Shown: positions 1-31,777 of the stretch, one piece after another | How positions within the stretch are numbered: the stretch's first letter is position 1 | Layout: each line of letters opens with the position of its first letter | Virus record (IMG/VR): IMGVR_UViG_3300009174_000004 | Coordinates: 1 to 31,777 of that record | Reading direction: 5' to 3' (one strand) | Source of the DNA: a virus | Taxonomy: Duplodnaviria > Heunggongvirae > Uroviricota > Caudoviricetes | DNA length: 31,777 bases | Notes under the pieces: generated by a model | What the model saw: the letters and a program-made list of their open reading frames with translations, nothing else | Told to the model about the DNA's origin: nothing | Database searches by the model: none | Position numbers and translations under genes: made by a program

Positions 1-584
1 CCCCCTAGCACCACCGCACCAACCGCACCACGGGCCCCTGCCCCTGGCACCTACGGTCCACGGTGGACCAGCCGTGCTAGGGGCGGGGGCCACGGTGCCG
101 GCCCCGGTACGGTGCCCCAGTGGCCAGGTCCCACGGTGGCCGAGCACCAGGCCCCCATGACCAGCCCCAAAGAATCTTGAGCCAGCCCCTTGCGCTGACC
201 AGGGGCAACGAGCTAGGCTCTAGCTGCAAGCACAAAGCACCTTGACACCTGAATATTCACCCAGAATCAAGCCTCTCAGCCCAGAACCAGAACCTTCGAT
301 TCCTGCTCCTCGCGCACGCGCCAGGCCCCGGATGAGGGATTATCGCGCCAAGGCCCAAAAGCCCACAAACAAGCGCCAGGCAACGAGGATCTTGATTCAG
401 AGGTCCAGGCACCAACGCAAAGTTGAAGCGTTGGTGCTTTTTTGTGTCTCTCTGAGACTTTGCTCCTCTTCAATGCTTCAAGAGTTGAGTGTGCTGCACG
501 CAACTTCCCGAATCTCATGTACAAGATCATGAACCTTGATAGGGATCCTAGAAAAATGACATGCATGTTGCCTACCCTGGGCCT

Positions 585-1016
585 ATGACCTACGAGCTAG
601 GACCAGCACCCAGAGAGATCAGCGAAGAACAACTGGTCGAGGACGGACCTCGGGTCAGGGCGCTGATCGTGCAACGGCTGGAATTGGTCTGGGCCCGGTG
701 CGAGCAGCGGATCCGGGACGACATGGACGGCACCCGCCCCATCGACCCCCGGTTCCTGGAGATTGGGCTACGAGCGGAGAAGGACCTGGCCCTGCACTAC
801 CGGCTCAGCAAGGTCCCCGCCCCCGTGGAAGAAGAAGATGATCCTTCCCTGCAGGCCGTCGACCGAGGAGCGTTGGTCCTCGACTTCCTCGAAGGAGTCG
901 AAGCCCGGATCAGGCAAGGCCAAGCAGCAGCAGCCGCCTGGGGTGCCGGTAAGCAGTCCGAGCCCGCTGCCGGGACCGGTGCCGAGGAGCTAGGCCAGGA
1001 CAGTACTGCTGCCTGA
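585..1016 (+). CDS. hypothetical protein
   Basis: ORF 561..1016. Start moved to ATG 585 because TACCCT (573-578) lies 6 nt upstream, the leaderless pattern seen repeatedly in this window. Confidence 0.6.
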   Translation: MTYELGPAPREISEEQLVEDGPRVRALIVQRLELVWARCEQRIRDDMDGTRPIDPRFLEIGLRAEKDLALHYRLSKVPAPVEEEDDPSLQAVDRGALVLDFLEGVEARIRQGQAAAAAWGAGKQSEPAAGTGAEELGQDSTAA

Positions 1017-1048
1017 TTCTTGGCTGACCTAGGACCAAGGTGCTGGAG

Positions 1049-1543
1049 CTAGCCCCAGACCCGGCAGCTTGGCGGATGAACCTCGGCGCTGTGCAGTCCC
1101 AGCCCACAGGAACAAGGTGGCAGCAGGTCCTCGATGTTGTCGTCTCCAAGGTCCGCGCCAGGATCATGACGAAGGTCATGGACCGCTGGTGCAGGTACCT
1201 GAGCGCTGTAAGTAGTGGGAGGACGTGCCACTGGTGCCTGGGGCTGGGACCGTACGCGCATCGCTGCGGGTAGCTGCATGACCGGTGCAGCAGTCCAGAT
1301 CTTGGGGTCCTTGAGGTTGTGATTGGGGCTGAAGGCTTCTAGCCCCTGACCACCCCACGCCTGGACGATGAGCGTGCCCAACTGCGGCTTGTGGGTGGCA
1401 GCGAGACGCTCCCGCATCTCCGCCTGCCGGTAGATCAGTGCCCTGATGCCGGCGGCATCGCGCCATGGGGTCAGCCTCAACTCCACGCGCCTGATGGTTC
1501 CGTCCAGGAGCAGGTCCCACCAGACCGCTGGCATCACCGGCAT
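1049..1543 (-). CDS. hypothetical protein
   Basis: 164-aa ORF; TAACAT -10 box 6 nt before the ATG (leaderless). Confidence 0.55.
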   Translation of the reverse strand: MPVMPAVWWDLLLDGTIRRVELRLTPWRDAAGIRALIYRQAEMRERLAATHKPQLGTLIVQAWGGQGLEAFSPNHNLKDPKIWTAAPVMQLPAAMRVRSQPQAPVARPPTTYSAQVPAPAVHDLRHDPGADLGDDNIEDLLPPCSCGLGLHSAEVHPPSCRVWG

Positions 1544-1729
1544 CTGTTCATGTTAGCACATTTCTTGTTACAGCACAAGGGGCTGGGCAACGTTCCTGGT
1601 CCAGTTCGGACCGCAGACCGCATTTGCGCAGGTCAAGGCACCTTTTCGCGGATCTTGGGCAGGAACGTTAGGAACGATCGATGAGCGTCGTTCAATGGTA
1701 CTTTTTCCAAGATCAAATGTCTTCTACCT

Positions 1730-1935
1730 GGTACTATTTATCTTTATCTATTCTATTTGATCTATCAGGAACGTTAAAAAGACGAGGAGAGCGCTAGAAA
1801 AGGAGAGAAAAAAAGAATAGTTATAGTAAAAGTATTTTAATTGCAGGAGGGAGGGGGTGTAGAGATGAATATAGGACAAAGAGGGACAGAGAAAAATAAT
1901 ACTAATAAGACTTAAATTTATACAGAGAAGCGATT
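1730..1935. other. AT-rich, purine-skewed non-coding tract (possible replication origin)
   Basis: Abrupt A/T- and purine-rich stretch (e.g. AAAAAAAGAATAGTTATAGTAAAAGTATTTTAATT) in an otherwise GC-rich sequence; no credible ORF. Origin function is inference. Confidence 0.5.
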
Positions 1936-2135
1936 GGTAGCCAGATCCAGGAGGAAGATCGCGCATCGTTCCTGCTAGGCCCTCTGACCTGCGGAAACTA
2001 CCGATCGCAACAGGAACGATACTCTCGGTGTTCAAAACGGGTCCTGGCCGAGGAGGATGGGGGCTGGGGCACTGTCAAATGAGGGGCTCTGGTTACTGAA
2101 TCTGTAACCAAGGGGCCCGCTGTGACAGTGGGGGG

Positions 2136-2318
2136 CCTGGTCCCGGGAGCCTGGTCCTACGTCACTCGATGCTGGCGCCTGGTGCTGGCGCAAGCCCCAT
2201 CCCTTGACATCAGGGTCCTGGTCCATGGGAGGATGAGGACCTTGACCCGTCCTGGTATCGGGACCTGGTCCCTTGGTTCTAGGTCAATCCCCATCCCCTG
2301 CATCGAGGTCCCTGGTCC
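2136..2318 (+). repeat. five direct copies of CCTGGTCC (iteron-like)
   Basis: Copies at 2136, 2150, 2217, 2264, 2311; a sixth at 1595. Confidence 0.55.
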
Positions 2319-2332
2319 AACAGGAGCGGACC

Positions 2333-2361
2333 TTGACCCCCATGTGGGGGTGGGGTATGGT
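2333..2361 (+). promoter_or_regulatory. sigma70-type promoter with palindromic operator in the spacer
   Basis: TTGACC-17 nt-TATGGT; overlaps ACCCCCATGTGGGGGTG (2336-2352). Confidence 0.75.
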
Positions 2362-2368
2362 GCTGGGT

Positions 2369-2641
2369 GTGGAGAAGACTTTAACTACGCCAGAGGGCCT
2401 CGCCGCGTACATGCGTCAGACAGTCGATGCAGACGACTGGAACCGTCGTGCCGCCGAGGTCCTTCGGGTCAACGGTGACAAGTACCCGAGCTTCTGGTGG
2501 GAGACCGTGATGGCTTCTGGCCTGTATCACGAGGTCGTTGGCGGTGGCATCAGCATTGTCAACCTCGATAGCGACGGCAACGAAATCGGCCGCACTACCT
2601 ATGATCCAGTGACCGGTCAAGAATTGCTACCAGGGAACTGA
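2369..2641 (+). CDS. hypothetical protein
   Basis: In-frame GTG 7 nt after the -10 box of the 2333 promoter; 90 aa. Confidence 0.65.
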   Translation: MEKTLTTPEGLAAYMRQTVDADDWNRRAAEVLRVNGDKYPSFWWETVMASGLYHEVVGGGISIVNLDSDGNEIGRTTYDPVTGQELLPGN

Positions 2642-2645
2642 AGTG

Positions 2646-2813
2646 ATGTCGAAGTTCGATGTGACCTTGACGTGGCAGGTAGAGGTCAGCGCCTTAGACC
2701 CCGCCAGCGCCGTCAGCATCGCTGTCGAAAAGGTCCGCAGAGCGAACCCAGATGCCGTTGTGACTGACGTGTGGGCTCACCGCCTGCCCGAGGAAGACGA
2801 GGAACAAGAATGA
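2646..2813 (+). CDS. small hypothetical protein
   Basis: MSKFDVTLTWQVEV..., 55 aa; ATGA overlap with the next gene. Confidence 0.55.
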   Translation: MSKFDVTLTWQVEVSALDPASAVSIAVEKVRRANPDAVVTDVWAHRLPEEDEEQE

Positions 2814-3304
2814 ACGAGATCCTCACCGTCACCAACGAGGTCAAGCCACTTGCCTGGCTTGGTGATCCCGGCCTCAAGGAAGAGGTCGTGCTTCGGATGA
2901 AGCAGCACCGAGCCGAGGACTCAATTGTCCAGGGTTATTACCAGGAGTACGCACCCGAACTGGCCAGCCAGTACAAGGGCTGCCTGCTGGGCTGCACCTT
3001 ACCCCAGATGAAGGTTGACAACGCGGACGAGATCGTGGCCTGGCACCACGAGGTGGAAAGGCTTTACGGCATTCCTGTGCCTGTTGCCTGCCTCCTGGAG
3101 GACCTGTTCGAGAACATGGACTTTGACGAGGCTGCTGAGTTCGCTGTGGAAAGCATCGAGGCCATTCCAGTGGGGGCCGACCTTGCTGCCGTGACTGCGT
3201 ACTGGTTTGCCGACTACCAGACGGCGCCCTGGAATTGCGAGAAGCATGAGGCCAAGGTCCTCGATCTCCTGAGGAGCGCTCCGGTTCCAGAGCCAGTGCG
3301 GTGA
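2810..3304 (+). CDS. phage hypothetical protein
   Basis: 164 aa from the ATG coupled to the upstream stop; GCLLGC motif; GC-biased codon usage. Confidence 0.7.
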   Translation: MNEILTVTNEVKPLAWLGDPGLKEEVVLRMKQHRAEDSIVQGYYQEYAPELASQYKGCLLGCTLPQMKVDNADEIVAWHHEVERLYGIPVPVACLLEDLFENMDFDEAAEFAVESIEAIPVGADLAAVTAYWFADYQTAPWNCEKHEAKVLDLLRSAPVPEPVR

Positions 3305-3405
3305 GCGTCGAGGCATACCGCGCGATCGGTTTCTTTATGTTCATGCTGGGGCTACTCACAGTCCTGGCCTATGTGTGGGCGGCAAGAGGAGGGAGAAAGC
3401 CGTGA
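3301..3405 (+). CDS. small membrane protein
   Basis: 34 aa with one hydrophobic segment; GTGA overlaps at both ends. Confidence 0.4.
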   Translation: MSVEAYRAIGFFMFMLGLLTVLAYVWAARGGRKP

Positions 3406-3623
3406 TTGCAGGACCACGGCGTCTGCGTTTCTGGCGTTTCCGCGAAACGCGGAACAAGGTTGTGTACCAGGAAGAGTTCGACCGGGGTGACCTGCCGGTG
3501 ATTGGCCAGGTCTACATCAGTAAGGACGCGCTGGAGGCGTGGGGCAATCCCAACGAACTGGAAATCACGATTAGCCCAGTGGGTGTTGCCCGAAGGCTTG
3601 ATCCTATTGCCGGTACAAACTGA
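3402..3623 (+). CDS. hypothetical protein
   Basis: GTG start after GGAGGGAG SD; 73 aa; translationally coupled on both sides. Confidence 0.6.
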   Translation: MIAGPRRLRFWRFRETRNKVVYQEEFDRGDLPVIGQVYISKDALEAWGNPNELEITISPVGVARRLDPIAGTN

Positions 3624-3766
3624 TGGGCGTGTTCTGGCTCCTGGTGTTCGCAGTCATCGGCGGAATGGTTGGCTGGGAACTTAAGGGACTCATGGTTGAG
3701 CACCAACAGGAGAAGGAGGAGCTAGTCCGCGATGGCGTCAGTGACGATCGTCCGGGGTCTGCCTAG
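3623..3766 (+). CDS. small membrane protein
   Basis: MGVFWLLVFAVIGGMVGWELK..., 47 aa; TGATG overlap with the upstream gene. Confidence 0.4.
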   Translation: MGVFWLLVFAVIGGMVGWELKGLMVEHQQEKEELVRDGVSDDRPGSA

Positions 3767-4622
3767 TTGCGGCAAGACCACCTGGGCCCGGGAATGGGTG
3801 GAGCAGGACCCCACCATCCGAGCCAGGGTTAGCCGGGCTGACCTTGCTGCTATGGCTGGTGGGGACCTGAGCGTGGAGCAGGCCAAGGCGTTACGCAACG
3901 TCACCTTGTCCGCGCTGCTGGCAGCCGACATGGACGTGGTGGTGGACGACATCCACCTGGCCGACCAGTCGGTGCAGGAGGTCCTGGCCGTGGCTCGGCA
4001 GTTCAACTGCCTGATTCTGGTCTACGACATGTCCCAGACGCCGCTGGATGAGGTGCTCCATCGCAACTCCCTACGGGACCGGCCGGTGCCCGAGGATGTG
4101 ATCGCCGGGTACCACCGGACGTTCCTTGTAGGCCAGTCTTTCCCGCTGCCGATTCCGCCAGCCCCGCCGCTGCCGGAGCCGCCCCAGGTCTACGTGCCCA
4201 TCGAGGGTGTGCCCACATATTTGGTGGACATCGACGGCACCGTGGCCCTGCAGGGGGACCGGGGGCTCTACGACTGGGATGCAGTGGGCCTGGACCGGGC
4301 CAACGACCCCGTCATTCGGCTTCTGGAGGCCCTGGACAGTACGGGCCTGTGCCAGTTCGTCTTTCTGTCCGCGCGGCCGGAGATTTGCCGTGAGCCCACC
4401 GAGAAGTGGCTGATCAATCACGTGGGTGTGGAGTGGGGCCGGCTGTTTATGCGGGACACCGGCGATGAACGCCCAGACGAGGTGGTCAAGATGGAGATCT
4501 TCGATCGTGAGATCAGGGAACGCTATAACGTGGTGGGTGTTTTCGACGACAGGAACAAGGTTGTTTCCATGTGGAGATCCTTGGGCCTGACGGTGTTCCA
4601 GGTCGCCGACGGCGACTTCTAG
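3732..4622 (+). CDS. pseT: polynucleotide 5'-kinase / 3'-phosphatase (T4 PseT-like)
   Basis: N-terminal P-loop GLPSCGKTT plus C-terminal HAD domain (DIDGT, LSAR, FDDR, VFQVADGDF). Confidence 0.9.
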   Translation: MASVTIVRGLPSCGKTTWAREWVEQDPTIRARVSRADLAAMAGGDLSVEQAKALRNVTLSALLAADMDVVVDDIHLADQSVQEVLAVARQFNCLILVYDMSQTPLDEVLHRNSLRDRPVPEDVIAGYHRTFLVGQSFPLPIPPAPPLPEPPQVYVPIEGVPTYLVDIDGTVALQGDRGLYDWDAVGLDRANDPVIRLLEALDSTGLCQFVFLSARPEICREPTEKWLINHVGVEWGRLFMRDTGDERPDEVVKMEIFDREIRERYNVVGVFDDRNKVVSMWRSLGLTVFQVADGDF

Positions 4623-5573
4623 AGCTTGCCTGGGCTTGGTGTGTCATGGCGAGGCAAGGGCGCGGCAGGTGAGGTACGGCCGGGTGAGGCTGGGCTAGGC
4701 GCGGTGTGGCAGGTAGGGCACGGTGGAGCAGGGTTTGGCGGGGTTGGGCAGGTGAGGTGCGGCAAGACTAGGCAGGGCAGGGCTTGGCGTGGCAGGCAAG
4801 GTGCGGCTGGGCTGGGCATGGTGAGACAGGGCTTTGGTGCGGCAGGCGAGGCCAGGTGCGTTGCGGCATGGTGAGGTAGAGCTTGGCAGGTGTGGTGAGG
4901 CAGGGTGTGTCTAGGCGGGGTTCGGTGTGGCAGGTAGGGCTCGGCTTGGTGCGGCGGGGAAAGGCTAGGCCAGGTGTGGCAGGGTGCGGCAGGTATGGCG
5001 CGGTGAGGCGAGGTGAGGTTGGTTCCGGCAAGGCCTGGCAGGTGAGGTCAGGCGGGGCACGGCACGGTACGGCACGGTTTGGCAGGCAGGGTGGGGTGCG
5101 GCAAGGCGGGGTGCGGCAGGTGGGGCTTGATGAGGCAAGGCTGGTCATGGCGCGGCAGGTAGGGCTTGGTACGGCTGGGCCTGGCAAGGTGTGGTCTGGC
5201 AGGTAGGGCTTGGTTCGGTTGGATGGGTGAGGCGGGGTCCGGCAGGTTTGGTAAGGCTCGGCAAGGCGTGGTCAGGCAGGGCAGGTGTGGCATGGCACGG
5301 TGTGTTGTGACAGGGTTCGGCGAGGCAGGTACGACATGGCGCGGTCGGGTTCGGCAGGGCGAGGCGAGGTCGGGTCTGGCAGGTTAGGTTTGGCAAGGCG
5401 CGGCAAGGCTGGGCTTGGTAGGGCAGGTGGGGAATGGCTTGGCGTGTTGAGGCAAGGCAAGGCCTGGTGGGGCAGGCAGGGTGCGGCATGGCGAGGTGTG
5501 GTCAGGCTCGGTGGGGCAGGTAAGGCTCGGTATGGCTTGTCGTGGTAAGGCTAGGTTCGGCAGGTCTGGCTCT
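4623..5573 (+). repeat. GGY-NN pentamer array with GGCA punctuation (VIPR-like guide RNA array candidate)
   Basis: About 170 GGYNN units in 20 full blocks of 6-11 plus flanking blocks, separated by GGCA at 4664, 4708, 4747, 4791, 4841, 4885, 4929, 4988, 5037, 5081, 5115, 5154, 5198, 5241, 5280, 5324, 5378, 5422, 5471, 5515, 5559. NN differs between blocks. Confidence 0.9.
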
Positions 5574-5608
5574 AGCTCAACCCGACACTGCAGGGCTATC
5601 GTCGTGGC

Positions 5609-5800
5609 ATGCCGGTTATCGTCGCCCTTGAGGGGCTCTGTGACCCTTGTGCCAAGGTAGGTAAGGCTCACGTCCCTAGGTCGCTGCCTGGGGACGTGGT
5701 CATTTGCTGCCTGTGTGGCGTCGTCGAGGCCCGGGATGCTGATGATCGGCCCTGTGGGTTGACGCTGGACCAGTGGGACGAGCTTGAGGAAGCTGCCTAG
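5609..5800 (+). CDS. small Cys-rich hypothetical protein
   Basis: CxxC and CxxC-like pairs; TATCGT 6 nt before the ATG (leaderless). Confidence 0.55.
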   Translation: MPVIVALEGLCDPCAKVGKAHVPRSLPGDVVICCLCGVVEARDADDRPCGLTLDQWDELEEAA

Positions 5801-5839
5801 TCGCTTATCATGACTTGATCAATCAACGAGGGGTGGAAG

Positions 5840-6040
5840 ATGACTGACCTTTACCTGCGCCTTGACTACCGGCAGTACAAGCGATTGGAAGAGCAGCTAA
5901 GGAACTGGGAGTCCGTCGAGACCTCCCACACCACTGTAGACGGCTACTACCACAAGGCCCTACGTCTCGACGTCGGAGACCTGACTCTGGAGGTTCAGGG
6001 CCCAGCCGTGAAGGAGCCTATCCGCGAGCCCGAGGCATGA
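5840..6040 (+). CDS. hypothetical protein
   Basis: 66 aa; GAGGGG SD; ATGA overlap with thyX. Confidence 0.65.
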   Translation: MTDLYLRLDYRQYKRLEEQLRNWESVETSHTTVDGYYHKALRLDVGDLTLEVQGPAVKEPIREPEA

Positions 6041-6729
6041 TCGTTCGGCTGATCGCTCACACCACCACGGTGAACGTCGGGGCGTGGGAAGAGGCGGGAT
6101 ACATCCTCGGCGGGCAGCGCATTGCCGACGCCGATGATCTGGCCGAGTTCGCCGGTCGTCTTTGCTACCAAAGCTGGGACCGGCCAAATCCCAAGACGGC
6201 TGCCAACAGCGACTACCTGGGAAACATCATCAATCAGGCGCACTTCTCGGTCCTGGAGCATGCCTCAGCCACCTTCTATGTGGCCGGGGTGTCCAGATCC
6301 TTGTCTCACGAGCTTGTCCGACACCGGCACCTGTCGTTCTCACAGGTCTCTCAGCGGTACGTGGACGAGTCGCAGGCCGAGTACATCGCGCCTCCGGGGT
6401 GGAAGAACCTGCCCGCACACATGATTGACGCGACGCTCAGTCAGGGCGCGATCAACGATGTCGTGGAGTCGACGCATCGCGCTTACGCCGTCATCGTAGC
6501 CACGCTGGAGCACTCGGGTATGACTCGCAAGGAGGCTCGCCAGGCCGCCCGCGCCGTTCTGCCCAACATGACGGAGACGAAGCTCGTCGTCACCGGTAAC
6601 ATGCGGGCCTGGCGCGAGGTCATCGCCAAGCGTATTTCGCCCCATGCTGATGCGGAGATCCAGGAGCTTGCCAAGGAGCTTCTTCGTCAGTTGAAGGTCA
6701 TAGCTCCCGGAACGTTCCAGGACCTTTAG
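6037..6729 (+). CDS. thyX: FAD-dependent thymidylate synthase
   Basis: ThyX motif ELVRHRHLSFSQVSQRY; HFSVLEH; AR.VLP; NMRAW; HADAEI. Confidence 0.95.
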   Translation: MIVRLIAHTTTVNVGAWEEAGYILGGQRIADADDLAEFAGRLCYQSWDRPNPKTAANSDYLGNIINQAHFSVLEHASATFYVAGVSRSLSHELVRHRHLSFSQVSQRYVDESQAEYIAPPGWKNLPAHMIDATLSQGAINDVVESTHRAYAVIVATLEHSGMTRKEARQAARAVLPNMTETKLVVTGNMRAWREVIAKRISPHADAEIQELAKELLRQLKVIAPGTFQDL

Positions 6730-7058
6730 CTGGGGATGCCGAGCTTCCCATGCTCCCGGGGCCATTCACCGGTTGCCCGGTGGTGCAGGTTGGCACACAG
6801 GCCCTTGGGGTCCTTGGGGAAGTACTTCCTCAGGTGTCGCACGCAGCGCCGGAACGAGCCGTCCGTGCCCCAGCGGATCTTGACTGTGCCGCCTTCGCCG
6901 GTGGTCCAGTAGACCATCAGCCGCTCGGTGCCCTTGGGGTTCTTGAGCGTCCCGACGGTGACGAACTCGGACTCAATGGCAGACGCAGCCTCGTCACACT
7001 CGGGGCATTCAAAATCGCCCCAGCGCCTATGAAATGCCATGGTCATCGCGCCAGCCAT
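6726..7058 (-). CDS. hypothetical protein (Cys/His-containing)
   Basis: 110 aa; RWGTDGSFRRCVRHL...LCANLHHRATG segment; TACCTT 6 nt before the ATG. Confidence 0.7.
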   Translation of the reverse strand: MAGAMTMAFHRRWGDFECPECDEAASAIESEFVTVGTLKNPKGTERLMVYWTTGEGGTVKIRWGTDGSFRRCVRHLRKYFPKDPKGLCANLHHRATGEWPREHGKLGIPS

Positions 7059-7119
7059 GGCAACAAGGTACTACTATTCGCCCGTTTTCTCTAGCAGCGA
7101 ATCGGGTAAACCCTCAGGC

Positions 7120-7254
7120 ATGATTGACCTGCTGCTATGGATCGTTGCGTTTGTGTGCTTCCTTATCGCCGCGTTCGTAGGCGAACGTCTGGCCGCCCGG
7201 GTCGACCTCATTGCGCTAGGATTGGCCTCAGCATCGTTGACCTTCATTATCTAG
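7120..7254 (+). CDS. small membrane protein
   Basis: 44 aa with two hydrophobic segments. Confidence 0.55.
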   Translation: MIDLLLWIVAFVCFLIAAFVGERLAARVDLIALGLASASLTFII

Positions 7255-7266
7255 GAGCACAGTACA

Positions 7267-7449
7267 GTGGCCGTCGGCAGTCATGGAGAGGCGAACAGTT
7301 CCGCTCGCCTCACCGAGAAGAAGGTGCTCGCTATCAGGACCCTCCACGGAGTGGCCGGCATGAGCATCGCAGAACTCGCCCAACGCCTGGAGATCCCCCG
7401 AACGACCGTCCGGGACGTCATCAACCGCAAGACCTGGACCCATATCTAA
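7267..7449 (+). CDS. stand-alone helix-turn-helix DNA-binding protein
   Basis: GEANSSARLTEKKVLAIR...SIAELAQRLEIPRTTVRDVINRKTWTHI resembles the C-terminal HTH of phage HNH proteins; AGGAG SD. Confidence 0.7.
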   Translation: MAVGSHGEANSSARLTEKKVLAIRTLHGVAGMSIAELAQRLEIPRTTVRDVINRKTWTHI

Positions 7450-7760
7450 GAGCACCAGTTTTCGAGCCAGTCGTGTGCCTCGTCGCTGCTTATGAACTTC
7501 TCGGCTGCCCGGTAGGCAGCACCATGGCTCTTGTGGGGACCAAGCTTCACCCCGATGGTGGCACCACCACCAGGCATGGCGACCATCTCGATGTAGACGA
7601 AGAACCGGTCGTTGTAGAGGTTGGGCTCCTGTCGCACCATGATCCGAGGTGGGACGATCGGTTGCCACCTGCTTCGTAGAGGCTTTGACCCTGGACCCAT
7701 CAGCCAGTAGTCGGCCTGGTCACGCAAGGTCCGTTGCCCTAACTTGAGTCCATCTCCCAT
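7446..7760 (-). CDS. hypothetical protein
   Basis: ORF convergent with the HTH gene; start uncertain (ATG 7760 or a TTG overlapping the 7720 stop). Confidence 0.55.
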   Translation of the reverse strand: MGDGLKLGQRTLRDQADYWLMGPGSKPLRSRWQPIVPPRIMVRQEPNLYNDRFFVYIEMVAMPGGGATIGVKLGPHKSHGAAYRAAEKFISSDEAHDWLENWCS

Positions 7761-8076
7761 TGATCTTGACCTCAACCTTGATCTCGTCTTCAGGGGTCTC
7801 GTAGCGCGTAGCCTCTGCCTCGACGGCTAGCTGCTGTCCTAGCGTCCGGCGCAGTCAAAGCTGGAAAGCCGGCGACTCAACCATCTTGCGCCAGGCGATC
7901 TTCCGGTTCTGCCACTGGGTGCGCTCCTCCCGGGACTCGCCCCGAGCGCCTGAGGGATGGTGGATGTAGCGGGCACCGGAGTCCCGCTTGTTCTGGTTCT
8001 GGCCACCCTTGCCGCCAGACCTGAAGGTCTGTAGCTCGCAGTCAGCGGCCGTCACTGACAGGATCTTTGTTCGCAT
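7720..8076 (-). CDS. GGQ release-factor-like / peptidyl-tRNA hydrolase protein, interrupted by an in-frame TGA at 7855-7857
   Basis: FRSGGKGGQNQNKRDSGARYIHHPSG (class I RF domain-3 motif); AAGGGA SD. Frame stays open 44 codons past the TGA. Confidence 0.8.
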
Positions 8077-8093
8077 TGGTTGTCCCTTGTGGA

Positions 8094-8300
8094 CTAAGTA
8101 GCTAGGGCGCCGGGCCCACGTGCTGGGTCCAGGCCGTGGAACTTGGGCCAACAGCCCGAGCACCTCACTACGCCAGTGTACTCGAAGCAGGCGGCTGCTG
8201 GGGCCCCGCAGTCAGCGCAGGTCCACCAAATGTTAGGCCCCCACTCGGTTTCCACGTATATTCGTCCGTCTGAATATTGGTGCTCGTCACCTACAGCCAT
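8094..8300 (-). CDS. small putative Zn-binding protein
   Basis: CADC and CSGC pairs; AGGAG SD before ATG 8300. Confidence 0.55.
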   Translation of the reverse strand: MAVGDEHQYSDGRIYVETEWGPNIWWTCADCGAPAAACFEYTGVVRCSGCWPKFHGLDPARGPGALAT

Positions 8301-8389
8301 CGATGCTCCTACATGTATCGATGAATGCTCAGGAACTTTACTCTGCCAAAAATTTGGAGGAAGCATCAGCGATGCTTCCTGCGCGCTAT

Positions 8390-8998
8390 CTATAGTAGAT
8401 GTCCGTGCCGCTTCTTGGACATGAGGTAAGCGATAGTCGTTGGAGTCGGCTTCGCGATCAGGGGAACCCTGACCACCCGAATACCTCCAAGTTGCAGCGC
8501 CTCAATCTTTTCTGGGTTATTGGTCAGAAGTCGAATGGACGAGAGTCCAAGACTCTTGAGCACTTCTGGAACTGCGCTGTAGTCGCGGAGATCCGGCGGC
8601 AGTCCAAGTTTGGTGTGTGCTTCATACGTGTCGAGACCTTCCTCGTGCATTAGCCTATAGGCTGCGGCCTTGCGCTGAGCACCAGCGCCCCGCCCATCTT
8701 GGTCGAGGTAGATCAGGACTCCGCCTTGGACAGTCAAAAGCTCAACGCTGCGCCGAAGTTGCCAACCGCAGTCGCATTCGAGTGAGTGCAAGACCTCCGA
8801 GAGCATGCAGCGCGAGTGCACCCGTACGAGGGATCCGTTCTGCGGCGTACCATAAATTGCTGCTATGTCAGCGTCTCGGTGGCCATCCGTCCGAAATTTT
8901 ACCGTTGCAATTGGAAGCTCGCGTCCTTGCACGCTTAGCCTATCGGGGATGACATCATCGACATCCGGAAGCTCGCGTGGGATATTCTGAATGGTCAT
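8390..8998 (-). CDS. ribA: GTP cyclohydrolase II (RibA)-like protein
   Basis: RVHSRC, ECDCGWQL, YLDQDGRG, DLRDY, IRLLTNNPEK, C-terminal GHLL. Confidence 0.85.
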   Translation of the reverse strand: MTIQNIPRELPDVDDVIPDRLSVQGRELPIATVKFRTDGHRDADIAAIYGTPQNGSLVRVHSRCMLSEVLHSLECDCGWQLRRSVELLTVQGGVLIYLDQDGRGAGAQRKAAAYRLMHEEGLDTYEAHTKLGLPPDLRDYSAVPEVLKSLGLSSIRLLTNNPEKIEALQLGGIRVVRVPLIAKPTPTTIAYLMSKKRHGHLL

Positions 8999-11508
8999 TG
9001 CAAAAGTCCTAAAACTCCGAACTCCAGGTCCTGGGTCAGGCCCTGCCAGTAGGACGTGCCACCGACCTTTGTGGACTCATAGCCCATGGCCTTGAGTCGG
9101 TTCTGGTACCGACGCATGCCCAGCGGTATCTGGTGGTTCTCGGTGCAGTAGGCCTCGAACATCCCCCGCAGGATGGACGACTTGATTTGCGCACCAAGCT
9201 GGGGAATCAGTGCTCCGTCCTCGATGCGGTCCCGGACGAAGCACGCAACCATGTCCACGTCGACACGGTAGGCCTCGATGTCCTGGCGTACTGACTCAGG
9301 CTCGGCCAGACCGTAGAGCCGGTACTGCTCCATGCCCTCGATGAGCCAGTTCAGGATGCCGTCGGCCTCCTTCGCCAGGATCTGCGCGTAGCCCAGGCGA
9401 TGACCTTCCATCGTGATGAATTCGGTGTTCATGCTGACGGTCTTGGCACGTTGCCAGAATGCGTTGTCGTCGCTGTTGACCTTCGGCAGGAAGTTGGTGG
9501 CAATCCACACCACGCAGTTGGGGCGCCACTCGCTGTATGCCTCGTAGAGTCCGCGCGAAGTCACTACGTCGCCACCGGTGACCCGCTTAACGAGGTCCTC
9601 ATCCAGTTGCTGACCCTCCGGCATCTCGGAGGTGCAGACGTAGCGTGCTCCTCGGAGCCGGTGCAGGTCAAAGGTCTCGGTGTTCTTCTTGGTTCGGAAG
9701 GTGGACGCTGGTGCTGTCGCCCCGTAGCCACCGAACACGGTGCTCATGACCGAGGTCAGCACGGACTTGCCGGTACCGGAAGGCCCGTGCAGCATGAACA
9801 TGACGCGCTCGTCGGCCTTGCCGGTGAGCGAGTAACCCATAGCCCGCTGGACATAGAGGCGAAGGTCCATGTCCGGGAAAGCGTCCTCCATGAACTTCTC
9901 GAACATCGGACACTGAGCATCCTTGTCGTAGCTGGCGCCCATCTTCTTGGTCATCAACAGCTTCGGGTCGTGCTCGGGGATGAAGGTGTTGTTCTCCAGG
10001 TCCAGGATGCCGTTGGGCAGGTTCAGCAGGTCGATGTCCAGGTTGAACTGGTCGCTGGTGATGGCGATGCCGGGCTCGGTGGCGAACATGGCGATGGCGG
10101 CGTCGATTTTTCCCTTGTTCATCAACGCCGAGGCCCGCGCATACAGCTTGCTCGCGGCCTTGATTTCTTCCTCGTCGCCACGCATCTCGGCCGCCTGCAT
10201 TGCTTGGCCCGCCTGCGTCCGGGCAAACTCGGCACACTCGACGGCAGCACGTTGGATGTAGTTGTGCTCGTCCTTCACCCAGACGGCACCGTCCCACCGG
10301 TACCAGCAGTTTTCCCTGGTGTTGAACCGGAACTCGTCGCCGTGTTGCTGTTTCACTCGCCGTCCGTTACCTACATCAGTAAGGTCTAGACCCGTATGTG
10401 AGGGTAACGATACCTCGACCTCGGCGCCATCGTCGGCAGTCCATGGCACGAGGGCCGTGACCGTGGTTCCGATCGGGTCACCGTAGCCCTGCTGGCGAAG
10501 AGACTTGGCAGCTACGGACAGGTTTCCACCGTGATAGTAGGTGGCGTAGACCATGAACTTGCTCAGTGGGGTTTCCGTTGGCAGGCCAGCCGAGGTGGAG
10601 AAGACGTACAGGCAGTCACTGCCGTGCCGGTAACCCGTGGTAGCAGAGTGTCCGTCCTTAGGGTTTTTGCCAGGACGCACCCAGAATGTCTCGTGACCGA
10701 ACCGGTGGCTGACCTGCCACCCCTGGTCGGTGAACCAGGGTTCATTCCAGTCGGCCTTCTCGTTGAACTCGTCGCCGGGACGCATGCCCAGACCCATGGC
10801 CTGGCGTTGCGCCAACGTTGCTGATGGCTGCGCCGGGGGTGACGTGGGATCTGCTGGTGCCGGCGTGGCATCGAGTGCTGCCGTGATGGCGTTGTGCAGT
10901 GCTACTCGCTGTGACCAAGTGATCTCAGGAATGACACCCTGTTGCCCGGCCACGGTTGACCAGTCATCACCGGTCGGGTGGCACTGGCCCCCGGACGGGG
11001 CCACGATGACGTAGCCGCCTTCGCCTCGGGTCTCGGCCAGCGTCTTCATCAGCCGAGGGTTGCTAGGGTCAGGCTCCTGGGCCAGCTTCGTATTACCGGG
11101 AATATCGTGTTCGGTAATTCGATAAAGGAAGTGGAGGCCGCCGGTCGGGGTCAGTTCTGCGTAGCCGTGGTAGAGGAGCGATTCCCAAAGGTCGATAATC
11201 CCCCGGGCTGCGCACTCCTTCTCTACCTTCTTCAGCGCCTCGGCTGTGGTTGCTGCTGACTCAAGCTCCGTCATTTCCAGGTTGCCGGAAATGGCCCCGC
11301 AGATGACCGCTACTCCGACGTCCTGGCCTTCGCGCCAGTAATGCTCGACCTCGTGCTTCGTCATCCTCGTGCGTTGCAGAACCGACCAGTCCCGAGTCGG
11401 GCGCTTGGTCCCGTTCGCCTGGATCGGGACGACCGAGACGCCTGCCATCCACCACGGGAGAGCGATGTTCTTGTGGGCTACTTGACCCTCGACCACAACA
11501 TCTGGCAT
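8995..11508 (-). CDS. DNA primase-helicase (N-terminal primase-polymerase, C-terminal D5/P4-type SF3 helicase)
   Basis: Walker A GPSGTGKS; RYVCTSE Walker B region; IATNFLPKV motif C; LDLTDVGNGRR and LLNLPNGILDL D5_N-like segments; ETRGEGGYVIVAPS prim-pol motif. Start set at ATG 11508 (GGAG SD). Confidence 0.92.
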   Translation of the reverse strand: MPDVVVEGQVAHKNIALPWWMAGVSVVPIQANGTKRPTRDWSVLQRTRMTKHEVEHYWREGQDVGVAVICGAISGNLEMTELESAATTAEALKKVEKECAARGIIDLWESLLYHGYAELTPTGGLHFLYRITEHDIPGNTKLAQEPDPSNPRLMKTLAETRGEGGYVIVAPSGGQCHPTGDDWSTVAGQQGVIPEITWSQRVALHNAITAALDATPAPADPTSPPAQPSATLAQRQAMGLGMRPGDEFNEKADWNEPWFTDQGWQVSHRFGHETFWVRPGKNPKDGHSATTGYRHGSDCLYVFSTSAGLPTETPLSKFMVYATYYHGGNLSVAAKSLRQQGYGDPIGTTVTALVPWTADDGAEVEVSLPSHTGLDLTDVGNGRRVKQQHGDEFRFNTRENCWYRWDGAVWVKDEHNYIQRAAVECAEFARTQAGQAMQAAEMRGDEEEIKAASKLYARASALMNKGKIDAAIAMFATEPGIAITSDQFNLDIDLLNLPNGILDLENNTFIPEHDPKLLMTKKMGASYDKDAQCPMFEKFMEDAFPDMDLRLYVQRAMGYSLTGKADERVMFMLHGPSGTGKSVLTSVMSTVFGGYGATAPASTFRTKKNTETFDLHRLRGARYVCTSEMPEGQQLDEDLVKRVTGGDVVTSRGLYEAYSEWRPNCVVWIATNFLPKVNSDDNAFWQRAKTVSMNTEFITMEGHRLGYAQILAKEADGILNWLIEGMEQYRLYGLAEPESVRQDIEAYRVDVDMVACFVRDRIEDGALIPQLGAQIKSSILRGMFEAYCTENHQIPLGMRRYQNRLKAMGYESTKVGGTSYWQGLTQDLEFGVLGLLQ

Positions 11509-11568
11509 CTTATCTCCGATTGCAGATAGACGGGCCAACCAGTGACTGGCATCCTGGTCCGCCCGCCC

Positions 11569-11601
11569 GGGGCCCTTGCCAATTGGGGTGGCAAGGGCCC
11601 C
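11569..11601. promoter_or_regulatory. 13-bp perfect inverted repeat upstream of the primase gene
   Basis: GGGGCCCTTGCCA-7 nt-TGGCAAGGGCCCC. Confidence 0.45.
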
Positions 11602-11770
11602 TGCATCTGCACCTGGAAACCGAAGGTACGACGACTGTAGACCCGGGTGTTAGCCTCGCGCTAGGGGCGTCGCCGGGTATCTTGTCGGTAGCTCTCTCCA
11701 GGGGCTAGAGGCCCTGTGCCGGTATCCTGCTCCCGGCGCAGGGCCTCATCTATGCCCTGGGGATGTCCCC

Positions 11771-12412
11771 CTAGAACGGTGCCTCGTCCTGGAACGGATC
11801 TTGCTGGCCGGCCTGGTTGCGCCGGGCCCGGAACTGCTGCAGAAGATCCTTCTCCTCGTTACTGAGCGTCGCTGACCCAGGTACTGGGTGGTAGCTCATC
11901 GAGTCCAGCGTGGCGTTCTGGGCCGGTGCCTGCTGTGCGGGCCGCTGTGCCTGCGGCTGTGGAGGGATGCTGGCCTGCTGCTGATGCTGCTGCTGCGAGA
12001 ACAGGCTGGCCCGGAAGTTCGGGTGGGCCTGCTTCCAGGCGCTGGCACGCTCACGAGCAGTCGGGTCTCCGGACATGTCAACGATGATCCAGCCAGGATT
12101 CCTGCCCTGCTTGGCCACCGACTGACCCATGACGCCGAGCACCTTGGTCCCGATCTGAGACTTGAGGCTGCCGATCAGCAGGTTCTGGAAGAACGTGCTC
12201 CTGCGGTACACCTTGCCGGCAAGGCCCTGCTCGTCCTTGTCGTCCAGGTCCACCACGTCCACGATGATGGCGTCCGAGGGCCCGTACTGGGTCTGGATCT
12301 CGTCCACGTACCCGATCGGGTACACGATGAGTAGGTGACCTTTGAGGTCACTAGGCCGGGCGTACTCCCCGGTGACTTCGGTGGGACGGCCCCACTCGTC
12401 GTCCATGCTCAT
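11771..12412 (-). CDS. probable single-stranded DNA-binding protein
   Basis: Beta-rich N-terminus, Q/P-rich linker, acidic-aromatic tail DEAPF; lies between the exonuclease and primase genes. Confidence 0.6.
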   Translation of the reverse strand: MSMDDEWGRPTEVTGEYARPSDLKGHLLIVYPIGYVDEIQTQYGPSDAIIVDVVDLDDKDEQGLAGKVYRRSTFFQNLLIGSLKSQIGTKVLGVMGQSVAKQGRNPGWIIVDMSGDPTARERASAWKQAHPNFRASLFSQQQHQQQASIPPQPQAQRPAQQAPAQNATLDSMSYHPVPGSATLSNEEKDLLQQFRARRNQAGQQDPFQDEAPF

Positions 12413-12651
12413 GGCTCTCTCCTAGGGTCGATCTTTGTTTCAACAACTACTTCAATCCCCGGCCGGCGCTCGTCGGTACTGTCCCACCAGACCCGGGCCA
12501 CCACGTTGTCCGTGACGGCGGCTTCGTCGAGCAACCGAACGAACTCGCGGATATCGCCCACGTCCAGCCAGCCGGAGTCGTCGATCCGCTGGATCGGCAG
12601 GAAGACCGTCAGGCGCTCCACGCGACGAGCCTTGGGTGGGTAAGTGGTCAC
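12409..12651 (-). CDS. hypothetical protein
   Basis: 80 aa, coupled overlaps on both sides. Confidence 0.65.
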   Translation of the reverse strand: MTTYPPKARRVERLTVFLPIQRIDDSGWLDVGDIREFVRLLDEAAVTDNVVARVWWDSTDERRPGIEVVVETKIDPRREP

Positions 12652-12899
12652 TACTCTGCGCTCTCGGCCCAGTCTGGGTCAACACCCTGACCGAGGTCAG
12701 TCGGGGCTGGCTCTGCCGCCGGTGGCGCCTTGTGGTCGCTGTCGACCTGGGAGGCCAGGACGCGGATGTGCTCCTCAGCCTCGGCCAGCTTCGTCTGCCA
12801 GCGCTCGATGGCCGCGAGGCACTTGTCCCGCTCGCGCATCGCCACGGCCATGTTCTGGTACCAGTTGGCCGCGTTGGCAGCCTGGTCAATGGTGCTCAT
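12651..12899 (-). CDS. coiled-coil hypothetical protein
   Basis: ATGA overlap with the exonuclease stop; heptad-like segment. Confidence 0.65.
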   Translation of the reverse strand: MSTIDQAANAANWYQNMAVAMRERDKCLAAIERWQTKLAEAEEHIRVLASQVDSDHKAPPAAEPAPTDLGQGVDPDWAESAE

Positions 12900-13663
12900 C
12901 TTCCGGGGCATCCCCTTTCTGAGGCTGGTGTGTCCACATCGGACTCACGCAGGTAGAACGGACACCACACACAGGCATCTCCTGGTGTGGGTTCAACGAG
13001 TTGGAAACGATGAGGGTTGCTCTCGATGTCGTAGTCGAGAAGCTCGTAGGCTATGCGGTAGAGCCGGCGCAAGGCGACGACAGCGACCTGTTCGTCGTAG
13101 GGCTCCACCCAGACGTAGGCATCGTCAAGCCAGCCCGAGCGAGGGTAGAAAATCAGGGCCACACTCTTGACTTCGCGACCGGCTCGGCGATGTCCTAGCC
13201 CATACACCTGGACCTGGGTGCGGTATCCATCGGGAATGATGCCCTTGCGTATCTTGCGCATGCCGTCGGCGCCGCTGGTCTTGTGGTCTACCACGGTTCC
13301 CGTGGGGACGTGGAAGAGGTCGCTGCGACCTTTGACCATGGGGTCTGGGTACACCCGACACTCGGTGAGGTAGCCCAGGTCCTTGACCGTGGACTGATAC
13401 CGGTTGATGGCTCGCTCTAGCCAGTCATGGATGGAAGTGCCAACGATGGCTGGCCAGGGATCGCCGAAGTTGACCTGTTCGACGCCAGCTATCCGGTATG
13501 CCAGCTTCCGGTCGCACGGATCGCCTAACTCCGAGGGGCCGATGGCGCGCTGCAACGACCGAGGGGCATTGTGCTCGTTCCACAGAATGACCTGTGAAAG
13601 CTCGTGCTTGAGTGCCATGGAGTGGGGATTTGACCCACCCAAAACGGCAAACTCGTCGGTCAA
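12896..13663 (-). CDS. Cas4-like PD-(D/E)XK exonuclease
   Basis: GPSELGDPCDRK, GTSIH, GRSD...VVDHKT, QVQVYG, CVWCPF...GCPG (four-Cys Fe-S pattern); AGGAGG SD. Confidence 0.88.
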   Translation of the reverse strand: MTDEFAVLGGSNPHSMALKHELSQVILWNEHNAPRSLQRAIGPSELGDPCDRKLAYRIAGVEQVNFGDPWPAIVGTSIHDWLERAINRYQSTVKDLGYLTECRVYPDPMVKGRSDLFHVPTGTVVDHKTSGADGMRKIRKGIIPDGYRTQVQVYGLGHRRAGREVKSVALIFYPRSGWLDDAYVWVEPYDEQVAVVALRRLYRIAYELLDYDIESNPHRFQLVEPTPGDACVWCPFYLRESDVDTPASERGCPGR

Positions 13664-13711
13664 CGAAGCACCTCCTGAAGGATGATCAGGAGCTTAGCCT
13701 GGGGTACCGAC

Positions 13712-13755
13712 AAAAAAAGGGACCATCCTCCCGGGGGTTCGGAAGGATGGTCCCT
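13712..13755 (-). terminator. intrinsic terminator
   Basis: AGGGACCATCCTTCC...GGGAGGATGGTCCCT hairpin followed by a T7 run on the minus strand. Confidence 0.85.
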
Positions 13756-13766
13756 CTGTCGTGCTG

Positions 13767-14810
13767 CTACGCCTCCGCGACCTCGCGGGTCCGGCGGCGA
13801 GGGAACTCGGCCAGCTTCTTGCTGCTTCGGCCACCCATGTGGTGGTTGTAGCGCTCCACCAGCACGTCGATCAGGCAGTCCGAGATGCGTCCGCCCCGGA
13901 AGGTCTTGACGTTCTGGCCACGCCCGATGTACTGGTGCACGCCGCCGATCTCGGCCAGCTTGCGCTCCAGGCGCTTGACGTCCACGCTGCCCTCGTAGTG
14001 CTGGTGGAACCGGGCGAAGGCCTCGATGACCTGGTTGTTGTACACCCCGCCCTTGCGCTCAGGGTCGAAGATCGTCTGGATCTCCTCCATCGCCCACCGG
14101 AAGTGGCGCAGCCCCTCGCGGGACCTAGCGAGGCGCTTGGCCAGGTCCACGGCCATGAGGCCGCTGGGGACGCCGATCTCGATGCCGAGGCCGTCACAGA
14201 CAGCGCGGATAGCCAGGGCGACCGAGTCTTCGCCCACCAGTTCGTTCTTGAACCGGACCGCTGCCGACACCGAACGCCGGTAGTTCAGGTTCAGGAACAG
14301 CCAGGCCTCTTCCTTGAGAGAGAGCCCGTAGTGGATCACGAACGGGACCAGTTCGTCGTACCCGATCTTCAGCGCTGCTGCTCGACGCTGCTGGCCGTCG
14401 AGAACCACGTAGGTCTCGTTGCCGTTCTCGTCGATGCGGCAGCTTGCCGTCGGCACGTTGAGTGCTGGCGGGCTGAAGTTGCGGGCGATCGTGTTGATCT
14501 CGGAGGCCTGCTCCGGTCGCTGGATCACCGGGTCGATGACCGTCTCGGGGAAACGCAGCTTGCGGATCACCTGGTAGTGGTTGGGGTTCTCGGACTTGAA
14601 GGTCCGGTTGACCTCGTCCGTTGTGACCGGCTTGCTGGCCACCGTCTTGCGGGTCGAGTCGGCGTCTGCATCCTGCTCGAAGTCGATCTCTGGCGCGAGG
14701 TTCGTGCGCTCCTCCGCCGGTGCGTCCAGGCGAGGACGTCCACCCTTGGTGACCACAGCATTGCCAGGATCGCGGAACTGGATCCGGTGGTGCGTGGGGT
14801 TGGTACTCAT
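13767..14810 (-). CDS. ParB/Srx-fold protein (DGQHR/DUF6551-like)
   Basis: IDPVIQRP...YVVLDGQQRRAA...EEAWLFLNLN motifs. Confidence 0.75.
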   Translation of the reverse strand: MSTNPTHHRIQFRDPGNAVVTKGGRPRLDAPAEERTNLAPEIDFEQDADADSTRKTVASKPVTTDEVNRTFKSENPNHYQVIRKLRFPETVIDPVIQRPEQASEINTIARNFSPPALNVPTASCRIDENGNETYVVLDGQQRRAAALKIGYDELVPFVIHYGLSLKEEAWLFLNLNYRRSVSAAVRFKNELVGEDSVALAIRAVCDGLGIEIGVPSGLMAVDLAKRLARSREGLRHFRWAMEEIQTIFDPERKGGVYNNQVIEAFARFHQHYEGSVDVKRLERKLAEIGGVHQYIGRGQNVKTFRGGRISDCLIDVLVERYNHHMGGRSSKKLAEFPRRRTREVAEA

Positions 14811-15799
14811 GAGTCCTGCTCACCTTCTGTAGATTGTGTCGCTCTCTCCAGGCGACGTCGTAGTGCGTTGAGCCGGTTAACTGTGGTGCGAATCTGGCTG
14901 GTTAGGGGTTCAGTGTTGAGGCTTGGCTCGAAGCTCTCGAACCGTAGTGACTCCTCACCGAACTGGCTGATGACCCGACAAAAGTTGGCGATGACCTGGT
15001 CGTCGGTCGGCACGTGGTCCCGCCGTCTTCTCTCCCAGCCTCTCACCTGATCCCTGGGCCGTCGCCCCGCCAGTTCCCTCGTTTCGAGGACCTCGGCGAG
15101 TTGTTCGAGGGGGATCTCTCCCTTCGAGAACTCTCGCAACAGGGTGCGAAGTCCGTGGATCCCCGTGAACGTGCCGTTAGGGTTCTTGGCTTCGACCTGT
15201 CGAATGAGCATCCGAAGGGCCTTGCTCTGATCGTCCGTCGGCCTGTATCTCTCCTCGATGCCCTTGATGGCAGCGAACAGATCCCTGAGAGCCTTGACTG
15301 TTGCCTGGTCCATCGCGAACGCACGCCCCAAGGCGCTGTTCACGGCAACATCTCCTCGCGGACGCCTTACCTCTGGCTCCTTCCCGTTCTTCTTGGCTGC
15401 GACCGCCTTGACCATCTTGGCGATCTTCGTCGGCTTGTAGAGAGGCACAACACCCAGCCGCCACAGCGTGTCCAGGTCCTCCCATGACATGTACTCAAAG
15501 GGCAGACCGGCTGCCTCGGCAGCCCGGGTGCGCTCCAGGTGCCCGATGATCCTGTCCCAGTCGTTGGTGACAACTACCGGGATCTCCTTGCGGCCCAATG
15601 ACATGTAGGCCGTGATTCGACGGGCACCATCGAGCACGAGCAGGTCTTCAGTCACCAGGATTGGCACCTGCAGACCTCGCTCCTTGATGCTCAGACTGAG
15701 TGACTGCACATCCCCTACGGAGGTGCGAAACCACTCAGGGTTGGACCAGAGGATGTCGCGTATCGGCATCCTTGCTTGGCCCGCTGGTTCCGTATCCAA
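14807..15799 (-). CDS. ParB/RepB/Spo0J-like protein
   Basis: LSLSIKERGLQVPILV...LDGARRITAY...IPVVV ParB N-terminal motif; start may be ATG 15769. Confidence 0.8.
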   Translation of the reverse strand: MDTEPAGQARMPIRDILWSNPEWFRTSVGDVQSLSLSIKERGLQVPILVTEDLLVLDGARRITAYMSLGRKEIPVVVTNDWDRIIGHLERTRAAEAAGLPFEYMSWEDLDTLWRLGVVPLYKPTKIAKMVKAVAAKKNGKEPEVRRPRGDVAVNSALGRAFAMDQATVKALRDLFAAIKGIEERYRPTDDQSKALRMLIRQVEAKNPNGTFTGIHGLRTLLREFSKGEIPLEQLAEVLETRELAGRRPRDQVRGWERRRRDHVPTDDQVIANFCRVISQFGEESLRFESFEPSLNTEPLTSQIRTTVNRLNALRRRLERATQSTEGEQDS

Positions 15800-15835
15800 A
15801 ACGAAGCTCCACTTCAGCGTTTCCGGACGCCACTA

Positions 15836-15865
15836 ACACTACAGGGGGATATGGGGGTGCGTCAA
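15836..15865 (-). promoter_or_regulatory. promoter of the ParB-like operon with an operator half-site
   Basis: TTGACG-18 nt-TAGTGT; spacer CACCCCCATATCCCCCTG. Confidence 0.6.
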
Positions 15866-15896
15866 GTCATCCGGGGATTGAATTAAGATGATCATG

Positions 15897-15944
15897 AAAA
15901 GGGCCCCGGGGTCCAGGCCGGACACTGATCCTGGACCCCGGGGC
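15897..15944 (-). terminator. intrinsic terminator
   Basis: 15-bp stem GCCCCGGGGTCCAGG/CCTGGACCCCGGGGC followed by CCTTTT. Confidence 0.75.
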
Positions 15945-15964
15945 TGGTGGAGAGAGTAAGGCTC

Positions 15965-16360
15965 CTAGTCCCACCAGCCCCTGATGCTGGCGTGGCGGTG
16001 GTGCTGCACGCGCTCCACGATCTCCACTTCGCGGGAGCCGTTGTACTGATGCTTGGCCTTGGTCATCTGGTCCCTGACCTTAGCCCGGTCGGGCCCGTAC
16101 CAGTCAAGGTGCCGGTCTTCCTTGGTTGGTGGGCGGGTGTACCTGTACCTGTAGCTGCGACGCTCGGACCAGTCGGCTTCCCAGGTACAGGACCGAATGG
16201 TTCTATTGCGCGTCGGGTGCTGACGGACGGGTTGGTCTGACAGGGTGCAGGGCTGGTCACCGCGCCCGAAGCCAGGCGCATGGACACAGCGCCAGGCGTG
16301 CCAGGGCTCGTAGTACTCGGCGGACGCCCAGAAGGGCATGTCCTTGTCGGTTCTTGACAT
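15965..16360 (-). CDS. hypothetical protein (MSRTDK..., Arg/His/Trp-rich)
   Basis: GGAGG SD; 131 aa. Confidence 0.75.
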   Translation of the reverse strand: MSRTDKDMPFWASAEYYEPWHAWRCVHAPGFGRGDQPCTLSDQPVRQHPTRNRTIRSCTWEADWSERRSYRYRYTRPPTKEDRHLDWYGPDRAKVRDQMTKAKHQYNGSREVEIVERVQHHRHASIRGWWD

Positions 16361-16390
16361 GGTTCCTCCATGGCCACACGGTGTGGCTTC

Positions 16391-16405
16391 CTAGGTCCAT
16401 GTCAT
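16391..16405 (-). promoter_or_regulatory. 4-codon upstream minigene MTWT*
   Basis: AGGAGG-ataact-ATG ACA TGG ACC TAG, then hairpin GCCACAC/GTGTGGC and the SD of the next gene. Confidence 0.4.
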
Positions 16406-16474
16406 AGTTATCCTCCTAAATCTATCGATCTATCCTTTTCGGATAGAAGCTGTGTAAAAATCCCAAATAGAGCG

Positions 16475-16547
16475 TGCCCCGAGGCGGACTCGAACCGCCA
16501 GCCTTCGCCTTAGGAGGACGCTGCTCTGTCCGTTGAGCTACCGGGGC
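16475..16547 (-). tRNA. tRNA-Arg(CCT)
   Basis: Cloverleaf GCCCCGG/TCGGGGC, D arm GCTC/GAGC, loop CT-CCT-AA, GGTTCGAGTCC. Confidence 0.9.
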
Positions 16548-17062
16548 GTTGCTGTCACCATGCGCTCCTCCACAGCGTGCAGGAGCGGCTGTCGTACCGT
16601 CCAGCCTAGATCGTAGAGCCGGGTCAAACTACCAACTACCGCAATACTTCCTCGTCCCTCTAGGGCTACTCCCGCCAGGACTTCATCGACGGCCTCCTGG
16701 TACCCACGATCGGTGGTGAGGTAGGGCCCGATGCCGTCCATGACCACGACCATGGAGGCACCGGTGACGGTCCAGCGGATGCTGCCGTACTGCCAGGTGC
16801 CTTCCACGTGGGTATGAGCCTCGGGACAGTGCTCCACACAGTTACGACGCAGTATCTCTGGGCTCAGGGGCGAGGTCGTGCGGAACTCCGGCTTCGTGTC
16901 GGTCATACCGCACAGGCGCCTGACCACCAGGTGCTCCTTCGAATCCACGGTCAGAGTGATCTGGCGGGTGGCCCTGGTTCTGTTCTTCTTGTAGGTCAGT
17001 CTGCCCTTCAGGTCGATAACGCCAGCCATCCAGGCCAGGTCGTACTCCGTAAACGAGGCCAT
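16538..17062 (-). CDS. LAGLIDADG-like protein, probably catalytically altered
   Basis: N-terminal LAWMAGVIDLKG helix; AAGGAAGG SD; stop codon lies inside tRNA-Arg. Confidence 0.65.
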   Translation of the reverse strand: MASFTEYDLAWMAGVIDLKGRLTYKKNRTRATRQITLTVDSKEHLVVRRLCGMTDTKPEFRTTSPLSPEILRRNCVEHCPEAHTHVEGTWQYGSIRWTVTGASMVVVMDGIGPYLTTDRGYQEAVDEVLAGVALEGRGSIAVVGSLTRLYDLGWTVRQPLLHAVEERMVTATPR

Positions 17063-17094
17063 GAGCCTTCCTTACTCTCTCCAGGATGTAGTGA

Positions 17095-17486
17095 AGGCCC
17101 AGGATCCGAGAATCCTGGGCCTCCTCATCCCTCTGCTGCGGCGTGGTTTGGTATGGCATGGCAGGAACAGCAGGGGGAAGCTTGTGTCCCTCCGTCGCCC
17201 ACCGGAGGAGGGACCATCCGGCCGGTCACGGGACTAGGGGGATGGGAAACCTCACCTAGCCCATGTGGGCTTCCGGTACCAGGTGTGACCCTGGTGCCGG
17301 AGACACCGGCGCACACGTCAGTTAGTGCCATACCTACGGTGCTGCAGCGGGTGTCTTGCTCCATTCTACTGCCCGAAGGTCGTCGCAGGCATGCCCAGCC
17401 ACGATGCCGAACCACCGAGTCACGGTGCCAGGTGTCCCACCTGGAGGCAGAGCTTCTGAAATTTTCAAGTGACCGTGTTGGTGCTC
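17095..17486 (-). ncRNA. hairpin-dense structured RNA candidate (~390 nt)
   Basis: Follows a TTGACA promoter; at least eight short perfect hairpins, a long-range CGGTCAC/GTGACCG pair and a terminal 11-bp stem. Confidence 0.45.
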
Positions 17487-17491
17487 CCTCT

Positions 17492-17519
17492 ACTGTACAC
17501 CCCCATGTGGGGGTGTCAA
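17492..17519 (-). promoter_or_regulatory. promoter with perfect operator palindrome
   Basis: TTGACA-16 nt-TACAGT; CACCCCCATGTGGGGGTG at 17498-17515. Confidence 0.8.
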
Positions 17520-17594
17520 CCCCCCGATGGAGACCAAGTTGGTTGAACCTTCATAGCTGGCCAAAAGGGGCATGTGCCCCTATGATCATCTATT

Positions 17595-19034
17595 GTGGGC
17601 CTGAGTCTTCAGGATCGAGTGGCCCTGCTGCCAGCCACCGAGCGGGAGGCTTGGATCAGGGAGCAGCCCCCCTGGATCATTGAAGAGATCCAGCGGGGTG
17701 AATGGTGGTGGGTAGCTCGACCAGAGCAGGTGCCTCCCCCTGGCAACTGGCTGGTGTGCCTGGCCCTCGCCGGTCGTGGCTTCGGCAAGTCCCGAGCCGG
17801 CTCCGAATGGATCGTGAACCAGGCCCTGAGGCATCCCTTCGACCGTCACGGCGTCCCCACTGAGTGGCTGGTCATCGCAGAGACCCTCTCTGACGCCAGG
17901 ACCATCTGCATGGAAGGACCCGCAGGCATCCTGCGGGTATTGGAACGGCGCAAAATCAAGCACCGGTACAAGATGAGCCCACGCCCCATGGTGTTGTTCC
18001 CTAGCGGGTCCAGGATCTACACCGAGGGTGCCGACGACCCAGACGTTGCTCGTGGCTACAACGCTGCTGGCGCCTGGATGGACGAGATCGGCAAGTGGAA
18101 GTACCCGAAGAAGTCTTGGTACGAGGGCATCATGCCGTCCCTGCGATCCGACCTCGTCGGGGACCATCCCCGAGCCTTCGTCACCACGACGCCCAAACCC
18201 ATCGACATCATCCAGGAATGGGCCGACCGTAAAGACGGGTCGGTCCACATCATTCGTGGGTCCACATTCGACAATCGATCCAACCTCTCGGCCCTGGTTG
18301 TTGAAGAACTCCAGCGCCGGTACGAGGGAACGATGATCGGGCGCCAGGAGCTTTACGGCGAGATCATCGAAGGCTTTGAGGGTGCCTTGTTCTCCCGCCT
18401 GGATATCGAGAACAACCGGGTCGACACCGTGCCCGACAACATCGTGGCCACCGTAGTGGGAGTTGACCCTTCCCTCACCGGCGAGGACGACGAGATGGGC
18501 ATCGCTGTCGTATCCAGGTCGCGCGACAACCACCTCTACGTCCTGGCGGACCGCTCCATCATGGCCGTTGGTCGTGAGGCTGCCCTGGAGGCGTGGCGGG
18601 TCGTGCATCAGTGGGGCGCCGACCGGATGGTGTGCGAGGTCAACCTGGGCAAGCGCTGGATGCAGCAGGTCTTCGAGGATGCCTACTACGAGCTTGTCAA
18701 GCAGGGACTGTTCGAGTACGGCACCAAGCCTCCGCTGGTTGGTATCGACACCAAGGTAGGTAAGCGCACCCGTGGTGAACCGGTGGCTATGCGCTGCGAG
18801 CAGGGTCGGTTCCACTGCGTGGGTCGATTCAAGGAGCTTGAGGACCAGATGTCGACCTTCGTCAGTTGGGGGATGCGTGATTCGCCTGACCGTCTGGACG
18901 CCCTTGTCCACGCCTGTCGCTTCTTGATGGACGGGGAGAAGAAGCAGATGAAGATCGTTAGTCCTCGGGATGCGCTGTCGAGCACGCTGCAGTCGCTCTG
19001 GGTAGATTCCGGCAGCTACAGAACCGACTTTTAG
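17595..19034 (+). CDS. terL: terminase large subunit
   Basis: Walker A AGRGFGKSR, Walker B AWMDE, coupling motif VTTTP, nuclease VGVDPS and SPDRLDALV. Confidence 0.95.
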   Translation: MGLSLQDRVALLPATEREAWIREQPPWIIEEIQRGEWWWVARPEQVPPPGNWLVCLALAGRGFGKSRAGSEWIVNQALRHPFDRHGVPTEWLVIAETLSDARTICMEGPAGILRVLERRKIKHRYKMSPRPMVLFPSGSRIYTEGADDPDVARGYNAAGAWMDEIGKWKYPKKSWYEGIMPSLRSDLVGDHPRAFVTTTPKPIDIIQEWADRKDGSVHIIRGSTFDNRSNLSALVVEELQRRYEGTMIGRQELYGEIIEGFEGALFSRLDIENNRVDTVPDNIVATVVGVDPSLTGEDDEMGIAVVSRSRDNHLYVLADRSIMAVGREAALEAWRVVHQWGADRMVCEVNLGKRWMQQVFEDAYYELVKQGLFEYGTKPPLVGIDTKVGKRTRGEPVAMRCEQGRFHCVGRFKELEDQMSTFVSWGMRDSPDRLDALVHACRFLMDGEKKQMKIVSPRDALSSTLQSLWVDSGSYRTDF

Positions 19035-19122
19035 TGCACCGTTTGTTCACCGATCACCTTTGGGTATGGGAACATAGCAACGCCCAATAAAAAGCCTCTT
19101 TCTCTCGAAGGGAGGCCTGGCT

Positions 19123-19602
19123 TTGAGCGTCACGGTCACCGTGACTATGGACGGCTGTTGCTGTCCTAAACCCCCATGTCCCCCGTCATTGGTCTGGCAT
19201 ATTGGCCCGACTCTTGATTCCACTGAGGAAGACCGGGTGGCAGGTCCGCCCCCGGAATCGAAGCCCCCGAGAAAGGCGGATGTCATCATGGACCTCCAGG
19301 CTGACAAGAAGGTCGGTCTATCGGTCGAGTTCACCGACGAGGTGGGGAACGTTGTACCTACCCCCACCGGCGAGACGGTGGCCTACACGGTGGACGACCC
19401 CAGCATCATCAACCTCACCGACAACGGTGACGGCACGGCCTCTGCGGCTGCCACTGGCGTCCTCGGCACGGCCAACGTGCACGTGGACGCTACGGGTCCG
19501 CTCGCTGCCTCTGGCGACTTGCAGATTGTGGTCGTGGCAGGACTGGCCGAGCGCCTGAGCGTCGTGGCCGGCGAGCCGGAGGAAGTCACCCCGGACGTCT
19601 GA
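19123..19602 (+). CDS. Ig-like domain protein (possible virion decoration protein)
   Basis: Beta-rich VAYTVDDPSII...GTASAAATGVLGTANVHV segment; SDs before both TTG 19123 and ATG 19288. Confidence 0.6.
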   Translation: MSVTVTVTMDGCCCPKPPCPPSLVWHIGPTLDSTEEDRVAGPPPESKPPRKADVIMDLQADKKVGLSVEFTDEVGNVVPTPTGETVAYTVDDPSIINLTDNGDGTASAAATGVLGTANVHVDATGPLAASGDLQIVVVAGLAERLSVVAGEPEEVTPDV

Positions 19603-19617
19603 TCTTCCACCCGGAGG

Positions 19618-19657
19618 AGAAGGGACCCCGGCCTTACCGGCTGGGGTCCCTTCTTTG
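19618..19657 (+). terminator. intrinsic terminator between convergent genes
   Basis: AGAAGGGACCCCGGCC/GGCTGGGGTCCCTTCT stem followed by TTGTT. Confidence 0.8.
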
Positions 19658-20059
19658 TTACCCGCGCTCCAGGCGCCAGAGTGGGTCGTCGGTCAGGTTG
19701 GGTCGACCAGGGACGAGGGGGAGGTCCGGGTCTATCACCCTTGCTACGGCGGCAGCATACGTCCCATCCCCTTGCGCCAGGAGGAAGTCCGTGACGATCT
19801 CAGCCAGGACCAGGGCGACGCCGACGGTGTCGTAGAACTCCAGGTCCTTGAAGACCAAGGCCATCCTGATGGCCGCGTCTTCTTGAAGCTCGGTCTGGTC
19901 CTTCTCTCCATGCAGGCCCGCGAGTAGGTAGTACGTCAGCACCTCGCGCGCCCGGTCGGCACAGGAAGCCTTCAACTGGTCCAGCTTCCCCACGTCCGAG
20001 GGGCTGATGTTGCGCATCTGGTCCCGGATGCCCTTGACGATCTCCTCGGGCTCAGTCAT
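19658..20059 (-). CDS. hypothetical protein
   Basis: MTEPEEIV..., 133 aa; TACCCT 7 nt before the ATG. Confidence 0.7.
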   Translation of the reverse strand: MTEPEEIVKGIRDQMRNISPSDVGKLDQLKASCADRAREVLTYYLLAGLHGEKDQTELQEDAAIRMALVFKDLEFYDTVGVALVLAEIVTDFLLAQGDGTYAAAVARVIDPDLPLVPGRPNLTDDPLWRLERG

Positions 20060-20100
20060 GCGCTCCAGGGTAGCAGCACCCTGATGTAGGGGTAAGACTT

Positions 20101-20361
20101 CTAGGCCGGGGTGGAACGTCTGGGTGTGACCACGACGCGCATGACGTAGGACACTGCCGCCTGGAGCACCGACTTGGCCAGGGTCAGGCCAAGTGCCTTC
20201 CAGTACAACGGAGTCCACTCGATGGCGCCAAAGGCAGTGGCTAGGACGAGGGTGACGGCGACGACAATGTCAAGCGCGAAGCCCTGGATAAAAGACCTGA
20301 GCGATCGTTCAGTCGCATCCGCCCTAACTGCAACGGTTTCTTCGCTTGCGTGATCTGCCAT
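20101..20361 (-). CDS. holin-like membrane protein
   Basis: 86 aa, two hydrophobic helices, ERSLRSFIQG motif, basic tail; TATTCT 6 nt before the ATG. Confidence 0.65.
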   Translation of the reverse strand: MADHASEETVAVRADATERSLRSFIQGFALDIVVAVTLVLATAFGAIEWTPLYWKALGLTLAKSVLQAAVSYVMRVVVTPRRSTPA

Positions 20362-20418
20362 GATCGCAGAATAAGGCGAAATACCTTCAGAAGTAAAGAT
20401 CAGCCTTACGATGAGGGC

Positions 20419-20832
20419 ATGACCGCACATCGGCACTGGATCAGGGCTGTCGGCTATGCCCTTCTGGGGTGTGGGGGTATTGCGGCCCTGCTCTTCCCTT
20501 CCTTCAGTGCTAGTGGGCCCATGTCCCTTACGGGTGGCCCGGTGATATTCCTCTGGGCCGTTCTACTTGCCGTAGGCGGACTGAGTTCTGCTGTGGGCTC
20601 AGCAGCAGACGTATGGTTGGGCGAGTACGCAGGCCTCTGGCCCATCATCATGACATTCATGATCTTCGGTTTCGCTAATGCCTTCTCGGGCAACCTCGTT
20701 GAGCTTGCCCTGTCCCTCACCCTTCTGGGATGGTCCTTTTTGCTCCTCGCCCGGTGGCGGGAAGTGGCCCTAGTCCGTTCCGAGGCCATGAAGTTTCATC
20801 GGTACCAGCACCGGGCAGGGGGCCAAACGTAA
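20419..20832 (+). CDS. multi-pass membrane protein
   Basis: 137 aa, about four TM segments; TACGAT 6 nt before the ATG. Confidence 0.75.
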   Translation: MTAHRHWIRAVGYALLGCGGIAALLFPSFSASGPMSLTGGPVIFLWAVLLAVGGLSSAVGSAADVWLGEYAGLWPIIMTFMIFGFANAFSGNLVELALSLTLLGWSFLLLARWREVALVRSEAMKFHRYQHRAGGQT

Positions 20833-21150
20833 ATGCCCACATGGGTTCCCATCATCTTGACGATCCTGCTCTCTACGGGCGGGATCGCCTTCTTCTCTAT
20901 GCTTGGCCGTGGAATCCTGGCCGTCCGCAGTGGTGCATCAGCCCGGGAAAAGGAAACCATCAACAACATCAAGCAGATGCACTCGGAGCAGGTGGCAGAA
21001 CTTCGCAAGGAGTCCGCTGACCGTCGGTACTGGCAGGACATCGCGGCCCGCTACCACTGGCAGTTGGTGTCGAGTGGGTACGAACCGGATCCCCGCGAGC
21101 CCATGCCTCCGAGTCAGCGCCCACGACGTCCTGGCCAGCACAAGGGCTGA
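20833..21150 (+). CDS. membrane-anchored coiled-coil protein (lysis-cassette type)
   Basis: N-terminal TM, helical middle, Pro/Arg tail; abuts the upstream stop. Confidence 0.7.
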   Translation: MPTWVPIILTILLSTGGIAFFSMLGRGILAVRSGASAREKETINNIKQMHSEQVAELRKESADRRYWQDIAARYHWQLVSSGYEPDPREPMPPSQRPRRPGQHKG

Positions 21151-21151
21151 C

Positions 21152-21190
21152 AAAAAGGAGACCCGGGCCGCATCTCCGACGACCCGGGTC
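21152..21190 (-). terminator. intrinsic terminator
   Basis: GACCCGGG/CCCGGGTC stem followed by a T run on the minus strand. Confidence 0.75.
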
Positions 21191-21281
21191 AACTGCTCTT
21201 ATATGGGTTAAGAAGCCGTTCTAAGGCTTTTGACTCCCACTGAGTCAGGCGCCGCCATCCTCGATCACTACCGCCACTTGA

Positions 21282-21388
21282 GAGCACGTCTTAGGCCTTC
21301 GTACAGACGCTCTGCCGTTGAGCTACAGGACCATGTTTGGAGGTCCCGGGGAGATTCGAACTCCCAACCACTGTATGTGATCGTGCCC
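21282..21388 (-). ncRNA. circularly permuted tRNA-like RNA (Y RNA/YrlA-like topology)
   Basis: 5'-GGGCACG..TACAG-T arm GGGAG/TTCGAAT/CTCCC-CGGGACC-loop-GGTCCTG-TA-D arm GCTC/AACGGCA/GAGC-CTGTA..CGTGCTC-3'. Confidence 0.8.
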
Positions 21389-21635
21389 GATCGATGTAGT
21401 GAAATGCGGCAATACTTAGCTTGTGGCAAGAACTTCGGGGGGGTGGACCTTTGGTTATGTGGGGCTCGGTCCAGTTGGGCCCTCAGAAGGACGGTCTAAG
21501 CGGTAGCGCCGCTTGAAGGACGGCTGTAGAGCGCTTCGACCTGAGCTTGAGCTTGTGCCATTCACCCGCCCACAGTGGAGCGGGAGTCTTGGAGGCTGGG
21601 CCACAGACCCCTCCGGGGCCCAGCCTCAGGAAACT

Positions 21636-22376
21636 TTACCAGCCGAGGTAGCTGAAGATCGCCTCGCTGACGCGCACGTCCCGGACCTCGGTGACGTTGG
21701 CCAACTCACGAGCCTCCTTGACGCCCTGGATCAGGCGCCGGACCTTGTCCAGGAGTTCCGCCTTGCGGGTCTCCGTGAAGGCACCGGAAAGCTTGGTCGT
21801 GGTCCACGTACCGACCGGGATGTCCTCGGTGAACACCTCGACCTGGGCCGGGTGCTTGTCGGTGGCTGGGGCCTTGGTGAACGAGCGTGGGACCTTCTTG
21901 GTGCGCACGGTCTGGACTGCCTCCGACCGGTACACGCCCTGGTTCTCGTCCAGGACCCAGACGTCAGCCGGGTCCACGACGGGCAGGCTGCGCAGCAGCG
22001 AGTTCTGCAGGTCGCCCAGCTTCTTCTCCAGGTACAGCAGCGTCGGAACCGGAAGCTGGCTGAGGATCAACTCGCCGTCCACGATCACGTCGGCTCGCGC
22101 CTGGGTGTTGCCCTCGTCCTTGGTGGCCGTGATGTCCAGCAGGCGTCCCAGGTTCAGGCGCACGCTGTCCAGCAGGTCCTGGCCCTTGAACTGGACTCGG
22201 GTCGACTCCGGCGGCAACGTGTCGCCGTCCTCGTCCTTCGGCTGGTAAACGCGGGTGACCCCGTTCCAGGGGCCAAGCTTCTGGGCCGCGTGGTAGGCGG
22301 CAGTCAGTGAGGCTTCACCGGTGGCCTTCGCACCCTTCTCGATTGCGACGACCTGGTTCAGCTTGAGGTTTGCCAT
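21636..22376 (-). CDS. conserved actinobacterial hypothetical protein (DUF7873-like, family name from memory)
   Basis: KLNQVVAIEKG, YQPKDEDGDTLPPES, LLYLEKKL, TKKVPR, HPAQVEV motifs; GAGAGG SD. Confidence 0.8.
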   Translation of the reverse strand: MANLKLNQVVAIEKGAKATGEASLTAAYHAAQKLGPWNGVTRVYQPKDEDGDTLPPESTRVQFKGQDLLDSVRLNLGRLLDITATKDEGNTQARADVIVDGELILSQLPVPTLLYLEKKLGDLQNSLLRSLPVVDPADVWVLDENQGVYRSEAVQTVRTKKVPRSFTKAPATDKHPAQVEVFTEDIPVGTWTTTKLSGAFTETRKAELLDKVRRLIQGVKEARELANVTEVRDVRVSEAIFSYLGW

Positions 22377-22418
22377 GTCCTTGCCTCTCTCCATAGGGGG
22401 ACGTGTGTCCGGGGACCC

Positions 22419-22449
22419 ACTCTACACCCCCATGTGGGGGTGTCGTCAA
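22419..22449 (-). promoter_or_regulatory. promoter with perfect operator palindrome
   Basis: TTGACG-19 nt-TAGAGT; CACCCCCATGTGGGGGTG at 22425-22442. Confidence 0.7.
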
Positions 22450-22450
22450 C

Positions 22451-22702
22451 TCAGTTATCCATCTGGCTGACGATGAAGTCTTCGATCCTCTTGAAGGAAC
22501 CCATGATCAGGGCAGGCCCCGACCAGGCGAGGAGGTTGTTACCCGCCTTCAATGCAGGCCCAAGGTCCTCGGCCAGTTGCCTGACATGGATCGCCAGGTC
22601 TGCGATGTACCGGATCACATCATCGGGCAGGTCCATCGGGTAGCTGGGCACGGTGGAGAAGATCTCCTTCCATGCTTCAGTTGGGAACGGTCCCTCGTTC
22701 AT
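22451..22702 (-). CDS. hypothetical protein
   Basis: MNEGPFP..., AAGGAG SD, TGATG overlap. Confidence 0.65.
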   Translation of the reverse strand: MNEGPFPTEAWKEIFSTVPSYPMDLPDDVIRYIADLAIHVRQLAEDLGPALKAGNNLLAWSGPALIMGSFKRIEDFIVSQMDN

Positions 22703-23121
22703 CAGTTCTCCTTGTCGGGTCCGGCCGTACCGTCGAGGGCGTCGACAGCGGCGATCACGTCTGCGACGAGCGCCGAGTACAGGTGCTTCGCGCCAACCAG
22801 AGAGCCGACCATCGCCCGCGCCGCCTCGACCACCCGCTCGGCTTGCATTAGCTGAGTGCGAAGGGCCTCGGCCCGGCTGCTTTCGGCGTTGCGCCACCTC
22901 ACCTCATCGTTGAACATGATGGTCAGGTTGTCGCGGTCGCGCTGCAGTCGGTCTCGTTCGGCGACGAGCGTGTCGTACTCCTGCTCGGCAAGCAGCCTCT
23001 CCACGACGTGACGAAGCGCGATGACCTGTATGGGCTCCACCATGCTAGCCATGTGGTCGAGTACGTACTGGGCAGCTTCGGCTGGTGATCGTCTGTTGAG
23101 CGCGTCCATGATTACGCCCAC
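22702..23121 (-). CDS. coiled-coil hypothetical protein
   Basis: 139 aa; GAGGAG SD. Confidence 0.65.
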   Translation of the reverse strand: MGVIMDALNRRSPAEAAQYVLDHMASMVEPIQVIALRHVVERLLAEQEYDTLVAERDRLQRDRDNLTIMFNDEVRWRNAESSRAEALRTQLMQAERVVEAARAMVGSLVGAKHLYSALVADVIAAVDALDGTAGPDKEN

Positions 23122-23510
23122 GGCTTCGTCTCCTCGGTGTCAACAGAACGCCATGCACCCTCGTAAACGGTGCGGCGGCTGAGGTGTGGTCCATCGGCCC
23201 AATCACCACGCGCCAGAATCGGGGCGATGAAATGACGGGCCGCCTGCTCGGCGTCCTCGGGAACACCGGGACGTGGCCAGGTGAACGAGTAGGGCGGGAA
23301 GCCTCCACCCGGTTCACCGGTGACTCGCCACTGCTCGCGTGTTACGCCAGGTTGGGCCACGTACTCCTCGCGGTAGCGGGCCATGACCCTGACGACGTCG
23401 GGGTGCTGCGCCAGGTCGGCGCCAATGACAGGCTCCCAGCCCACCACAAAGCGCGCGAGCACGTTAGCAAGGTCCTCGACCAACGGCTTCTGGGTCTGCT
23501 CAACGCCCAT
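23112..23510 (-). CDS. hypothetical protein
   Basis: 132 aa; AAGGAG SD; overlapping neighbours. Confidence 0.6.
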   Translation of the reverse strand: MGVEQTQKPLVEDLANVLARFVVGWEPVIGADLAQHPDVVRVMARYREEYVAQPGVTREQWRVTGEPGGGFPPYSFTWPRPGVPEDAEQAARHFIAPILARGDWADGPHLSRRTVYEGAWRSVDTEETKPWA

Positions 23511-23745
23511 AGCGACGGAACTCCTTAACCGTCTTGGAGTTGCGGTCCGTCTCCGTCAGCGGCATCACCCTAGCAACATGACGCAGCCAGGACGCAGCAC
23601 CGGTACGCGACGGGTGGAAGGACTCCACAACGTTGGCCTTCTCAATGAGCATCTTGACGCTCTCGCGCTCGACCAGGGTCAGCCCTGTCCAGGCGAAGAG
23701 TCGATTCAAGGTCCTTAGGATCGGGCGATCTCCTATCACGCCCAT
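23500..23745 (-). CDS. hypothetical protein
   Basis: MGVIGDRP..., 81 aa; GGGGGAAG SD. Confidence 0.55.
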   Translation of the reverse strand: MGVIGDRPILRTLNRLFAWTGLTLVERESVKMLIEKANVVESFHPSRTGAASWLRHVARVMPLTETDRNSKTVKEFRRYGR

Positions 23746-24566
23746 GGGTATCTTCCCCCCTTGGCAATCTGATCGATCTTGAAGTCGTCGGTGTCGAACA
23801 CGTGCCACGAGTACGGCAGGATGTAGCCGGGATAGCCACCGCCGGGATCCGAGGCCAGCCCCCTCACGTGCAGGGACCGTCGCTGCCCGCCCAGGTTGCT
23901 GTAGTCCACGTTCTGGGCGTAGAGGTAGTGCAGGTGCCCGTGGTAGAAGTGGGCCGGCGTCATGGTGCGTACGGCCATCTGAAGCCGGTCCTGGTTGGGC
24001 CAGCACTCCGGTATGTCCTTGCGATTCCAGGGTGGGTTAGAACACCGAGGCTTGTCGTGGGTCAGCATGACGTCGACTGGGCTGGGATCCAGCAGGATTG
24101 CGGCCATGTCCTCGTCGGTCATCTCCTCCTCGGGGAACCAGTACCGCTCTGGCTTGCCCGAGCCCTGCGCCTCCAGGACCTTGATGCGGTGGTCCTTATC
24201 TATGCTGTAGGCGCCTCCGAGGCTGATGAAGCTGACCTCGTCCCAGACCCAGCGGTGACCCCGAGGCGAGTAGAAGATCCAGTTGCGGACCCTCAGGAAT
24301 CCCTCATGGTCAGGACTGTTGCCGTACTTCTCCAGCAGCAACGAGGTCTTGTCGTGGTTGCCGTCGAGGAAGTACACCAGGATGGCGTTCTTCCGGGCGT
24401 AGTTGGCAACCTTGTCCATGAACTGGCGCCCGTCGCTCATGTGTTCCCAGGCGCCGAAGTCGCCAAGCTGGAAGATCCGATCGCATCCCTGGTCCACGGC
24501 GACGTCGATCAGGTACCGCACATGGGTGGTGTTCCCATGCGTGTCGCCTGCCAGCAGGATCCTCAT
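23736..24566 (-). CDS. calcineurin-like metallophosphoesterase
   Basis: GDTHG, LGDFG, DGNHD, LTHD, HGHLH motifs. Confidence 0.92.
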   Translation of the reverse strand: MRILLAGDTHGNTTHVRYLIDVAVDQGCDRIFQLGDFGAWEHMSDGRQFMDKVANYARKNAILVYFLDGNHDKTSLLLEKYGNSPDHEGFLRVRNWIFYSPRGHRWVWDEVSFISLGGAYSIDKDHRIKVLEAQGSGKPERYWFPEEEMTDEDMAAILLDPSPVDVMLTHDKPRCSNPPWNRKDIPECWPNQDRLQMAVRTMTPAHFYHGHLHYLYAQNVDYSNLGGQRRSLHVRGLASDPGGGYPGYILPYSWHVFDTDDFKIDQIAKGGRYPWA

Positions 24567-24572
24567 GGTCCA

Positions 24573-24601
24573 ACCATACCCCCACGAGGGGGTGAAATCA
24601 A
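24573..24601 (-). promoter_or_regulatory. leaderless promoter with operator variant
   Basis: TTGATT-17 nt-TATGGT-6 nt-ATG; TACCCCCACGAGGGGGTG at 24577-24594. Confidence 0.75.
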
Positions 24602-25221
24602 GGTTGTACGGGGTTCATAAACTCGTCGTAGAGGGGTGGATGTTGAGGTTCAACCCCCGTCTGACGCAGAAGCTCGTCCACATTGGACGGCGGGAACTCC
24701 TGCAGCATCTCCCGCTCGAATTGAAACCAGGGGACCCCGTAGACTTCCGCTGCCGCCTCGCTAGTTCTGCCCCACAGTGCGTCTAGCTCGACGCGCTGCG
24801 CACGGAAACCCTTGGTGCCAAGCACAACGGCGCCATGAGCAGAGACTGTTCCATGCAGATAGCCGCTGTTCCAGAGCCAGCCGTGATCGATGTACGCCGT
24901 TGGCGCATAGCTCGCGTAGTAGCCACAGGTGCATTGGGACACGGGGGCTCCGGAACGTCTGACAACGGGCGGGGAGGACTGCATCATAAAATGTAGTCGG
25001 TAGTCGTCAAGGGATGCTGCGTGTAAATCCCATGCTTCCCCATCGGGACGCAGGCACATAGCATCGGGCTGCAGCCGTTCCTGCGCCCAGTCGTGCAACC
25101 ATCCCGTCGACGTCAAACACTGTGTGCCTTCATTCCAGCGCCAGCCTCGGTAGCCACGAAGAGTGCCGGGAACAAGCTCCATGTCGCCGAACTCAGCGGC
25201 GTAGGAAGAATGCTGACTCAT
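24598..25221 (-). CDS. hypothetical protein, tandem paralog 2
   Basis: LVPGTLRGYR...CTCGYYA...GTVSAHGAVVLGTKGFRA...FPPSNVDELL. Confidence 0.8.
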   Translation of the reverse strand: MSQHSSYAAEFGDMELVPGTLRGYRGWRWNEGTQCLTSTGWLHDWAQERLQPDAMCLRPDGEAWDLHAASLDDYRLHFMMQSSPPVVRRSGAPVSQCTCGYYASYAPTAYIDHGWLWNSGYLHGTVSAHGAVVLGTKGFRAQRVELDALWGRTSEAAAEVYGVPWFQFEREMLQEFPPSNVDELLRQTGVEPQHPPLYDEFMNPVQP

Positions 25222-25775
25222 GCCAGAAGCTCCCTGCTGGGGGCTCCAATTAGTTCGTCCACATTGGAGGGTGGGTAATGACTGAGAAGTGTCTCGAAGT
25301 CAGGAACTACGGGAACCCCATACACGCCCGCCATCACGGGAATGAGAGGATTTGAGCCAACCAACGCCTCGATCTCCATGTACTCGGCCCTGAAGCCGAT
25401 TGTTCCTAGTACCACGGAGCCATAAGCCTTAACCGTCCCGACGACGATGGACGATATATTCATCTGATGCCAGGACCTGAAGGCGTACAAGTTATGTAGG
25501 TCGTAGGTGGCGTAATAGCCACATGAACATTGAGCGGCCGGAGCAGGGTGAGCGGGCTTCCATATGGTGACTTCTTCGGCAAGGGTCATCACTGATTGAG
25601 CGTGGTAGTAACATGCGGCTGGACGGTGGCTGCCGGGGTCCCAGGTGTACGCCCTGGAGACGGACCTCAGCTTGCCGGAGTACTTGCCGGAGTACCTGTT
25701 CATGGTCCAGGCCCGGTACCCGCGAAGGGTACCGGGCACTAGGTCCTTGGCGTCGACATCGCCGAAGTCAGACAC
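25218..25775 (-). CDS. hypothetical protein, tandem paralog 1
   Basis: LVPGTLRGYR...HPAP..CSCGYYA...GTVKAYGSVVLGTIGFRA...YPPSNVDELI. Confidence 0.8.
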   Translation of the reverse strand: MSDFGDVDAKDLVPGTLRGYRAWTMNRYSGKYSGKLRSVSRAYTWDPGSHRPAACYYHAQSVMTLAEEVTIWKPAHPAPAAQCSCGYYATYDLHNLYAFRSWHQMNISSIVVGTVKAYGSVVLGTIGFRAEYMEIEALVGSNPLIPVMAGVYGVPVVPDFETLLSHYPPSNVDELIGAPSRELLA

Positions 25776-25902
25776 CCACTGGCTCCTCGGCCGGGGCTTC
25801 CACTGGGGTCGACGGAGCCGGAACCGGGGTCTCGACCGGGGCCGGAGTGTCGGTCTTCAGGGGCTCGAACTCGACCATCTTGCGCTCTTCGCCGATGTCC
25901 AT
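25768..25902 (-). CDS. small Pro/Glu-rich peptide (44 aa)
   Basis: MDIGEERKMVEFEPLKTDTPAPVETPVPAPSTPVEAPAEEPVGV; GAGAGG SD; overlaps the next start. Confidence 0.7.
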   Translation of the reverse strand: MDIGEERKMVEFEPLKTDTPAPVETPVPAPSTPVEAPAEEPVGV

Positions 25903-25954
25903 GAGGGTCCTCTCTCCAGGTAACAAAGGTCCACGATGTGGTTCAAGTACCTAG

Positions 25955-25984
25955 ATCATACCCCCATGTCCGGGTAAGGGTCAA
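25955..25984 (-). promoter_or_regulatory. promoter with operator variant
   Basis: TTGACC-18 nt-TATGAT; TACCCCCATGTCCGGGTA at 25959-25976. Confidence 0.75.
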
Positions 25985-26562
25985 GGACTAGGGGCACACC
26001 AGCCGGTGCCAGTGCCGCCCTCGATGGCCTCGATCTCGTCGAGCAGGGTGGTGAAGGTTCGGTCCCGATCCTCGGGGGTGTAGAAGAACCCAGCCCACTC
26101 TCCGTCGGGGTCCTCCGGGTACACGTTCAGGCCAGGACGCGGCTCCGCGAAGAAAGTGTGCGGGTACTCCTTACCGGCAGCCAGAGCAGCGTCAAAGTCG
26201 GCCGTGTTCCACAACGGATTGACCAGAGGCAGGTCCACGTCCGGATTCAGGCCGGCTGGACCTAGCTGCAGCGTGGCGCAGCCGTGGCGCATGCGAAAGT
26301 AGAAGCAGCGACCGTCCTTGAGGTGGCCCCAGTGCTGCTCGGGGCAGGCACCACCACCCCAGGACCGCTCAACCCGAGGGTCCGTGATGGTGCTGGGTGC
26401 CTGGCCCATCCAGTACAAGTCGGCCATGTTCCTCACGGTAGCGAAGAGTAGCTCGGTATCCAGGTCCACGTAGCGAGTTCCGGTGTTGATCCGGACATGG
26501 TCAGGATATGAGCCCGACCTGAGACCCAAACGCTCACTCGCCTCGTCCACAGTGGACAGCAT
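25981..26562 (-). CDS. phage hypothetical protein
   Basis: ACPEQHWG..DGRCFYFRMRHG motif; start uncertain. Confidence 0.7.
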   Translation of the reverse strand: MLSTVDEASERLGLRSGSYPDHVRINTGTRYVDLDTELLFATVRNMADLYWMGQAPSTITDPRVERSWGGGACPEQHWGHLKDGRCFYFRMRHGCATLQLGPAGLNPDVDLPLVNPLWNTADFDAALAAGKEYPHTFFAEPRPGLNVYPEDPDGEWAGFFYTPEDRDRTFTTLLDEIEAIEGGTGTGWCAPSP

Positions 26563-26565
26563 CCG

Positions 26566-26640
26566 AGTCGGAAGGGGGAGTCGAACCCCTAGCTTCCAGG
26601 TTTTGCAGACCTGGCGTTATCCGATAACGAATCTCCCGAC
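26566..26640 (-). tRNA. tRNA-Cys(GCA)
   Basis: Anticodon arm CAGGT-CTGCAAA-ACCTG; U73 discriminator; slightly atypical D and T arms. Confidence 0.8.
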
Positions 26641-26798
26641 ACCGGTTCCTCCGGTACTACGTCGAACTCCGGCAGGTTGACGTTGACCATCAGCTTGCCG
26701 AACTTAGCCTTGGCCCAGAGTTGGCGACGCTCCTCGTCGCTGTCCTCTGGGTCGAGGTCCTCGTACTCGAAGGGTTCGAAATGCATCGAGCCGTACAT
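26589..26798 (-). CDS. small acidic hypothetical protein
   Basis: AGGGA SD; protein-like first ~50 aa, but the frame runs into tRNA-Cys. Confidence 0.4.
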   Translation of the reverse strand: MYGSMHFEPFEYEDLDPEDSDEERRQLWAKAKFGKLMVNVNLPEFDVVPEEPVSGDSLSDNARSAKPGS

Positions 26799-26834
26799 CT
26801 ATCCCTACTTCAGTGACTTAAGATCCAGTTTTTG

Positions 26835-26907
26835 CGCCCACAACTGGATTCGAACCAGCGACCTCTGCCTCCGGAGGGCAGCGCTCTTTCCGCTGAGCTA
26901 TGTGGGC
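26835..26907 (-). tRNA. tRNA-Arg(CCG)
   Basis: Canonical cloverleaf; CTGCC-CTCCGGA-GGCAG. Confidence 0.95.
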
Positions 26908-26974
26908 TTGGGTGGGAATGGAGCCGTGACTGGGGACTCCATTCCCGTTCCCCGCTCCGCTAAGAGGGGGAGAC

Positions 26975-27346
26975 CTACCAGCCGAAGCTGATGGAACTGG
27001 CTCGGTCGTTGAACAGGTCAGGCCAGCCCAGGTCGTAGATGTAGGTGGAGGGTCCCAGGGGTACGTGGGCGCCGGTGCAGCCGTATTCGTCCCAGATCGT
27101 GACCTTGAATGAGCGCCGGTTGTCGATGGAACTGATCTGGTTGTTCCAGGAAGCACCGATGTTCAGGCACGTCCAGATCGGCGTGGTGTAGTAGTACATC
27201 GGGTCGCCGCTCATGACGTTCCAGTATGTGCATAGCTGCCCGCTGCTACAGGCAGTGGCCTGGGCCGGTGCTGCTGTCACCGCGAGCGTACCCACGGTGC
27301 CGAGCACCACGATGCCCAACGCAGCCAGAAGTCCCCTGAATCTCAT
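26975..27346 (-). CDS. secreted peptidase-inhibitor-I36 / beta-gamma-crystallin-like protein
   Basis: Signal peptide ending AQA; CSSGQLCTY, WNNQISSIDN, FNDRASSI repeats. Confidence 0.75.
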   Translation of the reverse strand: MRFRGLLAALGIVVLGTVGTLAVTAAPAQATACSSGQLCTYWNVMSGDPMYYYTTPIWTCLNIGASWNNQISSIDNRRSFKVTIWDEYGCTGAHVPLGPSTYIYDLGWPDLFNDRASSISFGW

Positions 27347-27467
27347 GTGGCCCTCTCCATTGGTGGTGCGCCATTGAGACGTGGAAGCTTCTCGGACCTC
27401 CACAGAATGCCTATGGCCCACCGGGGTGGGGCTTCGACATACCGATTGCTACCGAGCGAAGGTGGCG

Positions 27468-27550
27468 TGCCAGTGGAGGGATTCGAACCCCCAAGTCCCG
27501 AAGGAGACGGATTTACAGTCCGCTGAGCCAACCAATTGCTCAACACTGGC
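27468..27550 (-). tRNA. tRNA-Tyr(GTA)
   Basis: GCGGA-CTGTAAA-TCCGT; long variable arm with TTCG loop; A73. Confidence 0.93.
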
Positions 27551-27554
27551 TTGA

Positions 27555-27902
27555 TCAGGTTCTCAGAACAACGACCATCGTAAGGATGGAAAGAACGGTT
27601 GCCACGGCCGAGAGGACTGCGAAGGCGCGGAACCATGGCGACCAGCTTTGGTTCGAGGAGTTGGTTCTTGTCTCTTCGGCAGTACGCAGGGCCTTGGCGG
27701 TGGCGAGGACGGTCAGGGCCGAGGCTTCAGCTTGATCGACAAGGCGCTGGACGTCTAGCCGCATACCGTGGATTTCGCCCACCAAGTCCCCGATATGTCC
27801 GTTGATGGAGGCGAAGTGAGTGTCGTGGTTGGCCAACCTGGCAGCAATCTCTCCAGCAGTAACGCCTCTATCAAAGGCGTCTTGGGGGGTCTCCTCCGTC
27901 AT
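27555..27902 (-). CDS. coiled-coil protein with C-terminal transmembrane helix
   Basis: 115 aa from ATG 27902; TATGAT 6 nt upstream. Confidence 0.7.
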   Translation of the reverse strand: MTEETPQDAFDRGVTAGEIAARLANHDTHFASINGHIGDLVGEIHGMRLDVQRLVDQAEASALTVLATAKALRTAEETRTNSSNQSWSPWFRAFAVLSAVATVLSILTMVVVLRT

Positions 27903-27947
27903 TCCTTGATCATAAGGATCAAGGAGCTTTAAGACTAGATGCCGTTG

Positions 27948-28048
27948 TGCCGAGGACCGGAATCGAACCAGTATGCAGGCGCCCGCTGCAGCGGGCCCAG
28001 TGCGCCGGGTGTACGGCCCGGTGAGCCTCCGGTGGCTCAAACCTCGGC
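27948..28048 (-). tRNA. atypical tRNA-like RNA (nominal GTA anticodon, 32-nt variable region)
   Basis: Perfect acceptor GCCGAGG/CCTCGGC, 5-bp D stem, anticodon stem CCGGG/CCCGG with non-canonical loop CCGTACA, T arm ACTGG-TTCGATT-CCGGT. Confidence 0.7.
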
Positions 28049-28049
28049 T

Positions 28050-28127
28050 TGGGGTGAGTAACCAGCCTCGAACTGGCAACCTCCGGGACCACAACCCGGC
28101 GCTCTAACCGATTGAGCTATACCCACC
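28050..28127 (-). tRNA. tRNA-His(GTG)
   Basis: G-1, C73, encoded CCA; CCGGG-TTGTGGT-CCCGG. Confidence 0.93.
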
Positions 28128-28137
28128 GCGTTCCATC

Positions 28138-28455
28138 TTACGCCCCGTGCCCCTGCCGCATCTTGGCGATGATCTCTGGATCATCCTTGCGATGCCGTGG
28201 TGCATCAGGATCACCTTCGCCGTGGTTGACACGCCAGACCGACCACTCGGTGGCCATGGTTCGGATGTCGTCCACGTACTCGGGGTCCATGCCGAGGTCC
28301 TGGCACCGGTCGGCGTAGGCCTGCAACGCCTTAGGGGCAGCCGGGTCAGCGGCACCTAGGACGAAGTAGGGCCACTCCGGAACACTGCCGTCCCGGCGTT
28401 GGACCAGGTACTTACCCTCGCGGGTGCCCTCTGTGTTGCGCCAGAGCCTTGCCAT
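28138..28455 (-). CDS. phage hypothetical protein
   Basis: GGGGAGG SD; GKYLVQRRDG, YFVLGAADPAAPKALQAYA motifs. Confidence 0.75.
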   Translation of the reverse strand: MARLWRNTEGTREGKYLVQRRDGSVPEWPYFVLGAADPAAPKALQAYADRCQDLGMDPEYVDDIRTMATEWSVWRVNHGEGDPDAPRHRKDDPEIIAKMRQGHGA

Positions 28456-28704
28456 GGGGGCCTCCCCGTCTAGACGAACGAACTGAACGCGGCAACCTCG
28501 ACCTTCGGTACCTCGACGGCCTCGCACATTAGTCGACGGACCACAGCCTGGGCCTGGTCAGCGGTGATCTGACTCAAGGGAAGTCGCTGTACCTGCTTGA
28601 GTGATGCGAGGACGTTACTCGACGGAACGACAACGACGTCCATGGATGCTCCTCAGTTTGCATGTAGTGTCCAAGTCTAACGCCAAGACGGTGGTGACCC
28701 TGTC

Positions 28705-28794
28705 TGGGGCGCTCACCGGGAATCGAACCCGGACCTTCAGGGCCACAACCTGACGTGCACGGGCCAAGGCCTCTGCCAGTACACCATGAGCACC
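28705..28794 (-). tRNA. tRNA-His(GTG) with enlarged D loop
   Basis: G-1, C73, CCA; TCAGG-TTGTGGC-CCTGA; 22-nt D loop containing GGCC-TT-GGCC. Confidence 0.85.
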
Positions 28795-28795
28795 G

Positions 28796-28868
28796 TGGAC
28801 CCGGATGGACTCGAACCATCGATTTCCTCTGTGTGAAAGAGGGGCCTTAGCCGCTTGGCCACGGGTCC
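28796..28868 (-). tRNA. tRNA-Val(CAC)
   Basis: CCTCT-TTCACAC-AGAGG; A73. Confidence 0.88.
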
Positions 28869-28879
28869 TGATCTTTAGT

Positions 28880-28988
28880 GATAGCGAGGTATCGCGCAAA
28901 CACCATTTACGCGGCTAGGTCTTCTCGTCTGTCGCCAGACGCTTAGGGACTCCGTGGGATTTTCCTACCCTCTCGGGACCTCGCTACC
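28880..28988 (-). ncRNA. structured RNA candidate between tRNA-Ile and tRNA-Val
   Basis: 11-bp closing stem GGTAGCGAGGT/ACCTCGCTATC, GNRA hairpins CCC-GAGA-GGG and CGTCTG-GCGA-CAGACG, 8-bp hairpin CGCGTAAA/TTTGCGCG. Confidence 0.65.
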
Positions 28989-28989
28989 G

Positions 28990-29064
28990 TGCGCCAGGTG
29001 GGAGTTGAACCCAACCACGTTCTGCTTATAAGGCAGACCCCACCGACCGGATGGGCTCTGGCGC
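28990..29064 (-). tRNA. tRNA-Ile(TAT)
   Basis: Perfect acceptor GCGCCAG/CTGGCGC; TCTGC-CTTATAA-GCAGA. Confidence 0.85.
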
Positions 29065-29156
29065 AGGTTCCCTCGTGTCTGTGCGGCGCTACGAGAGTCG
29101 AGCGCCCCTCCCTTATGGCACGGGAGGTTCCCGCCGGTGCACCTGGGCGGGCCAGT

Positions 29157-29504
29157 CTATTGGGCACTGTTCCGGATCATCAGGTTTCCCTCGACCCGGA
29201 GGTTGCCAGTCACCTTATGGCCGGCGAGAATGAGTGCCGAGTACATCTGAATCTGCGCCTGGTGTCCGTTGCGAATCCCTACGAGGCGCCGGTACTGATG
29301 GCTTTCGCGTAGTAGCGAGTCTGCCATGTAGCTGTCAGGCAGAAGGGTTTCGTCAGAACGCTCCATCCGTCCCATCTGCTGATAAACACCCTTCGCGGCT
29401 GCTACACGTTCCATTTCCTCGATCTGCGCCTGCAGGCGCTCGGCCTGGTCGGCGTGCCACGACATCTTCTGATAGTTGGTTTCTTGTCCGATAGCTGTTC
29501 CCAT
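29157..29504 (-). CDS. hypothetical protein
   Basis: 115 aa; GGAGAAG SD. Confidence 0.6.
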   Translation of the reverse strand: MGTAIGQETNYQKMSWHADQAERLQAQIEEMERVAAAKGVYQQMGRMERSDETLLPDSYMADSLLRESHQYRRLVGIRNGHQAQIQMYSALILAGHKVTGNLRVEGNLMIRNSAQ

Positions 29505-29522
29505 TACTTCTTCTCCACCGAG

Positions 29523-29918
29523 TTACTCTAGGAAATCGTTGTTCGTACGCTCAGGGCCACAAGCATCGAACAGTGGCTTGAGCGTCTTGGGCAGTTCCAT
29601 CCGTGGCATGGGCCTGATGCCACGCCGCCTGGCGCAGAACAGGAGTGGTCCCATCCACTCATCAGCGTCAGGATCAGCGACTTGTACATCAGCCACGGCC
29701 TGCTCCAGGTTCTCGACGTTGCCCTGCGTGATCTCCTCCACGTCCGCTGTGGCCCAGAAGAAGATGTCGTTGCAGATCACGAAGAACCTGATGTTCCCGT
29801 CGTCCATTCGCCAGAACAACATGTCGTGACTGTCCAACCTGGAGAATAGATCCAGGACTCGGGTCATGAAGACCTCGTTGTCGGTGACGATGTTATTGAT
29901 GTCAATGGTCCTGGCCAC
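29523..29918 (-). CDS. phage hypothetical protein
   Basis: GGGGAGG SD; CNDIFFWATAD and LFCARRRGIRP...FDACGPER motifs. Confidence 0.75.
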   Translation of the reverse strand: MARTIDINNIVTDNEVFMTRVLDLFSRLDSHDMLFWRMDDGNIRFFVICNDIFFWATADVEEITQGNVENLEQAVADVQVADPDADEWMGPLLFCARRRGIRPMPRMELPKTLKPLFDACGPERTNNDFLE

Positions 29919-29937
29919 GACCCCTCCCCTTTTGGTG

Positions 29938-30011
29938 CTCCCCCGACTGGATTCGAACCAGTAACCGTCGCCTTAACAGGGCGCTGCTCAGGCCAATTGA
30001 GCTACGAGGGA
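29938..30011 (-). tRNA. tRNA-Asn(GTT)
   Basis: Loop CT-GTT-AA; G73; canonical D and T arms. Confidence 0.92.
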
Positions 30012-30232
30012 ATGTGTATGAATCGATCGCTAACGTCGTTGCCATGGTCAGGACAAGACACCTCGGGCTCATCCCAACAGTGCATATGGCACCCGTCGCA
30101 ATCGTACGGGCACCACTCTTCGGCGTGCCTCAGGTACTCCTCTATGGCGGCAGCTACAGGTCCGCGAGGAGTGTCACCCTCCAGTCTTGCAGCCTCGTAG
30201 GCAAGCTCCAGTGCCTTCTTATCGATATGCAA
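30002..30232 (-). CDS. small Cys/His-rich protein
   Basis: AAGGAG SD before TTG; CPYDCDGCHMHC...CPDH; stop codon lies inside tRNA-Asn. Confidence 0.55.
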   Translation of the reverse strand: MHIDKKALELAYEAARLEGDTPRGPVAAAIEEYLRHAEEWCPYDCDGCHMHCWDEPEVSCPDHGNDVSDRFIHIPS

Positions 30233-30314
30233 GGTCCTGCTCCTTGGAGGATTGAACCTGGGCCAGGCCTGCTTTGGATTCTGTGCGGCAGTATCCGCGT
30301 GCCTGACCCAGGAG

Positions 30315-30388
30315 TGCAGTCGACGGGATTCGAACCCGCACCCTCCGATTTGAAGGACCGGCGACCTGACCAGTTGGTCTACGACTGC
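30315..30388 (-). tRNA. tRNA-Glu(TTC) with C33
   Basis: CCGGT-CCTTCAA-ATCGG; perfect acceptor GCAGTCG/CGACTGC. Confidence 0.8.
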
Positions 30389-30389
30389 G

Positions 30390-30464
30390 TGCCCGCACCA
30401 GGATTTGAACCTGGAAACCTTCTCCGTGTCATAGAGATGCTCTACCAAGTTGAGCTACACGGGC
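30390..30464 (-). tRNA. tRNA-Val(GAC)
   Basis: TCTCT-ATGACAC-GGAGA; A73. Confidence 0.9.
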
Positions 30465-30513
30465 ATTGGGTGAGAGTGGGGGCACACCCCGGCTCCCAGG
30501 ATGTGCCCCCTCG

Positions 30514-30588
30514 TAGCGGGGGGAGGATTTGAACCTCCGACTTCTGGGTTATGAGCCCAGCGGGCTGTCCGAACTGCCCTACCCCGCG
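30514..30588 (-). tRNA. initiator tRNA-fMet(CAT)
   Basis: C1:U72 mismatch; three consecutive G-C pairs in the anticodon stem; CT-CAT-AA. Confidence 0.93.
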
Positions 30589-30597
30589 TCGCACTAC

Positions 30598-30930
30598 CTA
30601 GGGTAGCACGGGCTGAGGGTCATGCTCCTCAGCAAACTTGTTGAGGTACGCCAGGATCTCGTCCTTGGTGCGGTTCTCGTCGTCGTTCCAGTCGGCCAGG
30701 TCATGGGAGCCGGTGGGACCGCCTGGGATGACACCAAGCGAGGCCATCCAGTCGATGAACTTTTCCTCTTCCTTGCTCGACGGCATGGCGGCGATACCCC
30801 AGGTCACGAGGTTGAAGGCGCATCGTATACAGACGGCCTTGTCTTCCCCCTCCCAGCCGCCCTGGTGCCAGCCGCGCTGCTCGATGACGGCTGCTGCTCG
30901 TCGGGCAACCTGCCCCGCCTGCTTGCTCAT
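30598..30930 (-). CDS. phage hypothetical protein (DUF6197-like)
   Basis: RGWHQG...VCIRCA...WNDDENRTKDEI; GGAGGAG SD. Confidence 0.7.
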   Translation of the reverse strand: MSKQAGQVARRAAAVIEQRGWHQGGWEGEDKAVCIRCAFNLVTWGIAAMPSSKEEEKFIDWMASLGVIPGGPTGSHDLADWNDDENRTKDEILAYLNKFAEEHDPQPVLP

Positions 30931-30947
30931 AGCTTCTCCTCCAGGGT

Positions 30948-31559
30948 CTAGGCCAGGTTGAATCGGTTGTTGGTCAACTGGACCTGACATACGAACCGGT
31001 TGGGTGGCATTGCGATGTCCTGCATCACCGGTGCGCCCAGGATATGGATCCTGCAGGCGAGCGCCAGGTGGCTTGCTAGATCGAACCGGTCGTTCTTAGC
31101 CAAGTAGGTGGCCGTCAGTTCGATCTTGTACGTGGGAGGTCGACCCTGGAACCGTTCCAGGGTCGGGTCGTAGTCGAAGGACACGAACCCTTGCCAGGGT
31201 GTGCTCGTGGTGAGGGTCACCGTCGCCGGAAGGTTCCGTCTGTTGTCCACGGCCAGGTCAGGATCCGTCACACTCTTGGTGTAGGAGACCTCCACCGGGA
31301 TGCAGTAGTTGGAGTCCAGGTCCTGGCTAAGAGCAACGACGCTGAGCCCGTAGGTCACCCAGTTGTGTCCTGGCGGTGTGTCTGCCGGCTTGTCGAGGTT
31401 CGGGTCGCTGGGAGGCGGCGCATCCGGCTGTGCACATGTTGCTGCACCTTGTGGCTCGTCGCTGGGCACCGGATTCCCCCAGAAATCTACGCCGGGTGAA
31501 CATGCGGACAGGATAAGAATGGACATGGCCAGCGCCATGATCCTGTATAGGTATCTCAC
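30948..31559 (-). CDS. lipoprotein
   Basis: Signal peptide with lipobox LSAC, then a Pro-rich linker and beta-rich domain. Confidence 0.75.
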   Translation of the reverse strand: MRYLYRIMALAMSILILSACSPGVDFWGNPVPSDEPQGAATCAQPDAPPPSDPNLDKPADTPPGHNWVTYGLSVVALSQDLDSNYCIPVEVSYTKSVTDPDLAVDNRRNLPATVTLTTSTPWQGFVSFDYDPTLERFQGRPPTYKIELTATYLAKNDRFDLASHLALACRIHILGAPVMQDIAMPPNRFVCQVQLTNNRFNLA

Positions 31560-31560
31560 G

Positions 31561-31635
31561 TGATCCGGGTGGGATTCGAACCCACGTAACTCTGCTTAAG
31601 AGGCAGGCCCATAACCAGGCTTTGGGTACCGGACC
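31561..31635 (-). tRNA. tRNA-Lys(CTT)
   Basis: CTGC-CTCTTAA-GCAG; GGTTCGAATCC; A73. Confidence 0.88.
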
Positions 31636-31647
31636 GTACTTGTTGCG

Positions 31648-31721
31648 TGGATCCCCGGGGACTCGAACCCCGACACCTCAGCTTAAAGGGCTGCTGCTCT
31701 GAACCATTGAGCTAGGGATCC
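31648..31721 (-). tRNA. tRNA-Lys(TTT) with C33
   Basis: GCAGC-CCTTTAA-GCTGA; perfect acceptor GGATCCC/GGGATCC. Confidence 0.85.
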
Positions 31722-31722
31722 G

Positions 31723-31777
31723 CCTCCCAGGCACGACTCGAACGTGCAACCTTCCGATTAGAAGTCAGATGCTCTGT
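31723..31777 (-). tRNA. tRNA-Arg(TCT), 5' part beyond the window
   Basis: TCTGA-CTTCTAA-TCGGA; T arm GCACG-TTCGAGT-CGTGC. Confidence 0.85.

Follow-up and report, generated by a model that had tools for sequence, protein, structure and literature searches.

The window analysed here, the whole stretch of 31,777 nt (positions 1 to 31,777 of the IMG/VR record IMGVR_UViG_3300009174_000004, a Caudoviricetes phage), carries a rightward run of same-strand genes from 2273 to 6729 that encloses an array of five-base repeats of the form GGYNN (Table 1). The array was claimed in an earlier note on this DNA to follow directly on the pseT stop and indeed its first pentamer begins 10 nt after the stop codon of the polynucleotide kinase-phosphatase (PNKP) gene. 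As PNKP, ORF63, ORF66 and thyX surround the array on one strand it is embedded in a rightward operon, and its GGY strand is the coding strand of its flanking genes. A promoter and terminator scan gave nothing at the array borders, including no sigma-70-like promoter directly upstream, so read-through from the PNKP gene is our assumption. Across the array's end the region 5555-5720 folds with -75.7 kcal/mol (z = -2.65), and the 13-bp stem-loop that it contains is possibly the 3' end of an RNA or a processing signal; a consensus scan for terminators called none at this stem-loop. The cysteine pattern of ORF63 (CxxC ... CCxC ... C) is one that a small zinc-binding protein may have. ORF63 and the hairpin overlap, and one of the two, the ORF or the part of the hairpin in ending an RNA, may be spurious.

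Table 1. Features of the window and of the contig k141_259995 that extends the record.
Feature	Sequence	Position	Strand	Evidence
Inner part of inverted terminal repeat; the record begins within it	window	1-2378		L338/L339, ends of the 104.8-kb contig
PNKP gene (polynucleotide kinase-phosphatase, pseT-like, 296 aa)	window	3732-4622	+	Pfam HAD_PNKP E 9.3e-46, AAA_33 E 2.3e-11
First array unit, partly degenerate, closes at first GGCA	window	4633-4667	+	parse
Twenty guide units, putative staggered vrRNAs C1-C20	window	4668-5562	+	parse, 5n+4 grammar
Two last pentamers past final GGCA; array end	window	5563-5572	+	parse
ORF63, Cys-rich	window	5609-5800	+	translation, gene map
Stem-loop, 13-bp stem, ~100 nt 3' of array, within ORF63	window	5668-5700	+	folding
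ORF66	window	5840-6040	+	translation, gene map
thyX	window	6037-6729	+	Pfam Thy1 E 8.9e-52
vipr, 225 aa, G-rich loop	k141_259995	2309-2986		Vipr HMM E 1.1e-81; hhalign vs profile A1 100%, E 2.4e-49
vap, 156 aa	k141_259995	3100-3570		HMM of ~164-aa family E 3.1e-45; hhalign 99.6%
Array A, ~1.07 kb, 26 GGCAGGY delimiters	k141_259995	3580-4654
Array B, ~1.29 kb, 29 GGCAGGY delimiters	k141_259995	8275-9560

The letters of the array region (window 4623-5573) are 50% G and their autocorrelation peaks at lags of 5, 10, 15 and 20 and then of 34, 39, 44, 49 and 54, with the strongest value (0.547) at lag 44. A rhythm of 5 nt that is broken by a single 4-nt step about every 44 nt produces this pattern. 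Dynamic-programming parsing of 4633-5572 yielded 170 pentamers with a perfect GGY in 87.6%, as expected from the earlier description of some 170 pentamers with near-constant GGY, and all 16 of the 16 possible dinucleotides are in use at the NN positions. The motif GGCAGGY was counted 21 times, from 4664 to 5559, which equals the 21 GGCA phase breaks reported before, and GGCA precedes GGY in every one of the 21 delimiters. Successive spacings are 44, 39, 44, 50, 44, 44, 59, 49, 44, 34, 39, 44, 43, 39, 44, 54, 44, 49, 44 and 44 nt; they reproduce exactly the range of 34-59 bp with 44 in 10 of 20 given in the earlier note, and 18 of the 20 equal 4 modulo 5. Each of the units C1-C20 consists of 6-11 GGYNN pentamers followed by the 4-nt GGCA step. 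Eight pentamers are found in 11 of the 20, ten of these being 44 nt long, and unit 13 measures 43 nt with an internal 4-nt GGTT slip. That no two blocks share their NN string also held: the strings of the units all differ, the highest pairwise identity being 0.70.

Runs of at least four GGYNN repeats cover 575 of the 951 bases, where 500 shuffled sequences gave 1.2 bases on average and 40 at most, and the 95.8-kb record holds a single array of this kind, on the + strand only. We found no coding signal in the array: each of the six frames has 2-12 stops and 3-nt periodicity is absent, indicating that the region is non-coding. A search of Rfam gave nothing above noise. Identical copies were present in other rhizosphere metagenomes (one contig of 1,071 nt with 0 differences); the gain or loss of blocks, for which the earlier note had proposed a comparison among relatives, was not seen in these copies.

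Such a composition recalls VIPR, the CRISPR-like system of phages whose first description dates from 2026 (bioRxiv 10.64898/2026.04.26.720920; 10.64898/2026.04.26.720927). Vipr is a minimal RAMP protein on vrRNAs made of alternating GGY and NN (10.64898/2026.04.26.720920, 10.64898/2026.04.26.720927, 10.64898/2026.10.15.759431), and the NN pairs of a vrRNA read double-stranded DNA with every third base skipped (10.64898/2026.04.26.720920, 10.64898/2026.04.26.720927). The users are mostly phages, and the system is aimed at rival mobile elements (2026 VIPR preprints). In the methods of the discovery preprint vrRNAs are defined as YNNGG/GGYNN tandem repeats (bioRxiv 10.64898/2026.04.26.720920), and the array has the corresponding stretches of at least four tandem repeats, in which GGY is conserved and NN hypervariable. 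The same preprint mentions "staggered arrays with overlapping vrRNAs" (10.64898/2026.04.26.720920), whose neighbouring vrRNAs, according to the legend of its fig. S18, overlap by 1 nt such that the end of one is the start of the next (10.64898/2026.04.26.720920); it presents the staggered arrays as lacking validation by small-RNA sequencing (10.64898/2026.04.26.720920). In the window a GGCA step of 4 nt within the 5-nt rhythm (GGCA[G]GYNN) produces a 1-nt overlap, as in the staggered arrays of that legend. Consistently, the units lie 5n+4 nt apart in 18 of 20 spacings, share one base with their neighbours and have no separate tail.

To see in which surroundings this grammar occurs elsewhere we scanned IMG/VR for GGCA-(GGYNN)x8-GGCAGGY, which returned at least 118 loci, and clustered the ORFs within 3 kb of these arrays into families. 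Among the matches listed a family of about 220 aa was encoded on the array's strand, usually upstream, at 85 loci by clustering and at 91 of 118 by HMM, and a family of about 164 aa lay directly adjacent to the arrays at 68 loci by clustering and 82 by HMM. The profile of the larger family (A1) matches PDB 36pp_D, "SUSP1 Vipr protein", with E 1.6e-12, and the clustered vipr genes are on the array's strand in 85 of 85 cases among the matches listed. Within that same set 27 loci are without vipr; in 24 of them the sequence that precedes the array is shorter than 250 nt, and the remaining three are L038 (where it measures 811 nt), L020 and L015. At the other informative loci among the matches listed vipr is at most about 0.7 kb from the array. 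Our array resembles these canonical arrays, whose spacings are likewise of the form 5n+4 (44 nt 95 times, 49 nt 69 times, 39 nt 62 times and 54 nt 46 times), in its NN composition as well as in its GGY conservation (0.876, for a canonical range of 0.76-1.0 and a median of 0.90). GGCA-punctuated arrays also adjoin vipr in actinobacterial chromosomes (Streptomyces, Nocardia, Microbispora and others) and in the sibling phages G003 and G004. Arrays unaccompanied by vipr were seen in G008, G010, G012-G014, G016 and G017, but these are contig fragments, with the array of G012 at a contig end, and thus give no proof of solo arrays. The published system, the similar staggered grammar and the presence of GGCA units beside Vipr homologues in IMG/VR together uphold the earlier proposal of a VIPR-like guide locus. 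The window's array differs from the loci compared in other respects: no guide is common to it and any other array examined, arrays A and B of the same phage included, its flanks have no homology to those of other VIPR loci, and the PNKP gene is absent from the 118 other VIPR loci (those listed) and from the five sibling phages.

The record itself, of 95,777 nt, is rated 100% complete by CheckV and has no inverted terminal repeats. Neither vipr nor vap was detected in it with HMMs on six-frame ORFs (profiles A1 and A2, E<=10), and hhalign against 73 genes, a 167-sequence profile and jackhmmer gave nothing either; as a control the same 167-sequence profile recovers vipr in the siblings G003 and G004 with E of about 1e-65. 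Inverted terminal repeats are present in siblings (about 12 kb in G005, 123 nt in G002) and their absence from the record raised doubt over its ends. Using the exact end-proteins of the record we reached other assemblies, whose contigs extend past both of its ends. On the left they add 1,429 nt. Two contigs, L338 and L339, have this 1.4-kb extension and window 1-2378 in common with 100% identity and then diverge, L338 continuing into the PNKP arm and L339 into an arm with a DUF5052 gene and vipr. The extension on the right consists of 11.2 kb of unique sequence and an inverted copy of the left end. Within window 1-440, which is C-rich and free of ORFs, lie several CCACGGTGG-like palindromes, possibly protein-binding sites within the terminal repeat. 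Just past the record's right end a 203-aa ORF (L343:1240-1851) has, on visual inspection, the look of a nuclease of the PD-(D/E)xK or resolvase-like kind; it had no match to the Vipr profile.

Both arms are united on the ENA contig k141_259995 (L346; 104,809 nt), which shares 99.99% identity with the record along 8.85 kb. The contig opens with window 2257-2378 in forward orientation followed by the DUF5052 gene and several small genes, and from 11,289 onward it equals the record's right end reversed, at 99.99% identity. The same 122 nt (window 2257-2378) stand at both of its ends in opposite orientation, which together with L338 and L339 indicates that the genome measures about 112 kb and that its inverted terminal repeats are at least 3.8 kb long. 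Near its left end the contig carries a Vipr with the G-rich loop and, in the same locus, vap together with arrays A and B, which are written in the same dialect as the window's array. At the far end, in 99,944-104,809, it has PNKP, a gene-free gap of 987 nt (exactly the length in the window), ORF63, ORF66 and thyX. The cognate RAMP/Cas7-like protein that the earlier note anticipated is thus encoded by the same phage, on its 104.8-kb contig and outside the record. The window's array and vipr are about 98 kb apart on one contig, in opposite arms, a distance that is atypical beside the at most about 0.7 kb of the other informative loci listed.

Taken together our data make it highly probable, as judged from sequence, that the repeats of window 4633-5572 (+) form a vrRNA array of the staggered VIPR type, with about 20 guides, and that the phage they belong to has a complete VIPR system of its own. 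We infer that it is the third, remote array of this system and that it meets Vipr in trans; with vipr about 98 kb away and the array within an unrelated operon, loading would have to occur in trans. The array would be transcribed rightward together with the PNKP-ORF63-ORF66-thyX operon, and the transcript would then be coated by Vipr supplied from the other arm, one protomer per GGY. Unit boundaries would be set by the 4-nt GGCA step, that is by the 1-nt overlap of two pentamer registers, and the NN dinucleotides of each unit would read double-stranded DNA two bases at a time, with the third left out. The predicted outcome is that genes of rival phages, or of other mobile elements, are silenced. 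Counted inward from the repeat boundaries, the array begins after about 2.3 kb on the left and vipr after about 2.2 kb on the right, both pointing inward, and one may conjecture that this symmetric layout fits a joint early expression of the two arms. Guide arrays might be movable modules able to work far from vipr, here as a separately regulated bank in an early PNKP-thyX operon; we propose this tentatively, as a possibility we rate at a little less than even. Dispersed arrays could then be intermediates toward the solo arrays of VIPR-null phages. A bolder version would make the adjacent kinase-phosphatase a candidate healer of processed vrRNA ends, a gene that the 118 listed loci lack.

Among the five sibling phages VIPR is found in two only, G003 and G004. 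A small GGCA-punctuated array was noticed in G003 at 61378-61635 (+), 76 kb from vipr and just upstream of a gene for a 647-aa head protein. Given this further remote array, dispersed arrays may be a habit of the phage group. Another array of G003, at 128918-130029 (-), lacks GGCA steps and adjoins an ORF with a weak likeness to vipr (E 8e-5); the genome possibly holds two types of VIPR. Megablast of the phage DNA against INPHARED gave no match, tblastn with the primase found only Arthrobacter phages at about 30% identity, a PNKP-based search for related loci returned one distant phage without an array, and a primase peptide search for related loci returned none.

We looked for targets of the guides by comparing the 1-nt-skip (NNx) rule with 0-, 2- and 3-nt-skip controls and with shuffled guides. 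In the phage's own genome, the five siblings, the 118 listed VIPR loci, 80 bacterial vipr loci and G006, 1-nt-skip matches did not rise above these controls. Large collections were scanned for exact matches with five of the 20 guides (1, 7, 8, 16 and 19). Guides 16 (20 nt) and 8 (18 nt) had 0 exact matches in viral contigs, and guide 7 (22 nt) had 0 in genome contigs and metagenome contigs. Guide 1 gave three independent exact matches, in contigs of 48-56% GC, the best-supported family of which is not wobble-aligned; these matches, too, are at the level of chance. About four independent exact matches were obtained with guide 19, which was not found in those Actinomycetes genomes searched of 401. 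One of its matches is in a 63%-GC viral contig of 38 kb, where C19 (window 5475-5518) pairs 16/16 with L222:6273-6295 under the 1-nt-skip rule, antisense to a PF04860 portal gene (L222:5204-6736, minus strand). This match is wobble-aligned, the skipped bases being codon third positions; with a chance probability of about 0.25 it could be chance and is taken as a lead only. No other guide of the window's array matched the L222 portal contig. Guide A1 of array A matches L175:4506-4525 (G004 84506-84525) at 14/14, wobble-aligned and antisense, in the gene for a giant head protein of the sibling G004 (>6,000 aa), and has no match in the phage's own genome at up to one mismatch. It too is a lead, one near chance. 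In the local scans and in the exact scans of collections with five of 20 guides, no convincing target of the window's array was found.

The readings that compete with a working remote array differ in what they make of these results. The array could be a non-functional copy, duplicated or translocated and drifting without selection, since it is far from vipr, its targets were not found and it has no guide in common with any examined array. Yet its GGY conservation and 5n+4 punctuation match those of vipr-adjacent arrays with the delimiters intact in 21 of 21, the sequence is identical in several metagenomes and it sits within a same-strand operon, which makes such decay unlikely. The lack of targets could also mean a decoy or buffer, a Vipr-binding RNA with target-less NN by which Vipr, whether from this phage or from a rival, is tuned or titrated, and there is precedent in satellite solo vrRNAs, which redirect Vipr (10.64898/2026.10.15.759431). 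We consider this very unlikely: the NN composition is like that of canonical guide arrays, and missing targets are to be expected for an uncultured soil phage when five of 20 guides are scanned in collections for exact matches.

From the record it would have appeared that the array was an orphan solo array in a VIPR-null phage, hijacking or soaking up the Vipr of a rival phage, a prophage or the host. The 95.8-kb record with its CheckV value of 100% is without vipr or vap, the flanks are unlike those of other VIPR loci and solo vrRNAs are documented (10.64898/2026.10.15.759431). A solo locus, however, sits in an element without vipr and vap, and both are on the array's own contig; the record is truncated and k141_259995 holds array and vipr-vap together, so that the idea of an orphan bank of 20 guides was rejected and retains scarcely any probability. 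Least of all do we credit that the repeat is unrelated to VIPR, either as a structural element prone to G-quadruplexes, for which the GG-N3-GG spacing could allow two-tier quadruplexes, or as a low-complexity coding stretch, for which there are overlapping ORFs of up to 139 aa. Against it stand the 2-12 stops per frame, the frame shift at each 4-nt step and the missing 3-nt periodicity, as well as the co-occurrence of the exact grammar with Vipr homologues in 91 listed loci and in the phage itself.

With a staggered VIPR array as the favoured reading, the VIPR family gains an actinobacterial soil phage with about 70 decodable guides across three arrays. Our work indicates that a large guide array can sit about 98 kb from its protein gene in an unrelated operon, which bears on how arrays spread and on the origin of orphan arrays. 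It also carries a warning, as a record called 100% complete was without 11 kb of unique sequence and the terminal repeats and would have led to a false orphan call; claims that a system protein is missing need a check of the contig ends.

Compared with known systems the closest are the staggered VIPR arrays, with which the present locus has in common the GGY/NN pentamers, the 1-base overlap of units and a phage genome carrying vipr, vap and arrays. It differs from them, as far as the legend of fig. S18 allows the comparison, in lying about 98 kb from vipr, between PNKP and thyX in the other arm of a linear genome that has inverted terminal repeats. The type II VIPR of the Escherichia phage SUSP1, for which Vipr structures are available (10.64898/2026.04.26.720927; PDB 36pp), has a homologous Vipr, the same GGY-NN code and, as here, several guide loci around its genes. 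In SUSP1 each vrRNA is transcribed separately, is about 100 nt long and joins 9-16 repeats to an invariable pseudoknot tail (10.64898/2026.04.26.720920), whereas the units of the window's array have 6-11 repeats and no tail, only the GGCA step. Solo vrRNAs, documented in VIPR-null SUSP1-like phages and satellites with one or two vrRNAs each, work in the satellites by redirecting Vipr (10.64898/2026.10.15.759431). Like them the window's array has no adjoining vipr or vap and would need Vipr in trans, but here the phage owns vipr on its other arm and the remote locus comprises about 20 guides. The staggered type of VIPR is already known, and the window's array stands apart from the described loci by its distance from vipr and its place in an unrelated operon.

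Follow-up and report, generated by a model that had tools for sequence, protein, structure and literature searches.

An in-frame UGA at a conserved tryptophan codon recurs among phage genes for a GGQ-domain protein and is probably a programmed read-through site

A soil phage gene predicted to encode a small release-factor-like GGQ protein is interrupted by an in-frame UGA, which sequence comparisons indicate to be recurrent among relatives, linked to its flanking bases and followed by sequence under purifying selection. We consider it likely that this UGA is a programmed read-through site, decoded in frame as tryptophan, which would limit the supply of full-length factor and tie it to the efficiency of termination. 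About a quarter of the related phage genes carry this interruption in an identical context, which argues for a selected read-through site rather than a broken gene.

The gene was found in a stretch of 31,777 nucleotides, referred to here as the window, which makes up the initial 31.8 kb of an IMG/VR virus record (G000; 95.8 kb, 61.5% G+C) rated complete. Replication genes of this phage genome are similar to those of Arthrobacter and Mycobacterium phages; a scan of genome contigs yielded mostly RF1, RF2 and ArfB genes of cellular origin, without any clue to the host. The GGQ frame is opened by ATG 8076 on the minus strand, contains the motif RSGGKGGQNQNK and reaches TGA 7857-7855 after 73 codons, with CTT (7860-7858) before the stop and CTG (7854-7852) after it. 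Past this TGA, frame 0 remains open for another 44 codons (7854-7723), up to a second TGA at 7722-7720. The features of the gene are as follows.

7858-8076, minus strand: N-terminal 73 codons of the GGQ (RF-1 domain, PF00472) gene, translated from ATG 8076 to CTT 7860-7858
7855-7857, minus strand: in-frame UGA at residue 74 (the Q of GGQ plus 48), placed by alignments and found as TGA in 13 other fetched loci
7851-7860, minus strand: extended context CUU-UGA-CUG-C, in which -1 is U and +4 is C, from the comparison of TGA and TGG genes
7723-7854, minus strand: putative 44-codon read-through extension, based on homology, dN/dS, the lack of an in-frame start and an AlphaFold (AF2) model
7720-7722, minus strand: terminal TGA of the full-length form, coinciding with the ends of the homologues

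The terminal TGA (7722-7720) has C as its next base and G as its preceding base, unlike the internal stop, which has T before it. Around the gene, the window contains the following.

8995-11538, minus strand (as the GGQ gene): primase-helicase
8390-8998, minus strand: GTP cyclohydrolase II (PF00925, E 2e-42), flanking the GGQ locus
8094-8366, minus strand: ORF of 90 codons containing several pairs of Cys, immediately upstream of the GGQ gene
7446-7700, minus strand: next gene downstream of the GGQ gene, from the ORF list and frame scores
6037-6729, plus strand: ThyX (PF02511, E 9e-52), flanking the GGQ locus

Neither the Cys-rich ORF nor the downstream gene had a match in Pfam or PHROG. The latter probably starts at ATG 7700, because 7723-7854 scores as coding only in the frame of the GGQ gene.

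Residues 7-68 of the product match Pfam RF-1 (PF00472; E 1e-14; 54 bits against a cut-off of 35), with the motif GGKGGQNQNK. If Trp is placed at the TGA, residues 2-113 are covered by PHROG 3122 ('RF-1 domain peptide chain release factor'; profile positions 21-131 of 136, E 3e-35). Models of RF1, RF2 and PrfH align with domain 3 only, far below their cut-offs, and the 118-residue full-length form contains no codon-recognition domains (RF domains 2 and 4). These matches place the protein in the actinophage 'RF-1 domain' family (PHROG 3122) of stand-alone GGQ proteins, in which the predicted catalytic, peptidyl-tRNA-hydrolysing domain of a class-I release factor occurs without the codon-reading domains. 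By domain content, its predicted function is that of a codon-independent peptidyl-tRNA hydrolase. Genes of this family accompany tRNA arrays (PMC5966550). A second PHROG of the same name, phrog_20323, has a profile of only 73 positions and may derive from interrupted genes that were called as truncated ones.

We used an AlphaFold model of the GGQ protein (mean pLDDT 86) to place the stop in the predicted structure. The model comprises a GGQ domain (1-67), a single long helix (69-92) that includes Trp-74 and a confident C-terminal beta-hairpin (101-112), and its closest structural matches are domain 3 of RF2 and of RF1. The extension encodes the remainder of the modelled helix together with the hairpin; as the UGA falls within helix 69-92, termination there would cut inside the helix and lose the hairpin.

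Annotated homologues from the mycobacteriophages Bxz1, WXIN and YoungMoneyMata have a length of 113-120 residues and share 47-52% identity with the window's protein, and the 44-codon extension aligns with the C-terminal part of such full-length relatives. Where these three read FQ[LV]-W-LKRQ, the window reads FQL-stop-LRR, with Trp at the position of the TGA. Trp-74 is kept in at least 90% of 81 full-length database relatives, and the motif P-x-x-[LIV]-K-[VI]-E-[VI]-K-x-x-G-[RK]-W is retained in the interrupted genes. In codon usage, the extension scores 0.25 per codon, where the genome mean is 0.30 and the alternative frames score -0.75 and -0.30, and it appears to be more than a chance open frame. 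An initial, sequence-only reading of this DNA had placed a TGA in the local sequence CTT TGA C (7860-7854), which we confirmed, and had given F-x-x-W-L as the motif of homologues at this point, which proved correct. Its proposal that TGA replaces a conserved TGG agrees with the near invariance of Trp at this codon in full-length relatives, and the 44 in-frame codons that it had pointed out beyond the stop are borne out by the codon-usage score, the C-terminal motif and the continuation of PHROG 3122 across the stop. It had also suggested aligning homologues for TGG versus TGA; both occur at this codon. Among database proteins, those with 96-99% identity to the N-terminal part from the window are 73 amino acids long and share its start, while a 95% identical protein (P0005) is full-length with Trp. 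Thus, both states alternate over short evolutionary distances.

We next examined how often the interruption recurs. In IMG/VR, 3 of 66 related loci carry an in-frame TGA, two at the Trp-74 codon (L012 and L025) and one at another Trp, 12 codons upstream (L033). Among 80 metagenome loci, TGA was found at the Trp-74 codon in 11 and at the upstream Trp site in 2. Besides the window, the fetched loci therefore include 13 with TGA at the Trp-74 codon and 3 with TGA at the second position. The interrupting stop is TGA in all 17 loci and TAG in none; TGG to TGA and TGG to TAG are one transition each. At the protein level, at least 31 of the best 120 homologues in a collection of 5.8 billion proteins are 73-91 residues long and end at the F-x-x before the Trp; these are known from their protein sequences. 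Several representatives of separate 50%-identity clusters also end just before the Trp. The approximately 208 homologues from cultured phages all appear uninterrupted, including those of Nanosmite and Tunturi_3, which are intact although each match extends over two annotated features; metagenomes are thus the only known source of the TGA form. In a protein tree, one clade with 96% support contains 11 TGA and 18 TGG sequences, interleaved, and at least 4 changes between TGA and TGG are required if well-supported branches alone are counted, and 10 in the best tree.

The bases on either side of the stop differ between the two forms. Among unique high-GC genes, T precedes the codon in 11 of 12 TGA genes and in 0 of 53 TGG genes (Fisher 1e-11); within one well-supported clade, the corresponding counts are 10/11 and 0/18. 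The codon before TGA is CTT, GTT or ACT, with a single exception, ACC (L100). The upstream Trp site follows the same pattern, with GCT before TGA and GCC, GCG or GCA before TGG. In the window's genome, 7% of TGG codons are preceded by T. Paired comparisons across TGA/TGG changes all point in the same direction for T at -1, but the 4 pairs available are too few for significance in a sign test (p about 0.125). On the 3' side, CTG follows the stop in 12/12 TGA genes, compared with 13 of 54 genes with a sense codon at the site. TTG, which is synonymous with CTG and is used by TGG relatives, never follows TGA, suggesting that the conserved feature is C at +4 rather than a potential start codon. According to crude gene calls in the window's genome, C also stands at +4 of 12 of 39 ordinary TGA stops, including the final stop of the GGQ gene itself, so that C at +4 alone cannot suffice. 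Poole, Brown and Tate reportedly described C at +4 as the weakest UGA context in E. coli; for a weakening effect of U at -1 on UGA termination in bacteria, we know of no established mechanism.

In pairs of TGA-bearing genes, the segment after the stop appears to be under purifying selection. Its dN/dS is 0.29 between the window and L076 (8 synonymous and 8 non-synonymous changes), 0 between the window and L077 (6 synonymous and no non-synonymous changes), and 0.09, 0.08 and 0.15 within the group of L085, L092 and L101. Together, recurrence, covariation of the context and purifying selection after the stop support the earlier proposal that the full-length form needs in-frame read-through.

We then considered how the UGA might be decoded. 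Stop usage over 105 called genes of the 95.8-kb genome is 39 TGA and 42 TAG, the most frequent; these calls, which were also used for a scan of extensions, come from a crude codon-usage heuristic. Among the called genes, that scan found a start-less, coding-scoring extension behind the stop only in the GGQ gene. Using ARAGORN, we found no tRNA with a UCA anticodon in the whole of G000, in G002 or in the partial G001 and G003. Both complete TGA-bearing genomes, G000 and G002, encode a tRNA-Trp(CCA), located in G000 at 39971-40043 among 37 tRNA genes, a set that runs to about 40 kb and lies partly within the window.

16474-16547 and 26470-31721, minus strand: 14 tRNA genes

Genome-wide recoding of UGA was rejected, as TGA is a normal terminator here, a single called gene is interrupted and no tRNA(UCA) is present. 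An ARAGORN 'SeC(tca)' call in the TGG-bearing genome G004 is probably spurious, being antisense to a tRNA-Leu. The tRNA-Trp genes themselves do not separate the two forms: pair 11-24 is U11-A24 in G000 (TGA) and G004 (TGG) and C11-G24 in G002 (TGA), and all the phage tRNA-Trp have 5-bp anticodon stems, so that a Hirsh-type A24 or a 4-bp anticodon stem was discarded as the cause. This phage and its TGG-bearing relative G004 also encode an amber-suppressor-like tRNA(CUA) (G000 38907-38979, minus strand; also L074 15120-15194, minus strand). Further odd tRNA-like genes were called by ARAGORN in related phages (L074 18836-18912, minus strand; L073 6383-6456 and 9967-10039, plus strand), among them one with a four-base anticodon (ctaa) and two with shortened anticodon loops.

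These data bear on the alternative that UGA is read efficiently as sense, through a dedicated suppressor tRNA or an altered code of host or phage, with no real gating of the product. Such decoding would account for every interruption being a TGA at a Trp position, as expected where UGA means Trp, and the phages do carry large tRNA sets that include the tRNA(CUA). We nevertheless regard it as unlikely: the two complete TGA-bearing genomes lack a tRNA(UCA), 39 of the 105 called genes end in TGA, as does the GGQ gene's own extension, no second gene in the genome is interrupted likewise, and a cognate tRNA would make the tight context needless.

Alternatively, the gene could be split, with termination followed by reinitiation at the CUG behind the stop, giving a C-terminal piece that then assembles with the GGQ piece. 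The invariable CTG is compatible with such an arrangement, as is the ATG or GTG found 7-9 codons downstream in some TGA-bearing genes. However, the extensions of the window's gene and of L076 contain no in-frame ATG, GTG or TTG, the absence of TTG after TGA is unexpected given that TTG is a far better initiator than CTG, and the codons between the stop and the later starts are conserved, with synonymous changes only. The break would also fall within the single predicted helix 69-92. On this evidence, a split gene is quite improbable.

We assign a similarly small probability to a translational hop, in which peptidyl-tRNA-Leu would leave the CUU and re-pair at the CUG, skipping the UGA and yielding a protein without Trp-74. 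Hops over stops at such matched sites are known in E. coli, and the take-off and landing codons (CTT and CTG) match in the window and 6 other unique loci. In the remaining loci, however, GTT, ACT or ACC before the TGA leaves no matching landing codon, and since Trp-74 is nearly invariant in the family, the deletion product of a hop is unlikely to be the selected one.

A recent nonsense mutation, a pseudogene or a sequencing error, which had initially seemed just as plausible as a functional site, now appears very unlikely. The change from TGG to TGA needs only a single transition, and the cultured relatives all appear to carry TGG, but the same change, always to TGA, is present in many independent assemblies and lineages, its flanking bases covary with it and dN/dS after the stop is well below 1. 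Just as unlikely is a recoding event of another kind, either a +1 frameshift as in prfB or the insertion of selenocysteine, for which UGA also serves as a codon. The earlier likening to the prfB shift site holds for the heptanucleotide, which is identical, but not for the other elements: there is no GGAGG-like, Shine-Dalgarno-type stimulator in the 27 bases upstream of the TGA, and the +1 frame closes after 5 codons while homology continues in frame 0. In addition, the prfB frameshift was found in none of 2,658 actinobacterial genomes, and M. smegmatis shifts at about 6% at the motif (bioRxiv 10.1101/2024.09.24.614795). As for selenocysteine, the site has no SECIS or other Rfam match, homologues have Trp rather than Cys, and no conserved hairpin was seen; the 60 nt after the stop fold like shuffled sequences (z near 0) in TGA and TGG genes alike, which also gives no sign of a stimulatory hairpin.

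For programmed read-through as tryptophan, we propose the following sequence of events. At the UGA, a ribosome would hold peptidyl-tRNA on an NNU codon in its P site, while RF2 and Trp-tRNA(CCA) compete for the stop. Most ribosomes would probably terminate, releasing a 73-residue fragment that lacks most of helix 69-92 and the hairpin. A minority would decode the UGA with the near-cognate Trp-tRNA(CCA), which is also phage-encoded, and translate 44 codons more to give a 118-residue protein identical to the product of the TGG allele. Trp is inferred as the inserted residue, and over-expression of tRNA-Trp(CCA) raises UGA read-through in E. coli (PMC13092985). The U before the stop and the CUG after it are taken to weaken RF2-dependent termination, and a G:U wobble pair in the P site may underlie the preference for U at -1. 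The site would keep the full-length factor scarce, with a yield that rises under slow UGA termination or with plentiful tRNA-Trp.

It is plausible that the site senses RF2 activity in this way. More tentatively, the structure-free element U-UGA-CUG might turn the Trp codon of a codon-independent hydrolase into a sensor of UGA termination, with TGA and TGG as settings of an evolutionary dial, in Actinobacteria that lack RF2 autoregulation. If so, more full-length rescue factor would be made when RF2 is limiting or the phage tRNA-Trp is abundant, which would link a phage protein resembling release factors to how efficient termination itself is.

We found no description of this read-through site in the published literature, and few programmed read-through sites with good support are known from bacteria and their DNA phages. 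The defining context is very short, and natural 'on' (TGG) and 'gated' (TGA) alleles exist side by side, which makes the site directly testable. A concrete rule for the 5' side of leaky UGA codons in high-GC bacteria, U at -1, also emerges from the comparison. Among the close homologues found, about one in four is probably annotated as a truncated protein of 73 amino acids, and the site is also of relevance to gene calling in phage genomes from metagenomes.

The closest known relatives are the PHROG 3122 proteins of cultured phages, such as Bxz1 gp200 and ScottMcG gp204, which belong to the same family over their whole length (47-52% identical) and differ in that those examined are annotated as uninterrupted genes. 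Our literature search found no biochemical work on this family. ArfB, ICT1 and mtRF-R are likewise small GGQ proteins without codon recognition, making peptidyl-tRNA hydrolysis on stalled ribosomes the likely, predicted activity of the phage protein. It nonetheless lies outside ArfB as defined by the NCBIfam model NF006718, scoring 26.6 bits against a cut-off of 100 over residues 4-35 only, and its C-terminal part is predicted to form a helix and a beta-hairpin instead of the basic tail expected of ArfB.

With regard to decoding, the coat/A1 gene of phage Q-beta is a case of programmed UGA read-through by tRNA-Trp. It resembles the GGQ gene in having a leaky UGA, a near-cognate tRNA-Trp, and a short and a C-terminally extended product from one gene. 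Because the UGA of the GGQ gene lies at a Trp codon inside one conserved protein, however, read-through there would restore the ancestral protein rather than add a new domain, and the family contains both interrupted and uninterrupted alleles.

Another comparable system is prfB, encoding RF2, which is also a release-factor-family gene with an in-frame UGA in an identical CUU-UGA-C context, and in both genes the yield of full-length protein should depend on the efficiency of UGA termination. The two differ in that the phage gene would use in-frame read-through instead of a +1 shift, without a Shine-Dalgarno-like stimulator, and in that its UGA takes the place of a mid-protein Trp codon and is polymorphic with TGG among close relatives. 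The presumed hosts, Actinobacteria, also lack the prfB frameshift. Being distinct from RF2 and devoid of a codon-reading domain, the phage protein would exert no direct feedback on UGA recognition. What is new here is a TGA/TGG polymorphism, together with a short flanking-context rule, in a GGQ-only protein of 118 amino acids.
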